The translations under genes and the position numbers were made by a program. The notes beneath the pieces are model-generated. The model had not been told where the DNA came from, made no database searches, and was given only the letters and a program-made list of their open reading frames with translations. Shown here one piece after another: positions 1 through 64,000 of a stretch of 64,000 nt of DNA (the stretch's first letter is position 1; each line of letters starts with the position of its first letter). The stretch lies in IMG/VR virus record IMGVR_UViG_3300028392_000030, positions 96,001 to 160,000 of that record. One strand, 5' to 3'. The DNA comes from a virus.

Positions 1-489
1 GCGTGGAAGATCATTGGGCAATATCTTGTTTCGGTAACTGTAGAGAATACTGTGTAGGTCAGGTGTCATCTGTTCGATCACTCGATCTCTACAGTCATTG
101 GGTCTGTTAATAGGCATAAATGCCAGGTGTTGATATGTTCTATCGGGTTGGTAGTTTCGATAGCCCAGTTGGTCGTACCACAACGACTCATTATACCAAA
201 ACCAGTTGGTGTTTAACAAGCAATAGGCCCAGTCGTAATCAGTATCCACTCTTTCCCAAAGATTATTGATCACTACCCGGTGTCCAGATTTAGATAATTG
301 TTGTGCCCATTGCCGAATAGTTGTGTTGTTTAAATCCACAACATCGATTACGTAAATGTCATTTAGATCTTCTACGCCATTGAATCTACAAGTCTGAAAA
401 TACGTTTCAAACAACGGTTGTATGTAGTTTGGCCATATCGAGCGCCGAAACGATGGATGCGTGACTAGTTTTACACGATTCATTGTCAT
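1..489 (-). CDS. Partial ORF running off the left edge (163 codons, MTMNRVKLVTHPSF...); hypothetical, possibly related to 5722..6906
   Basis: Not in ORF track; hand-translated open frame 489->1; its ATG overlaps the TGA of 486..1718 (ATGA coupling). Confidence 0.75.
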   Translation of the reverse strand, partial: MTMNRVKLVTHPSFRRSIWPNYIQPLFETYFQTCRFNGVEDLNDIYVIDVVDLNNTTIRQWAQQLSKSGHRVVINNLWERVDTDYDWAYCLLNTNWFWYNESLWYDQLGYRNYQPDRTYQHLAFMPINRPNDCRDRVIEQMTPDLHSILYSYRNKILPNDLPR

Positions 490-1718
490 TGCCCGTGTGG
501 GTTCTCTGGGCTGATATAACCAATCAATTTAGCAAACTCGGGCTGAACTGCGACCAAGTTTTGGCTGCGTCTACGATCTAAGTTGCCAACTTCTCTACGT
601 AATTGTTCGCCATCTAGACTGGCTCCACGATTCATAAAATCTGCCACACGTCGAAATTCTTCTTGAACGTGGTTTGGAACATCAGCTGCAAGAAGTCGTT
701 CGGTAATCACTTGTTTAGCATGTTCTGGCAGGCTACTGATACTAAAGAAGTATGCATCGTGCATCATATTCCAGTAGATAAAATCCATCTGTTGTTCTAA
801 AATCCACAGTGCTACAGTTTCTAAATAGTAAACGTTAAACACATTTATAGTGCAACAAATTTGTAAACGAATATTCTTGTGTTGGCCACGTAGCTCACGG
901 AACCGAGCAACGTTGTTGACCACTTCGATCCATACTGCATTTGATCTTTGATATTCAAAGCGTTCACCTACATCGTCGATACTGAATGCTATTTCTACTA
1001 TCTTAAAATGCCGCCAAATCTCTTCGGCGTTGTCGGGCCACTGAGTACCGTTGGTGTTGTAATGTATTTCTATATTGCCAGCCAATCCACGATCAACCAG
1101 GCCTTGTAACATGTTAAAATGCTCTTGGATCATAAAAGGTTCGCCGCCGGTAAACTCTATATACTGTATTTGATCCGATATGCCGGCTATTTCGTTCCAA
1201 AACTTTTGATTTTCTCTGGGCCAAGCGCCTTGACGCAGCATATGATAATGATGATTATCTTTTCTATCTTCATTACGCATTAGATGCTGTAGTTCTTCAG
1301 CAGCATACGTGCTGGAACTCCACGAGCCGCAGATGCGACATTTAAGATTGCAAATATTACCCAATTTAAGATCAACAAACATCAAGGGTTTTGCATCCGC
1401 AGTCCAATCTTGATCGGGCAACATGTGTTTAAGACGATCTAATGTGTGCATACGTTTGCTGGTGCGGCCAGCACGTTCTTCCTTCCAACACTTGCGACAT
1501 GTGTTGGGTTGTTTGCCATCAACAAATTCCTGACGCAGTGCTCGCATGTTGGCACTGTTTTGTATTGCTTTAAAATCAGCAGTGGCCAAATTAAACTTGT
1601 CGCCAGCATCATCTACCAATTCATCGTCGGCTAAACAACAAGGACGCACAGTACCAATAGGACTGGCTTCTAAACTGACCCAAGGTAATACGCAAAATTT
1701 ATCGTGTGGTATTTTCAT
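486..1718 (-). CDS. Radical SAM protein with N-terminal SPASM/twitch-like domain
   Basis: CNLKCRIC (CxxxCxxC), FTGGEP, YNTNGT; N-terminal FCVLPW...RPCC...CRKCW. Confidence 0.9.
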   Translation of the reverse strand: MKIPHDKFCVLPWVSLEASPIGTVRPCCLADDELVDDAGDKFNLATADFKAIQNSANMRALRQEFVDGKQPNTCRKCWKEERAGRTSKRMHTLDRLKHMLPDQDWTADAKPLMFVDLKLGNICNLKCRICGSWSSSTYAAEELQHLMRNEDRKDNHHYHMLRQGAWPRENQKFWNEIAGISDQIQYIEFTGGEPFMIQEHFNMLQGLVDRGLAGNIEIHYNTNGTQWPDNAEEIWRHFKIVEIAFSIDDVGERFEYQRSNAVWIEVVNNVARFRELRGQHKNIRLQICCTINVFNVYYLETVALWILEQQMDFIYWNMMHDAYFFSISSLPEHAKQVITERLLAADVPNHVQEEFRRVADFMNRGASLDGEQLRREVGNLDRRRSQNLVAVQPEFAKLIGYISPENPHGQ

Positions 1719-3043
1719 CTAAGCGGTATCCTTGTGTCTCGGGGTCGATATTCCGCAATGGCTGCCAGTTCTGGAACTACACTCAATAAACTTTCTGAGC
1801 GGCTCCAATCTAAATCATTGACAGTTTCCCAAAAGCGCGGCAACAAATGACTGTTGTCTGTGGCCATCATAAAGGCAATTGCACCTTCAAAACCGCCGAT
1901 AGCTCGGTGTATAGGATCTTTGTCTTGTAACCACGCAATATGCTGTTCAAACTCCTGTTTAAATTGCAATTTAATAGGCATAGGCAACAGATCAATTCTA
2001 TAATTATCTGGTCCTTGCAAGATGTTTAGATTAAAATCTTTGGCCTGAATAAAGCCAGACTCCACCATGTAACGATGGAATCGTGTAAAATTCCAAATGT
2101 TCATTATGCTGAGTGTGGGACTAATCATAAAGTCAATGTGCGGGCATTCGCGTTTGAGGTCTCGTATGTTTTGTTCTACCTGCGCCCAATCAGTGCCCGA
2201 GCGTATAATAGCTGCACGGTCGCCCATGTCATCCAAACTGGCTGCTACACAGATAGTAGGAAAATGCTTCCACAAGTCCAACACATTTTGTTTTTTAAAT
2301 TTAAGTTCAGTCAAATTGGTGTTGTAGACCAAACGCACACGAGTGTTGCCTTTTTTAATCAGCAATTTAAGTATGCGATTGTGTTCTTCCATGATCAAGG
2401 GTTCGCCGCCGGCAAAGTATATTTGATCCAGATGTGGCACATGCTCTTGCATTTGTTCCCAAACATCTTCTTCGTGACGCCCAGCAAATTGCACACGTGG
2501 GCGCAGTTCCTTACCCCACAGTCGAACATCATCGTCGTACCACCGGCTTGAGAATATGCTGCCACAACTGCGACATTTGAGATTGCATATATTACTGAAG
2601 CGCACATCCCAATAGTGTAACCGCATATCGGGCAAACTACCATCAGGCAAAGTATTGTTAATTTCTGCAACATGGTGACCGAAACTCTTGTTGCTGTTGT
2701 TGCGCATACTGGTAAAGCCAGCGGCTTCTTGTTCGTAACAGTCTCCACACTCTAAGCAAGGTTTGTCCTCCAGCATGTTTTGACGCATCAACCGCATAGG
2801 ATCATCATTCCATATTTCACGCATACTCTTTTCTTTAAAGTTACCCACCGGATGTTTAGCTCGACCCAAACAGCACGGATAAGCCCTACCATCCGGCCAA
2901 GCATGTAAATGTATCCAAGGTAACATACAGAAGTTTTCAGACTCCATTAACCGGTAACGTTGTTCTTCAGTTAGCTCTTCTAATTTGATATAATTAGGTA
3001 TGCGATCTTTCCAATTGTATTTGCCTATAATTTTATCAGTCAT
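1715..3043 (-). CDS. Radical SAM protein with N-terminal SPASM/twitch-like domain
   Basis: CNLKCRSC, FAGGEP, YNTN; N-terminal FCMLPW...YPCC...CGDC. Confidence 0.9.
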   Translation of the reverse strand: MTDKIIGKYNWKDRIPNYIKLEELTEEQRYRLMESENFCMLPWIHLHAWPDGRAYPCCLGRAKHPVGNFKEKSMREIWNDDPMRLMRQNMLEDKPCLECGDCYEQEAAGFTSMRNNSNKSFGHHVAEINNTLPDGSLPDMRLHYWDVRFSNICNLKCRSCGSIFSSRWYDDDVRLWGKELRPRVQFAGRHEEDVWEQMQEHVPHLDQIYFAGGEPLIMEEHNRILKLLIKKGNTRVRLVYNTNLTELKFKKQNVLDLWKHFPTICVAASLDDMGDRAAIIRSGTDWAQVEQNIRDLKRECPHIDFMISPTLSIMNIWNFTRFHRYMVESGFIQAKDFNLNILQGPDNYRIDLLPMPIKLQFKQEFEQHIAWLQDKDPIHRAIGGFEGAIAFMMATDNSHLLPRFWETVNDLDWSRSESLLSVVPELAAIAEYRPRDTRIPLR

Positions 3044-4371
3044 AGTGTATCATACCAGGTTTTTAATACAGGAAAGGTTTCAACAAAATTTTTACCACGT
3101 CGTTGATCGTATTGTTGATGAAACTGTTTAAAGTCGTTGTGTAGTTTGGGCATTTCAAATGTGTCGCTGTGCGGGGTTTTAACACGATCCAAATACTCAA
3201 TCAGTCTGCTGAGATGATTGATTTCATGTTCGTGCATATATAATTGATCCTGGTGTTGGGTTACCCACATGATCAATCGATTGCGATAATACAGCAACAG
3301 GTGTTCTGGTAGAACCAATGGGCTTTGAAAACTAGGGAAACGCAGAATATTAAGAGTAAAACTCACACGCTCGCGTCCGTACATTTTCTTCAGTTCAACC
3401 AGTTTGTCTAACAGGGTATCTAGACTGTTGAGACACAGTGCATTGATGGTACACATACAATGCACCGCACGAATACAGTCAGACTCGAGTAATTTCTCTA
3501 CGTTCTGTAACCAAGCAGGGTAGTCCAGCCCATCTCGAATATACTCGGCTTGATCGTCAACAGCTTCCATGGATGTATAGATATCTACTTCTAAACCCGT
3601 GATGCTGTCTAACAAGCGGTCTACATCTACGTCTACACCTAAGTTGCTGTTGATAGCCAGGCGTGTTGTGCTCTTGCCTTGATTGTTTTTAAACCAATCC
3701 AGCAGTTTCCAAGTCTCGCCCGACATGAGTGGCTCACCGCCGGTGATTCTTAGCTCTTGGAGTGTTTGATGGAGGTCGGATTCCCACCACTTAAAGAACG
3801 CTTCAACATACGGATTTGTCTCACCAAACCGGTATAGTTGAGCACTATCGTGGCTGTGAGTAAAGTGGTTACGCCCATCAGACACCAGGCGCTCATAAGG
3901 GCCGTTTCGCTTGATATCGTTAACCCATGTGCTGCTGAAAGCAGGGTTACAATAGCTACAAGCAAATTGGCAAGTGCGGTCGAATGCGATTTCAAGCGTT
4001 CGAAGATTGACATCTTCTTGACTGGGTGTGTTGTATGCTTCATTTAATGACTCCAATGGATAAATTTTACTTTTGTATACACGGTCGCTGACGGCATCTA
4101 CGCCCATGTCTTCAATCTTCCAACAGTATTCACAACCTGCGGGACGATTACCAGCCTGCATCATAGCACGATCCAATTTTTTAGTTGGAGTATTGTGTAT
4201 GGCTCGAGGATTTGTTTTTAATGCTTCTCGATCTATTGCGTGTGCTGGAGGGTGATGACAACTGGTACTCTGTCCTGAGCCCAACCATATAGTAGCGTTG
4301 TACCATTTGGCCGCGCAAAAGCTGGCACTTTTAGTGTCAAGAACTTGTTGACGAAACTCTAGATCATTCAT
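3040..4371 (-). CDS. Radical SAM protein (AKW...SCHHP subfamily)
   Basis: CQFACSYC, ITGGEP, INSN; N-terminal FCAAKW...SCHHPP...CEYCW. Confidence 0.88.
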   Translation of the reverse strand: MNDLEFRQQVLDTKSASFCAAKWYNATIWLGSGQSTSCHHPPAHAIDREALKTNPRAIHNTPTKKLDRAMMQAGNRPAGCEYCWKIEDMGVDAVSDRVYKSKIYPLESLNEAYNTPSQEDVNLRTLEIAFDRTCQFACSYCNPAFSSTWVNDIKRNGPYERLVSDGRNHFTHSHDSAQLYRFGETNPYVEAFFKWWESDLHQTLQELRITGGEPLMSGETWKLLDWFKNNQGKSTTRLAINSNLGVDVDVDRLLDSITGLEVDIYTSMEAVDDQAEYIRDGLDYPAWLQNVEKLLESDCIRAVHCMCTINALCLNSLDTLLDKLVELKKMYGRERVSFTLNILRFPSFQSPLVLPEHLLLYYRNRLIMWVTQHQDQLYMHEHEINHLSRLIEYLDRVKTPHSDTFEMPKLHNDFKQFHQQYDQRRGKNFVETFPVLKTWYDTL

Positions 4372-5129
4372 TGTGCGTAAGTCTCAGTATTTTCTATTTC
4401 TTTAACAACAATATCTGCCCATAATTTTCCTGCTCGAGCATCAGGGTGTATATTGTCGCTCCTGTATAAATTTCGATCTTTTGCAAGTTCAAAAATTCCA
4501 TTTTTTGCAGCGTCAGTGAATGTAAATTTGTCAAAATTAATTTTATCTATCAATACATCTAATTCTAAATTTTTAACACTTGGATATTCAAATCCATTTT
4601 CAAAATAACTATCGTTCCAATAGTTCATAAAACTCATAAATCTATAATTGATATTTTTTGATTCCAACCATGACTGTAGTTTCAACATGTTCAACAGCGA
4701 CTGAAACACCAGCTCTCTTATTCCACCAAATTTTATAATCGGTTTGGCTATGTCCGACATTGGAAATTTAGGATTATCTCCAATACCGCAGTGTCCATAA
4801 TACACGTCTAATTCATTACGATTTTTAAACTTCCAAAATTGTCCCCAGGTCATCTCATTGATTGCCATATCAATCCTGGTCAAGCCACTCCACATGATCA
4901 ACACCAAATCATAATCAAACTTTATGGTGTTTACTATGGTTGAATCACATATCCACTGGTTACCTGCAGCAAAACTGGCTATGTTTGTTACTTTCCAATC
5001 GGAAGGTAAATGTTCAGGCCAATTTTTATGACTGGATTGTGCATTGCCCTCTGAGGCAGTAAAACTACAACCGTTGACCAAAACTTTTTTTGTTTTAGGA
5101 AAATTTTGTTTAAACTCTAAACTATTCAT
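4368..5129 (-). CDS. SGNH/GDSL-like hydrolase or acyltransferase
   Basis: Block I-like VNGCSFT, AAGN, C-terminal DNIHP (DxxH). Confidence 0.55.
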   Translation of the reverse strand: MNSLEFKQNFPKTKKVLVNGCSFTASEGNAQSSHKNWPEHLPSDWKVTNIASFAAGNQWICDSTIVNTIKFDYDLVLIMWSGLTRIDMAINEMTWGQFWKFKNRNELDVYYGHCGIGDNPKFPMSDIAKPIIKFGGIRELVFQSLLNMLKLQSWLESKNINYRFMSFMNYWNDSYFENGFEYPSVKNLELDVLIDKINFDKFTFTDAAKNGIFELAKDRNLYRSDNIHPDARAGKLWADIVVKEIENTETYAQ

Positions 5130-5725
5130 ATTATTTCCCTTAGACGAGATAATACTTCATCGTATGCTGTAATTTTAGGAAAGCGATCAATATCAGATCC
5201 ACTTAAATCTGGTTCAATTTTTTCGTAAGACAAGGTAGTGTCAAAATATTCTTTGCAGTCATTCCACACAGCCAGAGTTTCGCGCACAGTTTGAACAAAT
5301 GGTAATAATTGCCCATTGGTCAACTGCAACGCAAAATCACGGCTGGCGAATACAGAATCGGCATTTCTATCCTGCTGCCATTTTCCTAAACGATACGATA
5401 TAGCGTAACTCAATGCTTGAGCCGCAATATCTTCTCGATACAATCCAATTATATAAGAGTTATTAAACAAAGAATCCCATTGGTCTTCTGGAGGCATATG
5501 ATTTGGCATAATTTTTACTATGCTCTGCTGAGCAGAATCATATACATGCGGCCTTGACGAGTGATTGTAATGAAACACTTCTCCTAAAAAAGGCAATCCA
5601 GTAATTTTACTCAACAGGTTTCCAAAGGCGGTGCTGCCAGTTCGGTAATTGGCCATTAACACTATACTCCAGTTGCCTGGAATTTCAAACTCGTGGTTGG
5701 TAAGTGTTATCTTAAAGTCGTTCAT
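5126..5725 (-). CDS. Sulfotransferase-like protein (Stf0-like)
   Basis: 5'-PSB-like loop YRTGST, then LGEVF, LYRED..AQALS, LSYE. Confidence 0.6.
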   Translation of the reverse strand: MNDFKITLTNHEFEIPGNWSIVLMANYRTGSTAFGNLLSKITGLPFLGEVFHYNHSSRPHVYDSAQQSIVKIMPNHMPPEDQWDSLFNNSYIIGLYREDIAAQALSYAISYRLGKWQQDRNADSVFASRDFALQLTNGQLLPFVQTVRETLAVWNDCKEYFDTTLSYEKIEPDLSGSDIDRFPKITAYDEVLSRLREII

Positions 5726-6906
5726 TTGATATATTGATTGATAAATTTGTGGAACTGATTGGGTAACTCTCTAGGAACTTGGTGCCGCATTTCGGTATAC
5801 AATGCTTGGTTGTATTTACATACATTATAACACTCTTTGTAGAAACTTGCAAGGTCTTGTTGACACAAGTCTTCAACCACTTTGGCTATACGTTCAATTC
5901 GATCTTGACTACTATCTATTAGATCAAACGATTCGTCTACCACATGACCAAATGTTCGAAATCCTAGATTCTGTATATCTCGATAAAAACCACGATTGGC
6001 CACAGCTATAAATGGATGTCCTACAGCAATGGGTTTCCAAATCTTTTCTGTTCTAAAACTGTATGGGTAATTGAACACTGTTTCGGTTACCAGACTAAAG
6101 TAAGTATCTCTATATGCCGAGCCATCAACTACAGCATCGCCCCAAGTATTGTTAAACAAGTTAAATTTAACAGTACCAGCAGAGGGCAAATGATCTATGT
6201 TGTTTCTAAATGCAGGTGTTTCATACTGTTTGGGTAACAAGTGTAGATCAATTGGCCGTTCCATGCGATCTGTACCATCTTGGTCAAACGTCAATTTGAT
6301 CACGTTCATGTTGTTAAAATTCTGCCAACGTGCCTGCGGCAAAGTTGTTACTAATCTAAGATCAGTGTCAAGGTTTGTCCATAGACTTTGGTCTAACAAG
6401 TTGTTTACTTGGAATCTTTCCAACAGATATTTTCTATGGCTACGCATACGGCCATTTAGAAACAAGAACTTGTATGGCTTATTGGTAATTGCAAAATATT
6501 CATCTATACGGTTGCCTGCCTCAACATTTTCGTCAAAGTCAAATATCTTAGGTAAAAAATATTCATAACTCATGTAGGGCCATTTTTCAGGATCCATGGC
6601 GCCGCCACCGATTAACAGTATTCGACCTTCTTCAATCAGATTGATTAGTCCTTTGACAAAGCACCAAGTGACCAGTGTTTCACTTCCTTCTGCAGCATTG
6701 TCTAATATCACTGTCACTTGTCCTGTGCGAGCTAGCTCTTGTATTTCATAATTATAGTTATTGACCTGTTCTCTGCACATGACATACACAGCACCTGGAA
6801 CTATTTTATGTTGCTTGATATCCCAAAACTCACCGTCGGCCCAAGGTAATAATTCTCTATATACTTCGCTGTGTGTGTCTAATATAAGTTTATGATTTCC
6901 TAGCAT
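5722..6906 (-). CDS. Putative glycosyltransferase-like protein (GT-B, GT10/exostosin-like C-terminus)
   Basis: FLFLNGRMRSHR and SLVTET...TEKIWKPIAVGHPFI resemble the GT10 nucleotide-sugar motif. Confidence 0.45.
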   Translation of the reverse strand: MLGNHKLILDTHSEVYRELLPWADGEFWDIKQHKIVPGAVYVMCREQVNNYNYEIQELARTGQVTVILDNAAEGSETLVTWCFVKGLINLIEEGRILLIGGGAMDPEKWPYMSYEYFLPKIFDFDENVEAGNRIDEYFAITNKPYKFLFLNGRMRSHRKYLLERFQVNNLLDQSLWTNLDTDLRLVTTLPQARWQNFNNMNVIKLTFDQDGTDRMERPIDLHLLPKQYETPAFRNNIDHLPSAGTVKFNLFNNTWGDAVVDGSAYRDTYFSLVTETVFNYPYSFRTEKIWKPIAVGHPFIAVANRGFYRDIQNLGFRTFGHVVDESFDLIDSSQDRIERIAKVVEDLCQQDLASFYKECYNVCKYNQALYTEMRHQVPRELPNQFHKFINQYIK

Positions 6907-7830
6907 TTATAATTGTTCTTTGAAATAATTAATGGTTTTGAGTAGCCCTTGGTCGAGATCAATCTCTGGGCGCCAACCCAATAAAGTGTTGGCTAAATTA
7001 ATGTCTGGCCGGCGTTGTTTAGGATCATCTGCGATAGGCGGCAAATGTATTATGCTACTCAAGGATTCTGTTAACTTGATTATTTTTTTAGCCATATCAA
7101 TCATTGTGTATTCACTAGGGTTGCCAATATTGACCGGACCTATTTCTCCTGAGTTCATTAGAGCTATTAGTCCTCTCACAGTGTCAGACACATAGCAAAA
7201 TGAACGAGTTTGCAATCCTTTGCCATAAACAGTTAAGTCCTGATTGGTCAATGCTTGCATAATAAAATTACTAATTACTCGGCCATCATTCTTTGACAAG
7301 TGTGGACCAAATGTATTGAATATCCTAGCAATTTTAATATCAACGTGGTGTTCTTTGTGATAGTTTATAAAAAGACTTTCAGCACAACGTTTGCCCTCGT
7401 CATAACAGCTCCTTATTCCTAAAGGATTTACATTTCCCCAATAATCCTCTGTTTGGGGCGATACCAGTGGATCTCCATAAACTTCGGAGGTGCTGGTTTG
7501 TAATATGCGAGCTCCGGTGTTGTGTGCCAATTTTAACATATTAATTGCACCTAACACACACGTCTGGATTGTATTAACTGGATCTTTTTGATACCACTTT
7601 GGGCTTGCCGGGCAGGCCAAATTATAAATTTGATCTACAGCAAGTGTTATGGGTTCTTTTACATCGTGTTTAATGAAATCAAATCTAGGATGGTCGCGCA
7701 GTAATTTAATATTGTCAAGACTGCTTGATAGTAAATTATCTAAACAATAAACAGTATGGTCCATTGCTAATAGTTCACGGCATAAATGACTTCCAATAAA
7801 CCCGCTACCACCAGTAACTAATATTTTCAT
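6907..7830 (-). CDS. uxs: UDP-glucuronate decarboxylase (UDP-xylose synthase), extended SDR
   Basis: KILVTGGSGFIG, NLACPASP, STSEVYGDP, CYDEGKR (YxxxK), DDPKQRRPDI; start revised to ATG 7830, which overlaps the upstream TGA. Confidence 0.88.
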   Translation of the reverse strand: MKILVTGGSGFIGSHLCRELLAMDHTVYCLDNLLSSSLDNIKLLRDHPRFDFIKHDVKEPITLAVDQIYNLACPASPKWYQKDPVNTIQTCVLGAINMLKLAHNTGARILQTSTSEVYGDPLVSPQTEDYWGNVNPLGIRSCYDEGKRCAESLFINYHKEHHVDIKIARIFNTFGPHLSKNDGRVISNFIMQALTNQDLTVYGKGLQTRSFCYVSDTVRGLIALMNSGEIGPVNIGNPSEYTMIDMAKKIIKLTESLSSIIHLPPIADDPKQRRPDINLANTLLGWRPEIDLDQGLLKTINYFKEQL

Positions 7831-9239
7831 TGCTGGCTCCAATAGCGACATTCTGCCCACCAAGCTGTCATCTCAGGAAATGTCTTTAAAAAATCAGTTC
7901 CGTGTCTACGATCCGCTTCAGCAAAGAAGCGATAAAAGTCTGCTTTGTTACGATTGATATGTGCAGGATCCAACCGTTGCCCGTCGCGCATCCATGCAAT
8001 GTCTCTATCCAGTCTGGCAATTTCATAATCCTTAAAACCTTGAAATCTTGTCTCTTCTGTTTCAATGTTCTTCATCATGAATGCCCAGACCAGTTCGAGT
8101 TGGTCTACATAACTTTCTGGCAATAGTTGTAGGCTTTGCCATGTGGGTTGACGCAATACCGGAGTATCAAACCATATGCGTTGATATGTCGTGCTGTAGA
8201 TTTTTCTAAGTCCCAAGATACCACTGAACAGTTTGCCTAGCCCTGTTACACTGAGATTATTCATGGTAACAATAAAGGTAATTGAATTACGTCCAGGAAT
8301 ATCTGTTAGAAATTGATTAACACGATCCCACAGTAAACCAAAATCTAACCCATGTCTGATGTATTCAGCCTGTTCCATCCACGAATCTAAACTAACAAAT
8401 TGCATGAAGTGTTCAATCTTTTCGCCTTCACATAATTCTTTAACATAGCCCTTATACTTCTGCCAACTTTTTTCATCTACACTGAAGTTTGACGTTACAT
8501 TTAGATGTAAGTCGGGTTTGGGATTGGCCAACACATAGTCAAATACACGATAGGTGTTCTTGTCTAACAAGGGCTCACCGCCGGTCATGCGGAAGTGTTG
8601 TAGTTCTAGATACAGGGTTGGCCACCACTCCCAGAAAGCATCTACATAAGGGTTGTCTTCACGAACTGGTATAGGCCTATTACGGCCAACAAAATGACTA
8701 GGATCGTTATGAGGAGATGAGGTAGGGTAAGCTCCAAATCTCTCGGTTTCCGCTTGCCAACTGCTACTAAATTGCGGACTACAGTAGGAACACACAAGAT
8801 TACAAGCGTGATTAAAATTAACTTCAACATAGCTAGGAATAACATCTTCATCTCCATTTGAATTTACTACAACATCAAAGTCTTTGGCGGCCCAAGGTTC
8901 GCCCGAACGATAGTGACGGTCGCTTAACTTATTATTGTCTTCCATGGTCCAGCAATAGCTACACTCGCTAGGACGTTCTTGCTTTAACATAATCTTACGT
9001 TGTTCTTTCTTGTAAGGAGTATTATGTAATGCTGACGGATTGTCCGTTAATAGTTCTGCTGGTATTGCATGTAAGGGCGGATGGTAACAACTGTTGTTCA
9101 GTCCTGTAGGCAAGTGTAGACTAACTTGTTTCCACTTGGCCAAGCAAAGTGCAGTACCAAGATTTGCCTTCATGAACTCTGCATCGCCTAGGAACTTTGA
9201 TTTAAAGTCGATTGCAACTTCATCGCCTTTGTTATTCAT
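7827..9239 (-). CDS. Radical SAM protein (AKW...SCYHP subfamily)
   Basis: CNLVCSYC, MTGGEP, TSN; N-terminal LCLAKW...SCYHPP...CSYCW; start revised to MNNKG at 9239. Confidence 0.88.
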   Translation of the reverse strand: MNNKGDEVAIDFKSKFLGDAEFMKANLGTALCLAKWKQVSLHLPTGLNNSCYHPPLHAIPAELLTDNPSALHNTPYKKEQRKIMLKQERPSECSYCWTMEDNNKLSDRHYRSGEPWAAKDFDVVVNSNGDEDVIPSYVEVNFNHACNLVCSYCSPQFSSSWQAETERFGAYPTSSPHNDPSHFVGRNRPIPVREDNPYVDAFWEWWPTLYLELQHFRMTGGEPLLDKNTYRVFDYVLANPKPDLHLNVTSNFSVDEKSWQKYKGYVKELCEGEKIEHFMQFVSLDSWMEQAEYIRHGLDFGLLWDRVNQFLTDIPGRNSITFIVTMNNLSVTGLGKLFSGILGLRKIYSTTYQRIWFDTPVLRQPTWQSLQLLPESYVDQLELVWAFMMKNIETEETRFQGFKDYEIARLDRDIAWMRDGQRLDPAHINRNKADFYRFFAEADRRHGTDFLKTFPEMTAWWAECRYWSQQ

Positions 9240-10332
9240 ATTCGTGATTTCGTAAAATGTTGTCAATGGCAAAAGATTTAAACGGCAATAATTTAAATAA
9301 TTTTTCGCCTCGTAAATTATCCAACAGCAATATGTGTGCAATGGTCTGTTGAAACAAAACTTGATTAATATTGTTGCTAATCAAATTTCTGATGTGCAAT
9401 ATTGTATTATTGTCAATGTTATGATTGTGTTCAAGTTGATCAACTTTATCCAAGGCCAATGATTTCAATGATTCAGGTATTACATCCAACGCCAGATAAT
9501 CTGGCCCTGTCAGTATAATCAAATTGATAGAGATATTATTTAATTTGGCATAATCGTACAAGTCGTTGATAAACCAAATATTTAAAATACTTAATACCGG
9601 ACTGAGAGTAACGTTAATATTTGAGTCGTGTGTGATTGTCAATAACTTTTGTAAATTTGAGTTTATTTTCTCCCAATTGGTTCCAGATCGAATATATTCC
9701 AATGGCTCGCCAACAGCATCTATACTGCACTGTATATTAACTTGTTTAAATTTTTTCCAGAGATCAATGATATTTTTATCTTTATATTTTATTGTAGTTA
9801 GATTGGTGTTATACATTAGTTCTATCTTGCTGGCTTGTCCGCTGTCAACCAGTTCGTCGAGCAATGCCCAGTGTTCGCTATTGATCAATGGTTCGCCGCC
9901 GGTAAAATACATCCATTGCAAGGAGCCAGTGAATAGTATGTCTTTGTAATTGGCCAGATCTTGATTTTCTATAATAGGAAATCTACCAAGCTCTTCAGCC
10001 CATTGGCTGCTAAAATGTGGCCCGCAATACCTACATTTTAAATTGCAAAGATTGGTATTCCTAATGTCAACAAATTGTAAGCCCGGAGCTGCTGTTACTT
10101 TTTTATTAAATCCATTTCTATAGCTGGATAATCCATGGTATTCTGCCACTGCACATTTATTACACGGGTGGTCTGGTGGGCAGTCTTGAGTTTTTAAATC
10201 TACGAATCTGTTTGGATTTGATAATTCAGATATGGGCTTGGAGTAACTGCTGTCAATTTGACAACAAGGACCAATTTTCCCATTGGGGAAAACGGTTACT
10301 CCGTGATCAATTGCCGCACAAGTCCAGGTCAC
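9232..10332 (-). CDS. Radical SAM protein with N-terminal auxiliary-cluster domain (AT-rich)
   Basis: CNLKCRYC, FTGGEP, YNTN; TC...GPCC...CNKC. Confidence 0.88.
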   Translation of the reverse strand: MTWTCAAIDHGVTVFPNGKIGPCCQIDSSYSKPISELSNPNRFVDLKTQDCPPDHPCNKCAVAEYHGLSSYRNGFNKKVTAAPGLQFVDIRNTNLCNLKCRYCGPHFSSQWAEELGRFPIIENQDLANYKDILFTGSLQWMYFTGGEPLINSEHWALLDELVDSGQASKIELMYNTNLTTIKYKDKNIIDLWKKFKQVNIQCSIDAVGEPLEYIRSGTNWEKINSNLQKLLTITHDSNINVTLSPVLSILNIWFINDLYDYAKLNNISINLIILTGPDYLALDVIPESLKSLALDKVDQLEHNHNIDNNTILHIRNLISNNINQVLFQQTIAHILLLDNLRGEKLFKLLPFKSFAIDNILRNHEYE

Positions 10333-11015
10333 GACACAAACTCACTTGCCAAGTCGACAATAGGAGCATTCGGACCAACGTCGTTGAACATGTTCCAGGC
10401 AAACTCAAAGTTGGCATTTTTAATATAAAAGTTTTGCATGTGTTTTTGATAATGAATTGTATACACTTCTTTAGCTTCTTGTAAAAATTTTATTTTTAGA
10501 TAATCTTCGATTAATTTAAAATTGTCAATTACAGACTTAAAATCTAAACACAATACATTACAGTGCTGATTATTTCTACCAGACTCAGTATAATAGTTTA
10601 GGTTATAATCAATCCAATCCCATGCCGATAAAATACTAGCAATTGAAATTTCTGTTGTGTTTGTATTATTTACTAACCATTGTCTTTGTATTCCATAATA
10701 TTCATCGGCAGGATTACAATCTAACATGATACATTGACTATCAGGAAATTTATATGAGATTAATTCCGAGTTTAAACAATGCAATTGTATAATGTCGCTT
10801 GGCGTTATTTCTTTTGTGAACTTAATGGGATTATTTTTAGTTATTGTGCAATCGATACTCTCCAGTGGCCAATTGACCACATGAAACGTATTGTTTTTTG
10901 GCAATTTGACACGACCGGTCCTCGACGACTCAATCGCTGACGCTAAAGCGTTTCCGAATGTTCCTCCGAGATAAGATAATACAATACTTCCAGGAAAACT
11001 GTAAAACATTACCAA
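10329..11015 (-). CDS. Hypothetical protein, possible divergent P-loop/sulfotransferase fold
   Basis: ORF track; strand-then-Gly loop VLSYLGGTFGN; ATGA coupling. Confidence 0.5.
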   Translation of the reverse strand: MVMFYSFPGSIVLSYLGGTFGNALASAIESSRTGRVKLPKNNTFHVVNWPLESIDCTITKNNPIKFTKEITPSDIIQLHCLNSELISYKFPDSQCIMLDCNPADEYYGIQRQWLVNNTNTTEISIASILSAWDWIDYNLNYYTESGRNNQHCNVLCLDFKSVIDNFKLIEDYLKIKFLQEAKEVYTIHYQKHMQNFYIKNANFEFAWNMFNDVGPNAPIVDLASEFVS

Positions 11016-11941
11016 CCTTCTTGCTGTCTGATTACATCCATTTCGCGGGTCATGACTCCGCGATTGTGCCAGTTACTACGATAGTGTTGTTTGAAAAATG
11101 CACTTTCGTTTTCTTGCATCATATTAACGGGCAGGTCTAATTGTGCGATCAGGTCTTCTGCAACACGGCCGGCTAACAGCTCTGGATCTGAATCTTTTAC
11201 TGTGTTCCAGAGTTGTTCTAGTTCAGCAAAGTCTTGCACCACACGATGATCCCATGTGGGAGTAATCATGGTCATGTAGGTGCCCATACGGCTGCCGGCT
11301 ATGGCCCAGATACCGTGTTCAACATCGCGGCCAACGTTATGCCATATGGTCAAGTGATCAAGGTTGCGTTGATGCACACGGTCACGGAATTCACTCACAG
11401 TGGGTCTAGTGCCACGATTCAAACACATCTTGACTCCTTCTCGGAATCCGGCACGCCAGGCATGGAATGCTGACCCATTGGGGTATGTGGTTGAATAGCA
11501 GTCATACATGGGCCAATATAAGGGATCAAAACAAAACTCCACTTCGGTTTCTGCTGAGCCGTTGGTGGCTTCGTGCGTTTTCATATTGTTTACAAATGCA
11601 CGAGTCCAGCTACTAAGTCCTCCGTTGCCATACATCAAGCCATTGACATGATTACGTGCTCGCCAGCGGAATACGGCATTTTCCCATTCACTGTCAGGAA
11701 ACTGCATTGTGAGGTTAAAGAATTTTGCATCTGGCATATTGTCGCCGTCGATTAGGATAAAGCGTTCAGTGTCACTGGCAGCAGCTGCGGCCTTGTGTGC
11801 GGCGTCCGACCCTTTAACTCCGTCTACTCGTTTGGCCCAAGGAATCATATTGCGTATCTTTACCCAAAATTCTTCCTTTTGCGGTTCGTCATATGTCAAG
11901 TAAATGCAGTCTAAATCTGCTATATCAATTTGTTTGGTCAT
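11009..11941 (-). CDS. Putative GT-A fold glycosyltransferase
   Basis: DCIYLTYDEP N-terminus, FILIDGD (DxD), YGNGG. Confidence 0.6.
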   Translation of the reverse strand: MTKQIDIADLDCIYLTYDEPQKEEFWVKIRNMIPWAKRVDGVKGSDAAHKAAAAASDTERFILIDGDNMPDAKFFNLTMQFPDSEWENAVFRWRARNHVNGLMYGNGGLSSWTRAFVNNMKTHEATNGSAETEVEFCFDPLYWPMYDCYSTTYPNGSAFHAWRAGFREGVKMCLNRGTRPTVSEFRDRVHQRNLDHLTIWHNVGRDVEHGIWAIAGSRMGTYMTMITPTWDHRVVQDFAELEQLWNTVKDSDPELLAGRVAEDLIAQLDLPVNMMQENESAFFKQHYRSNWHNRGVMTREMDVIRQQEGW

Positions 11942-12296
11942 GTGGTGGGTCCTGATGTTTTAAACTCCATTTGGTGTGCGGCTGATCCGTGTCCACTACT
12001 ACACAAACATTCCTAGGATCGCAGGCCTGTCCGTATCCCACAGGCACTATTTTTTTGGCAAAATTGGTTTGATATACTACCAATTTTCCATTCAATACTC
12101 TGATGTGTTTAGGACTGTTAAGGTATGTTTCTTGATCAACAACTATGTAATTACCAGGCAACTGCTCCATACTGAAAAATAACGGAAATCCGTTTTCATC
12201 ATAGTATAATCGATACTCCGGAGCACCGTGAACAGCAGACACTTGGCTTTGCCATATACTGAAAAATTCCTCTTCAGTCATTGGGGTTGTCATCAT
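11925..12296 (-). CDS. Hypothetical protein
   Basis: ORF track; fits operon tiling. Confidence 0.6.
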   Translation of the reverse strand: MMTTPMTEEEFFSIWQSQVSAVHGAPEYRLYYDENGFPLFFSMEQLPGNYIVVDQETYLNSPKHIRVLNGKLVVYQTNFAKKIVPVGYGQACDPRNVCVVVDTDQPHTKWSLKHQDPPHDQTN

Positions 12297-12549
12297 CGAC
12301 CTTTTGATTGTTACGTTTTTCTTGAATAGTTAACTTATCTTTATGTGTCTTACGAGGGTTTCCACATAGGTAACATTCAGGATTACCACAATCCATTGCG
12401 TGATGTTTGGCCAGACGGTGTGGTTCTGCTACTATAGGATCGTTTTTTGTGAGTCCGTGTGCCTTGGCTATTTTAATTTGTTTTTTTATAGCGTTTTCAT
12501 CTTTTAATAACCGTTTGCTATGTTTGATTTTATCTTCGTCTCGGCTCAT
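12274..12549 (-). CDS. Small basic protein with Cys/His motif
   Basis: HHAMDCGNPECYLCGNPRK; start revised to MSRDE at 12549. Confidence 0.6.
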   Translation of the reverse strand: MSRDEDKIKHSKRLLKDENAIKKQIKIAKAHGLTKNDPIVAEPHRLAKHHAMDCGNPECYLCGNPRKTHKDKLTIQEKRNNQKVDDDNPND

Positions 12550-13319
12550 GCTATCCTCCAATCCTTAATGTAATAATGGACAAATCCTGATTGTGCTACA
12601 GTATGTATCCTAAGCCCTGGATCAGTTGCTTCCCAAACTAGTTCTTGAGTCCAATCTTCTGTTAGAGTAGGTATAATATATCTTTTCATATGAGTAATCA
12701 TGGGGCCCATTCCTTTGGGTAGCGTAACGTTTTCTACGCCAATGATCGTTGCAGCCATGGCATAGACCACATCTGTTGTTGCCTGCTCGTCTGGAAATTT
12801 TAGTAAGGTTTTAAACAGATTCCAATTTTCAAATATGTTTCTTACTAAATCAAAAAACTCTTTGGCACGGGCACTGAGTCTCCAATATGTAACAGCGTTA
12901 TACACATCTGGTAAAGCATTGACATCAAATAGTTTACGATAGGTTCTATTATCACTGGGCTGATTGGTTAAATCTTTACATCCTTGACTAATCACAACAT
13001 CACGTTTTTCAAACAAGGTCCACCAATGGTCTATAGGCGTGGCCACCAACATATCAGCTTCTAATTTAATAGTTTGCCTATATGGACTAGCGGCAAAACA
13101 TTGCCAGTCGTTGGCAAAGCCACCTAGGTCACCATGTGGCAAAGGAACTACATGATCAAACACTGGATCGTCGCATCGCTTGACTGTAATCACAGCAATA
13201 TTGGCATCAGGATGCCACTGGCGAATTGACCCGGCAAGTTGTCGAGCACAAGCCAAATAGTCCACTGATTCTGTATCAATGGCCGGTATCAGATAACCGC
13301 GTTCAGCAAGGATTGGCAA
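12546..13319 (-). CDS. Putative GT8-like glycosyltransferase
   Basis: RGYLIPA...DYLACARQLA..SI, IKLEADML (E/DxD), TTDVVYAMA. Confidence 0.6.
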   Translation of the reverse strand: MPILAERGYLIPAIDTESVDYLACARQLAGSIRQWHPDANIAVITVKRCDDPVFDHVVPLPHGDLGGFANDWQCFAASPYRQTIKLEADMLVATPIDHWWTLFEKRDVVISQGCKDLTNQPSDNRTYRKLFDVNALPDVYNAVTYWRLSARAKEFFDLVRNIFENWNLFKTLLKFPDEQATTDVVYAMAATIIGVENVTLPKGMGPMITHMKRYIIPTLTEDWTQELVWEATDPGLRIHTVAQSGFVHYYIKDWRIA

Positions 13320-14112
13320 CTATTGCTCCTAATGCTTGTTTGCCCATGGCATGAAAGTCTTGCTGTTTTAACACAATCCATCTAGGTTTATCGTCGCCAG
13401 TGATATATTGTATTTTATATGTGTCTGGTCCAAGCTGAGTCAACGTAGCGTTGGCCGTAATACTGGCCAAATTCCATGGAATAGATGGTGTGCTTAATGT
13501 ATGACCGTCAACAATATTCATAGCAATACTTAATGCAAAATCATTACGGAATGTATTTTCACTCACACTGTATAATTGTCTGTAATGTGTCCAATTATCT
13601 CTAATCATTTGCATGGTATCAAATATCATTTGGGCTTTTTTACTTCGACGAAAACACATGACTGTGGCCCAACTCATTGGCATCTTGTATGTGCCAAACC
13701 AATTGTTATCGTGAAACGCAGTAAACCCAGTGACATCATATGCTATACGATGTGCAATAAAATCTTGATTAATATCAAATAATCTTTTTAACTGATCGGA
13801 TGCAACAACAAAGTCAGCGTCTAGCACCAATGTATGATCCCATGGGCTTAGGTCATGCACACTGGATCTATTTGTATTATGCCAAGTGGCACTGACTTTA
13901 TAATCGTAAAAATATCTATGTTGCTGTGTCAGTTGAGGTTCGGTTAAAACAACCTGGTCAAAATCAGCGGTGCGGGCAGTATCTGTTACGTCGGTAATTA
14001 CGCAAACTGGCAAATCTAAATGCCTGCGAATATTACTAGCTGACCAAGCGGCCATGGCCAGATAATCAATCCGCTCATTATTAAACGCAAATATTGTTAC
14101 ACCACGAGTCAT
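13303..14112 (-). CDS. Putative GT8-like glycosyltransferase (paralogue of 12546..13319)
   Basis: RGVTIFA...DYLAMA, LVLDADFVV (DxD), RNDFALSIA. Confidence 0.65.
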   Translation of the reverse strand: MTRGVTIFAFNNERIDYLAMAAWSASNIRRHLDLPVCVITDVTDTARTADFDQVVLTEPQLTQQHRYFYDYKVSATWHNTNRSSVHDLSPWDHTLVLDADFVVASDQLKRLFDINQDFIAHRIAYDVTGFTAFHDNNWFGTYKMPMSWATVMCFRRSKKAQMIFDTMQMIRDNWTHYRQLYSVSENTFRNDFALSIAMNIVDGHTLSTPSIPWNLASITANATLTQLGPDTYKIQYITGDDKPRWIVLKQQDFHAMGKQALGAIVANPC

Positions 14113-14414
14113 CTTTTTTGATTCAACTCTTCATATTCTACTAACCAAGCATTCATCTGTTCTTGCCAGCGTTGTTGACTTAATGTCATTAGTTCTCTAG
14201 TATCAACTTTAACAGGGGTTTCATATAAGTCTAGCAATACTGCTTCTATGCCAGGGCAGGTCAATAATGTATTTTGTAATTCTGGTCCTGCTCGCCACAT
14301 GCCACCAGCATAAGTAAAAGTTAATTTGGCTTGATATTTTTCTTTGAGGGTAATGCGAGCTTGGTGATGGTCAAAGCGAGCACGGCTGTGGGAAATAAGT
14401 TCATCGGTATTCAT
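14109..14414 (-). CDS. Hypothetical protein, first gene of accessory operon
   Basis: ORF track; directly downstream of a predicted promoter. Confidence 0.65.
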   Translation of the reverse strand: MNTDELISHSRARFDHHQARITLKEKYQAKLTFTYAGGMWRAGPELQNTLLTCPGIEAVLLDLYETPVKVDTRELMTLSQQRWQEQMNAWLVEYEELNQKR

Positions 14415-14420
14415 AGATTT

Positions 14421-14449
14421 ATTATACTACAAAAAGCAGATAAGGTAAA
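14421..14449 (-). promoter_or_regulatory. Sigma70-type promoter for accessory operon
   Basis: - strand TTTACC-17 nt-TATAAT, then 6 nt to ATG 14414. Confidence 0.55.
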
Positions 14450-14466
14450 GGGGCCAACGCCCCTTT
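14447..14466 (-). terminator. Intrinsic terminator-like hairpin after tail genes
   Basis: aaaggggc-caac-gccccttt 8-bp stem flanked by A/T runs. Confidence 0.6.
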
Positions 14467-14488
14467 TGGTAAGACTGAATGTTGTTAA

Positions 14489-15466
14489 TTAATATCCAGG
14501 TGAGCTTACGCTACTAGCAACGGTAGGTGTGCCCCAAGTATTGGTTAGATAAGTTGATTCTGGTGGGAAGTACGTGACTACTGTAGTTGGTGCTGTTCCA
14601 AATGTAATGCCCGTTGTAGCAGTTCCTCCACTGATGTAGCGACTTGATCCAGACGTGGCACGAGCCGCAGAGAACCAAGTGGTGACCAAGGTCAACACAG
14701 TGCTTGATGTTTTTGTTGCTGTGACCTGGACATAGTCACCGGTATAGGTATATCCAGTATCAAATTGTTGATAAATGGTTGTTGGGCTACCGGTTAATTG
14801 ATTCCAACCTGTGCCTGTTGCTACTGTGGTTGGTGTGCCTGACCCGCCGACTACCTTAGTGCCTAAATATGTAACGTTGGCAATAACTTTACTACTAGCA
14901 TCAGATGTAAAATACACCGTGCCACATACAGTGTTAATAAAGTTGTTCCAGTCTGGGTCTGCGTCTGATCCGGTGCTGGTTTTGCTAAATTGGATTTTCA
15001 TGTAACCACCACCACCCCAGAAGTTTGTGGCTGCAGTGGCATTAGGGAAAGTCACAGTGTCAGTGAATGTAATTGTCCAGGCAGTATTGGTATGTCCAGT
15101 TGCGCCAGTTTGGCTAGCTGTTCCAGTCCAACCTGTGTATTGTGAACCGCTAGCATAAGCATAATAACGATTGGTATAGCACGAAGTAATATCTGTGTTA
15201 AGATTACTTAAAATAGCGATGGTATTACCAGCACTGGGACTGGTACGGCTGGTAAGAGCAGTGGCTTGATGATTACCCAAGCTGGTCAAGGTATTATTCA
15301 GTGAGGCCCACTGTGTGGCAGTAACTGTGCCGCCTGTAGACACAGTTGACAATGCAGTTTGTCCGTATGTGCTACTCCAAGTGGCATTGATATTAGCGCC
15401 TACTGTTGTGCTAACAAACCCGTTGTAGTCTGTTGCCTGTATTAATCCACCTACTGAATAAGTCAT
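14489..15466 (-). CDS. Thr/Ser-rich virion structural (tail fibre-associated) protein
   Basis: MTYSVGGLIQATDYN N-terminus, very T/S/G-rich, tail module context. Confidence 0.6.
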   Translation of the reverse strand: MTYSVGGLIQATDYNGFVSTTVGANINATWSSTYGQTALSTVSTGGTVTATQWASLNNTLTSLGNHQATALTSRTSPSAGNTIAILSNLNTDITSCYTNRYYAYASGSQYTGWTGTASQTGATGHTNTAWTITFTDTVTFPNATAATNFWGGGGYMKIQFSKTSTGSDADPDWNNFINTVCGTVYFTSDASSKVIANVTYLGTKVVGGSGTPTTVATGTGWNQLTGSPTTIYQQFDTGYTYTGDYVQVTATKTSSTVLTLVTTWFSAARATSGSSRYISGGTATTGITFGTAPTTVVTYFPPESTYLTNTWGTPTVASSVSSPGY

Positions 15467-15555
15467 TTTATTTTGTTTCCCTTTGTATTAGTTGATCAAT
15501 TTCAACGCAATTATTGTCAATAATCGCTGGGTGATTTTAATCCTGTCGTGCATAT

Positions 15556-16845
15556 TTATTTAATTGTAACAATAGCTTCGACGTAGGCTTCGCCTTCGTC
15601 TATTTTGTCTCGTAACGCACGGCCAATCACGTTGAATGCAGTGGCTTCACCGGACTTTGCTGCTCTGGCCAGGCCGTTACCTGCACTCACTAGTCTATCG
15701 CCTTTACGCACTTGACCAATGGTCCTAACAGGAACTCGTCCAGTCATTGCTACTGGAGGATGTGTGGCATTTGTTCCGGCAGCACCATTCATCATATATG
15801 CCGCTCTGGTACTTATGACTCCAAACACATTTTCGCTTAGATCCGAGTCGACTTGTGTGATTTCTGCTGAGCCGCCCAGTTCGACCACTGTGCCTGGACT
15901 CAATTCTGTATCTGACGCAAACCGTTCTGCCAAGTCAGCATAATTGGCATTGATTCCAGTTGCGCTACTAACAATTCCACTGGCGCCACTGATAGTCAAC
16001 ACTGTGGTAGGTGTTCCGGCAATGTTCGCGCCAAAGTTGATGTTGCCATTGGTGTCATTATTGCTGATGTTTATATCGGATCCTGCGACTGCAACAGTAA
16101 AGTCACCGTTTGATCCTACTGATAATCCTTGGTTGTTGGTGGTAGTTATTTTACCAGTGGTAGTTGCGGCAGCATCTGCTCGCATAAAGCTAGTGGCAGC
16201 AAGGCTAGAAGGTCCTAGAGTATCAGCATTGGTAATTGAGCCTTGGAATACGTAGGCCGCGCTGACTGTGCTGAGTTGTAAGCCAGGTTTAATGGTAGCA
16301 AATCCAGCGATAGCAGGACTAGGAGTAAATGCAGTGGTGTCTTTGCTCATGATACCCATCAAAACACCGCCAACATAAAGTTGTAAAATAGTATGTGCAA
16401 CAGCACTGTTATCTGTTACTGTGGCAGGAATAGCACCAGTAGTGCCTTGTGCATTGGTGAAAGCCGGACCGACCAAGATCCATGTTGTACCAGAATAAAC
16501 ATTTAATTGTTGGTTAGTGGTATCATACCACAAGTCGCCTTGGACATTTGAACTAGGTGCAGAAGCACTGGATGTTGCTGAACTGATTGTTTTCCAAACT
16601 GTGCCGTTCCACACACTCATTATTTTGTTCGTACTATTCCACCACAACTGACCAATCAATGGTGTTGTTGGCGCTGTGCTGTTGGAACTGTTTTCTAATA
16701 GATGGACAAAATTGTCATCTAAATATATGCCATAACCGGCGTAGTTTTTACCCGGTAAAGCCATGCTACAAGCGGTAGTATTAAGAGTACCATCTGCAAT
16801 GGTGGTTAATACTGATCCATTTGTTAAGTTAATTATGTATGACAT
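15556..16845 (-). CDS. Tail fibre protein with C-terminal autoprocessing chaperone-like domain
   Basis: GQLWWN/GDLWYD repeats; C-terminal NYADLAERF...PVAMTGRVPV...KGDRLVS. Confidence 0.7.
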   Translation of the reverse strand: MSYIINLTNGSVLTTIADGTLNTTACSMALPGKNYAGYGIYLDDNFVHLLENSSNSTAPTTPLIGQLWWNSTNKIMSVWNGTVWKTISSATSSASAPSSNVQGDLWYDTTNQQLNVYSGTTWILVGPAFTNAQGTTGAIPATVTDNSAVAHTILQLYVGGVLMGIMSKDTTAFTPSPAIAGFATIKPGLQLSTVSAAYVFQGSITNADTLGPSSLAATSFMRADAAATTTGKITTTNNQGLSVGSNGDFTVAVAGSDINISNNDTNGNINFGANIAGTPTTVLTISGASGIVSSATGINANYADLAERFASDTELSPGTVVELGGSAEITQVDSDLSENVFGVISTRAAYMMNGAAGTNATHPPVAMTGRVPVRTIGQVRKGDRLVSAGNGLARAAKSGEATAFNVIGRALRDKIDEGEAYVEAIVTIK

Positions 16846-16896
16846 TCTTGTTCACTCCGTCCTATTCTTATTTATGCGACCTTAATATACTCATAT

Positions 16897-17514
16897 TTAT
16901 GCAGCACTTAGGTTAGTAAGTGTCTGAATACGTAGGGTATATTCAATTTGAATCTGGCGATTTAAACTCTTTTGCACAGGATGAAAAATCACATGAGTAA
17001 TCAACATTAAATCAGTTGCACTACCGGCCCAACTCTTGAGTCCCAGCTCATCAAATACGTATTCGCCATTAAAATTCGTACTGTTGTCAAATGCTTGTTG
17101 TCCAGCAGGTTCGCCGTAATCTAACAAACAAGTCACTAAAATATCTGTATAGGGCATGCCAGTGGTATGAATTACTGTCATATAGTTGTTTGCAGGATCT
17201 ACATCTGCTGCGCTGTTGTCGTCTACAACTTTGGCATAAGTTTCGTTATATAAGTCGGCATTTTGGCCAGTTATGTTGGGCGGCAAATATGTAATTACGC
17301 CAGTTGGATCCACGCTTGATCCACCATTGCCAAATGCCATTTCGTAAATCCAGCCGCCACCTTGGGCACTGGTGCGGTTGCTCAAAGTCTGAGCCATTGC
17401 AATACTGATATTCTCGTAATGAATTGCGTTCTTTTTATCTACTAGAACTTCGCCGGAGTTAGGGTCAGTTATTTTGACAAAACCTTCAATTTTGGCCAGG
17501 CCTGGTTGAATCAT
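16897..17514 (-). CDS. Conserved virion/baseplate structural protein
   Basis: KKNAIHYEN, MAFGNGG, FDELGL, THVIFHPVQKSLNR; structural operon context. Confidence 0.6.
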   Translation of the reverse strand: MIQPGLAKIEGFVKITDPNSGEVLVDKKNAIHYENISIAMAQTLSNRTSAQGGGWIYEMAFGNGGSSVDPTGVITYLPPNITGQNADLYNETYAKVVDDNSAADVDPANNYMTVIHTTGMPYTDILVTCLLDYGEPAGQQAFDNSTNFNGEYVFDELGLKSWAGSATDLMLITHVIFHPVQKSLNRQIQIEYTLRIQTLTNLSAA

Positions 17515-17660
17515 GCTCGTTTCTCCACAAATGTCTCTTTGGTTTTAGGATCAAATATTTTTACAAACCCTTCGACTGATATGGCACTGGTTTCGTTGGG
17601 CCGTTTGGGCTTAGTAGCCGTCGGCTTTTGTTGTGCGGATTGTTGGGTATTTTTTTCCAT
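17511..17660 (-). CDS. 49-aa small protein not in ORF track (MEKNTQQSAQQKPTATKPKRPNETSAISVEGFVKIFDPKTKETFVEKRA)
   Basis: Hand-translated; TAAATA 6 nt upstream; its TGA overlaps the ATG of 16897..17514; its C-terminus resembles the neighbour's N-terminus. Confidence 0.75.
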   Translation of the reverse strand: MEKNTQQSAQQKPTATKPKRPNETSAISVEGFVKIFDPKTKETFVEKRA

Positions 17661-17679
17661 GTATATTATTTACCTTGAA

Positions 17680-20600
17680 TTATCGTCCCTGTAAAAACCT
17701 TGCACATATAGTGTCAGTTTCATTGAGTGGCAAGTCTGGTGTTGCTAAATTATACCAAGTGTGTGCTCGTTTAACTAAAATAGCTACCTCGTAACCAGTA
17801 GGTGGTGCTGTGTTAAACTCCACAGTAACAGGATTATCAGCAGTGATCGTGTAGTCAGTATCAGGAATTCTGGTTCCACCTATGTATACTTCTACTGACT
17901 CATCACGTGTTGCACTGGGCTCTTGACTGATGTCAATGTCAGCGGTAAATTCAACAGTTGTTCCGTCACCTAGGTTTACACCAGACTCTAGCGGGTTGGT
18001 TATGTTTGATACAATATAATTCTGGCAAGTAAGTGGCATTAAGTTTTCACGTCCCATGTTGTAAACCGCTGTGCCCGCTGTATGGATAGTGATTGCTGTT
18101 CCTGCTGTTCCGCGTAATAATCCGCTGACTGTGTTGGCCACAGTGTCTCTATGACGATACATGATCCGTTCACCGTTGATGGTAAGAATTCCCCAGATGT
18201 TTGCAGCTCCGTCAGTTACGATCCAGTAATCAGTGTCGGTTGGCAAGTGGCCAACAGTAGGCTCAATGGCTTGGTAAAAACCATCACCATACATGACCAC
18301 ATCACCAACGACATAAGAAATGTTATTGTTGTAAGCTGTGGCAAGATTTGGGTCGCCCAATGCGGTTGCATCCTCTACATAGATAATGTCATCAAGAACT
18401 GCAACTGATTGAACTAAAGTGGTCGTAGTGCTGGGTGTTATTCTGTAGGTGGCTTGAACTTGACGCATGTCTTGGAATATGCGGAAAGCAGTTGGATTTG
18501 GTACTACCCTATTGGTAAACAGTGTAATGGCCAGCACATCTGTTGATATAATAGTCTGTCCTGAAATAGTTATACTAGTGCCGTTCAGTATGTAGTCGAT
18601 TCCGTTGAACAAGTAGTAACCATTTAGTGTCACTAACATTCGTGCTGGGTTGGTAATTTCACGTCCGATATCAAATGTATTATTGTTGATTGAGCCAGGG
18701 CCTACAAATACTTCGGTCAACAGGTCTTGTTCAGCAGTGTCGTTCCAAGTTATTATGTCAATACTGTCACCATCAGCTGGTATGCTGCCAGGTAAGAATG
18801 TTAACGAATTGTTGTATACTCGATATCCACAATCAGTTGCAACTGACAATAATATTTTAGATCCAGTTACTGGAGCAGTAGTAAATGTTATGGTTCTGTA
18901 ATTAGAGATCCCATCGTACGCATCAACAACATAATCTGTATCTTGAATTAATTTAATATTATCAACAAATACGAGTACGTCGTTATCAGACACTAGTGCA
19001 GGATTGTATCCATAGCTGTTGGGCAACTGATATACATCTGTAACTCCGTCGCCTAGGTATTCACTGCCTTGATAAGGGTTCATTCTATTGCCGTTAAACG
19101 ATACAACAAGATTAACTTGATTGGTTCCTTGCATACTGTTGATCAAATCAACAGTGGTAGTATTGCCATCGGATATAAAACTTTGATCCACGGGCAGGCT
19201 CCAACTATGAGTTATACCATCAACGGCATACCCAAGCACAGCCAAGTTAATACGAGCTGTATTATCGTATGTAGTAGCAAACGTGATAGTAGTTGACCCA
19301 CCACTGCTGGTAACAGTATAATCAGTTCCTACAATCAATTGATTCTCGCCGTTGTAAATCAATATCCCAGGGTAAGTCATAACGTCATTGACTATAGTTG
19401 TATAGATGACGGCACCTTTTGATATCAATGTCCATCCAACTAAATTAACTGGAAGATTACCAGTGGTCACTGCGGTAGCACGATAAAAATCATCACCATA
19501 AGAAACCACATCACCTTGAACGTATGTTGTGGCAATATTGTAAGCAGATGCCACTGCAAACGGCACTGTCACTTCATCAAGCATCTCTTGATTATATGTG
19601 TTGAGGTACAGTTGGTTGCCACCGCCAACTCCGGTCACATAAAGATCTATAATATCACCGTCAGTTTCAGTTAGGCCTAGTGTGACTTCATAGTTGACCC
19701 AATCAAAATTAACTGGTTGAATGGCCAAGCCCAGCGTTGTGTTAAACACAACAACTGTAAATGGGTACTCTAATAATCCAGCAAAGCTCGATACAGGGGC
19801 TGCTGAATTGTATACATATCTCTGAGAAACGGCTGGGAACCCGTGTCCAAGACCAGTGTTATCAAATCCTGGAGCGGTGTAAACACGGAAATCTAAAGTG
19901 TCAAACTCACTGCCCGGAACCAACTCTTCTGGTGCGTAACTGCTGAATACATCAATGTATCCACCACCATCGACATTGATATCAGTGGGTCTAGTTCCTA
20001 AGAATACGTCATCAAACGAACTTGAATAGGCAGCATCTAACAGGGCAGGATCATAGGTTGGAAAACCTTCTGGGCTAATGCTGATATTATCAAAAGGATT
20101 GATATCATAATTGCCCACATCATATCCAGTGTTGTATGAAAAGTCCAAGGCATACACTTGAACACCTGGGTAGTTAAGACCATCTATTAACAATGGCAAA
20201 CTACGACCAGGCTGGTTAACTGTGGGCAGATAAAAACCTTGTGTTCGGTCGATACCACTCAACGTGCTGGCCGACACTCTGTTCCATTCTTCAATGATAA
20301 ATGGGTTGTAGAAATTCACAGGTTCCAAGTTGATCGACTGTAATACTGCACGACTAATTGTTACAACGTTGTCAACATCGTTGATTAAAGTAACAGTTGT
20401 GTCTGCTGGTATTCCAAGGCCGGTTACGATCATACCTGTGGTCAATCCTGTAGTCGACGGCACAGTTAATGTGTATGCTACGGCCGTTCCTATTGAATCA
20501 AGCACAATTGGTGTATTAGTTACTGTATCAATTGCTTGCCACACAGTATTTGCAAATCGAACTTGAGTGTTGGCAGGATAACTAGCTACCAAATAGTCCC

Positions 20601-23600
20601 AGTCAGTGATGGTGCTCAAGTATTCATAGCGGTCATACTTAATAGTCATGTTGAATTCGCGCACAAGCGGATTGCCCATGTTTGCTCGGGCTTGTGCCCC
20701 TATGCCAGTATCACTTACAAATGTTATCACAGGGTTTGTAGTATACCCAGAACCTTCATTGACGACATTGACTGCTATTACTTGTAATGAAGAATTAATA
20801 ACTGCCACTGCGGTAGCTGGTGTTCCAACATAGGCCAAAGTAGCTGTTCCGACCAGTTGACTACCTGTTGTAAATTCTGGCGGGATATCAGCAGAAGTTC
20901 CAGATATGGTCACTGAATATAAATTAGATCCGTAAAATACCTGTTGGCCCACGGTGTATGCTGTATCAGCTGTCCACTTGGTTCCAATCACCACTTCTGG
21001 TTCTGCAGCATAACCTGATCCGGTTGCAGTAACACTAACTGACATTAAACTCAACAAATAATTGTTAAACCATTCTTGCCAAGGTGTTGTTGCCCAAATT
21101 TCTGCATCCGCCGGAGTGTCTGCAATGTCGCTGGCCTTGCCAGTTCCTGTTGCAGTGCTCTTGGTATACGGTAATAAAATTGGACTGACAAACTGCGGTA
21201 TTTCCAGTGCAGTATCGTAATAAGATGGGTTGTCAAAGTCAGTAGCAAATCCCGGATAGTCATCTTGTCCTTTATACACTAGATTAAACTGTTTGACCTG
21301 CACATGGTATGGCTTGACTTCTTGCAAGTAATCAGACACAAAGTCTTGATTGTCTCGACGATAGGTCGGAAACGGCAACAATGATCTAATGTCGTGACGA
21401 ACATTAATAAAGCTGGTCTTCATTAGCCAATCTGGCGCTTGTTCTTCAGTCAATATAAATTTGAACATGAGAATCAACAGTTGATTCTTAAAGATGGCTA
21501 GATCATTTATAAACAATTCAGTGTTGATTGCTTGTATGATATTGCGTGTTTCTATTGCTGGTTCTTGGTCATAGTATTGAGCGTCATATACTTCTGCATC
21601 AAACCCATAACGTCCTGCAGCATAATCCCACAATGTGTTATCAAAAGCAATGGTACCGTCTTGTAGCCCAACACGCTCCCATCCGGTGGCGGTCTTAACA
21701 TAAATTTCCCATTTATTTTGTGCATTAGCTGTGACTTTGACACTGGCTCCTACAGACACATCAAGTGTTACAAGACTAGAATAATTTGGAACTTGAGCAA
21801 CCGGTACGGTCGATGAGTTATAACCTAGTTTGTACCAGTCAATGTAATTCCAGTAATTTTTTGTATTGAAATTCTGAATTCTAACCAACTGCGGAACTCT
21901 AGGTGCTGCCGAAGCATTGGATTCCAACACAACCTCATAAATTGTCCAAGCGCCATTGTAGGTGCTGTCCGACAAAATCAAATACTTGTATCCCAATGGA
22001 ACTTGATAGAAGTTTTGGTAACTCAACTGTTCAATATTGTCCAATACTTTGTTGTATTGTTCACTGCCAGCGGCTGGAATAGGTTCGCTAGAATTTAACA
22101 ATATAAATCTGCGTTGTTCGACAATGGGCAAATACTTTAGTATTTCGTTGGTTCTTGTCAAATAGTTTTCTAATGCCATTAAGCGATCAACAAACAAACT
22201 TTGACGAGGACTAAATGCTACCCCATACTGTTCAGGAGGACTCAAGAATGGATCTGGAACCTGTGCACCATTTTGATTGTATCCACAGAAACTGTCTTGT
22301 AACTTTTGATAAAGATTATCGGCAAGGAAACTGGTTGGATCACCATCAGCAATCAATTGGAATTCAGTATGAATATTGGCATCTGATAATTCTTGTGAAA
22401 AATCTACATGCAGGATAGTGTCAGAAGCCGAAAGATATTGCGACCCATTATAGATTGCCACTGTGCTGGCATCAAGCGCCGCAATATAAGGTATACCACT
22501 ACTGCGTGGCTCTTCGACGTATCTGGCAATACCAGTTGTGCTGAGAGTTTTCCCTTCGTTGACAGCAATGGTTGTGATTCCTGAAACCCAGAAATAATAA
22601 ACAGTTTCAAATGTGCCAGTGGCGTTTAAATGTGCTCTTACTGAATAGCTGGTAGTGTTTAATGGTTGACCTTCGCTGGCGTAACCAGCTGGCGGTGTTG
22701 AGCTAGCAACCCATTGATAAATGTCTACTGTGCTGCCAGGAAATAACTGTCCCCAGCGACGGCTAGCATACACAATATCATCTTGATTGGGATCAATAAA
22801 TCGTGCATTTGTTGTATCCCACCAAATTGTTCCCACACGTTCGGATCCCCAGAAGTTACCAATATTGTTGATTGGCCCAAAATTATATTGAGCTGGATTT
22901 ACTTGACTGATAAAATCAATATTTTGTCTAGCAACTCCTAATATTTTACCTTGCAACGGATCAATGAAATCAAAGAAATAAGTTTCTTGACTTTGTAACT
23001 TGTTATACATGTATACACTGTTCAACAACTCAACATCGACCACTGGTTGTTGTTGACGCAATATTTTCCAAGCAGGCAATCGATCTAAGTTAACAAATTG
23101 TCCAACCCGGCCGTAGTTGTCTGCGCCAGTTGGACTTCCTATCAGTAGTTTACCTGTGGTATAATTAACAGCTGAGCCCCATTGGTCTAGTGGGTCTGTC
23201 AAGTTATCGTATATTTGTTGGCCAAAGACAAAATTTCCAGGATTTGTCACTGAGTCAGTGGCACTGGGTAAGTAATCAAAAGTATATACTACACCACTTT
23301 CTACAATACCGTTAAAGAATGTAGTGCTACGGTCATCAAAATATGTAGTTCCGTTGTCAAAAATTACAGCTTCGTATAAATCACCACGTGGTGCACCAAC
23401 AACCAATGTCAATGCTGTTGTATCAATGTTTAATGCGGCACCAAAGTTTGCACTGGCAGTAGGATTTGGACTGGTTATAGTCTGGGTATAGGCGTACGAG
23501 TTAAATCCAAGATCAGCAAATGCTGTACCAGTAATACCTGGCCACACTGTTAATCTATTATAGGCGTCGGCGGCCGCAACATTAACTATGCTGATAGTCA

Positions 23601-26600
23601 ACAATCCATTAGACGCAGAGGCTGTAACATTGGGTATAGCCGCATCAATGATAGCTTGCGCCAAGCCTTCGACAGTATTGTCTGGACCGGCAGGAACTGC
23701 CACCGGCATATTATTGACACGTATAGTGTTGCCTGCGGTCAATGTAGGATTGCTATTAGTAGACGTTGTTGTTCCATAAACACGAGCCTGGTTAACATTT
23801 CGTTGCACCGAACCAGCTGCTACAAGAATTGTTCCGTCTACTGGGGCACCTGTATAGATACTACAATTGTTTGGGCAAACATCAACTGCGGTGCCAAATG
23901 CGGATTCGTCATACGGCGTATCAGGTACTATCTTTTGCACTTGAGTAAAGATATTGCTTTCAATTTCTAATATATCGCCTACATTCAACACCACATCTAA
24001 TACTACATCGCCACCGGTTACTGCAAATTGCCCATTGATATATTGAGCACTATTGGTCAAGTATACATTATTTAAAACTACTGCCACAGGATCTTGGTAG
24101 CCCGCTGGTAATGTATAGGTGAGTTGTGAGGTATCGCTTATGATGTAACGTGTTACGCTGCGATCAAATACATACACGGCTCCACAATGTGCAACAGGTG
24201 CAGATGAGTCGTTGTTGGCACCAATGATAATTTGACGACCATCTGTTGTGGTATGAATGCTAGAGCCAAATCTTGCGCTTGCAGGACCTTCAATGGCCGC
24301 CATTGGTTGCCAATAAGTTCCAGATATTATTTTAATTGCACTGTCAAGATCTGGAGCGGTTGCAAATGTTATTGGGCTATTGCCCGAGGTAGAGAATGTA
24401 TAATCAACATCTGGAACTTGTATCACGTCATTGACATACACAATAAAACTATAGATATTGTCAGCAGTGTATAGATACGGTCCTAGATCAAACACAGTTT
24501 CAACTCCGTCACCAACATAATCTTGTTGGACTTTACGAGTTACAAATAATTTTTCGTTAGCTGGCGGTATTCCTGCCAGGTTAATTACAGTGCCGCCTAC
24601 AGTATAATCGACACCAATGGTCAACAGATTGTTGTTTAGCACCACTGCTAACTGTAATTCGTTGTCAAATTCAATTATACCACCCACATTATAAACTTGG
24701 TAAACACCCGGAGTAATAAATTCTGCTTGTTGACGTGGTATTGTGATACGACCATATGGATATACTTTGTTTTGACCCGGAGCCGACACATACATCCATT
24801 GCTCGTCCTGACTTATGGTTACACTATATCCAAATTCAGCATTGCTAAAATCACCATCAGGCGAAGTTAATAATTGACGTTCTTCAAATGCTGTGCTGCC
24901 TGTGGCTCGATATATTGCCACAGCATAACCTTGATTACCATTGCTTGCACTGGCACCGACTACTGCCCAGTTTTGGTATCCTATCTGCATAGCATTACCG
25001 AAGCCGAGTGTGTCAGCAGCGCTCAATGATAAGATAGAATTTTCAGAATAGTTGTCGTTGACATCTTTAACATAGGTATAGATGGCACCGGTAGCATCGT
25101 CGCCTCCTGTTGGGGCTCCTATCATAGCAATAATATTTTGATATCCTTGTGCGACAGAGCTGCCATAACCTGAATTAACTACCGGAACTTTTGGTGTTAT
25201 TGCTCCAGCATCAGTAAAAGGGTCAGTCTTTTCTAAAACTTCCCAAAGTCCAGATCCGTTATTATCTACCCAAACTTTAGCACCCGGTACCAGTGCATCC
25301 GCATAAGGAAGCGTTATCACATCGCTGGCCTGACTTACACGCATGGTTTGCAGACTAAATCCTAGACCAGAACCAGTTACAGCATTTGTTATAGTTAATG
25401 CGATAGCTACTGACGTTAACCCTGGCAATGCCAGCACACGATATACACCATCAACTGTGGTGTCTAAGAATCTGATTATAACTATGTCACCTACCACCAA
25501 TCCAGGTGGGCGTGTAAATGTTACGATTGTGGTACCATTGAGGTTCGGCGTAGCAGAACTTATATACCCAGGTACTTCGGTGCATCTATAAACATTCCAA
25601 TCGTAGGCATTGCTTTTTGCTGCCCAGACTGTGGTCCCAATACCAATTGTGTTTAAAACGCCAGTGGCCAAGCCCAGTTGACCCTCAAGATCAAATACTG
25701 TTATATCTACATCTTGTAAATTTACATATCCTGCGCTGGGCAATGCAGAATCTGCCACTGGCATAACGGCAGTCGGAAAGATATCTGGACTGGTTACATT
25801 GTAGCTTTCTCTCCACAAGTCTGCATACAGTATAGTCTGATCAGCTATACTAGATTCTTGAGGAGCAATGATTTGCACCGTTCCTGGGTTTGCAGTCAAC
25901 AATGCTTCGTTGAGTCGCATCTCAACAAACCGACGGTTGGCATTGGCACCATATATACCACGCTGGATTCCCCAGTTTTCGTATATCTGATACTGTGCAG
26001 TTTCTTTGTTAAGATTAGCATTGGTCAACAAACGCACACTGTTGAGCGTGCCTTTGTCCTGAATCAACTGTTGATACAAGTTGACTTGACTTATATCGCC
26101 TAGGTTCAAATCAACCATATACTGACGTGGCCTGAATCCAATCAAGCCAAAGGCAAACAAATCTTGTTCAAGTTGTAGATTGGCTTGATTGACATCGTAA
26201 CTGTTGGCCAATTGGTTGGACAACAATGGAATATTTTGTAATAGGCCGCCTTGTATTTTGGTGTAATTGCTCTGCGACCAAAGAGATTGATTCCATTGGG
26301 CAGAAGGTTGCACAATGTCAAGGGCTTGCCAATAGTTATTTTTGTAAATAACAATTTCGCCTTTGGTGTATTTCTGCAAAGGTTGCCATTCTTTTACTGT
26401 TTGTGTATTGTTGTTTATAAATCCTTGTGCATCCAGCTGGCCGTTCCAGTCAGCAGCAACTGTTGCTATGACCGTGACACGACTTTGTCTTGCACCTGTG
26501 GCAGGATCATACAATAGATCACCAAACACACTGACATTGTCTAATATGACCAAGCTCTCGTAACTGGTTTGACGTAGCGCAATATAACTTATAGTTTGTT

Positions 26601-29600
26601 CATTTAAACTGTTTACTCTAAACGTGTTTTCATAACGATCTATCACCAACTGAGCTGTAGGAATTGTAGTTCTGTTTTGATCTAGAATTAAATTTTCTGG
26701 AGTTTGTGTAACAATCGAATCAACCACTGCTTCAGCGGTAACCAAGGTCAACTGTTGAGCTGTAGGATTTAAACTGATCACACTGCCGGTCATCCATCCT
26801 TGGTTAGCCCAATACAAGTATTCTTGAACCATTTGATTCCAGTCCAAGGTTTTACCGTTCTCTCTAGCATCAAACACTAGTCCTTGACTTTCTAATAAGG
26901 CTCCGTAGCTCAACAAGAAGTCAGCCACAACCGTTTGATTGGTAAACACATATCCATACGGCACCTGCACAATGTTTTGACTGTATGTAGTTGGCACCGT
27001 AACTCGAGTGCCACCAGCGGTAATAACCCGTGTTGGTCCTCCAGTACGACTGGCTAATATTTCAAAGTATGGGTTGGTTAAACTATACCCAGTAACTGAC
27101 CAGCCGCCCGCAACCACTTGAACAATAACAGCACTGTATAAAGTCTGACTGAATGGTTGGTTCTTGTATACCAATAGATTGTAACTGTTGTCTGGTATCA
27201 ATAGACTACTATTTGTGCTGTCAGGGCTGGCAGTTTCTGCGACAATCTCAAGATATTGTTTGTCTGTAAACGTGCCCATTCTGTAGCACAGTCTTACATC
27301 AAGCAAAGACAGATCTGCTGTTAGTTTGTCAGTGGAGTTTATGCCCAACTGACGGTTATAGTCAACAATCCAATCAATATAGCTGGCTTTACTGAGTCCG
27401 TTGCCGTATACCTCTACACCATTGGCATCTAGTCTATAACGTTGATTATATAAGAATTGTTCAAGATCTGCATCATACTTGTAAAGGTCTCTGTCAGCAA
27501 ATAAACTAAAGAATTTAGCAGGGCGTGTAAGTGCCAACAATCGCATGACCGCAAACGGAAATGCAGAACTGGTGCGCCAGCTGTATTCAACCGGGCCTTC
27601 ATCACCAAACACCCAGCTCTTTTGCCATTGACTTGAATCATATTGTCCTACTACACTGATAAACGGACTTAATAATTGGCCTTCACTGTCAACGGGAATT
27701 ACTTGGGCCAAGCCCGGGCGAGCATATTTAGGTCTGTAGTATGTGCCTGCAGGATCTGCGACTTTTCCAGCAGCTAGGTCATCCCATAACACCAAGTTGC
27801 CCGAGGTATAAGGAGCAGGACCATACACTTCAGTCCACCAGGTAGGCTCTTGACTGAAGCCTAGCATTTCCCATGGTGTGGCCTGTGGAGTTGGTGTGTC
27901 GTAGAAATATTGATAGATGCCACGCCAGGCGCCAACCGGCATAGGCGATTCGCTACTAGTAGTTGACCCTGTGAGCTTGTTGCCTGCGGCACTGTAATTC
28001 CATGTAAATTGATTTGCGGAATTGTAAGTTTGTTCTGAATAGGTCAGCTTATTCCAGCCCAGCCAGTTTAAAAAGCTAGGTGCTAGTATTTGATTAATTT
28101 CAGCAAGACTATATCCAGTAGATCTAAACTGTCCAGGAGTGACATCAGTTATGGTCAATGGTATTTCAGATTTAATTTTTAAGTTGTTGAAAATTCTAGT
28201 TTCAAACTCCAACAGCAGTTGATCTCTAAAATCACCAAATGCCAATGTTAAACTTCCGTCGTGTCCCTGAATTACCCAGGCGGGATTAACATAAGTTGTA
28301 TCATAATATATCTTGGGTTGGAACGCAGGATACAGTCCTAACTTGGTAGGAGTATTAGGAACGAATGTTCCATAGGTAGTGGCATATTCCTGAATAACAA
28401 TCACATCGCCTGCTGACAGTGGCACGGTTATAGTCAATGTAGGAGTGTCGGTGCTGACAACATAGTCATAGCCAGACTGTAAAAGAACATCATTGACATA
28501 GACCAATACACTCTGATAATTTGAACTGGTAAAGTTGTAGGTGGTATTAAGATTAAATGTCGGTGTTGAAATCTGTGAATAAGTTGTAGTGGTTGTAGTA
28601 TACACCGGATTAGCCGGCAACATATCTGTCCAATAGAACGGATTCGTTTGGGTGCGTCCAGCAACCAGCTGCGTAACAATAGCTGTCAACATTGCTGGAA
28701 CTGTATAATTTGTATAATCCGTAGTCACAGCCGCATTTAGCAATTGTGCTTTATACTGTTCATATTCTCTACTGCTGTAGGCCAATGAATCAAAAATATT
28801 ATATTGCTTTGACCTCATGAAATAACCAGCCAGGGTCATTGGCGAACTATTTTGTATAATGTTGGTGCCGTAAGGTATGATATTACCTAGGTCTCGAGTA
28901 TTATTATTTCCATTGATTGGGCCAACTAATCCCAACAAGTTTTCACAAATTGATTCGTAGTGTGTTCTTGCAGTGCCTACAGTAAAGTATGGACTATTAA
29001 CATTGAGTGGATTATTTTCAAGGTTAATAGGAACTTGATAGAATGCCACTTTGCTCGATTGATCACTCAGCACAAGAACTTCGACAACGTCGCCGGCGGC
29101 AAATACTGTGCCATTGTTGTATTTTGCGTCTACCCAGGTTATTGTGGTACTGTTGTCTGTTGTCGCTACTGAATATTTGTAGGATTCTTGGAATTCACTG
29201 CTTACATATAATTGAATGCCCGGAACTGTAGTATCTGGCAAAGCGGCAACATCGAGTTGCAACGGGCGCCCATCATAGCTAAACTGAAACTGCTGTCTTG
29301 CGCGACTTGGAACCGCTGCTGTTTGCCATCCTAATTCACGCTTATAAGCAAGTCGATCCAGATATTCTCGAACAAAACCCAAACTGATATTTTTAGTATA
29401 CCCTACACTATCTATAGTATAGTTAAAAGTGTCGGTATATAAGTTGTTGTCAAACACTATGTCGCCAATGTTTGATAGGCTTAGATACTTGATGGCAAAT
29501 CCCAATACAGGATCTTTGCCGTTGCTAGACGGAGCATAGGAAAATAACTTAGATCCTCTAAAATTGCTACTGGGATACACAACAGGATCAGAAAAACTTA

Positions 29601-32133
29601 CACCGTTGGCGTCATATATATTGAACAGAGGTGCTTGGTTAGTTGAAGTTTTTTGCTGAGCGGCGATCCAACTAACTCCGTTGAACCAAAAACTTTTACC
29701 TTGTAATGTAAGTCCACTGAGACATACTACACTATTATCAACTACTATGTTACCATTGGTGGCTGGTACCAAATTGATCACTGGTTCGGCCAGCAACGGA
29801 GGCACAGTGTCAGGTGTGATAAATTCCACTACATATATTTTATCACGCACATCCGGATCGTCATCTACTGCAAATATAATACGACTACCGTTTATTAAAT
29901 TGTAGCCATCAACACCATACCCAGTGGCTCCGTTGACTGTGCTGAGCGCATCTGTATTTGAAAAGTCAATAATATCTACTGGTTGTTTGCTTTTTGTACC
30001 AAAATCAAATAATCGAGTTCCACTTCGAAATTCTAGTATAGGACGGCGGGCTCGTAAAGCATTATCTACAACCAGCACACTGTTATTGTATGCAGCTGAT
30101 TGTTCAATTACACTAATATGGAACCAACGGTTGCTTCTGGTCCACGGGTTTAAATCTGGGCTTGCACGATTGATTGTCAAATAGTCTGGCACTGCTGGTT
30201 GATTTAAACTGGCATCATAGTTGCCAAAATCATAAAGAGTGCTGTCGTATGGTACAGAGCTACTTTGTGTGTAGGTCTCGGGCGTTACAAAGTCTGTAAC
30301 CAACAACAACTGTATGGCTGTGCCTACACCTTCAACATAATAACTATTTCCTTGGTAACTGGCCGGAACAACAGATCCAATGAATTGAACTTTAAGACCA
30401 TTGGTAAAAATCACCCCATTGGGACTGGTGTAATTTTTCTTGCCAAGTATATCTAAAATATCTAATGCATCAGCGGCACTTTGATTGATGAGATTTATTT
30501 CACCAAAGATACCAGGATCAATACCATCCTGATAATATAGTCTATTTCTTGTTGCGGCCAACAATGGAATTTGTTGGAAAGCGCCAAGTTCATCTTTATA
30601 CCAACTGGTATTGGAATATACTGTGCCAAATTGTATGTTAAATTTATACAAGTCCGGTATGTCGTATACACTGGTCAAACGCATATACTGGCCGCCACCT
30701 TCGGCGGTTATGTATTGTATTTGCCAAACACTACGCTGAATTGCTACATCCGCAATTGGTGTGGTTTGATCAAAGTCCAAGCTGTCAAACGAACCTGGTC
30801 CTGCCAACACAGGATCTTCAGGCGGTGCTGTTCTAACCAATGGGTCAAACTGTGATTTGATTAGCCAGCCGCCGGCTGAAGGATCAGGATCAGGTTCTGT
30901 GAATACAATCGTGCGGCCTTCCAAGTTTGTAATACCGTCAATTCCGGTAGGATTTTCAGCTAAGAACTGATCAACAAACACATTATTAAGTTGATCAAAT
31001 TGCAAATTAGTTATGAGACCTACTTGACCGCCGTTGGTGTCAATGTAAGGAAGATCATAATAAAAATCTTGGGCGTTACTGAAAGGGACATCAAAAGTTA
31101 TTGTGCCAAGATCAATACCGTTGTTGGTTACTCCATTGACTGGTCCAAGACGGCTACTGATATTTGGAGTGCTGGGTATGCGACCGTTTACTCCAGGGTC
31201 TGTTTGAATCCAGAAATCAGGACCTGTACCAGGAGTAGCGTCTACAATAGTAAACACGCCTTGCATGTTCATCTGTGTAGAATTATTGTAGTATAGGGTA
31301 TCCGGAGCATTTTGCGGCACTGTAAAAGTAATTGTTCCTGTGGCAGCACCATTGTTGATAACACCTTCGGTGAACAAATTGTTAATGCCCAGTGTTTGTT
31401 GTGTCTTGATATAAAACGGCAATGCTGGCGTAGATACCAGTGTAAATGTGTAGGTGTTCCCACGCACCAAGGTCAAGGTAGGATTGATGTCGTAATCAAT
31501 TACCCAGGCACTGGTGCCTTGGTTTGAAACACGGAAATTGACACTACTTGTTTCATTTTGTGCCACTTGGAAAGTATAACTTCCACCACGAACCAATGTC
31601 AGTGTAGGATTCTCACCAGATACACCTGTGAATGTATAAGCACCGTTGTCTCTAGTAACTACAAAATTGTCAGTAAGCGGCACGGCTCCAGTAAACACAT
31701 CAACTGCATTTGGGCCACCTGGTAACCAGTAATACTGTGCATAATTGACATACTTGTCAAAATCTACAAAAGGATCCCAAGCATAATATTCGCTGGTATA
31801 AAGTTGATCAGCATTTTGAGTAACAGCGCCTTGCAGATTCAACGCATCAGTTATGCCAGGATATGTTATAGCATCAACTACCTTCTTACTGTTGGTTGGA
31901 TCGATCTGAACTACGCCTGGCTCGAGTTGATAATTGGTTCGAGTTGCTGTGGGTTCTGTGACATAATAATCTCCCGGAATGACTCCAGGACCAACACGGC
32001 GTCCTACAAATCCTTGTATTTGTTTCAGCTGAGGTTCTTGGATCAACTGATCCAGTGTGGCGGCTAATACTTGTCTATTGGTAGAGGTCTGAAAGATTTC
32101 TGGTAAGAAATCTACCGATCTAGTGCGGGCCAT
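17680..32133 (-). CDS. Giant 4817-aa baseplate wedge/virion structural protein
   Basis: Uninterrupted ORF downstream of gp6-like gene; repeated beta-rich, FG-GAP-like and CBM5/12-like motifs. Confidence 0.75.
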   Translation of the reverse strand: MARTRSVDFLPEIFQTSTNRQVLAATLDQLIQEPQLKQIQGFVGRRVGPGVIPGDYYVTEPTATRTNYQLEPGVVQIDPTNSKKVVDAITYPGITDALNLQGAVTQNADQLYTSEYYAWDPFVDFDKYVNYAQYYWLPGGPNAVDVFTGAVPLTDNFVVTRDNGAYTFTGVSGENPTLTLVRGGSYTFQVAQNETSSVNFRVSNQGTSAWVIDYDINPTLTLVRGNTYTFTLVSTPALPFYIKTQQTLGINNLFTEGVINNGAATGTITFTVPQNAPDTLYYNNSTQMNMQGVFTIVDATPGTGPDFWIQTDPGVNGRIPSTPNISSRLGPVNGVTNNGIDLGTITFDVPFSNAQDFYYDLPYIDTNGGQVGLITNLQFDQLNNVFVDQFLAENPTGIDGITNLEGRTIVFTEPDPDPSAGGWLIKSQFDPLVRTAPPEDPVLAGPGSFDSLDFDQTTPIADVAIQRSVWQIQYITAEGGGQYMRLTSVYDIPDLYKFNIQFGTVYSNTSWYKDELGAFQQIPLLAATRNRLYYQDGIDPGIFGEINLINQSAADALDILDILGKKNYTSPNGVIFTNGLKVQFIGSVVPASYQGNSYYVEGVGTAIQLLLVTDFVTPETYTQSSSVPYDSTLYDFGNYDASLNQPAVPDYLTINRASPDLNPWTRSNRWFHISVIEQSAAYNNSVLVVDNALRARRPILEFRSGTRLFDFGTKSKQPVDIIDFSNTDALSTVNGATGYGVDGYNLINGSRIIFAVDDDPDVRDKIYVVEFITPDTVPPLLAEPVINLVPATNGNIVVDNSVVCLSGLTLQGKSFWFNGVSWIAAQQKTSTNQAPLFNIYDANGVSFSDPVVYPSSNFRGSKLFSYAPSSNGKDPVLGFAIKYLSLSNIGDIVFDNNLYTDTFNYTIDSVGYTKNISLGFVREYLDRLAYKRELGWQTAAVPSRARQQFQFSYDGRPLQLDVAALPDTTVPGIQLYVSSEFQESYKYSVATTDNSTTITWVDAKYNNGTVFAAGDVVEVLVLSDQSSKVAFYQVPINLENNPLNVNSPYFTVGTARTHYESICENLLGLVGPINGNNNTRDLGNIIPYGTNIIQNSSPMTLAGYFMRSKQYNIFDSLAYSSREYEQYKAQLLNAAVTTDYTNYTVPAMLTAIVTQLVAGRTQTNPFYWTDMLPANPVYTTTTTTYSQISTPTFNLNTTYNFTSSNYQSVLVYVNDVLLQSGYDYVVSTDTPTLTITVPLSAGDVIVIQEYATTYGTFVPNTPTKLGLYPAFQPKIYYDTTYVNPAWVIQGHDGSLTLAFGDFRDQLLLEFETRIFNNLKIKSEIPLTITDVTPGQFRSTGYSLAEINQILAPSFLNWLGWNKLTYSEQTYNSANQFTWNYSAAGNKLTGSTTSSESPMPVGAWRGIYQYFYDTPTPQATPWEMLGFSQEPTWWTEVYGPAPYTSGNLVLWDDLAAGKVADPAGTYYRPKYARPGLAQVIPVDSEGQLLSPFISVVGQYDSSQWQKSWVFGDEGPVEYSWRTSSAFPFAVMRLLALTRPAKFFSLFADRDLYKYDADLEQFLYNQRYRLDANGVEVYGNGLSKASYIDWIVDYNRQLGINSTDKLTADLSLLDVRLCYRMGTFTDKQYLEIVAETASPDSTNSSLLIPDNSYNLLVYKNQPFSQTLYSAVIVQVVAGGWSVTGYSLTNPYFEILASRTGGPTRVITAGGTRVTVPTTYSQNIVQVPYGYVFTNQTVVADFLLSYGALLESQGLVFDARENGKTLDWNQMVQEYLYWANQGWMTGSVISLNPTAQQLTLVTAEAVVDSIVTQTPENLILDQNRTTIPTAQLVIDRYENTFRVNSLNEQTISYIALRQTSYESLVILDNVSVFGDLLYDPATGARQSRVTVIATVAADWNGQLDAQGFINNNTQTVKEWQPLQKYTKGEIVIYKNNYWQALDIVQPSAQWNQSLWSQSNYTKIQGGLLQNIPLLSNQLANSYDVNQANLQLEQDLFAFGLIGFRPRQYMVDLNLGDISQVNLYQQLIQDKGTLNSVRLLTNANLNKETAQYQIYENWGIQRGIYGANANRRFVEMRLNEALLTANPGTVQIIAPQESSIADQTILYADLWRESYNVTSPDIFPTAVMPVADSALPSAGYVNLQDVDITVFDLEGQLGLATGVLNTIGIGTTVWAAKSNAYDWNVYRCTEVPGYISSATPNLNGTTIVTFTRPPGLVVGDIVIIRFLDTTVDGVYRVLALPGLTSVAIALTITNAVTGSGLGFSLQTMRVSQASDVITLPYADALVPGAKVWVDNNGSGLWEVLEKTDPFTDAGAITPKVPVVNSGYGSSVAQGYQNIIAMIGAPTGGDDATGAIYTYVKDVNDNYSENSILSLSAADTLGFGNAMQIGYQNWAVVGASASNGNQGYAVAIYRATGSTAFEERQLLTSPDGDFSNAEFGYSVTISQDEQWMYVSAPGQNKVYPYGRITIPRQQAEFITPGVYQVYNVGGIIEFDNELQLAVVLNNNLLTIGVDYTVGGTVINLAGIPPANEKLFVTRKVQQDYVGDGVETVFDLGPYLYTADNIYSFIVYVNDVIQVPDVDYTFSTSGNSPITFATAPDLDSAIKIISGTYWQPMAAIEGPASARFGSSIHTTTDGRQIIIGANNDSSAPVAHCGAVYVFDRSVTRYIISDTSQLTYTLPAGYQDPVAVVLNNVYLTNSAQYINGQFAVTGGDVVLDVVLNVGDILEIESNIFTQVQKIVPDTPYDESAFGTAVDVCPNNCSIYTGAPVDGTILVAAGSVQRNVNQARVYGTTTSTNSNPTLTAGNTIRVNNMPVAVPAGPDNTVEGLAQAIIDAAIPNVTASASNGLLTISIVNVAAADAYNRLTVWPGITGTAFADLGFNSYAYTQTITSPNPTASANFGAALNIDTTALTLVVGAPRGDLYEAVIFDNGTTYFDDRSTTFFNGIVESGVVYTFDYLPSATDSVTNPGNFVFGQQIYDNLTDPLDQWGSAVNYTTGKLLIGSPTGADNYGRVGQFVNLDRLPAWKILRQQQPVVDVELLNSVYMYNKLQSQETYFFDFIDPLQGKILGVARQNIDFISQVNPAQYNFGPINNIGNFWGSERVGTIWWDTTNARFIDPNQDDIVYASRRWGQLFPGSTVDIYQWVASSTPPAGYASEGQPLNTTSYSVRAHLNATGTFETVYYFWVSGITTIAVNEGKTLSTTGIARYVEEPRSSGIPYIAALDASTVAIYNGSQYLSASDTILHVDFSQELSDANIHTEFQLIADGDPTSFLADNLYQKLQDSFCGYNQNGAQVPDPFLSPPEQYGVAFSPRQSLFVDRLMALENYLTRTNEILKYLPIVEQRRFILLNSSEPIPAAGSEQYNKVLDNIEQLSYQNFYQVPLGYKYLILSDSTYNGAWTIYEVVLESNASAAPRVPQLVRIQNFNTKNYWNYIDWYKLGYNSSTVPVAQVPNYSSLVTLDVSVGASVKVTANAQNKWEIYVKTATGWERVGLQDGTIAFDNTLWDYAAGRYGFDAEVYDAQYYDQEPAIETRNIIQAINTELFINDLAIFKNQLLILMFKFILTEEQAPDWLMKTSFINVRHDIRSLLPFPTYRRDNQDFVSDYLQEVKPYHVQVKQFNLVYKGQDDYPGFATDFDNPSYYDTALEIPQFVSPILLPYTKSTATGTGKASDIADTPADAEIWATTPWQEWFNNYLLSLMSVSVTATGSGYAAEPEVVIGTKWTADTAYTVGQQVFYGSNLYSVTISGTSADIPPEFTTGSQLVGTATLAYVGTPATAVAVINSSLQVIAVNVVNEGSGYTTNPVITFVSDTGIGAQARANMGNPLVREFNMTIKYDRYEYLSTITDWDYLVASYPANTQVRFANTVWQAIDTVTNTPIVLDSIGTAVAYTLTVPSTTGLTTGMIVTGLGIPADTTVTLINDVDNVVTISRAVLQSINLEPVNFYNPFIIEEWNRVSASTLSGIDRTQGFYLPTVNQPGRSLPLLIDGLNYPGVQVYALDFSYNTGYDVGNYDINPFDNISISPEGFPTYDPALLDAAYSSSFDDVFLGTRPTDINVDGGGYIDVFSSYAPEELVPGSEFDTLDFRVYTAPGFDNTGLGHGFPAVSQRYVYNSAAPVSSFAGLLEYPFTVVVFNTTLGLAIQPVNFDWVNYEVTLGLTETDGDIIDLYVTGVGGGNQLYLNTYNQEMLDEVTVPFAVASAYNIATTYVQGDVVSYGDDFYRATAVTTGNLPVNLVGWTLISKGAVIYTTIVNDVMTYPGILIYNGENQLIVGTDYTVTSSGGSTTITFATTYDNTARINLAVLGYAVDGITHSWSLPVDQSFISDGNTTTVDLINSMQGTNQVNLVVSFNGNRMNPYQGSEYLGDGVTDVYQLPNSYGYNPALVSDNDVLVFVDNIKLIQDTDYVVDAYDGISNYRTITFTTAPVTGSKILLSVATDCGYRVYNNSLTFLPGSIPADGDSIDIITWNDTAEQDLLTEVFVGPGSINNNTFDIGREITNPARMLVTLNGYYLFNGIDYILNGTSITISGQTIISTDVLAITLFTNRVVPNPTAFRIFQDMRQVQATYRITPSTTTTLVQSVAVLDDIIYVEDATALGDPNLATAYNNNISYVVGDVVMYGDGFYQAIEPTVGHLPTDTDYWIVTDGAANIWGILTINGERIMYRHRDTVANTVSGLLRGTAGTAITIHTAGTAVYNMGRENLMPLTCQNYIVSNITNPLESGVNLGDGTTVEFTADIDISQEPSATRDESVEVYIGGTRIPDTDYTITADNPVTVEFNTAPPTGYEVAILVKRAHTWYNLATPDLPLNETDTICARFLQGR

Positions 32134-35100
32134 TAAATTACTCCACTGCCAGGAGCAGTTCGTATATTCGTACTAGTTAATGCAGTAATTACTTCGACGT
32201 TTTGCACAGTGGCTCCATTTACAAATATCTGATTGGGGGCGCAACGAATTTCATATAAACTTCCAAAATACTTATCCTGATTAAGCGGCACCAAAACTAC
32301 ACTACTGACAATGCCGGACAACTTGTCATGCAAGAAACCCGACAGTTCTGAGAAGTAAAATGTGTCACCAAAGTCCCACAGATCTAAACTAAAATATTGA
32401 TTGAGATATTGAACTACCAAGTTCTGAATTTCACTAGTGCTGGCCACACTTTGTGCGGCACGGATCACTTTGATTGTTGCTTGAAGTTCGGGCAAGGCCT
32501 TGGCTCCAAACAATGGTTGGAATTGCACACTGTTCAAGATCATTGTGTCAGACAGCATTTTATAATTGTTTAATCCAGCATAGGCTGTATTTAAAAAATC
32601 AAGAGTTGGTGGTTGCGGCTCAGTCACTGTTCCTGTGGTATCTTGTATGTAATTTGTATAAGCAATATAATATTCGTTGGTTACAACATACACATCAATG
32701 ATATTGGTAGTACCAGGATCAATTCTGTTGGTCAACGGACTATTGTGTCTGTATTGGAAAAACAAGTTCTGGCGGCCAGTTTGAGCAATGTATTCATCGG
32801 TTGCTGCTAACGAACGGACGCCTGTTGCGACATCTGCTACCAATATATAAAATACTTGATCGGTGTAGGTATAGAACACTTGTCCAGGCGTATATTCAGC
32901 CATGACTACTAACACATCATTTTCTGTGGCATACTGGCTGTTGACTATTCCTGAATCAATCAACACATATCTTTGCAAATTATCAAAATCCACAATGCGT
33001 TTTAAAAATACCCATGGGCTACCGGCTGATGCAGGATTGGGTACAGGTCCAATGATCTCAGAGAAGAAGTCTGGATTATCAGGAACACCATCATTGTTTC
33101 TGTCAGAGAACGAGACCAACACTTGATAATCATCGACTAGGCCGTCAATTTGTATAGGTTGTCCTACTATTTTGGTTATAATGTCTGACCCTAGTGGTGC
33201 TGCCGAGGTAGGCTGACTATTGGTTTTTAACACATTTATAAAGTCGCTAATAGTTGTGCCAGTTCTGCTGTCATATACCAACTGGTCACCACTGAAGAAG
33301 AACCTAGTCTGAACCACACTTCCAAAATAATAATCAAGCGCACGGAAACTAACAGTATAAAATCCGCTGTTGAACACAAATTCAACAAACCAACTTGCGT
33401 CTAATCCTGCACCAGATGTATTGCCGGCATAGGCCTGGCTCCAAGCAGCATCAACGTTTAAATTTGTTGTGGTTATTAGGTACCATGTACCAGCAGTGCC
33501 AGTAATGTTTCCTAAACTATCATAACCTAAACCAAAATTTCTTTTCAGCGCAATTTGTTCGGCCATACTGGTCTGCAGGCTAGTTGGCAATTCTTTAACA
33601 AAAATAGGTATAACCTGGACAGCTATTGCATCTGTGGGCACATACTGGTTTAATACAACAGGACCTAGACCGCTAGGAAGATTACCTTGGCCTTGATTTG
33701 TTCCATCAAGATATATTTCTAAAGGACTGGCCCAAATGATAAGTTTTTCATCAGCTAATGTTGGCGAACCAACTTGTAACCGATTGTTGGCATCAAAATA
33801 ATAACCAGCAGGTGCAGCAAATTTTACAAGGCTGCCCACAGTGATAAATTGAGCGTTGGACGACGAAGTGCCGTTAATTGGCACAGGGTTTCCTAGGCTG
33901 TTTACAAAATATCCAGTGGCACTGCCAGCTTGGCTGGTGCTGAGGTGCCAACTCATAGACAAACTAGTCAATGGCGCACGGGGAAATTGTGCATAATAAA
34001 ATTGTTGTGCTTGACTTTTGGCTAGTAACGGTTGAACTTCGTTTAAAATAACACTGTTGGTTTCGTTAGTAGTTTGTGTAATGAACTGAAAAGTGGGCAA
34101 ACTATAGTTTTGATACAAAGCGCCGTCGCTACTGAAGGTGTTGGTACTGGAATATTTTCCAGTGTTGTCTACCAAATCAAGATAGCGACTCACGCCAATG
34201 CTGGAACGATTTAGTGCTTTGCTTTTTAAAATTGAGTTGTAGGCTGTGTGTGGGAAGTTGTTGTAATCTTCACCATTGACCATGCGATTCTGTGTATAGT
34301 ATCTTGCAGGAGCATTGTTTTTAATTTGTGCAAGAGTCTCGCGTGGTTGTGCGTTTGATACTGGTGTTGTAATACCGCAAGTAAATGTCAAAGTTTGCAA
34401 TTGTCCAGTACGACTCACATAGCTGATGGGTATGGCAATGCTTTGCATTTCTTGTGGATTGATAATATATTGCAATCCATTTGATGCACGAACATAGTTA
34501 CGGAAAGTTCCTACTGGAATATCACTGAACACTCCATCACCAAAGGTCAATGTTATCTGGTCATTGGTTCTACTGGTCACACTGAACAAGGGGCGACTAC
34601 CTGGAGCAGTTTGTTCTGCAGCTGCTCCATACACACTGGGGACATAGGTCCATTCTTTGGTAATACTACCAACATTGTCTAATTGATATAACCAAACATC
34701 AGTGTTGTTGACACCTTCGATGTTGATATCCACCGTGCGATTGCTCACACGGTCAGCCAAATTAAAATCTTGATTTTGTAGTGTGCCTTGTTTGAACAAG
34801 AAAAAATATCCAGTATTGGCGGCGGCAAATCCTAGCTGGTCATTGCGGAATAGAATATTAAATCTTCCGCTGGGCTTTGGACTAGGCTCATAAACATAAT
34901 TTTGTCCAACAATTGTAGAAGTAACTGCTTCAAATGGCATATTAATGCCATCCACTGTGGCAGTGTACGGTACCACGGGCAAGTAGCCTGGCACAAGATT
35001 AATACTGTATTCAGCTGTGTCGACTCCAAGAATTGTTGCTCTTGCTCCAGGAACGCCTACTCGTTGTGCATCAATTAGGGCAGCATTTATAATTGCTGTG

Positions 35101-35567
35101 AACTGTTCTTGCCACGAAAAGTTTGTAGGGTCAGCCCAGTTAACTGTTACATTGGCTAGGTCAATTCCGTTGACGTCAGTTACATCTTCTGTGGTTGATA
35201 CTGAAAATACTTTGAGATAACCACTTGCTTCTATATTGCGTTTGGGAGTATAGCTGACCAAGTTGGCCAAGCGAACCACACTGTCTCTACGTTCAGCCGA
35301 ATCAATATAATTTTCGCGTGTGTTTAAATCAGTGCGGAATGCTAAACTTTGACCCATAAAGGCCATAACGTCCAGCAAGGCAATAAATTCTGAACTTTCA
35401 ATGTAGTCATTGAATGTTTCTGGATAATACAAACGTAAGTAATCTACAAAACTCTTGCGTAAGGTTTCAAAATCATAGCTTTGAAAGTCAGCCTCTTGGT
35501 ACGTTTGATAGATTCTTTTCCAATCTTCAACGCCAAAAATTACTGTTTGTCTTGTAGTAGATGCCAT
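32133..35567 (-). CDS. gp6: Baseplate wedge subunit (T4 gp6-like)
   Basis: DFETLRKS..YL, ESSEFIALLD, LAFRTDLNTREN..DSAERRDSV.RLA, RMVNGEDY. Confidence 0.85.
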   Translation of the reverse strand: MASTTRQTVIFGVEDWKRIYQTYQEADFQSYDFETLRKSFVDYLRLYYPETFNDYIESSEFIALLDVMAFMGQSLAFRTDLNTRENYIDSAERRDSVVRLANLVSYTPKRNIEASGYLKVFSVSTTEDVTDVNGIDLANVTVNWADPTNFSWQEQFTAIINAALIDAQRVGVPGARATILGVDTAEYSINLVPGYLPVVPYTATVDGINMPFEAVTSTIVGQNYVYEPSPKPSGRFNILFRNDQLGFAAANTGYFFLFKQGTLQNQDFNLADRVSNRTVDINIEGVNNTDVWLYQLDNVGSITKEWTYVPSVYGAAAEQTAPGSRPLFSVTSRTNDQITLTFGDGVFSDIPVGTFRNYVRASNGLQYIINPQEMQSIAIPISYVSRTGQLQTLTFTCGITTPVSNAQPRETLAQIKNNAPARYYTQNRMVNGEDYNNFPHTAYNSILKSKALNRSSIGVSRYLDLVDNTGKYSSTNTFSSDGALYQNYSLPTFQFITQTTNETNSVILNEVQPLLAKSQAQQFYYAQFPRAPLTSLSMSWHLSTSQAGSATGYFVNSLGNPVPINGTSSSNAQFITVGSLVKFAAPAGYYFDANNRLQVGSPTLADEKLIIWASPLEIYLDGTNQGQGNLPSGLGPVVLNQYVPTDAIAVQVIPIFVKELPTSLQTSMAEQIALKRNFGLGYDSLGNITGTAGTWYLITTTNLNVDAAWSQAYAGNTSGAGLDASWFVEFVFNSGFYTVSFRALDYYFGSVVQTRFFFSGDQLVYDSRTGTTISDFINVLKTNSQPTSAAPLGSDIITKIVGQPIQIDGLVDDYQVLVSFSDRNNDGVPDNPDFFSEIIGPVPNPASAGSPWVFLKRIVDFDNLQRYVLIDSGIVNSQYATENDVLVVMAEYTPGQVFYTYTDQVFYILVADVATGVRSLAATDEYIAQTGRQNLFFQYRHNSPLTNRIDPGTTNIIDVYVVTNEYYIAYTNYIQDTTGTVTEPQPPTLDFLNTAYAGLNNYKMLSDTMILNSVQFQPLFGAKALPELQATIKVIRAAQSVASTSEIQNLVVQYLNQYFSLDLWDFGDTFYFSELSGFLHDKLSGIVSSVVLVPLNQDKYFGSLYEIRCAPNQIFVNGATVQNVEVITALTSTNIRTAPGSGVI

Positions 35568-35612
35568 AATGATCCTGTGTTCTTGTATTTATGGAAATCA
35601 AAAACGGCGCAG

Positions 35613-35987
35613 TTAAACGTAACTAGCTCGGCGTTGTTGCTGATTAAAAAATATGCTCAATTGTTGTGCAGTAGTGTTGGGAACTATGGCCAGTTGTACC
35701 TGTATTAATATTCCGTTTTCCTGTGGGAAAACCTGTGTGTCCGCTATTTGTATGCGTGGATCATATCCAGCAACACGTTGAATTTCATTTTCTATTGCAG
35801 TAACTAGTGCAGGTGATTGGTTTTCAAATAGATTTTCCCACAATGTAGTGCCAAATTGTGGGCGGCCTGGCAGTTGTCCTTGTCTAATGTTTAATCCGTT
35901 TAACAAGTCACGTTTGACCAAGTCTTCATCTAATAATGTAAACTTTTTATATTGATCTTGAGTGTTAAATCCAATAAATGTCGGCAT
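35613..35987 (-). CDS. gp25: Baseplate wedge subunit (gp25/GPW family)
   Basis: LVKRDLLN.LNIRQG....RPQFGT.LW..LFE, YDPRI. Confidence 0.85.
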   Translation of the reverse strand: MPTFIGFNTQDQYKKFTLLDEDLVKRDLLNGLNIRQGQLPGRPQFGTTLWENLFENQSPALVTAIENEIQRVAGYDPRIQIADTQVFPQENGILIQVQLAIVPNTTAQQLSIFFNQQQRRASYV

Positions 35988-35997
35988 AGTTTAGTAT

Positions 35998-36846
35998 TTA
36001 ACCTTGTCTTGATCCGCGTGAAAAGCGGAAAGTGCCATCATCGTTGTTGTTCGGCAATACAGTTATGTTTATATTTCCAACATTGGCTATTAACTCAGCT
36101 GCAGCAACTGATGCAACAATATCGGCTTCTATAGCCGCAATATTAGCATATTCTAATGTAGGTATTTTAGGATTGTCAATGGTATCTGCAACCGCTTGGT
36201 CAATTTGTGTTCTAACTACTGTGTTGTCGGAACTTGGAGCAGTTGGAGCCAACAGTAATTCATCACCGTAGGTAGCAACAAAATCCATGGCATAAATTCC
36301 TTGTCTGGCGGCAATTTCTATCGCCGCAGACAAATCAGAACTTGCTGTTCCTTGTAAGTAATCAACAACCGCATCAACTCCATATCTTACCGCAGGTTGC
36401 AAGAAAGCGGCAATATATCTAGCCGGTTCGTCGCCGACGATTACTTCATAGTTAAGTAACCCTTGATATGCTCCATCATACAGTGCCGTTTGAACTTGTT
36501 CTTGCAAGATAGGAGCGTCTAGATAGTCGGTTAAACTATTGATACTGTATGCTCCGGTCCACGCAGCCGGAGAGTTCAATACAATAAGAGTCAAAGTAGG
36601 ATCAGTTATAAGATCTAATGCCGCAGGTTTTATTAGTCCAACCAAAACCAAATTAGCCGGAGTTTGCCCGTAGAGACCTATTCCTCTAGTGGCGATGTCG
36701 GTGCCGGCATACACCGCTTCACCATTGGTGGCAATGTACCAGTCTGGTAATAATTCTCCAGTGGCATCAACTGACGTATAAGCGGCGGCGGCACGTGCCT
36801 GGGCTATGAGTGCTGTAACTTGTCCTGTGTTTAAAATAGTGGTCAT
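35998..36846 (-). CDS. Hypothetical virion protein coupled to gp5-like gene
   Basis: ATGA overlap with the gp5-like stop; baseplate context. Confidence 0.55.
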   Translation of the reverse strand: MTTILNTGQVTALIAQARAAAAYTSVDATGELLPDWYIATNGEAVYAGTDIATRGIGLYGQTPANLVLVGLIKPAALDLITDPTLTLIVLNSPAAWTGAYSINSLTDYLDAPILQEQVQTALYDGAYQGLLNYEVIVGDEPARYIAAFLQPAVRYGVDAVVDYLQGTASSDLSAAIEIAARQGIYAMDFVATYGDELLLAPTAPSSDNTVVRTQIDQAVADTIDNPKIPTLEYANIAAIEADIVASVAAAELIANVGNINITVLPNNNDDGTFRFSRGSRQG

Positions 36847-38492
36847 ACTGTTGTTGGTACCGTTTGAGTTGATGGTTTTGTTCCAAGGAATTCAGCTTTG
36901 TTAACTGGAGATACCACTGGTCTTGCAGCCATTCTATTAAACGCTACTTTGGCCAATTCAGTATTACTTCCTATCCGCGGAACCGTTACACTGCTAGTAG
37001 ACGTAGCCGAGGCAACGGCATTGGCCGATGTATCATTTAAGTTGGTAGTGACATCAACTCCACTGTTGTGTCCTTTGAACGGTTCGTGGGTAGGAGCTCT
37101 GGTAACAATAGTTGGTAATACTCCGGGCTCAGACACCCAACCTTTATTGGCTACCCATCGCGTGTCGGGCAGTTTGAATCCGCTCATGCTGGCCACTGGA
37201 CTGACTGCCGCGGCAGATCCGCCATTTAAGTTAATAACTGATGCCTTGAGATTTAAACTTGATCCAGCATTCCAACTGCCAGATTTACTTTGTAATGACA
37301 ATGCGCCGTCACTTCTAATTCCAACTCGAGTTTGCCCATACATAGATATTGCCTGGGCGGTACTTATGGTAATACCTGCGACTCCTTCTAACTTGAGCTG
37401 AGTGTTGGCTTTAGCTTTGATACTTCCGCCGGCATACATGTTGATGTCTTTGTCGGCATGCAAGTTTAAGGTGCCTTGTGTTCTGACATTGACCGAATTG
37501 GTGCTGTAAAGATCTATAGTTCCGTTTTGTCCTAGTTCGATCCAGCTTTGTCCATTGGCATGACAAATATAAAAACAATTGCCGTCGTCGCTCATGGTTA
37601 TCTGATGGCCTTTGGCTGTGCGTATACGCACTAAGGTATCTTTGCCACCTAGGTCACCATCGTCCATGACCAAGGTGTGGCCACCCATACGACCAATCAC
37701 TACTATGTCTTGTGGTTTAACTGCGCCTGTTTCTAACTGTTTCTTGATAGTTTCTGGTTTTAATCCGCCCTGATATATGGGCTTTCCTGGAGTGCTGATT
37801 CCATATACCGAACTAGGACTTTCTCGTTGACTACTGCTTTTGATAGGTCCACGAACAGTATCAGTGATTAATCCTTGTTGTAGAAATGTGCCAGCAATGA
37901 CACTTTGCACTGGTTTCTGTTGATCATAAAACTTGGGATTCTGATTAATGCCGACGTTCAGTTCGTTAATTTCTGTTACTGGCAACTGTGTAGCATCACC
38001 AAATAGCCCCGACGCTTTGGCTGTGCTTGATAGTGCATATTCTTTTGTGTCTACTGCACCAATTGCTGGAATCATACGATTGATTCCGTTTACTGGCACA
38101 CACCCTACATAGAAACCTTTAGTAGGATCGCCACCTACAAAGAAACACAATACTTGAACTCCAATGTCCGGCGGTGTAAACCACATGCCATAGCTGTTGC
38201 TATTGCCAGGATATGTGCCGGCTCCTGCACTGGTTCCTAACGGTGCTGTTGCTCCGTAAAAAGGCGGACAATAACTCACTGTGCGCCACAAACTAGGATC
38301 ACCTAGATTAGGTGTGCCGTCTTTATTGGTAGCACCAAATTGATCAATATACACTTGTAGTCGTCCACTACGGGTAGTATCTACATTGTTGACCACTGTG
38401 CCAATAAACGGACCCATTTCCGCAGGCATGCCACCACGATCAAATTTGTAGTTCTCTGGGCGACCTCGACTTCTTTGCGTATTCTCTGACAT
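36843..38492 (-). CDS. gp5: Baseplate hub/spike protein (gp5/VgrG-like, no lysozyme domain)
   Basis: OB-fold GTVVNNVD...GRLQVYI, PPDIGVQVLCFF; RIRTAKGHQITMSD and beta-helix repeats. Confidence 0.8.
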   Translation of the reverse strand: MSENTQRSRGRPENYKFDRGGMPAEMGPFIGTVVNNVDTTRSGRLQVYIDQFGATNKDGTPNLGDPSLWRTVSYCPPFYGATAPLGTSAGAGTYPGNSNSYGMWFTPPDIGVQVLCFFVGGDPTKGFYVGCVPVNGINRMIPAIGAVDTKEYALSSTAKASGLFGDATQLPVTEINELNVGINQNPKFYDQQKPVQSVIAGTFLQQGLITDTVRGPIKSSSQRESPSSVYGISTPGKPIYQGGLKPETIKKQLETGAVKPQDIVVIGRMGGHTLVMDDGDLGGKDTLVRIRTAKGHQITMSDDGNCFYICHANGQSWIELGQNGTIDLYSTNSVNVRTQGTLNLHADKDINMYAGGSIKAKANTQLKLEGVAGITISTAQAISMYGQTRVGIRSDGALSLQSKSGSWNAGSSLNLKASVINLNGGSAAAVSPVASMSGFKLPDTRWVANKGWVSEPGVLPTIVTRAPTHEPFKGHNSGVDVTTNLNDTSANAVASATSTSSVTVPRIGSNTELAKVAFNRMAARPVVSPVNKAEFLGTKPSTQTVPTTV

Positions 38493-38495
38493 GCT

Positions 38496-41400
38496 TTATC
38501 CGAAAAAATCATTTAAATCTGCTGGTGTGCTCTGTGGAGCATCCAACAGACGTGGTGTTTCATTGTTTCCGGCAGACAGATATTCACTGGTTGATGCCGA
38601 ATCACCTGAATCATCTGTGCCTGCCATAGTCTGATTACTTACCGGGTTTACAACCGGTGGCCTTTCAATGTCTGCAATTTGTGGTATACCCAGTCTGGCA
38701 CGAATATAAGGATCAGTAGGGTCGGCATTACCTAAAGCCGCTCGTTGTTCAGCGGTCAATCCATAATATGGATCTACTACAGCGGCTGCTCCTGCGGTAT
38801 TCACTGTGTTGTTTAATTTTGATGGCGAGGTTATTGAGCTGTTTAATATACCTATTACTTGATTACTGCTAGTAGGTAGCCCTGGAAGAACTGATGGCCT
38901 TGTTGACTGGCCGCCTAATACGTTTTGTGCCAAGAAATTTACAGCAGCGTTTGTTGCCGCGCCAACTGCGCCATTGACCGTGGTTGGTATCCAAGCTGGC
39001 ATTGCAAATCCGCCAATGGCTGCAGTTGCAGAAGCACCGACTCTACCAGAACTCAAAGCAGTAATGGCCTGTTGTTGAAGAAATTCTGTAGCAGCTGCAG
39101 CTGCGGCATTGTCTGCTGTGGTTTTTTCTAGCAGTATACTGCCTTTGATTTCTTGTGTAAATTTACCTTTGGCAAACGTGCTATAACATTCTTTGGCAAT
39201 AAATGTTCTATTAATTGCGGCTGGTCCGCCGGCGCGACCAGTCAGTGCAGTAGCATCAGTGCCGGCACCAGACGTTGAAGAAACTGCTTGGCCAGTGATT
39301 GTTTGTAATCCAGTATTGAGATTATAGTCATCAGCTGAGTTGAATGCAATACGATACAAAATTTGTCCAGCATCAAAATTTATTGTGCCATCAGCTAAAA
39401 AAGAACTAAAATAATCAGAACTACCAATTGGGCGTCCAACAAATGCTTCCCCTTGTTGTAACCAGGACGGATCACCTACAATGGTTATTGAGCTTTCTTT
39501 AAAGTCTGCTGGATTAAACAATTGTTCAGCAGCATTGGCCACAGGTTCATTGGTTTTGCCATCGGCACCTTGACTGCTTTCTGTGCTTCGTGTTTGATGA
39601 CTTTGTTGAATTTGATCCTCAGGCGCCTTGCCTGACCCTGCACCTGCTTTGTTAAAATTGATGCCAGTCAAGGTTAGGTAATATAGATTATTCAAGGTTT
39701 CTTCGTAATTTAATACCGAAGTGTTTTTACCAGTAAACCAATAGTTGTATTCTTTTTGCACTCCTGTAAAAGTTGGTTTAGGAAAGTATTGACTGTTGAG
39801 TTGTGCAATGCGGTATGGACTGATGATGTATTTGATATTATAAGCAAAGTCATTTCGCTTGGGGTCGTACTTGTCAAATTGCGGTGTGGCCTGAAGATTG
39901 ATTTTGAACCAAGCTACATTTTTTGCGGCTGTTCCATTGCTTAATAGTTGTCCAGTTTTTTGATCATAGGTAACCAACTGTTGGTCTTCAAGATAAGAAC
40001 TATTACGAACAATTTGATCCAGCAGTTGCACAATCTGCATACCAGCTGTTGCGCCCTGCGTCCGACTGTTGGTGTCTACACTCTGTTTACTACCTAACTT
40101 TTGATCAGCAGCTGTTGTGCCAACAGCGTTACTAGTTTTACTTCGATCAATGTTCCCTGGTTTTTTTACCTTGGCATTTTTTAATGCTGCAGTGGCAAAC
40201 TCCACAGAATAAACATCTGGATAGGTGTATGGAAAGTCAGCGCCAGGACCCGATAACTCACGTTGATAATTGTTTAGTGCAGTTATTAGTCCTTGACGAA
40301 TAGTTCCTCTTGAAATTACAGCAGCATTGGCTGGAGCTGGAGGATTACTTGATCCTTCTCGATCTCGTTCTTCATCTTGACGATTTGGATTGTTTGCAAC
40401 ATCTAAACCGCCATTTATTAAATCATTCACAGATTGGCCGTTAAGTTCAATATTGTAAGGAATAGATCCACGTTTAGAACCCACGTTGATGTTGTAATGC
40501 ACTCCAACGGCCTTGACATCATATTCGACCAATTTGCTACCTACTTTAAATTTAATGTCTTTGATCTGGATTGGGAAAAATTTTTCTACAAACGCATTGG
40601 CATCTGTATTTGTGTTGGCACTGTTGAGGTTGCCTGGTGCACCTCTGACCAAGTTGCCATTTTGATCGTAGCCATAAAATCGTATGACCATTAGATATAC
40701 AATACTGGACAAACTTTTTTTAGTTGCTACATCTGGATAAAATTGTTGCGCCGCTTTGGTCAAGTTAGGAATAAGAGTGATACCAGTGGGCTCGGTTATG
40801 GTAAAGTCTATATCAACCACATTGTGGCCTGATCCTGTTCCTTTGCCCATTATTTTAGATTGCAGTTTAACTGTTTCAATGTAATAATCGTTTCCAAAAT
40901 AGGGTGTTCGACTTCCTGTAGGAATGCCTGCACTTTGCATTAACAGCGCACAACCGGTTAGATTTTTTCTCCCAGTGGCGACCATAGTTGTATAGGCTTC
41001 TTTAGTAGTGAGATAAAGAGAAACACCATAGGTGTAACTGGCGTATTGATCCAACACATTTGGCAAGGGTGTTATTGGTGAATTACTGAAAATTGTATTG
41101 ATTTCTTGTTGTGTTGCATTTGGAGTTCGTGCTTGGCCAGAATCTTCTCCTGAGGCACCGGCACCTATTTGTGTGTTGGCCGGAGGAGCCGCCAAGTCAG
41201 GGGATGAAATTACACCGTTGCCACGTAAACCTGATCCACTGCCAGCAAATTGTTGTGCGGCAGCCAATTGTGCTTGTGTTAATCTACCGGGACCGCCAGT
41301 GGCCTGTGTTTGACTAAGAGGTCTAACTGGTGCATCCAGTCCTTGATTTACATTAGGAACACCTGTGGCAGAATCACCTGGTGGCGTAGCATTGGTACCA

Positions 41401-41750
41401 GATGTAGTGTCTGGCACTGTGGCTATGCGACCGTCGGGTCGCAGGACTTGTTGTGGGTTATCTGGCGACTGTGGTAACGATCCTGTGGCCGTAGCCAACT
41501 GGTCTTCCCTGACCAAGTTTCCTGAGCTGGCTGTAGACAGTGCGCCTGTGGTAATGGCATTGGCAATAAATTGTTGACCGCCTTGTGCCACAAATTGAGC
41601 ATAGGCCTGTGCTTCTAATGTTCCAGGAGCAGCCCCAGAATATGTGTCATTGCCCAGTTGAATGCTCAACTGGATCGCCGTCATTTGTTTTAAAGACAAA
41701 GGTTGCCCTGGTACATAAAGTTCACCGCCAATCAAAAGTTGTGTGGCCAT
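38496..41750 (-). CDS. Baseplate hub/tail protein with long low-complexity termini
   Basis: NVLDQYASYTY, FTITEPTG core; position between gp53 and gp5. Confidence 0.55.
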   Translation of the reverse strand: MATQLLIGGELYVPGQPLSLKQMTAIQLSIQLGNDTYSGAAPGTLEAQAYAQFVAQGGQQFIANAITTGALSTASSGNLVREDQLATATGSLPQSPDNPQQVLRPDGRIATVPDTTSGTNATPPGDSATGVPNVNQGLDAPVRPLSQTQATGGPGRLTQAQLAAAQQFAGSGSGLRGNGVISSPDLAAPPANTQIGAGASGEDSGQARTPNATQQEINTIFSNSPITPLPNVLDQYASYTYGVSLYLTTKEAYTTMVATGRKNLTGCALLMQSAGIPTGSRTPYFGNDYYIETVKLQSKIMGKGTGSGHNVVDIDFTITEPTGITLIPNLTKAAQQFYPDVATKKSLSSIVYLMVIRFYGYDQNGNLVRGAPGNLNSANTNTDANAFVEKFFPIQIKDIKFKVGSKLVEYDVKAVGVHYNINVGSKRGSIPYNIELNGQSVNDLINGGLDVANNPNRQDEERDREGSSNPPAPANAAVISRGTIRQGLITALNNYQRELSGPGADFPYTYPDVYSVEFATAALKNAKVKKPGNIDRSKTSNAVGTTAADQKLGSKQSVDTNSRTQGATAGMQIVQLLDQIVRNSSYLEDQQLVTYDQKTGQLLSNGTAAKNVAWFKINLQATPQFDKYDPKRNDFAYNIKYIISPYRIAQLNSQYFPKPTFTGVQKEYNYWFTGKNTSVLNYEETLNNLYYLTLTGINFNKAGAGSGKAPEDQIQQSHQTRSTESSQGADGKTNEPVANAAEQLFNPADFKESSITIVGDPSWLQQGEAFVGRPIGSSDYFSSFLADGTINFDAGQILYRIAFNSADDYNLNTGLQTITGQAVSSTSGAGTDATALTGRAGGPAAINRTFIAKECYSTFAKGKFTQEIKGSILLEKTTADNAAAAAATEFLQQQAITALSSGRVGASATAAIGGFAMPAWIPTTVNGAVGAATNAAVNFLAQNVLGGQSTRPSVLPGLPTSSNQVIGILNSSITSPSKLNNTVNTAGAAAVVDPYYGLTAEQRAALGNADPTDPYIRARLGIPQIADIERPPVVNPVSNQTMAGTDDSGDSASTSEYLSAGNNETPRLLDAPQSTPADLNDFFG

Positions 41751-41751
41751 G

Positions 41752-42054
41752 TTAGAATCCCAATGTATCGCGCAGTGTGTTTATGGTAGGAAGATAAATG
41801 GTAGTTCCTGCTTTGAAATCCAAAGGCGGCGCTTGTAGCGTGTTGGGATTGCGTTGATAAAATACCCACCACAAGGTTGGTGTTTGATACAAGTCAAGTG
41901 CCAATAGATCTGGCCTATATTGATAGGTTAAATTTATCACCATCTGCTGATCGTCTGGCAGTTTTGGTATAGGCCTGTTGACCATTGGGTTAAGATAGAA
42001 CTGTGTGTAGCCCGTGGTAAAATAAGGACTGGTTGAGTCGTATGTGTTGGCCAT
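41752..42054 (-). CDS. gp53: Baseplate wedge subunit (gp53/LysM-like)
   Basis: YQYRPDLLALDLY..PTLWWVF..RNP. Confidence 0.75.
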   Translation of the reverse strand: MANTYDSTSPYFTTGYTQFYLNPMVNRPIPKLPDDQQMVINLTYQYRPDLLALDLYQTPTLWWVFYQRNPNTLQAPPLDFKAGTTIYLPTINTLRDTLGF

Positions 42055-44054
42055 TACCAGAATCCTCCTTTAAGCAAGTTACCATTGGCAAAACCTCTGA
42101 GACTAAATTGTTGACTGACTTGACTGCGTGTCTGCACTGGCAATAACACCAGGCTCATTTCCATCTTGGTAGGAACATAGGTAGGGTTGCCGGCGGCCAA
42201 GCTGCCTTGTGGTGCAAACGGTGCTGTTACAGCACCTGGAAAAATCTTCTGCCCAAGACTGGAGAGCCGTTGAATCGTACTGCTTATTGGATTCCCTAAA
42301 GTTGTTTGTCTAGTGCGAGCGGCCAATTGGTTACCACCATTGACCACAGTGCTTTGGGCACGAATATAGTTGACGTCTGCGGGCAAGTTGTAGTTGAACT
42401 GTGACACCAAGCAAGGATGTCGATTAAACTGAAAGTCTCCTAGACCACTTAAAAATACCAGTGGTGGAGGTGTTCCGCGTTGTGCATCTTGTCCATAGAA
42501 CATTTTGGTAACTGACCTGAAAAAATGTATGCAGGCCAGCATATAATTGGCCTCTACAGTATCTTGAGCTGTGAATGTGGCTTTGATGTTGATGCCATCT
42601 ATATAACTGTTCTGATAAAAATAACCACGATAGTTACTGTGTGTAAGGTCATACTGAGAATAATTTGCCCGGTATGCTGTGTCTATTGTTGGTGTGTATG
42701 GAAATATTACTCCGTCGGTATCTCGTAGAGGCCAAAGCAATGGCCCGCAATCAGGTGCGTTATACAAATAGTCAGATGCGTTTGCTAACTGCAATCTTAC
42801 ACGCCAATCACCAGTGGCCGCATTTGTATTGCTTTGGACTCGGGCTGTTTGTTGATTCTGCGCTTGTCTCAATAGTCCTTGAGCTCTTGCGGCGGCATCA
42901 GCAATTGCAGTTGTGACTGCTGTGCCACCCGGAATTAAGCTCGCAGCTGCGGCAAGAGCTTCTGCGGTCGATAAAGGCGGTGTGGCCAAACTAGGATCGT
43001 TGACTGTGCCCGGAGTGTTGGTTTTTATTATTTGAGTAACATTTGAAGTTGGAGAATCACCAGCATCAACAAATGTTTGATCCTGTGCTTGTAGTATGGC
43101 CTGTTGCTGAGTTAATCCAGTGGCTACAATTTGCCCAGTTTGTTCATTCTTTACATAGTAAGTGCCATTTTCTGGATCTTGTCCAGTGGTGTAACCAACA
43201 TTGCCAGCTGACCTGTCTACCTGACCGGCTGGAACATTGGTTGTTCTCTGTGACGATGCTATTGCGCTAGGATCATTGTTGGGATTAGCTGGGCCTGTAC
43301 CAGTAGGAATCAATGAACCATTGGCGTCGACTGGTTGTCCGTCGCCATTGACAAATCCACCAAAGCCATCATCATAGATATTACCTACACTTTCACCGTC
43401 GGCCTTTGTTGTGCTTGGCGCAGCCGATGCAGTGGTTGTGGCCGGAGCCGGTGGTCCTACAAAGCCTGGATTACTAGGATCAGTAACTGGACCTGCTTTG
43501 ACTGAGTTGACCGCAGCATTGAGACTACGAGTGGCATAGGGTTGCAAGGCTGGCGGAACATTTTGTGCAATTACTTGTTTTGCTGTTTGACCCACAAATT
43601 GTTTAGCATACCCTTCTACCGTTTTACTGATTTTCTCCGGAGTGATTTGAGCCAGTTGTTTTTTTATAGCATCTTGAGCTGAAGTTAATGCGTCGCTGGC
43701 TTTGGCCTGCAGCTGCTCAAGAGTGCTGGGCGGTGTAAAAGCTCCTTGCTCAGGAACTCCGTAGCCTTCTATTTCAGTAGCCCCAGGATTGAGTGCAGTG
43801 GCGCCTGTTTCATTGACACCATATCCTTCAATTGCGGTTGGGTCATTGACAATTGATGCCGGATTAGTAGCATCAACAAAGTTGGAATCGCCGGCAAAAT
43901 CGCCCACCTGATCCCATTGTCCAAATGAGTCACCTACATTGGATGTCAAATTCTCCGCGCCATAATCCAAGGCATCAGGACTTACCTCGACCACCGAATC
44001 AACCGGAACGGCATCTACATTCTCGACTATGTCTGCAAAATCTTCAATACCCAT
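42054..44054 (-). CDS. Tail tube initiator/baseplate-tube junction protein (gp48/gp54-like) with long N-terminal extension
   Basis: C-terminal DWRVRL...GVIFPYTP...THSNY...PPPLVFLSGLG domain. Confidence 0.6.
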   Translation of the reverse strand: MGIEDFADIVENVDAVPVDSVVEVSPDALDYGAENLTSNVGDSFGQWDQVGDFAGDSNFVDATNPASIVNDPTAIEGYGVNETGATALNPGATEIEGYGVPEQGAFTPPSTLEQLQAKASDALTSAQDAIKKQLAQITPEKISKTVEGYAKQFVGQTAKQVIAQNVPPALQPYATRSLNAAVNSVKAGPVTDPSNPGFVGPPAPATTTASAAPSTTKADGESVGNIYDDGFGGFVNGDGQPVDANGSLIPTGTGPANPNNDPSAIASSQRTTNVPAGQVDRSAGNVGYTTGQDPENGTYYVKNEQTGQIVATGLTQQQAILQAQDQTFVDAGDSPTSNVTQIIKTNTPGTVNDPSLATPPLSTAEALAAAASLIPGGTAVTTAIADAAARAQGLLRQAQNQQTARVQSNTNAATGDWRVRLQLANASDYLYNAPDCGPLLWPLRDTDGVIFPYTPTIDTAYRANYSQYDLTHSNYRGYFYQNSYIDGINIKATFTAQDTVEANYMLACIHFFRSVTKMFYGQDAQRGTPPPLVFLSGLGDFQFNRHPCLVSQFNYNLPADVNYIRAQSTVVNGGNQLAARTRQTTLGNPISSTIQRLSSLGQKIFPGAVTAPFAPQGSLAAGNPTYVPTKMEMSLVLLPVQTRSQVSQQFSLRGFANGNLLKGGFW

Positions 44055-44065
44055 TTATTGAATCC

Positions 44066-44458
44066 TTAATATGTTTCACTTAAAACTGCGGTATCAGTTT
44101 CGTCAGTTGGATTAGCATGAACGCAATACCAAACCGAATCCTCTAATGTGTATATTTGATAACGAATCATAGCATCAATCTTCACATGCATTGGTGCTGA
44201 TATTTTAGTTTTTTCTTGCCCGTTGTCTATTATAACCGAGCCTTCAGCAAGAATACTGATGTGATTGTCTGGAAAACGTTTGGTGTATAACTTTAATCCT
44301 TTGGGCACCATAAACAATTTTATATACACACCATCACTTAATACATGATTGATTTTGGCTACATCTAAAAGTTTCATGCGCTTAGGCCGTGTTACAACCG
44401 GCGTGTCGGCAACAACTGGGTCTGTATCTAATGGCATTTGTGTATCAGTATTCAGCAT
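44066..44458 (-). CDS. Cupin-fold protein
   Basis: HVLSDGVYIK...HISILAEGSV...WYCVHAN; start probably 44458, 4 nt after TAAATA. Confidence 0.6.
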   Translation of the reverse strand: MLNTDTQMPLDTDPVVADTPVVTRPKRMKLLDVAKINHVLSDGVYIKLFMVPKGLKLYTKRFPDNHISILAEGSVIIDNGQEKTKISAPMHVKIDAMIRYQIYTLEDSVWYCVHANPTDETDTAVLSETY

Positions 44459-44501
44459 CTTGTATTTACCCAAAACAAAATAGGCGTAGTTTATAAAAAG
44501 G

Positions 44502-44529
44502 TTGACAACTGTGGTTTTTGTGCTACAAT
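44502..44529 (+). promoter_or_regulatory. Sigma70-type promoter of gp55
   Basis: TTGACA-16 nt-TACAAT with TGn extended -10; SD AGGAG before GTG 44555. Confidence 0.75.
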
Positions 44530-44554
44530 AAATATATTATTAGGAGACCCATCT

Positions 44555-45472
44555 GTGGCCACATCACTGCTTCCAAGAACCCCGGCAAAAACCAACTATC
44601 TCAACAACAGAGATATCTTAAAACAAATACACCTTAGCAAAAACACATACTGTTCGTATACAGATCCTGTTGCAGATCATCAATATGATATTATTTTACC
44701 CAGCTTGGCCAAGATCAATCAACGCACAGTGGCCGAAGCCAGACGCAATCGTGCAGACCGTTTAAAGCGTGAAGGTACGATCATTGACCCAAAAAAGATA
44801 CCCAACACTGACTTGGTATTCCGTATTACCTGTTGGGAGCATATACCCATGGCACCCAAAAAAGTGTCTAAAAATGCTACAAAAAAGAAAAAAATTGAAG
44901 ATATATTTGATTTAGACTTGCCAGAAGAAGATGATCCATTGGCCGAATTGATTGATATTCCTGTGTTAGATCCCAAACATGTCAGATTAAACTTTCCTCC
45001 TTTTTATCACTACAGAATAGATGAAAACAAACAGCCGTACCAAGTGGGCAAGAGTCACTGGATCGGCGATTTTGACAATGGAGAGTTCAGCAAGGACCAC
45101 GGACAAGTCACACGCACCTTGGCTACTATGTATATGAAATTATGCGAGCGTTATGCCACACGATCAAACTGGAGAGGATACACTTACAATGAAGAAATGC
45201 GCGGACAAGCCCTGTTACAACTCAGTCAAATTGGACTGCAATTTGATGAATCAAAATCGCAGAACCCTTTTGCGTATTATACTGCCGCTATCACTAATAG
45301 CTTTACTCGTATCTTGAATCTTGAAAAGAAGAATCAAAACATTCGAGATGACATGTTGGAACAGGCTGGCCTTAATCCAAGTTGGACACGCCAGAATGCT
45401 GGCAAGAAAAATCAAAATTTAAGTTCTGCGGTTACCAATATTGACGTTGCCGAATACAACAATACAAATTAA
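44555..45472 (+). CDS. gp55: T4-like late transcription sigma factor
   Basis: NYLNNRDILKQI, YTYNEEMRGQAL, FDESKSQNPFAYYT...NSF.RIL..EK; start revised to GTG after SD. Confidence 0.9.
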   Translation: MATSLLPRTPAKTNYLNNRDILKQIHLSKNTYCSYTDPVADHQYDIILPSLAKINQRTVAEARRNRADRLKREGTIIDPKKIPNTDLVFRITCWEHIPMAPKKVSKNATKKKKIEDIFDLDLPEEDDPLAELIDIPVLDPKHVRLNFPPFYHYRIDENKQPYQVGKSHWIGDFDNGEFSKDHGQVTRTLATMYMKLCERYATRSNWRGYTYNEEMRGQALLQLSQIGLQFDESKSQNPFAYYTAAITNSFTRILNLEKKNQNIRDDMLEQAGLNPSWTRQNAGKKNQNLSSAVTNIDVAEYNNTN

Positions 45473-46659
45473 TGGATAAAAAATCTGTATACTGCACCGC
45501 TCCGTGGAACGGGTTGAATATCCGTGAAAATGGAAAAGTCCTCACGTGTTGTGTTGGCCGTAAAGTTTTAGTAGATTTAAAAATTGACGACGTCAACAAC
45601 ATTGAACAATCAACAGTGCTACAGGAAATTCGTAATACAATGTTAACTGGCAAGCCGGACGTTGAAAATTGTAGCAACTGCATTAAACAAGAAAAAAATG
45701 ATGGGTTTTCTACATTACGAAATCATTTTAATAAATTTTATCCAGATTTTGACTCCAACTGTATTATTCCAAAATATTTAGATCTGCGCTGGAATAATAC
45801 TTGCAACCTTGCTTGTATGTATTGTGGGCCACATTTTAGTAATACGTGGAATACTAAATTAAAACAAAATAGTAGTGCATGGAATAATAATTTAAAACAA
45901 AACAATTTAAAACCAGTTAACCCGTATCAAGACGAATTATTAAGTTGGGTGTTAGATCGTGCATCACATGTAAAAGAAATTGCGTTAGTTGGTGGTGAAC
46001 CATTATTAATGAAACAAAATTACGAATTATTGAAGTTGTTACCACTAGATTGCCAAATCAGTATTATTACTAATTTAAGTTATGATTTAAAAAATTTACC
46101 TTGTTTACCAGATTTATTAAAACGACCAGCAGACAATATTAAGTGGACCATAAGTGCAGAAAATACACACCAACAATTTGAATATGTTCGACAAGGTGCT
46201 AACTGGGCCCAATTTGAAGATAATATTAAATTTTTACGACAACATTGGGAAAATAGCATTACCCTTAATATGGTCTATAGTATTTTTAATGCTTTTGAGC
46301 TATTAGAAATTGTAAAGACCTACAAATTTCTAGGGATACAAAAATTTAATTTATTACCAGTGGACGCAAACGATTCGATAAATGTTTCTTTTATGCCTAC
46401 CCCTATTAGGCTATTAGCTAAGAAAATATTAGATCAAATTATTGAATTTCATGTCAATTCGTTACATCCAGAAGACAAAGATTTATATCCTATATTAGGA
46501 TTTGAACAAATAATGATACATTTAGAACAAGGCAGTGGACAAACAATCGGTTTAGAAGATTTTCAAAAACAAATTAACTGGTATGATCAATGGAGTAGTA
46601 TTCCTTTTAAAGATCTTTGGCCTGATGTAACTGCAATAACCAAGCAATATCTTATCTGA
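45472..46659 (+). CDS. Radical SAM protein inserted between gp55 and gp47
   Basis: CNLACMYC, LVGGEP, ITN; N-terminal YCTAPW...LTCC...CSNC; AT-rich; TAATG coupling. Confidence 0.88.
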   Translation: MDKKSVYCTAPWNGLNIRENGKVLTCCVGRKVLVDLKIDDVNNIEQSTVLQEIRNTMLTGKPDVENCSNCIKQEKNDGFSTLRNHFNKFYPDFDSNCIIPKYLDLRWNNTCNLACMYCGPHFSNTWNTKLKQNSSAWNNNLKQNNLKPVNPYQDELLSWVLDRASHVKEIALVGGEPLLMKQNYELLKLLPLDCQISIITNLSYDLKNLPCLPDLLKRPADNIKWTISAENTHQQFEYVRQGANWAQFEDNIKFLRQHWENSITLNMVYSIFNAFELLEIVKTYKFLGIQKFNLLPVDANDSINVSFMPTPIRLLAKKILDQIIEFHVNSLHPEDKDLYPILGFEQIMIHLEQGSGQTIGLEDFQKQINWYDQWSSIPFKDLWPDVTAITKQYLI

Positions 46660-46668
46660 CCAGTTTGC

Positions 46669-46697
46669 TTGTTTTTATTCAATTTATCGCGTATACT
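46669..46697 (+). promoter_or_regulatory. Sigma70-type promoter of gp47
   Basis: TTGTTT-17-TATACT, 7 nt to ATG. Confidence 0.5.
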
Positions 46698-46704
46698 GTA
46701 ATCT

Positions 46705-47721
46705 ATGACAAATCTATTTAAAAAAGTAGCTGTTTGCACTGACATACATTTTGGGTTAAAATCAAACAGCCAACAGCACAATCAAGACTGTAGTGATTTT
46801 ATTGATTGGTTTATTGAAACCGCCAAGGCAAACGGTTGCGAAACCGGCATGTTCTTGGGTGATTGGAGCCATCAACGTGCGGCCATTAACATGCAGACTT
46901 TACAATATAGCCTGCGTAGTTTAGAAAAACTATCCAAGGCCTTTGATCGTTTTTATTTTATTCCAGGCAACCACGATTTGTATTACCGCGATAAAAGAGA
47001 TATCTATTCAACCGAATGGGCCAAGCACATTCCTAACATACAAATTGTCAATGATTTTTTCAAAGACGGCGATGTAATTATTGCACCCTGGCTAGTTGGC
47101 GACGATCACAAAAAGTTGTCTAAAATGACAGCCCGATACATGTTTGGACATTTTGAATTGCCACATTTCAAAATGAATGCCATGGTAGAAATGCCAGACC
47201 ACGGTGAAATCCGAGTAGAAAACTTTTCTGGTATCGAAAGTGTCTACAGTGGACACTTTCATTTACGCCAACACAAAAAGAATATCAACTACATCGGCAA
47301 CTGTTTTCCGCATAACTTTGCCGATGCCGGTGACGATAAACGAGGTATGATGATCAAAGAGTGGGGACAGGAAGATCAATACTTTGCTTGGCCCGGACAA
47401 CCGTTGTATCGTGTAATGAAGTTAAGTGAAGCTATTGATAATGGTAAAAATATACTAAAGCCCAATATGCATATTCGTGTAGAGTTAGACATCGATATCA
47501 GCTACGAAGAAGCAAACTTTATCAAAGATACGTTTGTCAAGGATTACAATTTGAGAGAAATGGCATTAATACCTAGCAAGCGTACGGATATTGACATCGA
47601 CCTGGCGCCAGGAGAAGTAAAATTTGAGAGTGTGGATCAAATTGTTACAGATCAACTGACTAATATTGAAAGTGAATTCTACAATACTAAATTGTTGTTA
47701 AAAATATATCAAAATTTATGA
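46705..47721 (+). CDS. gp47: Recombination nuclease subunit (Mre11/SbcD-like)
   Basis: TDIHFG, FLGD, PGNHD, FGHFE, SGHFH metallophosphoesterase motifs. Confidence 0.92.
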   Translation: MTNLFKKVAVCTDIHFGLKSNSQQHNQDCSDFIDWFIETAKANGCETGMFLGDWSHQRAAINMQTLQYSLRSLEKLSKAFDRFYFIPGNHDLYYRDKRDIYSTEWAKHIPNIQIVNDFFKDGDVIIAPWLVGDDHKKLSKMTARYMFGHFELPHFKMNAMVEMPDHGEIRVENFSGIESVYSGHFHLRQHKKNINYIGNCFPHNFADAGDDKRGMMIKEWGQEDQYFAWPGQPLYRVMKLSEAIDNGKNILKPNMHIRVELDIDISYEEANFIKDTFVKDYNLREMALIPSKRTDIDIDLAPGEVKFESVDQIVTDQLTNIESEFYNTKLLLKIYQNL

Positions 47722-49277
47722 CCGAAATAGACCAAGCATTAGAACAACTTAACAAAGAATATTGCGTTCTTGGTACCTTTTATTATTCTATGCTTGCCAA
47801 GCATAACGGTGAAAAAATCTTATATGATTGGCTCTACACACATCACAAAGATTACTTTGAACCCAATGAACGATTGGTATTTGTTCAAGACTGTGGTGAT
47901 GTATACGAATACAACGACGAACTAGGCAATCACACAACCGCCATACAAAAAGCATTAAAGGTTGTAGATATTACCAATTGTTTTGTTACTATATTAACTA
48001 CTAATAAAAATATTGCAAGAGAGCTGACGTTAGTCACGGATACTGATGTTATAAATCATGTAGTAGTGCCTGGCAAATATGATCCAATTTTTCCAACGTT
48101 TGGCAACACATTTTGTCCATTACCGTGGATGCATCTTCATATTGCCCCTAACGGAGATGTGTTGCCATGTTGTGCTGGGGACACTAACTATCCGTTAGGC
48201 AATATCGATCAAGACAGTTTAGTAAACATTTACAATAATAAAAAATTTCAAAAATTACGACAGGGATTATTAACTGGAAAACATCCTAAAGAATGCCAGT
48301 ATTGTTGGATCCATGAAAAAAATGGCCTTAAGTCTCATAGACTAAATCACCTGGAGCATCATCGGGTATTAGAGATAAGAAACGACGGATTGGTTGACAA
48401 CTTTAATCCAATTACTCTTGACATACGTATTAATAAAGTATGCAATCTCAAATGTAGATCATGCAGTCCGCACCTTAGTAGTGCTATTGCACAAGAAGTT
48501 CAAGGAATATACAATGTTGATTGGCCCACACTGAACAATCGTCAACGAAAATTAGTAATGTCAGAATTGTTGTTGTTGCTACCTAATTCCGAACACATAT
48601 ACTTTGCAGGTGGTGAACCATTGTTGGCACCAGAACACCTTGCTATGATCACCGAGTTGGGTCGAATTAAAAATACTAATCTTAACATATTTTATAATAC
48701 CAATTTTATGCAACTCGATTTTCGAGGAACTAGTTTTACTGATATGTGGAAAGAATTTTCAGACATCACAGTTGGCGCTAGTTTAGATGCTCACGGATCA
48801 GTAGCTGAATATCTGCGACACGGAACGGTATGGTCTACAATTGAATCAAATCTCAAACGATTACAAAACAAAGCACCACATGTAAAATTTAGAGTTACAT
48901 CTACGGTGGGCTTTTTAAACATCGAAAGTCTAATAGAACTACAACGCAATTGGACTGAGCAAGGATTAATTTCAATCGATCAATTTTCAATTCCGCAAAT
49001 AATATACGATAGCTATTTTTCTGTGCAAGCAGCTCCAATTCATCATAAACGCCGATTGACTTTGATTATTAAAGATCACATCAGCTGGTTGAATTTTCAA
49101 AGTGCCAAAGAACTTGCAAACAGGTGGCAAGAGGTTATTGACTACATGTGGAAAGAAGATCGTACGCATCTTTTGCCTGAATTTCAACGGACTATGAGTA
49201 ATCAGGACCAGTATCGAAATGAATCATTTCATACCATATTACCACAGTTTGCAGATATTATGCATGTGGTTGAATAA
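47718..49277 (+). CDS. Radical SAM protein with extra N-terminal domain, inserted between gp47 and gp46
   Basis: FCPLPW...LPCC...CQYCW; CNLKCRSC; FAGGEP; YNTN; ATGA coupling. Confidence 0.88.
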   Translation: MTEIDQALEQLNKEYCVLGTFYYSMLAKHNGEKILYDWLYTHHKDYFEPNERLVFVQDCGDVYEYNDELGNHTTAIQKALKVVDITNCFVTILTTNKNIARELTLVTDTDVINHVVVPGKYDPIFPTFGNTFCPLPWMHLHIAPNGDVLPCCAGDTNYPLGNIDQDSLVNIYNNKKFQKLRQGLLTGKHPKECQYCWIHEKNGLKSHRLNHLEHHRVLEIRNDGLVDNFNPITLDIRINKVCNLKCRSCSPHLSSAIAQEVQGIYNVDWPTLNNRQRKLVMSELLLLLPNSEHIYFAGGEPLLAPEHLAMITELGRIKNTNLNIFYNTNFMQLDFRGTSFTDMWKEFSDITVGASLDAHGSVAEYLRHGTVWSTIESNLKRLQNKAPHVKFRVTSTVGFLNIESLIELQRNWTEQGLISIDQFSIPQIIYDSYFSVQAAPIHHKRRLTLIIKDHISWLNFQSAKELANRWQEVIDYMWKEDRTHLLPEFQRTMSNQDQYRNESFHTILPQFADIMHVVE

Positions 49278-49298
49278 TACTAAAAAATAGTATATACT
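49270..49298 (+). promoter_or_regulatory. Sigma70-type promoter of gp46
   Basis: TTGAAT-17-TATACT, 6 nt to ATG 49305. Confidence 0.65.
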
Positions 49299-49304
49299 AT
49301 ACAT

Positions 49305-51068
49305 ATGATCCATATAAAAAATTTAACTGTTAAGAACTTCATGAGTGTTGGTAACAGCACTCAGGCCATTGATTTTGATCGCAAAGACCTTACGTTAGTG
49401 TTAGGTGAGAATTTGGATCTTGGCGGAGATGGTTCAAGAAACGGAACCGGCAAAACTACTATCATTAATGCTCTAAGCTATGCTCTATATGGCACAGCAC
49501 TCAGCAACATCCGCAAGGATAATCTAGTAAACAAGACCAATGGCAAGAACATGTTGGTCAGTCTTGATTTTGGTGTGGGTGGTAAGAATTACAAAATTGA
49601 ACGTGGGCGTAAACCAAATGTGTTAAGATTTTTTGTCAACAATGAAGAACAGGCCATCACCGACAACGCTCAAGGTGATTCGAGAGAAACCCAAGAAAAT
49701 ATCGAACAGTTGTTAGGACTCAGTCACGATATGTTTCGACACATCTTGGCCTTAAACACTTACACTGAACCATTCCTAAGTTTAAAGGCCAATGATCAAC
49801 GCACAATTATCGAACAGTTATTGGGTATTACACAACTAAGTGAACGTGCTGACCGTATCAAAGAACTTAACAAACAGACCAAAGATTCTATACAGCAAGA
49901 AGAATTTCGCATTCGTGCAGAACAAGAAGCAAATAAACGTATTGAAGAACAAATAGAAAGTCTACGACGTAGACAAACATTGTGGACAACTAAACATGGC
50001 GAAGATATCAAGGAACTTGAGAAAGCCCTTAAGGCGTTACAGAATATTCAGATTGAAGTGGAGATCCAAGCGCACAAAGATCACAAAGAATGGGATCAAC
50101 GGCGAAAGGATATCAATGAACTATCAACTCAGATCTCCCGTGTCAAAATGGACATCAGTAGGGATGAAAAGCTGGCGGCCAAATTATCAAAAGAAATCGA
50201 GACTCTTAAAAATCACGAGTGTCATACGTGCGGACAGGCCTTCCACGACACTAAGCACCAACAAGTTTTAGAAGGCAAGCATACGGAATTGGCTATGGCT
50301 CAACAGAGTGGCACAGAATTTAACACCCTCTTGTCAGAATTAGAGACTGCCCACACCACCTTGGGTCTGCTAGGCAGACCACCCACAATGTTCTATGACA
50401 AGGAGTCCGATGCTATTCAACATCAAGCCACTGTGGCCAACTTAGAACAACAGATTGCCACAAAGGCTGTTGAAACAGATCCTTATGCAGAACAAATTAC
50501 AGAAATGCAACAGCAGGCCTTGAAAGAAATCACTTACGATACACTGAATGAACTTACTCGATTGCAAGAACATCAAGACTTCTTGCTCAAACTGTTGACC
50601 AGTAAAGATTCATTTATTCGTAAAAAAATCATTGAACAGAATCTCAGCTATCTAAATGCTAGACTCACACACTACTTGGATCGTGTGGGTTTACCGCATA
50701 CAGTGGTATTCCAAAATGATTTAACTGTCAGCATCGAAGAATTAGGTCGTGAACTAGACTTTGATAATTTGAGCCGTGGCGAACGCAATCGATTAATCCT
50801 GAGCATGAGTTGGGCATTCCGAGATGTGTTTGAAAGTTTATATCAACCTATTAATCTGTTGTTCATAGACGAAATGATTGACAATGGGCTTGATACTGCA
50901 GGTGTAGAAAATGCCCTGGCATTATTAAAACAAATGAGCCGAGAGCGACACAAATCAATTTGGTTAGTAAGTCACCGAGATGAGTTGTCTGGAAGAGTTG
51001 AAAATATTCTTAAGGTTGTCAAAGAAGGTGGCTTTACCAGTTACAACACAGATGTAGAAATAGCATGA
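49305..51068 (+). CDS. gp46: Recombination ATPase subunit (Rad50/SbcC-like)
   Basis: KNFMSVGN, Walker A NGTGKT, zinc hook CHTC, LSRGERNR signature, FIDEMIDNGLD, SH. Confidence 0.95.
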   Translation: MIHIKNLTVKNFMSVGNSTQAIDFDRKDLTLVLGENLDLGGDGSRNGTGKTTIINALSYALYGTALSNIRKDNLVNKTNGKNMLVSLDFGVGGKNYKIERGRKPNVLRFFVNNEEQAITDNAQGDSRETQENIEQLLGLSHDMFRHILALNTYTEPFLSLKANDQRTIIEQLLGITQLSERADRIKELNKQTKDSIQQEEFRIRAEQEANKRIEEQIESLRRRQTLWTTKHGEDIKELEKALKALQNIQIEVEIQAHKDHKEWDQRRKDINELSTQISRVKMDISRDEKLAAKLSKEIETLKNHECHTCGQAFHDTKHQQVLEGKHTELAMAQQSGTEFNTLLSELETAHTTLGLLGRPPTMFYDKESDAIQHQATVANLEQQIATKAVETDPYAEQITEMQQQALKEITYDTLNELTRLQEHQDFLLKLLTSKDSFIRKKIIEQNLSYLNARLTHYLDRVGLPHTVVFQNDLTVSIEELGRELDFDNLSRGERNRLILSMSWAFRDVFESLYQPINLLFIDEMIDNGLDTAGVENALALLKQMSRERHKSIWLVSHRDELSGRVENILKVVKEGGFTSYNTDVEIA

Positions 51069-51499
51069 CAGCGACCATTGTTAAAGATATAAACTTTAAT
51101 CAATGTCAAAGTTTATATCTTTATAAACTAAAAGACAAAAATAATCTGCCGCATTATAAACAATTTGTTGACTCAACGTCTGATGGCCAAACTGATGCAT
51201 TAATTATTAATCATCAATATTATTCATTAGAAGAATTACGCAAAAAAATAATTGAGCGTAGTCACGGTGTCTCGGATTATTTTTACCTAGCTGTAAACAA
51301 ATTTTGCATTTATTCTACAGTAGACTCTGAGCCTACTGCAAACAATTCAGAATGGGATTCTCTATTGGTTCAATATTGCCATTCTGCAATCAATGATAAA
51401 TTTGACTTAGTCGGTTCAGTTGTCCGTCCAGACGATGTTGGACAGCTGGGAAATTTTGTTCATCCGGTTACCACAATGATTTTTAAACGTTATGGATAA
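51065..51499 (+). CDS. Hypothetical protein
   Basis: ORF track; ATGA coupling to gp46. Confidence 0.55.
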   Translation: MTATIVKDINFNQCQSLYLYKLKDKNNLPHYKQFVDSTSDGQTDALIINHQYYSLEELRKKIIERSHGVSDYFYLAVNKFCIYSTVDSEPTANNSEWDSLLVQYCHSAINDKFDLVGSVVRPDDVGQLGNFVHPVTTMIFKRYG

Positions 51500-51986
51500 A
51501 GAAAAAATACGACTGTTAAAAAGTCATTACATGGCCAGATGGACTGTGATGAGACATAATCAAAAGCGTCTAGACAAAATACTGGCACTAGAAGATCAGA
51601 TAGTTTTAAAAAATTTAATGCCAGGAACTACTCTTTGCTACAACTGTCTTGGGGAAATTTACACTGGAATGATTGACATGACTCCTAGTGAAAAATATCA
51701 AAATTTAGTATTGATCAACAACCGAGAGTTCAAGTATAAAACAGTTGATCAAATCAATGAGTGGGTGCAAGAACTTGCTGAACAACATTTGCAACCTGGC
51801 GGAAGGATCATAGTGAGTGTATCTCACCGGTTTTTGATTTATAATCGAGTTGAAATATCTGTTAACACGTTGGTTTCACGTTGGTTTTCTAATGTTAACA
51901 ATTTCACCGTGATAAAATCTTTAAACTTATTAAATAAAGCTAACCAAGGGTACGGTGACTACTTTTTCTGGGTAAACTACAAATGA
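51492..51986 (+). CDS. Hypothetical protein, possibly degenerate class I methyltransferase fold
   Basis: HLQPGGRIIV resembles the post-motif II L(K)PGG pattern; no clear GxGxG. Confidence 0.4.
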   Translation: MDKEKIRLLKSHYMARWTVMRHNQKRLDKILALEDQIVLKNLMPGTTLCYNCLGEIYTGMIDMTPSEKYQNLVLINNREFKYKTVDQINEWVQELAEQHLQPGGRIIVSVSHRFLIYNRVEISVNTLVSRWFSNVNNFTVIKSLNLLNKANQGYGDYFFWVNYK

Positions 51987-52002
51987 TGATAACTACTAGT
52001 CC

Positions 52003-52431
52003 ATGGTATGGCTGTACGAAAACGCTCAAATTGAAACATTGCCCAAAGACTGTGTTGGGTTTGTCTATTTGATTACAAATAACATAACCGGCAGGAAATA
52101 TATTGGGAAAAAATTAGCAAAATTTAGCAAAACAACATATCGAGTAATAAAATTAAAGAACGGCAACAAAAAGAAAAAACGTATCAGAAGCAAAATAGAC
52201 TCCGACTGGCAGCTATACTATGGAAGTAACGATCAACTTAACAAAGACCTTGAGGCGCTGGGCGCTGCCAACTTCACAAGAGAAATATTATTTTATTGCA
52301 AATCAAAAGCAGAATGCAGTTATATAGAAGCTAGAGAACAATTCAATCATAGAGTATTAGAATCAGACGACTACTACAACGGACAAATAGTTTGCCGAAT
52401 ACATGGTAGTCACATAAAAAACAAAATTTAA
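52003..52431 (+). CDS. Stand-alone GIY-YIG endonuclease (EndoII/Seg-like catalytic domain only)
   Basis: GFVYLITN.ITGRKYIGKK, YYGS, FTREIL, YIEA, YYNG. Confidence 0.85.
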   Translation: MVWLYENAQIETLPKDCVGFVYLITNNITGRKYIGKKLAKFSKTTYRVIKLKNGNKKKKRIRSKIDSDWQLYYGSNDQLNKDLEALGAANFTREILFYCKSKAECSYIEAREQFNHRVLESDDYYNGQIVCRIHGSHIKNKI

Positions 52432-52440
52432 AACTTAGAT

Positions 52441-52800
52441 AGGCAACTCATAGACACTGTGCTAGTCGCGGACTAGCCCCATTGAGGAACGGTGAGATAC
52501 CCGGTCCGGATTCTTGGGCGTCAAAGGCAATTGCTAACTTAAGGCAACAAATGGTTTGGGCTCCGTTGAAAAAGATACGACCCATGCTTATAGGACTTGG
52601 ATCTAATATCGGGTTACTAGGGTTCCGTTGATATGTGAAGCTTGAGTAGGGGGTACCGGTCAACCGCCTCCGCGTAGGAAACTACAATCTCATTACTATT
52701 AGATGACTGCTGTCACTCGGATAATGGCAAAGTCGATTCACCGTGACACGGTGAATCATGACCACAGTATCTGGATAATAGCTAAAACAATAATTGAAAC
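52441..52800 (+). ncRNA. Candidate large structured ncRNA (family unknown)
   Basis: No coherent CDS; terminal stem ACTGTG/CACAGT; nested long-range helices GAGG/CCTC, CGGT/ACCG, TACCC/GGGTA, CGGATTCT/AGGGTTCCG; hairpins incl. GTAG-GAAA-CTAC and a 10-bp stem; strand inferred from the GNRA loop and gene context. Confidence 0.6.
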
Positions 52801-52805
52801 AATAG

Positions 52806-52849
52806 GTTAATGAGCGATAGCGAAATTAACAGATCTCTAATAGAGATCT
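52806..52849. terminator. Hairpin plus 19-bp palindrome between convergent units
   Basis: GTTAAT/ATTAAC stem and AGATCTCTA-A-TAGAGATCT (52831-52849) abutting the stop of the - strand gene. Confidence 0.5.
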
Positions 52850-53886
52850 TAATATATAGATTCAACTTGATGAATGTTTGGTTCTAATAAAAGATGTAAA
52901 TTTTTGGTATTGTTAGGAAATTTAACCAATTGCCAAGTTTTTAAGTTTAAGTTGTGTTGATAAATCAAACAATGCTGTATCACGATTTCTTGTTCAAATG
53001 TTAAGTCGACGAGCTCATAATCCCAACCATTGACAATCGATTCAATCATGTGTGGTAATACATGACAAAAATCTAAATGATTGAATTGTGTATTCTGCCA
53101 TTTAGCATATATTGATTTCCACAGGTGTAGTCTGTCTGGGTCAATTTGTAAACCTACATGGGCTAAAATTTTATGCATGTATTGTTCGCCAAGTGTCCAG
53201 AACGATCTAGAATCAATCCACAGATGTGACAAACTAAAATCCAACGGCACACGACTTCGATGAAAAGGTCTGACATTCAGTGCTCGTCGTTCTCTTATGT
53301 CCCAAACGTCTGTTAAATTACTGTAAGCAGCAATGGCCTCATTGAAGAAGTATTCTTCAAATTCAGTGGCCAATTCAGATTGACAACCAGATTGGTTGTT
53401 GTCAAATAAAAAAGTACCTCGTCGACGAAAATTGGTATGATACAAATCAATCTCGGGACTTGAATCTACATAAATTATTTTTGTGTTGCGTTGGGCACAT
53501 AATTTAAAAAGATCAGCATAATCTTTTTGTTGATACTCGAGTATTTGGTTGTTTATGTCAGGATTACTGTTATTTTTATCGAGTATTAAATTTAATTTTT
53601 TAGCAGTTTGGTCGAATCTCAACAGTTGTGGATAAACAGTAAACACACCGGTGTTTTGATGATCAAATTGATCTAAAGTTTCATTTGTTTCAGTGTAGCC
53701 AGCTGGATGATTTTTTTTATGATTATGTGCATTGTTTTGATCAAGCGGATTACTGGTCAACTCTATCCATTGATTGCTGCTAATATTAAAAAACCGTGTC
53801 TGCCCACTTAAAAAGTGTATACTCCAATCGATAAATGTGCAACCCAATGGTTCTTGACTGGTCACACATATTTTTGTATGCGACAT
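52849..53886 (-). CDS. Hypothetical protein, possible divergent sulfotransferase/P-loop fold
   Basis: ORF track; start revised to MSHTK; ICVTS.EPLGCTF loop. Confidence 0.55.
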   Translation of the reverse strand: MSHTKICVTSQEPLGCTFIDWSIHFLSGQTRFFNISSNQWIELTSNPLDQNNAHNHKKNHPAGYTETNETLDQFDHQNTGVFTVYPQLLRFDQTAKKLNLILDKNNSNPDINNQILEYQQKDYADLFKLCAQRNTKIIYVDSSPEIDLYHTNFRRRGTFLFDNNQSGCQSELATEFEEYFFNEAIAAYSNLTDVWDIRERRALNVRPFHRSRVPLDFSLSHLWIDSRSFWTLGEQYMHKILAHVGLQIDPDRLHLWKSIYAKWQNTQFNHLDFCHVLPHMIESIVNGWDYELVDLTFEQEIVIQHCLIYQHNLNLKTWQLVKFPNNTKNLHLLLEPNIHQVESIY

Positions 53887-53888
53887 GA

Positions 53889-54224
53889 TTAGAACTGATC
53901 CGGCCAATCTCTAAACAAGGCATGTTGAATGTCTCCGCTAACAAACTGATTGAAACTTTTGTGTTTCACTTCAAGTTCACCTTCTAATGGAGCAACACGG
54001 CGGAATGCCGAATCCATTTGCCCCATATTCCGGAACTCCATCAGGATCATCCATTCCGGCATGTCGGCAATACTACGGAATCCCATCTTGCAACGGGTGA
54101 TTCTATAGCTCTCCATCTTGCCTTCGCTAATCAAATGATCGAAGAAACTTTTCATTCCATTGACCCAATCAAGGTCTGAAATGTCACCTTCTTTGTTTGC
54201 CCAAATTGTATATAAGTCTGCCAT
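53889..54224 (-). CDS. DUF6614-like dimeric alpha/beta barrel protein
   Basis: Recalled similarity: LYTIWAN...SDLDW...HL..EG....YRITRCKMG...EW.ILMEF....QMDSAF. Confidence 0.55.
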   Translation of the reverse strand: MADLYTIWANKEGDISDLDWVNGMKSFFDHLISEGKMESYRITRCKMGFRSIADMPEWMILMEFRNMGQMDSAFRRVAPLEGELEVKHKSFNQFVSGDIQHALFRDWPDQF

Positions 54225-54228
54225 ATTT

Positions 54229-54672
54229 TTACTCCAGTGGTCCTAGTATTTCAAATCCATCCATGTCGGATTTGTATAAGTGTGCTTGCTCAAGATACAA
54301 GTATTGGAATCCTCGTTCCCGGTAGATAGCACACTCTGCTTTCATTGTTTCAATGCCCAACCGCATTTTAGGTTTGTGATATGTCCATGCAAACTGATCA
54401 CATAATGCATTGTGCTGATCAAATTTGCGAATCAAACTAAATGCTACCAATCGGTCTTGGTCGTAATACCCAATAATCTCAGCCATTGGATCTGTGTAAC
54501 GACTGTGAAATATGGGCATTACACTGGCAAAGTGCTTGTAGATGCAATAGGTTCTGTATATATCATCCAGCCGAGCCAGCACATCAGGTTCGCGACTGGT
54601 AATATACTTCCATGAGACTGCGGGTGTATAGTTTGTTTTGGCTAAGTCAATTCTTGCAAATTGATAAGTCAT
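54229..54672 (-). CDS. ATE_C/Bpt-like aminoacyl-tRNA:protein transferase domain (GNAT fold)
   Basis: GYYDQDRLVAFS...FAW.Y......LG.......A......GFQYLYL....LYK parallels the ATE C-terminal domain. Confidence 0.6.
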   Translation of the reverse strand: MTYQFARIDLAKTNYTPAVSWKYITSREPDVLARLDDIYRTYCIYKHFASVMPIFHSRYTDPMAEIIGYYDQDRLVAFSLIRKFDQHNALCDQFAWTYHKPKMRLGIETMKAECAIYRERGFQYLYLEQAHLYKSDMDGFEILGPLE

Positions 54673-55178
54673 AGTCTTGGATCCTGACGATGTTTGAACA
54701 GGGGCGTTAGATACTCTTCGGGCCAGGTGTTGTAAAAACCCTTCCGGCCAACCAGTTGTGCTTTTTCATTCAAGTCTGTGAGACTTTGTATCAATAACAG
54801 GGCATAGGTTCCGTTGTTCATGACCACACCGTTGACTATTTCTGCATCGTCGGGATGATCTTCCAAGGCTAATAAATTATTTGGCACTAAAAATTCTCGA
54901 TTACAAACATCAACAGCATGGCTCAATTCATCATGTGGTATATCCTTAGGATCGTATGCAAAAATAATCACACTCTTACCGTTTAGTCCTCGGCGACTGA
55001 TCTGTGTGAGATCGTGAATGGGTGCCAGTCCTAGTCTTACATCAAAGTCTTGATCTAGTCGGGCCTTCCTAGCATACGGACAAGGAGCCCAGCCACCCAG
55101 GTCAGCATGTGGAACTTCTACAAAGTTCATGATCCACTGTTCTATATTGTGTTTTACGTCTTCTAATTTTAATAGCAT
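54669..55178 (-). CDS. DUF1415-like protein
   Basis: WI..FV......PCPYARK and EDHPD motifs (DUF1415 has LCPFA and FHP). Confidence 0.55.
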   Translation of the reverse strand: MLLKLEDVKHNIEQWIMNFVEVPHADLGGWAPCPYARKARLDQDFDVRLGLAPIHDLTQISRRGLNGKSVIIFAYDPKDIPHDELSHAVDVCNREFLVPNNLLALEDHPDDAEIVNGVVMNNGTYALLLIQSLTDLNEKAQLVGRKGFYNTWPEEYLTPLFKHRQDPRL

Positions 55179-55181
55179 AGG

Positions 55182-55394
55182 TTAAAAGAAAGGCAATCCG
55201 CTTTTCTTGGTAGTTTCTAAATGTTCTTTAATTAAATCGTTAATCAGATTGCGTTCTTCATAACTCAATGCCATGGCTTGATCGTATGTCAATCCACCTC
55301 GCATGTACCACGACATTCTCAACGCCTCCTGCCGAATATTACTTACTTCTTTATCCATCTGTTCCAGCATCTCAGAGATCTGGTCAGAGTTCAA
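55182..55394 (-). CDS. Baseplate hub assembly protein (gp51-like)
   Basis: WYMRGGLTYDQAMALSYEER..I..LIKE; TTG start; follows gp26-like gene. Confidence 0.6.
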   Translation of the reverse strand: MNSDQISEMLEQMDKEVSNIRQEALRMSWYMRGGLTYDQAMALSYEERNLINDLIKEHLETTKKSGLPFF

Positions 55395-55396
55395 GG

Positions 55397-56236
55397 CTAG
55401 GAGGCGGATTCGAAAAAACTTGTCATGTCCAAAGTTATATTTTGTTTATATTTGTTTTGGCATTCTGGACATGTAAGATCTATGGGTTGCAGTTCAGCTT
55501 TATTTTTAAGCTCAATAATATGGTCTCGTACGCTGGTGAATATTTTACGATCGCAATTGTTCATTAGCTCTAAAATAAATTCAGATTCAGTGACCACAGC
55601 CTGCGGTGTTTTAACTGCGGCAATACTTTGACACAAGGCCTGCACAGTAATTGTGGTCAAGCGTTTCAGTGCATCATTGATATTTTTTATCTTGTCTGTT
55701 TCTGGAGTTTCTGCGTCAGGAATCATGGACATTATTTTTTGTTGCTCAAACTGCAATTGATTGTTGGCATTGAGATCTTGATAAGTCATAGGCCGGAAGA
55801 AAAATTCTAAATCGCCGTGCCGCACACTATTGTTGTAGTCTGGAGCCTGAATGCCGTCCAGCATCATTCGTAAATCGATTGTGAACTCGTGTTCATGATT
55901 GCAACTAGGACATTGGCTACCAGAATCTAAATCATGTCCGTGACTGGCCAATCTAATACCAACCAAAATGGTGTCTACGTCTACTGCTGGGATTGCCCAG
56001 GCATTTTTTATGTTTGGCACACAGCTTTGTATTACATCAACCATGGCAGCTCCATTAAACAAAGCATCTGGTGTTCGATAGCTGATTTCGTCGATAGCAG
56101 TCATGGGCAACACAGGAATTTCTCCATTTGGCGGCATATCCAACGTGCCAGGTGGATAAAAATTACCTTTACTGGGTAGCCGTATGTAAATTGACGGCTG
56201 TCTAAAATACTGTTTTAATGGGTTGTTTGATGTCAT
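55397..56236 (-). CDS. gp26: Baseplate hub assembly chaperone (gp26-like)
   Basis: IRLPSKG, PMTAIDEI, DVDTILVGIRLAS, CPSC and CPEC zinc pairs. Confidence 0.7.
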   Translation of the reverse strand: MTSNNPLKQYFRQPSIYIRLPSKGNFYPPGTLDMPPNGEIPVLPMTAIDEISYRTPDALFNGAAMVDVIQSCVPNIKNAWAIPAVDVDTILVGIRLASHGHDLDSGSQCPSCNHEHEFTIDLRMMLDGIQAPDYNNSVRHGDLEFFFRPMTYQDLNANNQLQFEQQKIMSMIPDAETPETDKIKNINDALKRLTTITVQALCQSIAAVKTPQAVVTESEFILELMNNCDRKIFTSVRDHIIELKNKAELQPIDLTCPECQNKYKQNITLDMTSFFESAS

Positions 56237-56259
56237 AAATTCCCTCGCTAAATATAATT

Positions 56260-58614
56260 ATGGCAAATGACGACTCCCTCAAAGAATTAGATGACTGGCT
56301 AGCCAGACAAAAAGAATCGTATGAAGCTGGCTATATTTCTGCAAAACAGTTGCACGAAGCAGAAATGGACCACGCAGCCGGCATACGAGGTTATACTGCA
56401 CAGCTAAAACAAAGTATAGGTCAACTGGGTACTAGTACCAAAGATACAATTAGCACCATGTCCAAAGGCCGAGATTCTACAGAGGCCTGGTCTAAAACAG
56501 TTGAGTCCGGTGCTGATGCAGTTGCTTCATACACATCAAAATTTGGCCCAGCCGGCAAAGCCATGGGCTTGTTGGCCAAATCAATTGCGGCCCTTAATAC
56601 TGCGGCCCTGGCACAAAGTAAAGCATTATTTGATCAATATCAAAAGTTAAGTCAAGTTGGTGTAGTTGGTGGCAAAGCCATGGACGAAGTCTATGAAAAA
56701 ATGCGCCAATTTGGTTACACTCAAGACCAACTGGGTAACTTAAATCAAGTTCTTACTGAGAACAGCAAAACACTAGGCAAGTTCTACGGCAGTGCGCTTG
56801 AAGGCAGCCGAGTCATGGGACGGGCTGCAGCCGGCTTTGAAGAACAGCGCGAGTCGATGAGAAGAATGGGTTTCACAGTCGATGACCTAAACGAGGGACT
56901 GGGTGCCTACATGCGTGAGCAAGGTGCGCTAGGAAAATTACGAGGGAAATCTGACAAAGAACTAGCTGAAGGCACAATATCTTATCTCAAAGAGCTGGAT
57001 GCAGTGACCAAACTGACTGGATTGAATCGCAAGGAACAAGAAGATCTTCGACAACAGGCTCTAAATATTGAAGCGTTCTATGCTACTCTTCAAGACATGG
57101 ATCCAGCAGCTGCAAAAGAGGCCTTAAAAGCCTACGAACTAGCAGTGGTACAAGTTGGTCCTAAGATGGCTGCCGAACTTGCCGGTTCATTTGACGGAGT
57201 TATAACCGGCGGCACCGACATGATGATGGCCACCGGTGGCGAGAGCATGAAGAAATTCAGCAAAGAGTTTTTTGAAGCTGGTGGAACTGCATCTCAATCC
57301 ATGAAGGCACTTGGAGATTCTATTACTCCAGAAACTGTAGAAGCTATCAAAGGCATAAACAAGCTCGGTGGCGCATTTGGACCAAATTTAAAAACAGTAA
57401 CAGAATTTAAAGAAAGTGTTAAAACTCTTACTGAAGATACTGAAAAGGTAACAACAGAACAAAAAAATCAACTAGACGGTCTAGATAGTGCAACCAAGAG
57501 TCAGGCCGCTATTGCTGAGAATCAAGTTAAAACAGCACAAAGAACAGCAGACTTTACCAATATATTTGTACCAGCAGCAACCAAGATACAAAAATGGGCC
57601 ACTGATACAGCAGAGTTTACAAGTCGTATAATACCAGGCTCTTCTACCGGTGGTATATTTGGACTTGGGTCAAGAGGTGGTGGCGCATCAGGTGGTGGTG
57701 GTGGCTCTGCACCAGCAGGCGGTGGTGGTGGAACAGGAGCTCCGGCAGCTCCGGCAGCTCCGGGCAGTAGAGGTGGCAGTAGTGGTACACCTACAGCACC
57801 TGGAGCATCCTCGTCAAGCAGTAGCGCACCTCCATCGGGGCAAGGTGCCGATGCTGGTTCTTATAGTAGGTCAGGCGGAGGTCTAGGAGCACCTCCATCA
57901 ATGCAACAAGCATCAACTGGCGGAATGAGTGATGATGATATTAAAAAGATGATCATCAGGCACGAAGGTATACGTAACAAACCCTATCAAGACAGTTTAG
58001 GATTGTGGACAGTGGGTGTCGGACATTTAATTGGTGACGGCAAAACGCTACCACCAGAATGGAATAGAGAATTTTCCAACGATGAAATAATGAAAATGTT
58101 TAATGATGACTATGCTAGTCATCGATTGGCAGCACAACGAATACCCAGTTTTGACAAGTTAAACACCAAAGGACAAGCTGCGTTAACTGACTTGACTTTT
58201 AACATGGGCAACAGTTGGATTGACAAATGGCCCATGTTAAAAAAGCAGTTGGCATCAAACGATGTTGCAGCCGCCGCTGCAAATTTAGAAAGTAGCAAGT
58301 GGTATGGTCAAGTGGGCAACCGTGCTCCTACAGTGGTAGATTTATTGAGAAATGGCGCTGCTACTGCTGAGGGAGGTGCTGCGTTTTCTGGTCCAAAATC
58401 TGGATATTCTGCTGTGTTACACGGTGATGAAGCAGTGATACCACTTAATAATAACAGTGGAAATTTTATAAAAATGTTTGAATCCATGGCCAGCACCAAT
58501 CAACGTATTGTTTCTTTGTTGGAAGAAACTTTAGATGTGCAATCAAGTATAGCGTCAGCAACCAAGAATACTGCTGACAGCAGTGGCAAAATGTTGCACT
58601 ACGCACAAGGTTAA
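56260..58614 (+). CDS. Tape-measure-like protein with C-terminal GH24 phage lysozyme
   Basis: Helical N-terminus, Gly/Ser/Ala linker, RHEGIRNKPYQDSLGLWTVGVGH (E-x8-D-x5-T), C-terminal LHGDEAVIPL. Confidence 0.8.
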   Translation: MANDDSLKELDDWLARQKESYEAGYISAKQLHEAEMDHAAGIRGYTAQLKQSIGQLGTSTKDTISTMSKGRDSTEAWSKTVESGADAVASYTSKFGPAGKAMGLLAKSIAALNTAALAQSKALFDQYQKLSQVGVVGGKAMDEVYEKMRQFGYTQDQLGNLNQVLTENSKTLGKFYGSALEGSRVMGRAAAGFEEQRESMRRMGFTVDDLNEGLGAYMREQGALGKLRGKSDKELAEGTISYLKELDAVTKLTGLNRKEQEDLRQQALNIEAFYATLQDMDPAAAKEALKAYELAVVQVGPKMAAELAGSFDGVITGGTDMMMATGGESMKKFSKEFFEAGGTASQSMKALGDSITPETVEAIKGINKLGGAFGPNLKTVTEFKESVKTLTEDTEKVTTEQKNQLDGLDSATKSQAAIAENQVKTAQRTADFTNIFVPAATKIQKWATDTAEFTSRIIPGSSTGGIFGLGSRGGGASGGGGGSAPAGGGGGTGAPAAPAAPGSRGGSSGTPTAPGASSSSSSAPPSGQGADAGSYSRSGGGLGAPPSMQQASTGGMSDDDIKKMIIRHEGIRNKPYQDSLGLWTVGVGHLIGDGKTLPPEWNREFSNDEIMKMFNDDYASHRLAAQRIPSFDKLNTKGQAALTDLTFNMGNSWIDKWPMLKKQLASNDVAAAAANLESSKWYGQVGNRAPTVVDLLRNGAATAEGGAAFSGPKSGYSAVLHGDEAVIPLNNNSGNFIKMFESMASTNQRIVSLLEETLDVQSSIASATKNTADSSGKMLHYAQG

Positions 58615-58630
58615 CGGTAAATATACGACC

Positions 58631-60469
58631 ATGGCAGATAATCAAAACACTCGCAAACCCGGTTGGAAAAAGTATTTTAAAGTAGCAAACACCGGCGGCC
58701 AACTGAGTCCAATTTCAGGACAAAACCAATTTGGTCTAGACGGATATCCTAGACAAACAGGCGGAGACTACACAGGCGGAACACCAAACGACTTTGCATT
58801 CCGCAACTATGCTAGTAGATTGCCCGAAGTATATTCAGGACATCCTAACCGAATTGAACGCTATAATCAATATGAAAACATGGACTGCGATTCGGAAGTC
58901 AATGCCTGTTTGGATATCATTGCTGAGTTTTCAACACAGGTCAATGAAGACAACAAAACTCCATTTGATATCAATTTTACAGACAAGCCTACTGATCACG
59001 AAGTAGAAATTGTTAAAAAACAGCTACAGCAGTGGACCAAATTAAACAAACTAGATCAACGAATTTTTAAATTGTTCCGCAATACTATCAAGTATGGCGA
59101 TCAGGTGTTTGTGCGTGATCCAGAAACATTTGAAATGATGTGGGTTGACATGGTCAAAGTAGCCCGTGTGATTGTAAATGAAAGTGAAGGCAAACGCCCG
59201 GAGCAATACATTATTCGTGACATTAACCCTAACTTTCAAAACATGAGTGTAGCACAAAAGACTACCAGTGATTACTATGTGAGTCGTGCCACTGGATCAG
59301 CTGGCGGCGGATCAAATTATACCTCTCCTGGCGGCGGCGGCGCAGGTGGTGGTACTGGCAACGGCGGAGTAGGCAACAGTCGCTTTACACAGGCCATGAA
59401 CGAAACTTGTATTGATGCACGACATGTGGTGCATCTTAGCCTTAATGAAGGACTGGATTTTTTCTGGCCATTTGGACAAAGTATCCTGGAAAACATTTTC
59501 AAAGTATTCAAACAAAAAGAACTGCTAGAAGATTCGGTCCTGATCTATCGTGTGCAACGTGCTCCAGAACGTAGAATTTTTAAAATTGACGTAGGCAATA
59601 TGCCCAGCCATATGGCCATGCAGTTTGTGGAACGTGTCAAAAACGAAATGCATCAACGTCGTATTCCTACTAATACTGGTGGTGGAGCCAACATGATGGA
59701 TGCCAGTTATAATCCGTTGAGCATTAACGAAGATTACTTCTTTCCAGTTAGTGCTGACAGCCGCGGCAGTGATGTTACTACATTGCCCGGCGGTGCTAAT
59801 CTAGGTGAAATTGACGATTTAAAATACTTTAATAACAAAATGGCCCGTGGTTTGCGTGTGCCTTCCAGCTACTTGCCCACAGGCCCAGACGACTCAGACC
59901 GTGCTATGAATGACGGAAAAGTAGGCACAGCACTTATCCAAGAATATCGCTTTAATCAATACTGTATGCGCCTACAACGCCTGATTATGCAGAAATTAGA
60001 CGACGAGTTCAAAATGTTCTTGCATTGGAGAGGCTTTAATATTGATTCAGGAATTTTTAGTATTAGCCTTTGTGAGCCACAAAACTTTGCCAGTTATCGT
60101 CAAAGCGAACTAGACACCAGTCGTATTTCGTCATTTGCAGCTATTGAACCTTTGCCATACATGAGCAAGCGTTTTATGATGAAACGTTACTTAGGCCTAA
60201 CTGAAGAAGAAATTGTAGAAAACGAAACAATGTGGCAAGAAGAGCGTGATCAACCTGAGTTAGAAACTACACAAGGTCAGGATTTACGCAGTATTGGTAT
60301 TACACCAGCTGGACTAGAAAGTGACATTGCTACAGGTGAAGAAATAACCGGTGCTGATGCTGCAGGTGGACCAGAGGGTGGTATGCCTGGAGCACCCTCT
60401 ACAGCACCTGGAACTGCTGGCACTGCCGGAGCACCGCCTCCAACCGCTGGTGGTGTGCCTGGCGTATAA
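58631..60469 (+). CDS. gp20: Portal vertex protein
   Basis: EDSVLIYRVQRAPERRIFKIDVGNMP, EDYFFP, LGEIDDLKYF..K..RGLRVPSS; start revised to MADNQ. Confidence 0.95.
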   Translation: MADNQNTRKPGWKKYFKVANTGGQLSPISGQNQFGLDGYPRQTGGDYTGGTPNDFAFRNYASRLPEVYSGHPNRIERYNQYENMDCDSEVNACLDIIAEFSTQVNEDNKTPFDINFTDKPTDHEVEIVKKQLQQWTKLNKLDQRIFKLFRNTIKYGDQVFVRDPETFEMMWVDMVKVARVIVNESEGKRPEQYIIRDINPNFQNMSVAQKTTSDYYVSRATGSAGGGSNYTSPGGGGAGGGTGNGGVGNSRFTQAMNETCIDARHVVHLSLNEGLDFFWPFGQSILENIFKVFKQKELLEDSVLIYRVQRAPERRIFKIDVGNMPSHMAMQFVERVKNEMHQRRIPTNTGGGANMMDASYNPLSINEDYFFPVSADSRGSDVTTLPGGANLGEIDDLKYFNNKMARGLRVPSSYLPTGPDDSDRAMNDGKVGTALIQEYRFNQYCMRLQRLIMQKLDDEFKMFLHWRGFNIDSGIFSISLCEPQNFASYRQSELDTSRISSFAAIEPLPYMSKRFMMKRYLGLTEEEIVENETMWQEERDQPELETTQGQDLRSIGITPAGLESDIATGEEITGADAAGGPEGGMPGAPSTAPGTAGTAGAPPPTAGGVPGV

Positions 60470-60472
60470 ATA
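60465..60472 (+). promoter_or_regulatory. T4-type late promoter TATAAATA
   Basis: Exact T4 late consensus overlapping the portal stop; related TAAATA at 56249, 58618, 60770 (+) and 15553, 16869, 17667, 35586, 35995, 44463 (-). Confidence 0.75.
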
Positions 60473-60477
60473 CTAGC

Positions 60478-60699
60478 ATGATTCTCAACGAAATATACAA
60501 AAAAAGTCCTGAAGCTTATCAGGATGTCGGCCAAGATAACAGTCAACCACAACTGGGTAATCTTCGCAAAACTCGTCTGACTTTGCGTCAGCTTAACAAA
60601 CTACGTCAGATGCAAGATGTGCGTAGTTACGAGTATAAAGAAAAACTTAAACAAGTTAAGAAACAATATGCACCCGCCCCGGCTGCTCCTGGACTATAG
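60478..60699 (+). CDS. Small conserved head-module protein
   Basis: RKTRLTLRQLNKLRQM...QY; late promoter 5 nt upstream. Confidence 0.7.
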   Translation: MILNEIYKKSPEAYQDVGQDNSQPQLGNLRKTRLTLRQLNKLRQMQDVRSYEYKEKLKQVKKQYAPAPAAPGL

Positions 60700-60805
60700 T
60701 TACCTGTAACATAATAGTCAAATATACTCACTTTTCCACCTCAAAACTACCAATATTATAAGTTAGATGTAAATATCTAACGAGCCATAACCATTGGAGG
60801 AACAT

Positions 60806-61648
60806 ATGACTAATAAATTTGAACAATTGATCGAATACGTGATCAATGATGAAGAAGCGAAAGCTAAAGAACTATTCCACGACATCGTGGTAGAAAAATC
60901 CCGTGAAATCTATGAAAATTTGATGAACGAGGAAGAGCAAGATGAAGAAGAGTTAGACGAATCTGAAGAAGATGATTCTGAAGAAGAACTTGACGAAAAC
61001 ATGATGGGCGGCGACGCCAGTGACGACTTGATCGACGATGTTGAAGCTGAAGAACAAGGCATGCAAGAAGATGAAGAGTCTGATGCAGAATTTGATGATG
61101 CTGCTGAAGAAGACGGCGAAGATTTAACACACGACATGGAAATGGACCACGACGAAGACAGCGGTGACATCGAAGATCGCGTGGTTGATTTAGAAGACAA
61201 GTTAGACGAATTAATGGCTGAATTTGAAGCTATCATGGGCGGCAATGAAGGCGGTGACAGTGTATCCGATATTGACGGCGGCGACGCTTTAGAAATGGAC
61301 GACACAGACACAGCTGACTTTGGCGACATGGACGAAACCATGGGCATGATGGAAAATGTAACGTTAGACAAAGTTCCTGCTCCTAAGCATGGTGACGATG
61401 GTGCTAACAATAAAAGCGTAGTTGCTTTTAACAGTGGTGCTAAAGGCATGGCAGCAAGCCCAGTCAAAATGACTGGTGACACAGCTCAAGGCCGTAGTGC
61501 TCCAAAAACTGGTGACTTGCCACAAGCAGGCCAGTTTAAAAATGTACCAGGCAAAGGCGGCGCCAACTCCAAGTTGAGTGCAGCTCCGAAGCCTACTACA
61601 GCTCAAGCCAGTGGTGTGAATACAAAATCACCAGTTGGTAAAGCGTAA
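60806..61648 (+). CDS. Highly acidic prohead core/scaffold-like protein
   Basis: D/E-rich centre; SD GGAGG before ATG 60806; between portal and protease. Confidence 0.65.
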   Translation: MTNKFEQLIEYVINDEEAKAKELFHDIVVEKSREIYENLMNEEEQDEEELDESEEDDSEEELDENMMGGDASDDLIDDVEAEEQGMQEDEESDAEFDDAAEEDGEDLTHDMEMDHDEDSGDIEDRVVDLEDKLDELMAEFEAIMGGNEGGDSVSDIDGGDALEMDDTDTADFGDMDETMGMMENVTLDKVPAPKHGDDGANNKSVVAFNSGAKGMAASPVKMTGDTAQGRSAPKTGDLPQAGQFKNVPGKGGANSKLSAAPKPTTAQASGVNTKSPVGKA

Positions 61649-61657
61649 TCCAGAGAT

Positions 61658-62302
61658 ATGGCTCGATATCTAAAAGAACATCTAAGCTTCACTCAGGCAG
61701 GTCTTGAAATCCTGTCTGAGGAAGCCCACGATGGCAGCAAAACCTTAAAGCTAAAAGGTGTTTGCATAGAAGGCGGCGTTAGAAATGCCAACGAACGAGT
61801 ATATCCTGTAAATGAAATTGCCAAGGCAGTTGACACTATTAACGAACAAATTAAAACAGGTCATTCAGTTTTAGGCGAAGTTGATCATCCAGAAGATTTA
61901 AAAATTAACCTGGATCGTGTGAGCCACATGATTGAAAAAATGTGGATGGACGGCCCTGCTGGAATGGGCACGTTAAAGATATTACCTACACCGATGGGCA
62001 AACTGGTTGAAACCATGTTGACTAACGGTGTAAAACTAGGGGTTAGTAGTCGTGGATCAGGAAATGTCGACGACAGAACCGGACATGTCAGTGACTTTGA
62101 AATTGTCACTGTAGATGTGGTTGCTCAGCCGAGTGCTCCAAATGCATATCCCACAGCAATTTATGAAGGCCTTTTGAATCACAAAGGCGGACAACGATTG
62201 TTGGATATGTTCAAAGACCCAGCTAAGAGCGGCAAAGCACAGAGATACGTCAAAGACGAAGTAATGCGTCTGATACGTGGTCTCAAGATTGAAGGGAAAT
62301 AA
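61658..62302 (+). CDS. gp21: Prohead core protein protease
   Basis: NANERVYP, LGEVDHP, GVSSRGSG, DVVAQPSAPNA. Confidence 0.93.
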   Translation: MARYLKEHLSFTQAGLEILSEEAHDGSKTLKLKGVCIEGGVRNANERVYPVNEIAKAVDTINEQIKTGHSVLGEVDHPEDLKINLDRVSHMIEKMWMDGPAGMGTLKILPTPMGKLVETMLTNGVKLGVSSRGSGNVDDRTGHVSDFEIVTVDVVAQPSAPNAYPTAIYEGLLNHKGGQRLLDMFKDPAKSGKAQRYVKDEVMRLIRGLKIEGK

Positions 62303-62303
62303 T

Positions 62304-63404
62304 ATGCTAGATGCTATTAAACCGTTACTAGATAGCGACCTTATCAACGAAGAAGCTCAACAACAGATCTCAGAAGCTTGGGAAGCAAAGTTGAACGAAG
62401 CTCGTGAACAGGTACGTGCAGAACTCCGAGAAGAGTTTGCACAACGCTATGAGCATGACAAACAAGTGATGGTGGAAGCCCTGGATCGTATGATAACAGA
62501 TGGACTTACTGCAGAGCTTGATCAAGTGAAAGCTGAAAAGCAAGCACTTGCTGAAGATCGCGTTAAATTTCAAGGCAAAATGAAAGAGTCAGCTACAAAG
62601 TTCAACAACTTTATGGTGACAAAACTTGCTGAAGAAATTGGCGAACTGCGTAAAGACCGCAAGATGCACACAGAAGGTGTCCAGAAATTGGAAAACTTTG
62701 TGGTTCATGCTCTTGCACGTGAGATTCAAGAATTTGCAACAGACAAACAAGACGTGGTCAACACTAAGGTTCGTTTGGTGCGCGAAGCTCGCAAACAATT
62801 GGAAACACTCAAAGCACGTTTCGTTACAGAAAGCGCCAAGAAGATGTCCAGTGCTGTTAGCACACACCTCAAGGCTGAACTCAGTCAGTTACAAGAAGAC
62901 ATCAAAGTTGCTCGCGAGAACAATTTTGGACGTCGTATTTTTGAAGCGTATGCAAGTGAATTTGGTGCAACTCACCTAAATGAGAAGCAAGAAGTTCGCA
63001 AGTTGCATGATACAATCGCCGCCAAGGATGCTAAACTGTCTGAAGCCATCAAATTCGCCCAGAGAGCAAAAACTCTAGTCGAATCCAAAGAACGCGAAAT
63101 GCGTATACTTAAAGAATCTAATCAGCGTGAAGCTGCTTTAGAGGAACTGTTGGCTCCTTTAAACAAGGAAAAAGCAGAAGTAATGCGTAATTTGCTTGAA
63201 AGTGTCCAGACAAGTCGCTTGTCGAATGCTTTTGAAAAGTATCTACCAGCAGTTTTAGAAGACCGCTCAGTAAAAGCCAAAAAAGTAATTACTGAAACGT
63301 TCAACGAAGCAACTGGCGATAAATCTGCCCGCAGTCCAGATGCAGATCAACAAGCTGATAATACCAGCAATGTGATCGATCTAAAGCGTTTGGCAGGGCT
63401 GTAA
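62304..63404 (+). CDS. gp22: Prohead core scaffolding protein
   Basis: Coiled-coil, ENNFGRRIFEA; between gp21 and gp23; start revised to MLDAIK. Confidence 0.85.
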   Translation: MLDAIKPLLDSDLINEEAQQQISEAWEAKLNEAREQVRAELREEFAQRYEHDKQVMVEALDRMITDGLTAELDQVKAEKQALAEDRVKFQGKMKESATKFNNFMVTKLAEEIGELRKDRKMHTEGVQKLENFVVHALAREIQEFATDKQDVVNTKVRLVREARKQLETLKARFVTESAKKMSSAVSTHLKAELSQLQEDIKVARENNFGRRIFEAYASEFGATHLNEKQEVRKLHDTIAAKDAKLSEAIKFAQRAKTLVESKEREMRILKESNQREAALEELLAPLNKEKAEVMRNLLESVQTSRLSNAFEKYLPAVLEDRSVKAKKVITETFNEATGDKSARSPDADQQADNTSNVIDLKRLAGL

Positions 63405-63431
63405 TTTAAGATATAATAAAAGGAGACTTAA

Positions 63432-64000
63432 ATGTCACAAGAATTATTAGAAGGTCGTTGGGACGAAACTAAAGACGCACTCTTGGAAGGCCTTTCTGGT
63501 TCCAAGCGCACGTCTATGAGTGTAATCCTTGAAAATACCAAGAAGTATTTGCGTGAGAACGCATCTTCTGGTTCTACAGTATCTGGTAACATCGCTACAT
63601 TAAACCGTGTGATTCTGCCAGTTATTCGTCGTGTTATGCCAACTGTTATTGCTAACGAGTTGGTTGGCGTTCAGCCAATGACAGGACCTGTAGGTCAAAT
63701 CCACACATTACGTGTTCGCTATGCACAGAGCTTAACAGACAACTCAGCAGCCGCTACCAGCGTCCAAGCTGGTTCTGAAGCTTTGAGTCCATTCACAATT
63801 GCTACAGCGTATTCTACAGTTCCACAGAATACTACTACTGCTACTGGTTACACTGGTAACAACACAGCAACTATGGAAGGTACAGGCGGTAAGCAAATTT
63901 CCGTTCAGATCTTGAAACAAGCTGTTGAAGCTAAGACACGCAAGTTACAAGCTCGTTGGACTTTTGAATCTGCACAAGATGCACAAGCCATGCACGGTAT
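63432..64000 (+). CDS. gp23: Major capsid protein (partial, runs off right edge)
   Basis: Not in ORF track; hand translation MSQELLEGRW...LPVIRRVMPTVIANELVGVQPMTGPVGQIHTLRVRY; SD AGGAG. Confidence 0.95.
   Translation, partial: MSQELLEGRWDETKDALLEGLSGSKRTSMSVILENTKKYLRENASSGSTVSGNIATLNRVILPVIRRVMPTVIANELVGVQPMTGPVGQIHTLRVRYAQSLTDNSAAATSVQAGSEALSPFTIATAYSTVPQNTTTATGYTGNNTATMEGTGGKQISVQILKQAVEAKTRKLQARWTFESAQDAQAMHG

What the first reader, a model, noticed from the sequence alone, without database searches (positions are those of the whole stretch)
52003..52849. Minimal GIY-YIG nuclease followed by an ornate ~320-400-nt structured RNA: candidate RNA-associated nuclease system
Seen: this is by far the longest ORF-free gap in the window (52432-52848), and it is GC-richer than its flanks. 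It can fold as one closed domain. The terminal stem is 52452-52461 with 52763-52772. A 7-bp hairpin sits at 52461-52477. Nested long-range helices are GAGG 52484/CCTC 52667, CGGT 52490/ACCG 52663, TACCC 52498/GGGTA 52651 and CGGATTCT 52507/AGGGTTCCG 52619. These enclose TTGC/GCAA and TGGG/CCCA hairpins. Further elements are a GAAA tetraloop hairpin (52674-52685), a TGAC/GTCA hairpin, a 10-bp hairpin (52735-52757) flanked by two GGATAAT copies, an A-rich 3' tail and a palindromic terminator. The upstream 142-aa nuclease has only the catalytic domain, with no NUMOD/HTH specificity module. Known: HNH and RuvC nucleases pair with adjacent structured RNAs (HEARO, OMEGA); I know no GIY-YIG equivalent. 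Inference: the RNA is a scaffold, guide or inhibitor for the nuclease, or an independent large phage ncRNA, ribozyme or origin element.
Basis: partly seen in the sequence, partly recalled or inferred. Interest (0 to 1): 0.85.

Follow-up and report, generated by a model that had tools for sequence, protein, structure and literature searches.

The report
Twin-box structured RNA beside nuclease gene
The gene-free stretch after the small GIY-YIG nuclease gene encodes a real, roughly 400-base knotted RNA that is common in uncultured T4-like water phages and also occurs in bacterial genomic islands; its job is unknown, it carries the same 7-letter word twice, and nothing shows that it guides the nuclease.

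Summary
Window 52437-52848 (+) is a genuine structured RNA gene. It is conserved at 74-96% nt in about 190 viral contigs. In the core, 95.6% of cells are paired, 17 pairs carry compensatory changes, and 0/500 shuffles reach that. It has one strongly covarying pseudoknot and an invariant roughly 55-nt core.

Two 7-nt words (52719-25 and 52773-79) are identical in 117/120 distinct sequences. They changed at least 31 times, and no complementary partner was found.

Rfam has no match for this window. Sister RNAs in marine phages and in Polynucleobacter-like bacteria have Rfam RF01718 (Polynucleobacter-1) as their 5' domain, plus a 3' twin-box domain homologous to this one.

The GIY-YIG link looks like conserved gene order:
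- The whole neighbourhood is syntenic.
- Other genes are inserted between the nuclease gene and the RNA in about 15% of loci.
- Melnitz-type phages keep the nuclease without the RNA.
- Bacterial copies lack the nuclease.

The function is unknown. This scan had already found the same RNA family on other genomes. I rate it a new variant of a partly catalogued orphan RNA, of moderately high interest.

The parts
52003..52431 (+). 142-aa GIY-YIG (SegE-type) nuclease gene, catalytic domain only; a conserved upstream neighbour of the RNA
   Evidence: Pfam PF19835, E 4e-32, covering model positions 1-123 of 123. There are 571 or more relatives in viral contigs, the best 80 at 75-93% aa identity. Orthologues at 36-46% identity occur in cultured Kyanoviridae-like phages.
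52437..52848 (+). Twin-box structured RNA gene, including its terminator. The 5' edge is the conserved TAGAYAGGCAAC motif, which abuts the stop codon of whichever gene lies upstream.
   Evidence: blastn and nhmmer show conservation in about 190 loci. RNAalifold predicts 77 pairs, 31 of them with compensatory changes. The 5' motif stays with the RNA when other genes are inserted upstream.
52453..52522 (+). 5' subdomain. Helix 52453-55/52520-22 encloses hairpin H1 (52461-67/52471-77). It also encloses H2 (52478-81/52515-18), which in turn encloses hairpin H3 (52486-88 and 52490-92 with 52501-03 and 52505-07).
   Evidence: Compensatory pairs include 52479:52517 (CG 95, GC 13, GU 10) and 52490:52503 (CG 97, UA 14, AU 8), plus GAC/GTC changing to CAC/GTG.
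52531..52547 (+). Hairpin H4 with the invariant loop AACUUAA
   Evidence: Pair 52531:52547 varies as UA 82, CG 15. The loop is invariant in 48 sequences.
52557..52584 (+). Hairpin H5 (52557-60/52581-84 and 52564-65/52578-79) with the A-rich loop UGAAAAAGAUA
   Evidence: Pairs 52557:52584 (UA 68, GC 39, CG 7, AU 3), 52559:52582 (GC 95, AU 24) and 52564:52579 (UA 95, CG 25).
52586..52623 (+). Hairpin H6. Its 8-nt loop (52601-52608) is the 5' strand of the pseudoknot.
   Evidence: Helix 1: 3 of its 14 pairs change on both sides. I mistyped one pair of this helix (alignment column 6 with 35, where 7 with 35, U-A, was meant). That typo lowers the helix's paired-cell figure to 92.8% and slightly lowers the overall figure.
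52624..52642 (+). Near-invariant single-stranded joiner UCCGUUGAUAUGUGAAGCU. Together with H9 it forms the roughly 55-nt core.
   Evidence: Invariant or at least 95% conserved across 120 distinct sequences.
52643..52692 (+). Three-way junction. H8 (52643-46/52689-92) encloses H9 (52649-53 and 52657-59 with 52664-66 and 52667-71; UCAA loop, UAC bulge) and the GNRA hairpin H10 (52674-77/52682-85).
   Evidence: pair 59:110 is AU 47 / UA 45, pair 65:87 is GC 64 / AU 29, and all 4 pairs of H10 are compensatory. This is the part of model R1 that scores on phage 121Q.
52697..52704 (+). 3' strand of the pseudoknot; pairs with loop 52601-52608
   Evidence: Seven of 8 pairs change on both sides and 92% of cells are paired (helix 2). 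MI pair 52603:52702 is UA 65 / CG 42. A coupled +1 insertion is present on both strands in the window and in L197.
52716..52726 (+). Box 1: CUC + the 7-nt word GGAUAAU (52719-52725) + G, displayed in the loop of a variable hairpin (H11)
   Evidence: The closing stems covary (CTAC/GTAG, TGC/GCA, TCAC/GTGA). The word is identical to box 2 in 117 of 120 sequences.
52737..52755 (+). Hairpin H12 between the two boxes. The 8-bp stem is almost invariant in this clade and is replaced by covarying sequence in the sister subtypes.
   Evidence: 98-100% of cells paired across the 8 pairs 52737-44/52748-55, two of them compensatory. The RF01718-type relatives have GAGCCCC...GGGCUC in its place.
52770..52780 (+). 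Box 2: UCU + the same 7-nt word GGAUAAU (52773-52779), 54 nt after box 1
   Evidence: MI(52719,52773) = 1.0 bit and MI(52723,52777) = 1.08 bit, with 99-100% identical letters.
52806..52830 (+). Hairpin H13 with the conserved inner motif UGAGC-GNNA-GCGAAA (tandem G.A type)
   Evidence: Strongest covariation in the RNA: 52809:52827 shows GC 53, UA 37, AU 19, CG 5. The motif is also present in the bacterial copies.
52832..52848 (.). Palindromic hairpin (7 bp, loop AAU); a likely bidirectional terminator between the convergent + and - strand units
   Evidence: Compensatory pairs 52834-37 with 52843-46. Scored as a terminator-like site for the - strand. The convergent 352-aa gene ends at 52849.

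Best explanation
Window 52437-52848 (+) is a gene for a stand-alone, trans-acting structured RNA of about 400 nt. I call it the 'twin-box RNA'.

Shown:
- It is an evolutionarily constrained RNA fold. It has a 5' subdomain of nested hairpins, an H-type pseudoknot, an invariant single-stranded joiner, a three-way junction, a long hairpin flanked by two copies of one 7-nt word, a tandem-GA hairpin and a terminator.
- It belongs to a modular family carried by aquatic T4-like phages and by bacterial genomic islands. One sister subtype has the Rfam motif Polynucleobacter-1 (RF01718) as its 5' domain.

Inferred:
- It is made as the last element of the rightward (gp47-gp46-...-GIY-YIG) transcription unit. 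No conserved promoter of its own was seen. It ends at the bidirectional terminator.
- It then works independently of the GIY-YIG protein, which is a syntenic neighbour rather than a partner.
- The invariant core docks the RNA onto a highly conserved cellular or phage machine.
- The two boxes, exposed on either side of hairpin H12, are read against each other. The constraint is between the two boxes directly, or through a generic adaptor that can match any sequence. It is not with a fixed third sequence.

Most likely role (low confidence): an RNA used in phage-host or mobile-element conflict, acting as a decoy or scaffold for a nucleic-acid enzyme.
For: Real RNA:
- 74-96% nt conservation in about 190 viral loci.
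- 31 of 77 RNAalifold pairs are compensatory.
- In the core alignment 95.6% of cells are paired, against 38-50% when partners are slid. Seventeen pairs change on both sides and 0/500 shuffles reach that.
- The pseudoknot has 7 of 8 compensatory pairs and a coupled indel.
- There is no 3-nt periodicity and no conserved ORF.

Independent of GIY-YIG:
- The flanks are syntenic.
- Genes of five other families are inserted between GIY-YIG and the RNA, each abutting the RNA's 5' motif.
- GIY-YIG orthologues without any such RNA occur in Melnitz, phiN3, S-SRM01 and ACG-2014d. They also occur in the Melnitz-closest contigs.
- Bacterial twin-box RNAs show no GIY-YIG in the flanks held (1.2-1.5 kb on each side in three of four loci). 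Two of them, in G052 and G094, sit in integrase or defence-type islands.

Family link:
- True RF01718 hits (63-108 bits) lie directly after GIY-YIG in L429, L431 and L448. Each is followed by a 3' domain homologous to window 52640-52830.

Two-body constraint on the boxes:
- The words are identical in 117 of 120 sequences across 11 different words, with at least 31 changes.
- MI is 1.0 bit between the boxes and at most 0.22 with any other column.
- No complementary or co-varying site was found within 4 kb on either side.
- None was found in the alignable parts of six whole phage records.
Against: - There is no transcript evidence, so strand, ends and abundance are inferred from covariation only.
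- No RNA-only locus was found among close relatives. Every phage locus with room had GIY-YIG within 2 kb upstream, so a functional tie inside phages cannot be excluded.
- The conflict or decoy role rests only on genomic company: two of the four bacterial loci were examined, and both lie in islands.
- A host-encoded partner for the boxes could not be tested.
- The 121Q relative is a weak match (22.7 bits, E 0.009).
Confidence: 0.62

Rival explanations
1. RNA partner of the GIY-YIG nuclease. The RNA is a scaffold, guide, inhibitor or antitoxin-like regulator of the 142-aa catalytic-domain-only protein, supplying the specificity module that the protein lacks.
For: - Every locus of this clade with enough sequence has the two on the same strand, usually with zero spacing.
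- The same pairing recurs in marine relatives with a different 5' RNA domain.
- The protein has no DNA-binding extension.
Against: - The same protein family is kept without the RNA in cultured phages and in Melnitz-like contigs.
- The RNA family exists without the protein in bacteria.
- Unrelated genes are inserted between the two in about 15% of loci.
- The neighbourhood as a whole is syntenic.
- There is no long variable guide segment. The 7-nt words match no co-varying target.
Confidence: 0.12
2. Copy-choice template. A polymerase copies the segment between the boxes. The nascent strand, complementary to one box, re-anneals on the other identical box, so the roughly 54-nt unit is copied repeatedly or a jump is made. 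This works like the repeat-mediated realignment seen in telomerase RNA, DRT2 ncRNA or coronavirus TRS sites.
For: - It is the simplest mechanism that demands identity, not complementarity, of two direct words while leaving their sequence free. That is exactly the pattern seen.
- The boxes flank one strongly conserved hairpin.
- No third partner was found.
- Bacterial copies lie in defence or mobile islands.
Against: - No reverse transcriptase was found in G000, or in the complete 347-kb relative G154, and none turned up among the neighbouring genes I scanned against Pfam in the two bacterial islands.
- The unit length varies (50-67 nt) and is not held to multiples of three.
- No product has been observed.
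- It is argued only by analogy.
Confidence: 0.1
3. Cis-acting 3' element of the upstream operon. An elaborate 3' UTR that stabilises the mRNA, blocks 3' exonucleases or insulates the convergent transcription units.
For: - It always lies at the 3' end of a + strand gene, directly after the stop codon, whatever that gene is.
- It is followed by a bidirectional terminator.
- No own promoter is conserved.
Against: - About 400 nt with a pseudoknot, a 55-nt invariant core and matched twin words far exceeds what 3' protection needs.
- The bacterial copies stand apart from any upstream co-oriented gene and are divergent from DUF6641.
- The candidate 121Q relative has its own extended -10 promoter after a terminator.
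Confidence: 0.08
4. A ribozyme or degenerate self-splicing intron (group I-like) associated with a homing endonuclease, or a DNA-level element (origin or iterons) rather than an RNA.
For: - GIY-YIG genes often ride in group I introns.
- The RNA has a pseudoknot, a GNRA loop and an invariant core, as catalytic RNAs do.
- The direct repeats could be iterons.
Against: - No Rfam intron, RNase P, tmRNA or small-ribozyme model matches even at E <= 10.
- There are no flanking exons. The upstream genes vary and the downstream gene is convergent.
- The order of helices does not fit P3-P9.
- The compensatory changes are strand-specific Watson-Crick and G-U changes typical of RNA, including G-U to A-U.
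- The twin word is not enriched elsewhere in the genome.
Confidence: 0.05

Closest known systems
Polynucleobacter-1 RNA motif (Rfam RF01718; Weinberg et al. 2010, Genome Biol 11:R31, PMC2864571)
   Same: - RF01718 is the 5' domain of sister RNAs that occupy the same niche, directly after the same GIY-YIG family, in marine phage contigs L429, L431 and L448.
- Those sister RNAs continue into a 3' domain homologous to window 52640-52830: the H9-like helix, box 1 hairpin, H12, box 2 and H13.
- The bacterial RF01718 loci also carry the twin boxes and the H13 motif.
- The function is unknown in both. The only paper in the library that mentions the motif is the 2010 survey.
   Different: - The RF01718 model (141 nt) does not match this window, its genome or 28 related loci at E <= 10.
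- My core model R1 does not match the bacterial RF01718 loci.
- The 5' half here (52437-52640) has a different architecture.
- Rfam does not describe the 3' twin-box domain, the pseudoknot or the full length of about 400 nt.
Large 'ornate' orphan RNAs of bacteria and phages (GOLLD RF01998, ROOL RF03087, OLE, raiA)
   Same: These are large, intricately folded, strongly conserved non-coding RNAs of unknown biochemical function. They are often carried by phages or mobile elements and were found by comparative genomics.
   Different: There is no sequence or structure match to any of them. This RNA is smaller than GOLLD and ROOL. None of those is known to carry a pair of co-varying identical words (from my own knowledge).
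HEARO/OMEGA RNAs of IscB and TnpB
   Same: A structured RNA of a few hundred nucleotides is encoded next to a small nuclease gene in mobile DNA.
   Different: - Those RNAs carry a long, freely variable guide matching DNA targets, and their nuclease is never found without them (from my own knowledge).
- Here the only variable element is a duplicated 7-mer with no target.
- Here the nuclease and the RNA each occur alone.
RNAs whose function needs two identical direct words (telomerase RNA template ends, DRT2 ncRNA repeat, coronavirus leader and body TRS)
   Same: Two short direct repeats must stay identical, while their sequence is free to drift between lineages. In those systems a nascent complementary strand must re-anneal on the second copy (from my own knowledge). 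The statistical signature seen here is of that kind.
   Different: - No polymerase partner is known. No reverse transcriptase was found in the phage genomes searched.
- No product has been seen.
- There is no sequence or structural homology.

Membership tests
Rfam RF01718 Polynucleobacter-1 | Infernal score at or above the 37-bit gathering cut-off of the 141-nt covariance model | tested here: not met
   There is no hit at E <= 10 in window 51400-53200, in the whole 197-kb record or in 10 related loci, and no hit at the gathering score in 18 further related loci. Positive controls scored 63-108 bits in L429, L431, L448 and L336-338.
Rfam RF01718 Polynucleobacter-1 | Being part of the same larger RNA (shared downstream domain and genomic niche) | tested here: met
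   RF01718-bearing RNAs after GIY-YIG genes match positions 220-401 of my full-length profile by nhmmer (E 6e-13 to 2e-11). They align with window 52640-52830, including both boxes. The bacterial RF01718 loci carry ACUC-word and AUCU-word pairs 53-59 nt apart.
Twin-box RNA (uncatalogued family named in earlier notes of this scan) | Two copies of one 7-nt word, prefixed CUC and UCU, flanking a conserved hairpin, identical within each sequence but varying between sequences | tested here: met
   117 of 120 sequences have identical words, across 11 different words and at least 31 changes. The same holds in 13 marine and 4 bacterial relatives.
Twin-box RNA (uncatalogued family named in earlier notes of this scan) | A pseudoknotted core supported by covariation | tested here: met
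   Loop 52601-08 pairs with 52697-704, with 7 of 8 pairs compensatory. I found one pseudoknot. Earlier notes mention up to three in relatives; I did not reproduce that here.
Group I intron (RF00028) | P3-P9 core with the P3/P7 pseudoknot, flanking exons and a covariance-model match | tested here: not met
   There is no Rfam hit at E <= 10. There is no split host gene: the upstream genes vary and the downstream gene is convergent.
OMEGA/HEARO-type guide RNA of a nuclease | A variable guide segment matching DNA targets, and obligate co-occurrence with the nuclease | tested here: not met
   - The only variable element is a 7-mer with no co-varying or enriched target.
- The nuclease occurs without the RNA.
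- The RNA occurs without the nuclease.
tmRNA / tRNA / RNase P RNA | Detection by ARAGORN or by the Rfam models | tested here: not met
   ARAGORN found 0 genes in the window. There are no Rfam hits.
GIY-YIG SegE-type endonuclease (Pfam PF19835), for the upstream ORF | A full-length match to the domain model above the cut-off | tested here: met
   111 bits against a 25-bit cut-off, covering model positions 1-123 of 123. Nuclease activity itself is not testable here.

The most novel reading that the evidence does not exclude
The twin boxes mark a copy-choice (realignment) site. A host or phage polymerase copies the roughly 54-nt unit between them, and its nascent strand jumps between the two identical words. 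That would make this widespread phage and island RNA a template that produces repeated complementary DNA or RNA during infection. It would be an RT-independent or host-RT-hijacking analogue of DRT2 or telomerase templating, used in phage-host conflict.
Probability: 0.1. Interest if true: 0.9.

Novelty: new variant of a known kind. Interest (0 to 1): 0.6.

Why it matters
This is one of the more common large structured RNAs of uncultured aquatic T4-like phages. Hundreds of contigs carry it, including a complete 347-kb jumbo genome. Only a 141-nt piece of a sister form is catalogued, and no function is known.

Its core is more conserved than the neighbouring proteins. That points to an interaction with a conserved machine.

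The strict identity of two freely drifting 7-nt words is a rare kind of constraint. It narrows the possible mechanisms and can be tested directly with single and double box mutants.

The presence of the RNA in bacterial integrase and defence islands suggests a role in conflicts between mobile elements.

There is no evidence for a GIY-YIG counterpart of the RNA-guided HNH or RuvC nucleases.

Tried and rejected
- **Rfam:** searched at gathering and at E <= 10 on the window and 28 relatives. No family matched.
- **tRNA and tmRNA:** none found.
- **Single-sequence folding:** not significant on either strand.
- **blastn of the RNA against cultured phages:** no match.
- **Genome contigs pattern scan:** my pattern was too loose. 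The 120 hits were chance, and none matched the RNA profile. This says nothing about bacteria.
- **First attempt to link RF01718:** it failed in both directions. It was resolved only when marine relatives with both domains turned up.
- **Search for a partner of the twin word:**
  - No exact complement within 4 kb on either side in 117 loci.
  - No site tracking the word in pairwise alignments of six phage genomes.
  - No genome-wide enrichment of the word.
  - No covarying column inside the RNA.
- **Translational bypass or mini-ORF reading of the words:** 112 of 120 words read as a sense codon followed by UAA or UGA. I rejected this because no conserved ORF or frame enters box 1, and the inter-box length is not a multiple of 3.
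- **CsrA-type GGA sites:** rejected, because half the words have AGA.
- **Reverse transcriptase in G000 and G154:** none.
- **DUF6641, the bacterial neighbour, in the phages:** none.
rejected on covariation.
- **Not used:** structure or complex prediction of the protein. It would not bear on the RNA question.
Full report
**What is at the coordinates**

The window is part of a 197-kb IMG/VR virus record of a T4-like phage. A gp46-like SbcC ATPase lies at 49305-51068. ORF 52003-52431 (+) encodes 142 aa that match Pfam SegE_GIY-YIG end to end (E 4e-32).

From its stop to the convergent 352-aa gene ending at 52849 there is no credible ORF. The stretch is 45% GC against 34.5% in both neighbouring genes. 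It holds no tRNA or tmRNA. It matches no Rfam family at gathering score or at E <= 10. On its own the sequence does not fold better than shuffles (z -1.5 on the + strand, -2.1 on the - strand). So the case for an RNA had to come from relatives.

**Conservation and linkage**

The GIY-YIG protein has 571 or more relatives in viral contigs, the best 80 at 75-93% identity. The gap sequence is conserved at 76-96% nt downstream of nearly all of them.

A scan seeded only on an invariant 19-mer of the gap returned 118 further loci. Every one with enough upstream sequence has the GIY-YIG gene on the same strand. It is usually abutting; in about 15% of loci it lies 0.8-2 kb away. With a profile search, the only GIY-YIG loci lacking the RNA are those with 387 nt or less of sequence downstream of the gene, too little to hold the whole RNA.

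**Structure**

RNAalifold on 48 sequences gave 77 pairs, 31 of them with compensatory changes. A 120-sequence alignment with mutual-information analysis and a curated 93-sequence core alignment define these elements, in window coordinates:
- Helix 52453-55/52520-22 encloses hairpin H1 (52461-77) and H2 (52478-81/52515-18), which contains H3.
- H4 lies at 52531-47 and H5 at 52557-84.
- H6 lies at 52586-623.
- An invariant joiner lies at 52624-42.
- A three-way junction consists of H8 (52643-46/52689-92), H9 and the GNRA hairpin H10.
- Hairpin H12 (52737-55), hairpin H13 (52806-30) and the terminator hairpin (52832-48) follow.

The 8-nt loop of H6 (52601-08) pairs with 52697-704, forming a pseudoknot. 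Seven of its 8 pairs change on both sides. The window shares with L197 a coupled one-base insertion on both strands.

On the named structure, 95.6% of cells are paired, against 38-50% when partners are slid. Seventeen pairs change on both sides, and 0/500 shuffles reach the observed values. One pair of H6 was mistyped in that call, which only lowers the figures.

The nested long-range helices are not. They join invariant bases, and wherever one side varies the long-range partner stays fixed while a local partner compensates. The proposed terminal stem is paired in only 58% of cells.

**The twin boxes**

Box 1 is CUC + GGAUAAU (52719-25), in the loop of a variable hairpin. Box 2 is UCU + GGAUAAU (52773-79). 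The two carry the same 7-mer in 117 of 120 distinct sequences, although 11 different words occur.

On a tree built from the rest of the RNA, the word changed at least 31 times. Position 1 (G/A) flipped at least 22 times, in both boxes together. Mutual information between the matching positions is 1.0-1.08 bit. It is at most 0.22 bit between 52719 and any other column, including those between the boxes. So this is not linkage.

I looked for a third party in four ways:
- There is no exact complement within 4 kb on either side in 117 loci.
- No site tracks the word or its complement in pairwise alignments of six phage records, which include a complete 346,856-bp genome. The only sites recovered across the comparisons were the boxes themselves, as positive controls, apart from one coincidental match in a single genome pair (G154 against G157) that did not recur in the other pairs.
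- The word is not enriched in the genome.
- No column inside the RNA covaries with it.

The constraint therefore looks two-body. G and A would both pair with a fixed U, so a fixed partner cannot explain the coupling. A co-varying partner would need three concerted changes, dozens of times over. This last step is inference.

Most words (112 of 120) read as a sense codon followed by UAA or UGA. But no conserved frame enters them, and the spacing is not a multiple of three. I record this as unexplained.

**Relation to known families**

Notes from earlier follow-ups in this scan named Rfam Polynucleobacter-1 (RF01718) as the closest known family. At first I could not reproduce that. RF01718 does not hit the window, its genome or 28 relatives. 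My core model R1 does not hit true RF01718 loci, which I fetched from Burkholderiales genomes (4 of the 151 searched had a match at E <= 0.001, 3 of them above Rfam's cut-off).

The link appeared when I queried viral contigs with the GIY-YIG of the cultured Methylophilales phage Melnitz. Three results matter:
- Contigs closest to Melnitz have no RNA after the gene (gaps of 0-190 nt).
- Among more distant contigs, 23 of about 51 have an RNA matching my profile by nhmmer (E from 0.005 down to 1e-29), starting at or within a few hundred nt of the GIY-YIG stop codon, and all 13 that I examined carry twin words.
- Three contigs (L429, L431, L448) have a bona fide RF01718 motif (63-108 bits) right after the stop codon. 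It is followed by a 3' domain that aligns with window 52640-52830: the H9-like helix, box 1, H12, box 2 and H13.

So RF01718 is the 5' domain of a sister subtype. The window has a different 5' domain joined to the same 3' twin-box domain.

The bacterial RF01718 loci also continue into a twin-box domain. Examples are ACUC-GGCGAAA and AUCU-GGCGAAA 57 nt apart, together with the H13 motif. They show no GIY-YIG in the flanks held (1.2-1.5 kb on each side in three of the four loci). In the two loci where I scanned the neighbouring ORFs against Pfam, a divergent DUF6641 gene lies next to the RNA. In G052 the RNA lies beside a tyrosine integrase and a Zorya-like set (EH_Signature, MotB-like, SNF2-Mrr). 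In G094 it lies beside SNF2, methylase and ResIII genes and DUF6876.

**Is the nuclease a partner?**

In favour is the universal linkage inside the phage clades. Against it:
- The whole neighbourhood is syntenic: gp46-like genes, then GIY-YIG, then the RNA, then convergent DUF6614-type late genes.
- Genes of five other families are inserted between the nuclease gene and the RNA. Each time, the RNA's 5' motif TAGAYAGGCAAC stays with the RNA, directly after the inserted gene's stop codon.
- Orthologous GIY-YIG genes (36-46% identity) in Melnitz, phiN3, S-SRM01 and ACG-2014d are followed by 29-148 nt only. Their whole genomes have no R1 match.
- The bacterial RNAs lack the nuclease.
- E. coli phage 121Q has no homologue of this GIY-YIG. 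It does have a weak R1 match to the three-way junction (22.7 bits, E 0.009). The match lies inside a 722-nt ORF-free gap after gene 167, downstream of a terminator and an extended -10 promoter.

I therefore read the pairing as conserved gene order. A residual 12% goes to a real partnership.

**How it most likely works**

Shown: a constrained, pseudoknotted, modular RNA with an invariant core and two matched words.

Inferred:
- It is transcribed as the last element of the rightward unit. No conserved promoter of its own was seen. It ends at the bidirectional terminator.
- The core binds a conserved machine.
- The boxes, held on either side of H12, are read against each other.

The class of mechanism that naturally demands identical direct words is realignment of a complementary copy (copy-choice). 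However, no reverse transcriptase is encoded in G000 or in the complete relative G154. I keep that as the novel case at about 10%.

The company the RNA keeps points loosely to a role in conflict between mobile elements and hosts: phages on one side, integrase and defence islands on the other.

**Verdict**

The RNA is real. The fold is partly different from the one proposed. The RNA-guided-nuclease idea is unsupported. The element is a new variant of a partly catalogued orphan RNA family that this scan had already met on other genomes. The twin-box constraint remains unexplained.

Noticed in passing
L334:1734-2455 (Escherichia phage 121Q NC_025447, 90233-90954) and NC_025447 193130-193233: A 722-nt ORF-free gap lies after the sigma-factor gene 167. 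It follows a terminator and has an extended -10 promoter (TGTGATATAAT). It contains a weak match (22.7 bits) to the three-way-junction core of model R1. A second, weaker match lies at 193 kb. This may be a cultured-phage relative of the RNA, without the GIY-YIG gene.
   Followed up: partly
L468 (G052:C4:62000-81999) and L469 (G094:C1:639000-658999): The bacterial RF01718 / twin-box RNAs sit in genomic islands. In G052 the neighbours are a tyrosine integrase, a divergent DUF6641 gene and a Zorya-like set (EH_Signature, MotB-like, SNF2-Mrr). In G094 they are SNF2, N6/N4 methylase and ResIII genes plus DUF6641 and DUF6876. DUF6641 is the repeated immediate neighbour and is absent from the phages searched.
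   Followed up: partly
window 52719-52725 and 52773-52779: In 112 of 120 relatives the twin word reads as a sense codon (GGA, AGA or ACA) followed by a stop codon (UAA or UGA). This recalls the take-off site of T4 gene 60 bypassing, but no conserved ORF leads into it.
   Followed up: partly
window 52441-52447, 52524-52529, 52541-52547; L422, L450 and L460 5' regions: The motif AGGCAA/AGGCAC recurs three times in the 5' half of this RNA. It recurs 3-5 times in tandem (AAGGCACA) in a third, marine type of 5' domain. This may be a repeated protein-binding site.
   Followed up: no
window 9342-9565 and 9950-10328: Two other ORF-poor stretches (224 and 379 nt) lie close together. The second is nearly as long as the RNA gap. 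I did not examine them.
   Followed up: no
cultured phage records, e.g. NC_062734.1 153089-153529 and NC_028945.1 165973-166389: Orthologues of this GIY-YIG protein are annotated 'NAD synthetase' in many cyanophage and Sinorhizobium phage records. This looks like a propagated mis-annotation of a SegE-type GIY-YIG domain protein.
   Followed up: no
L023, L047, L064, L026, L199 and others, between GIY-YIG and the RNA: The genes inserted between the nuclease gene and the RNA fall into five families (11, 13, 21, 33 and 47). Family 11 is the homologue of the window's convergent 352-aa gene, here on the + strand. Several of the families share a C-terminal ...HPG... motif. So this junction is a hotspot for gene insertion.
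   Followed up: no
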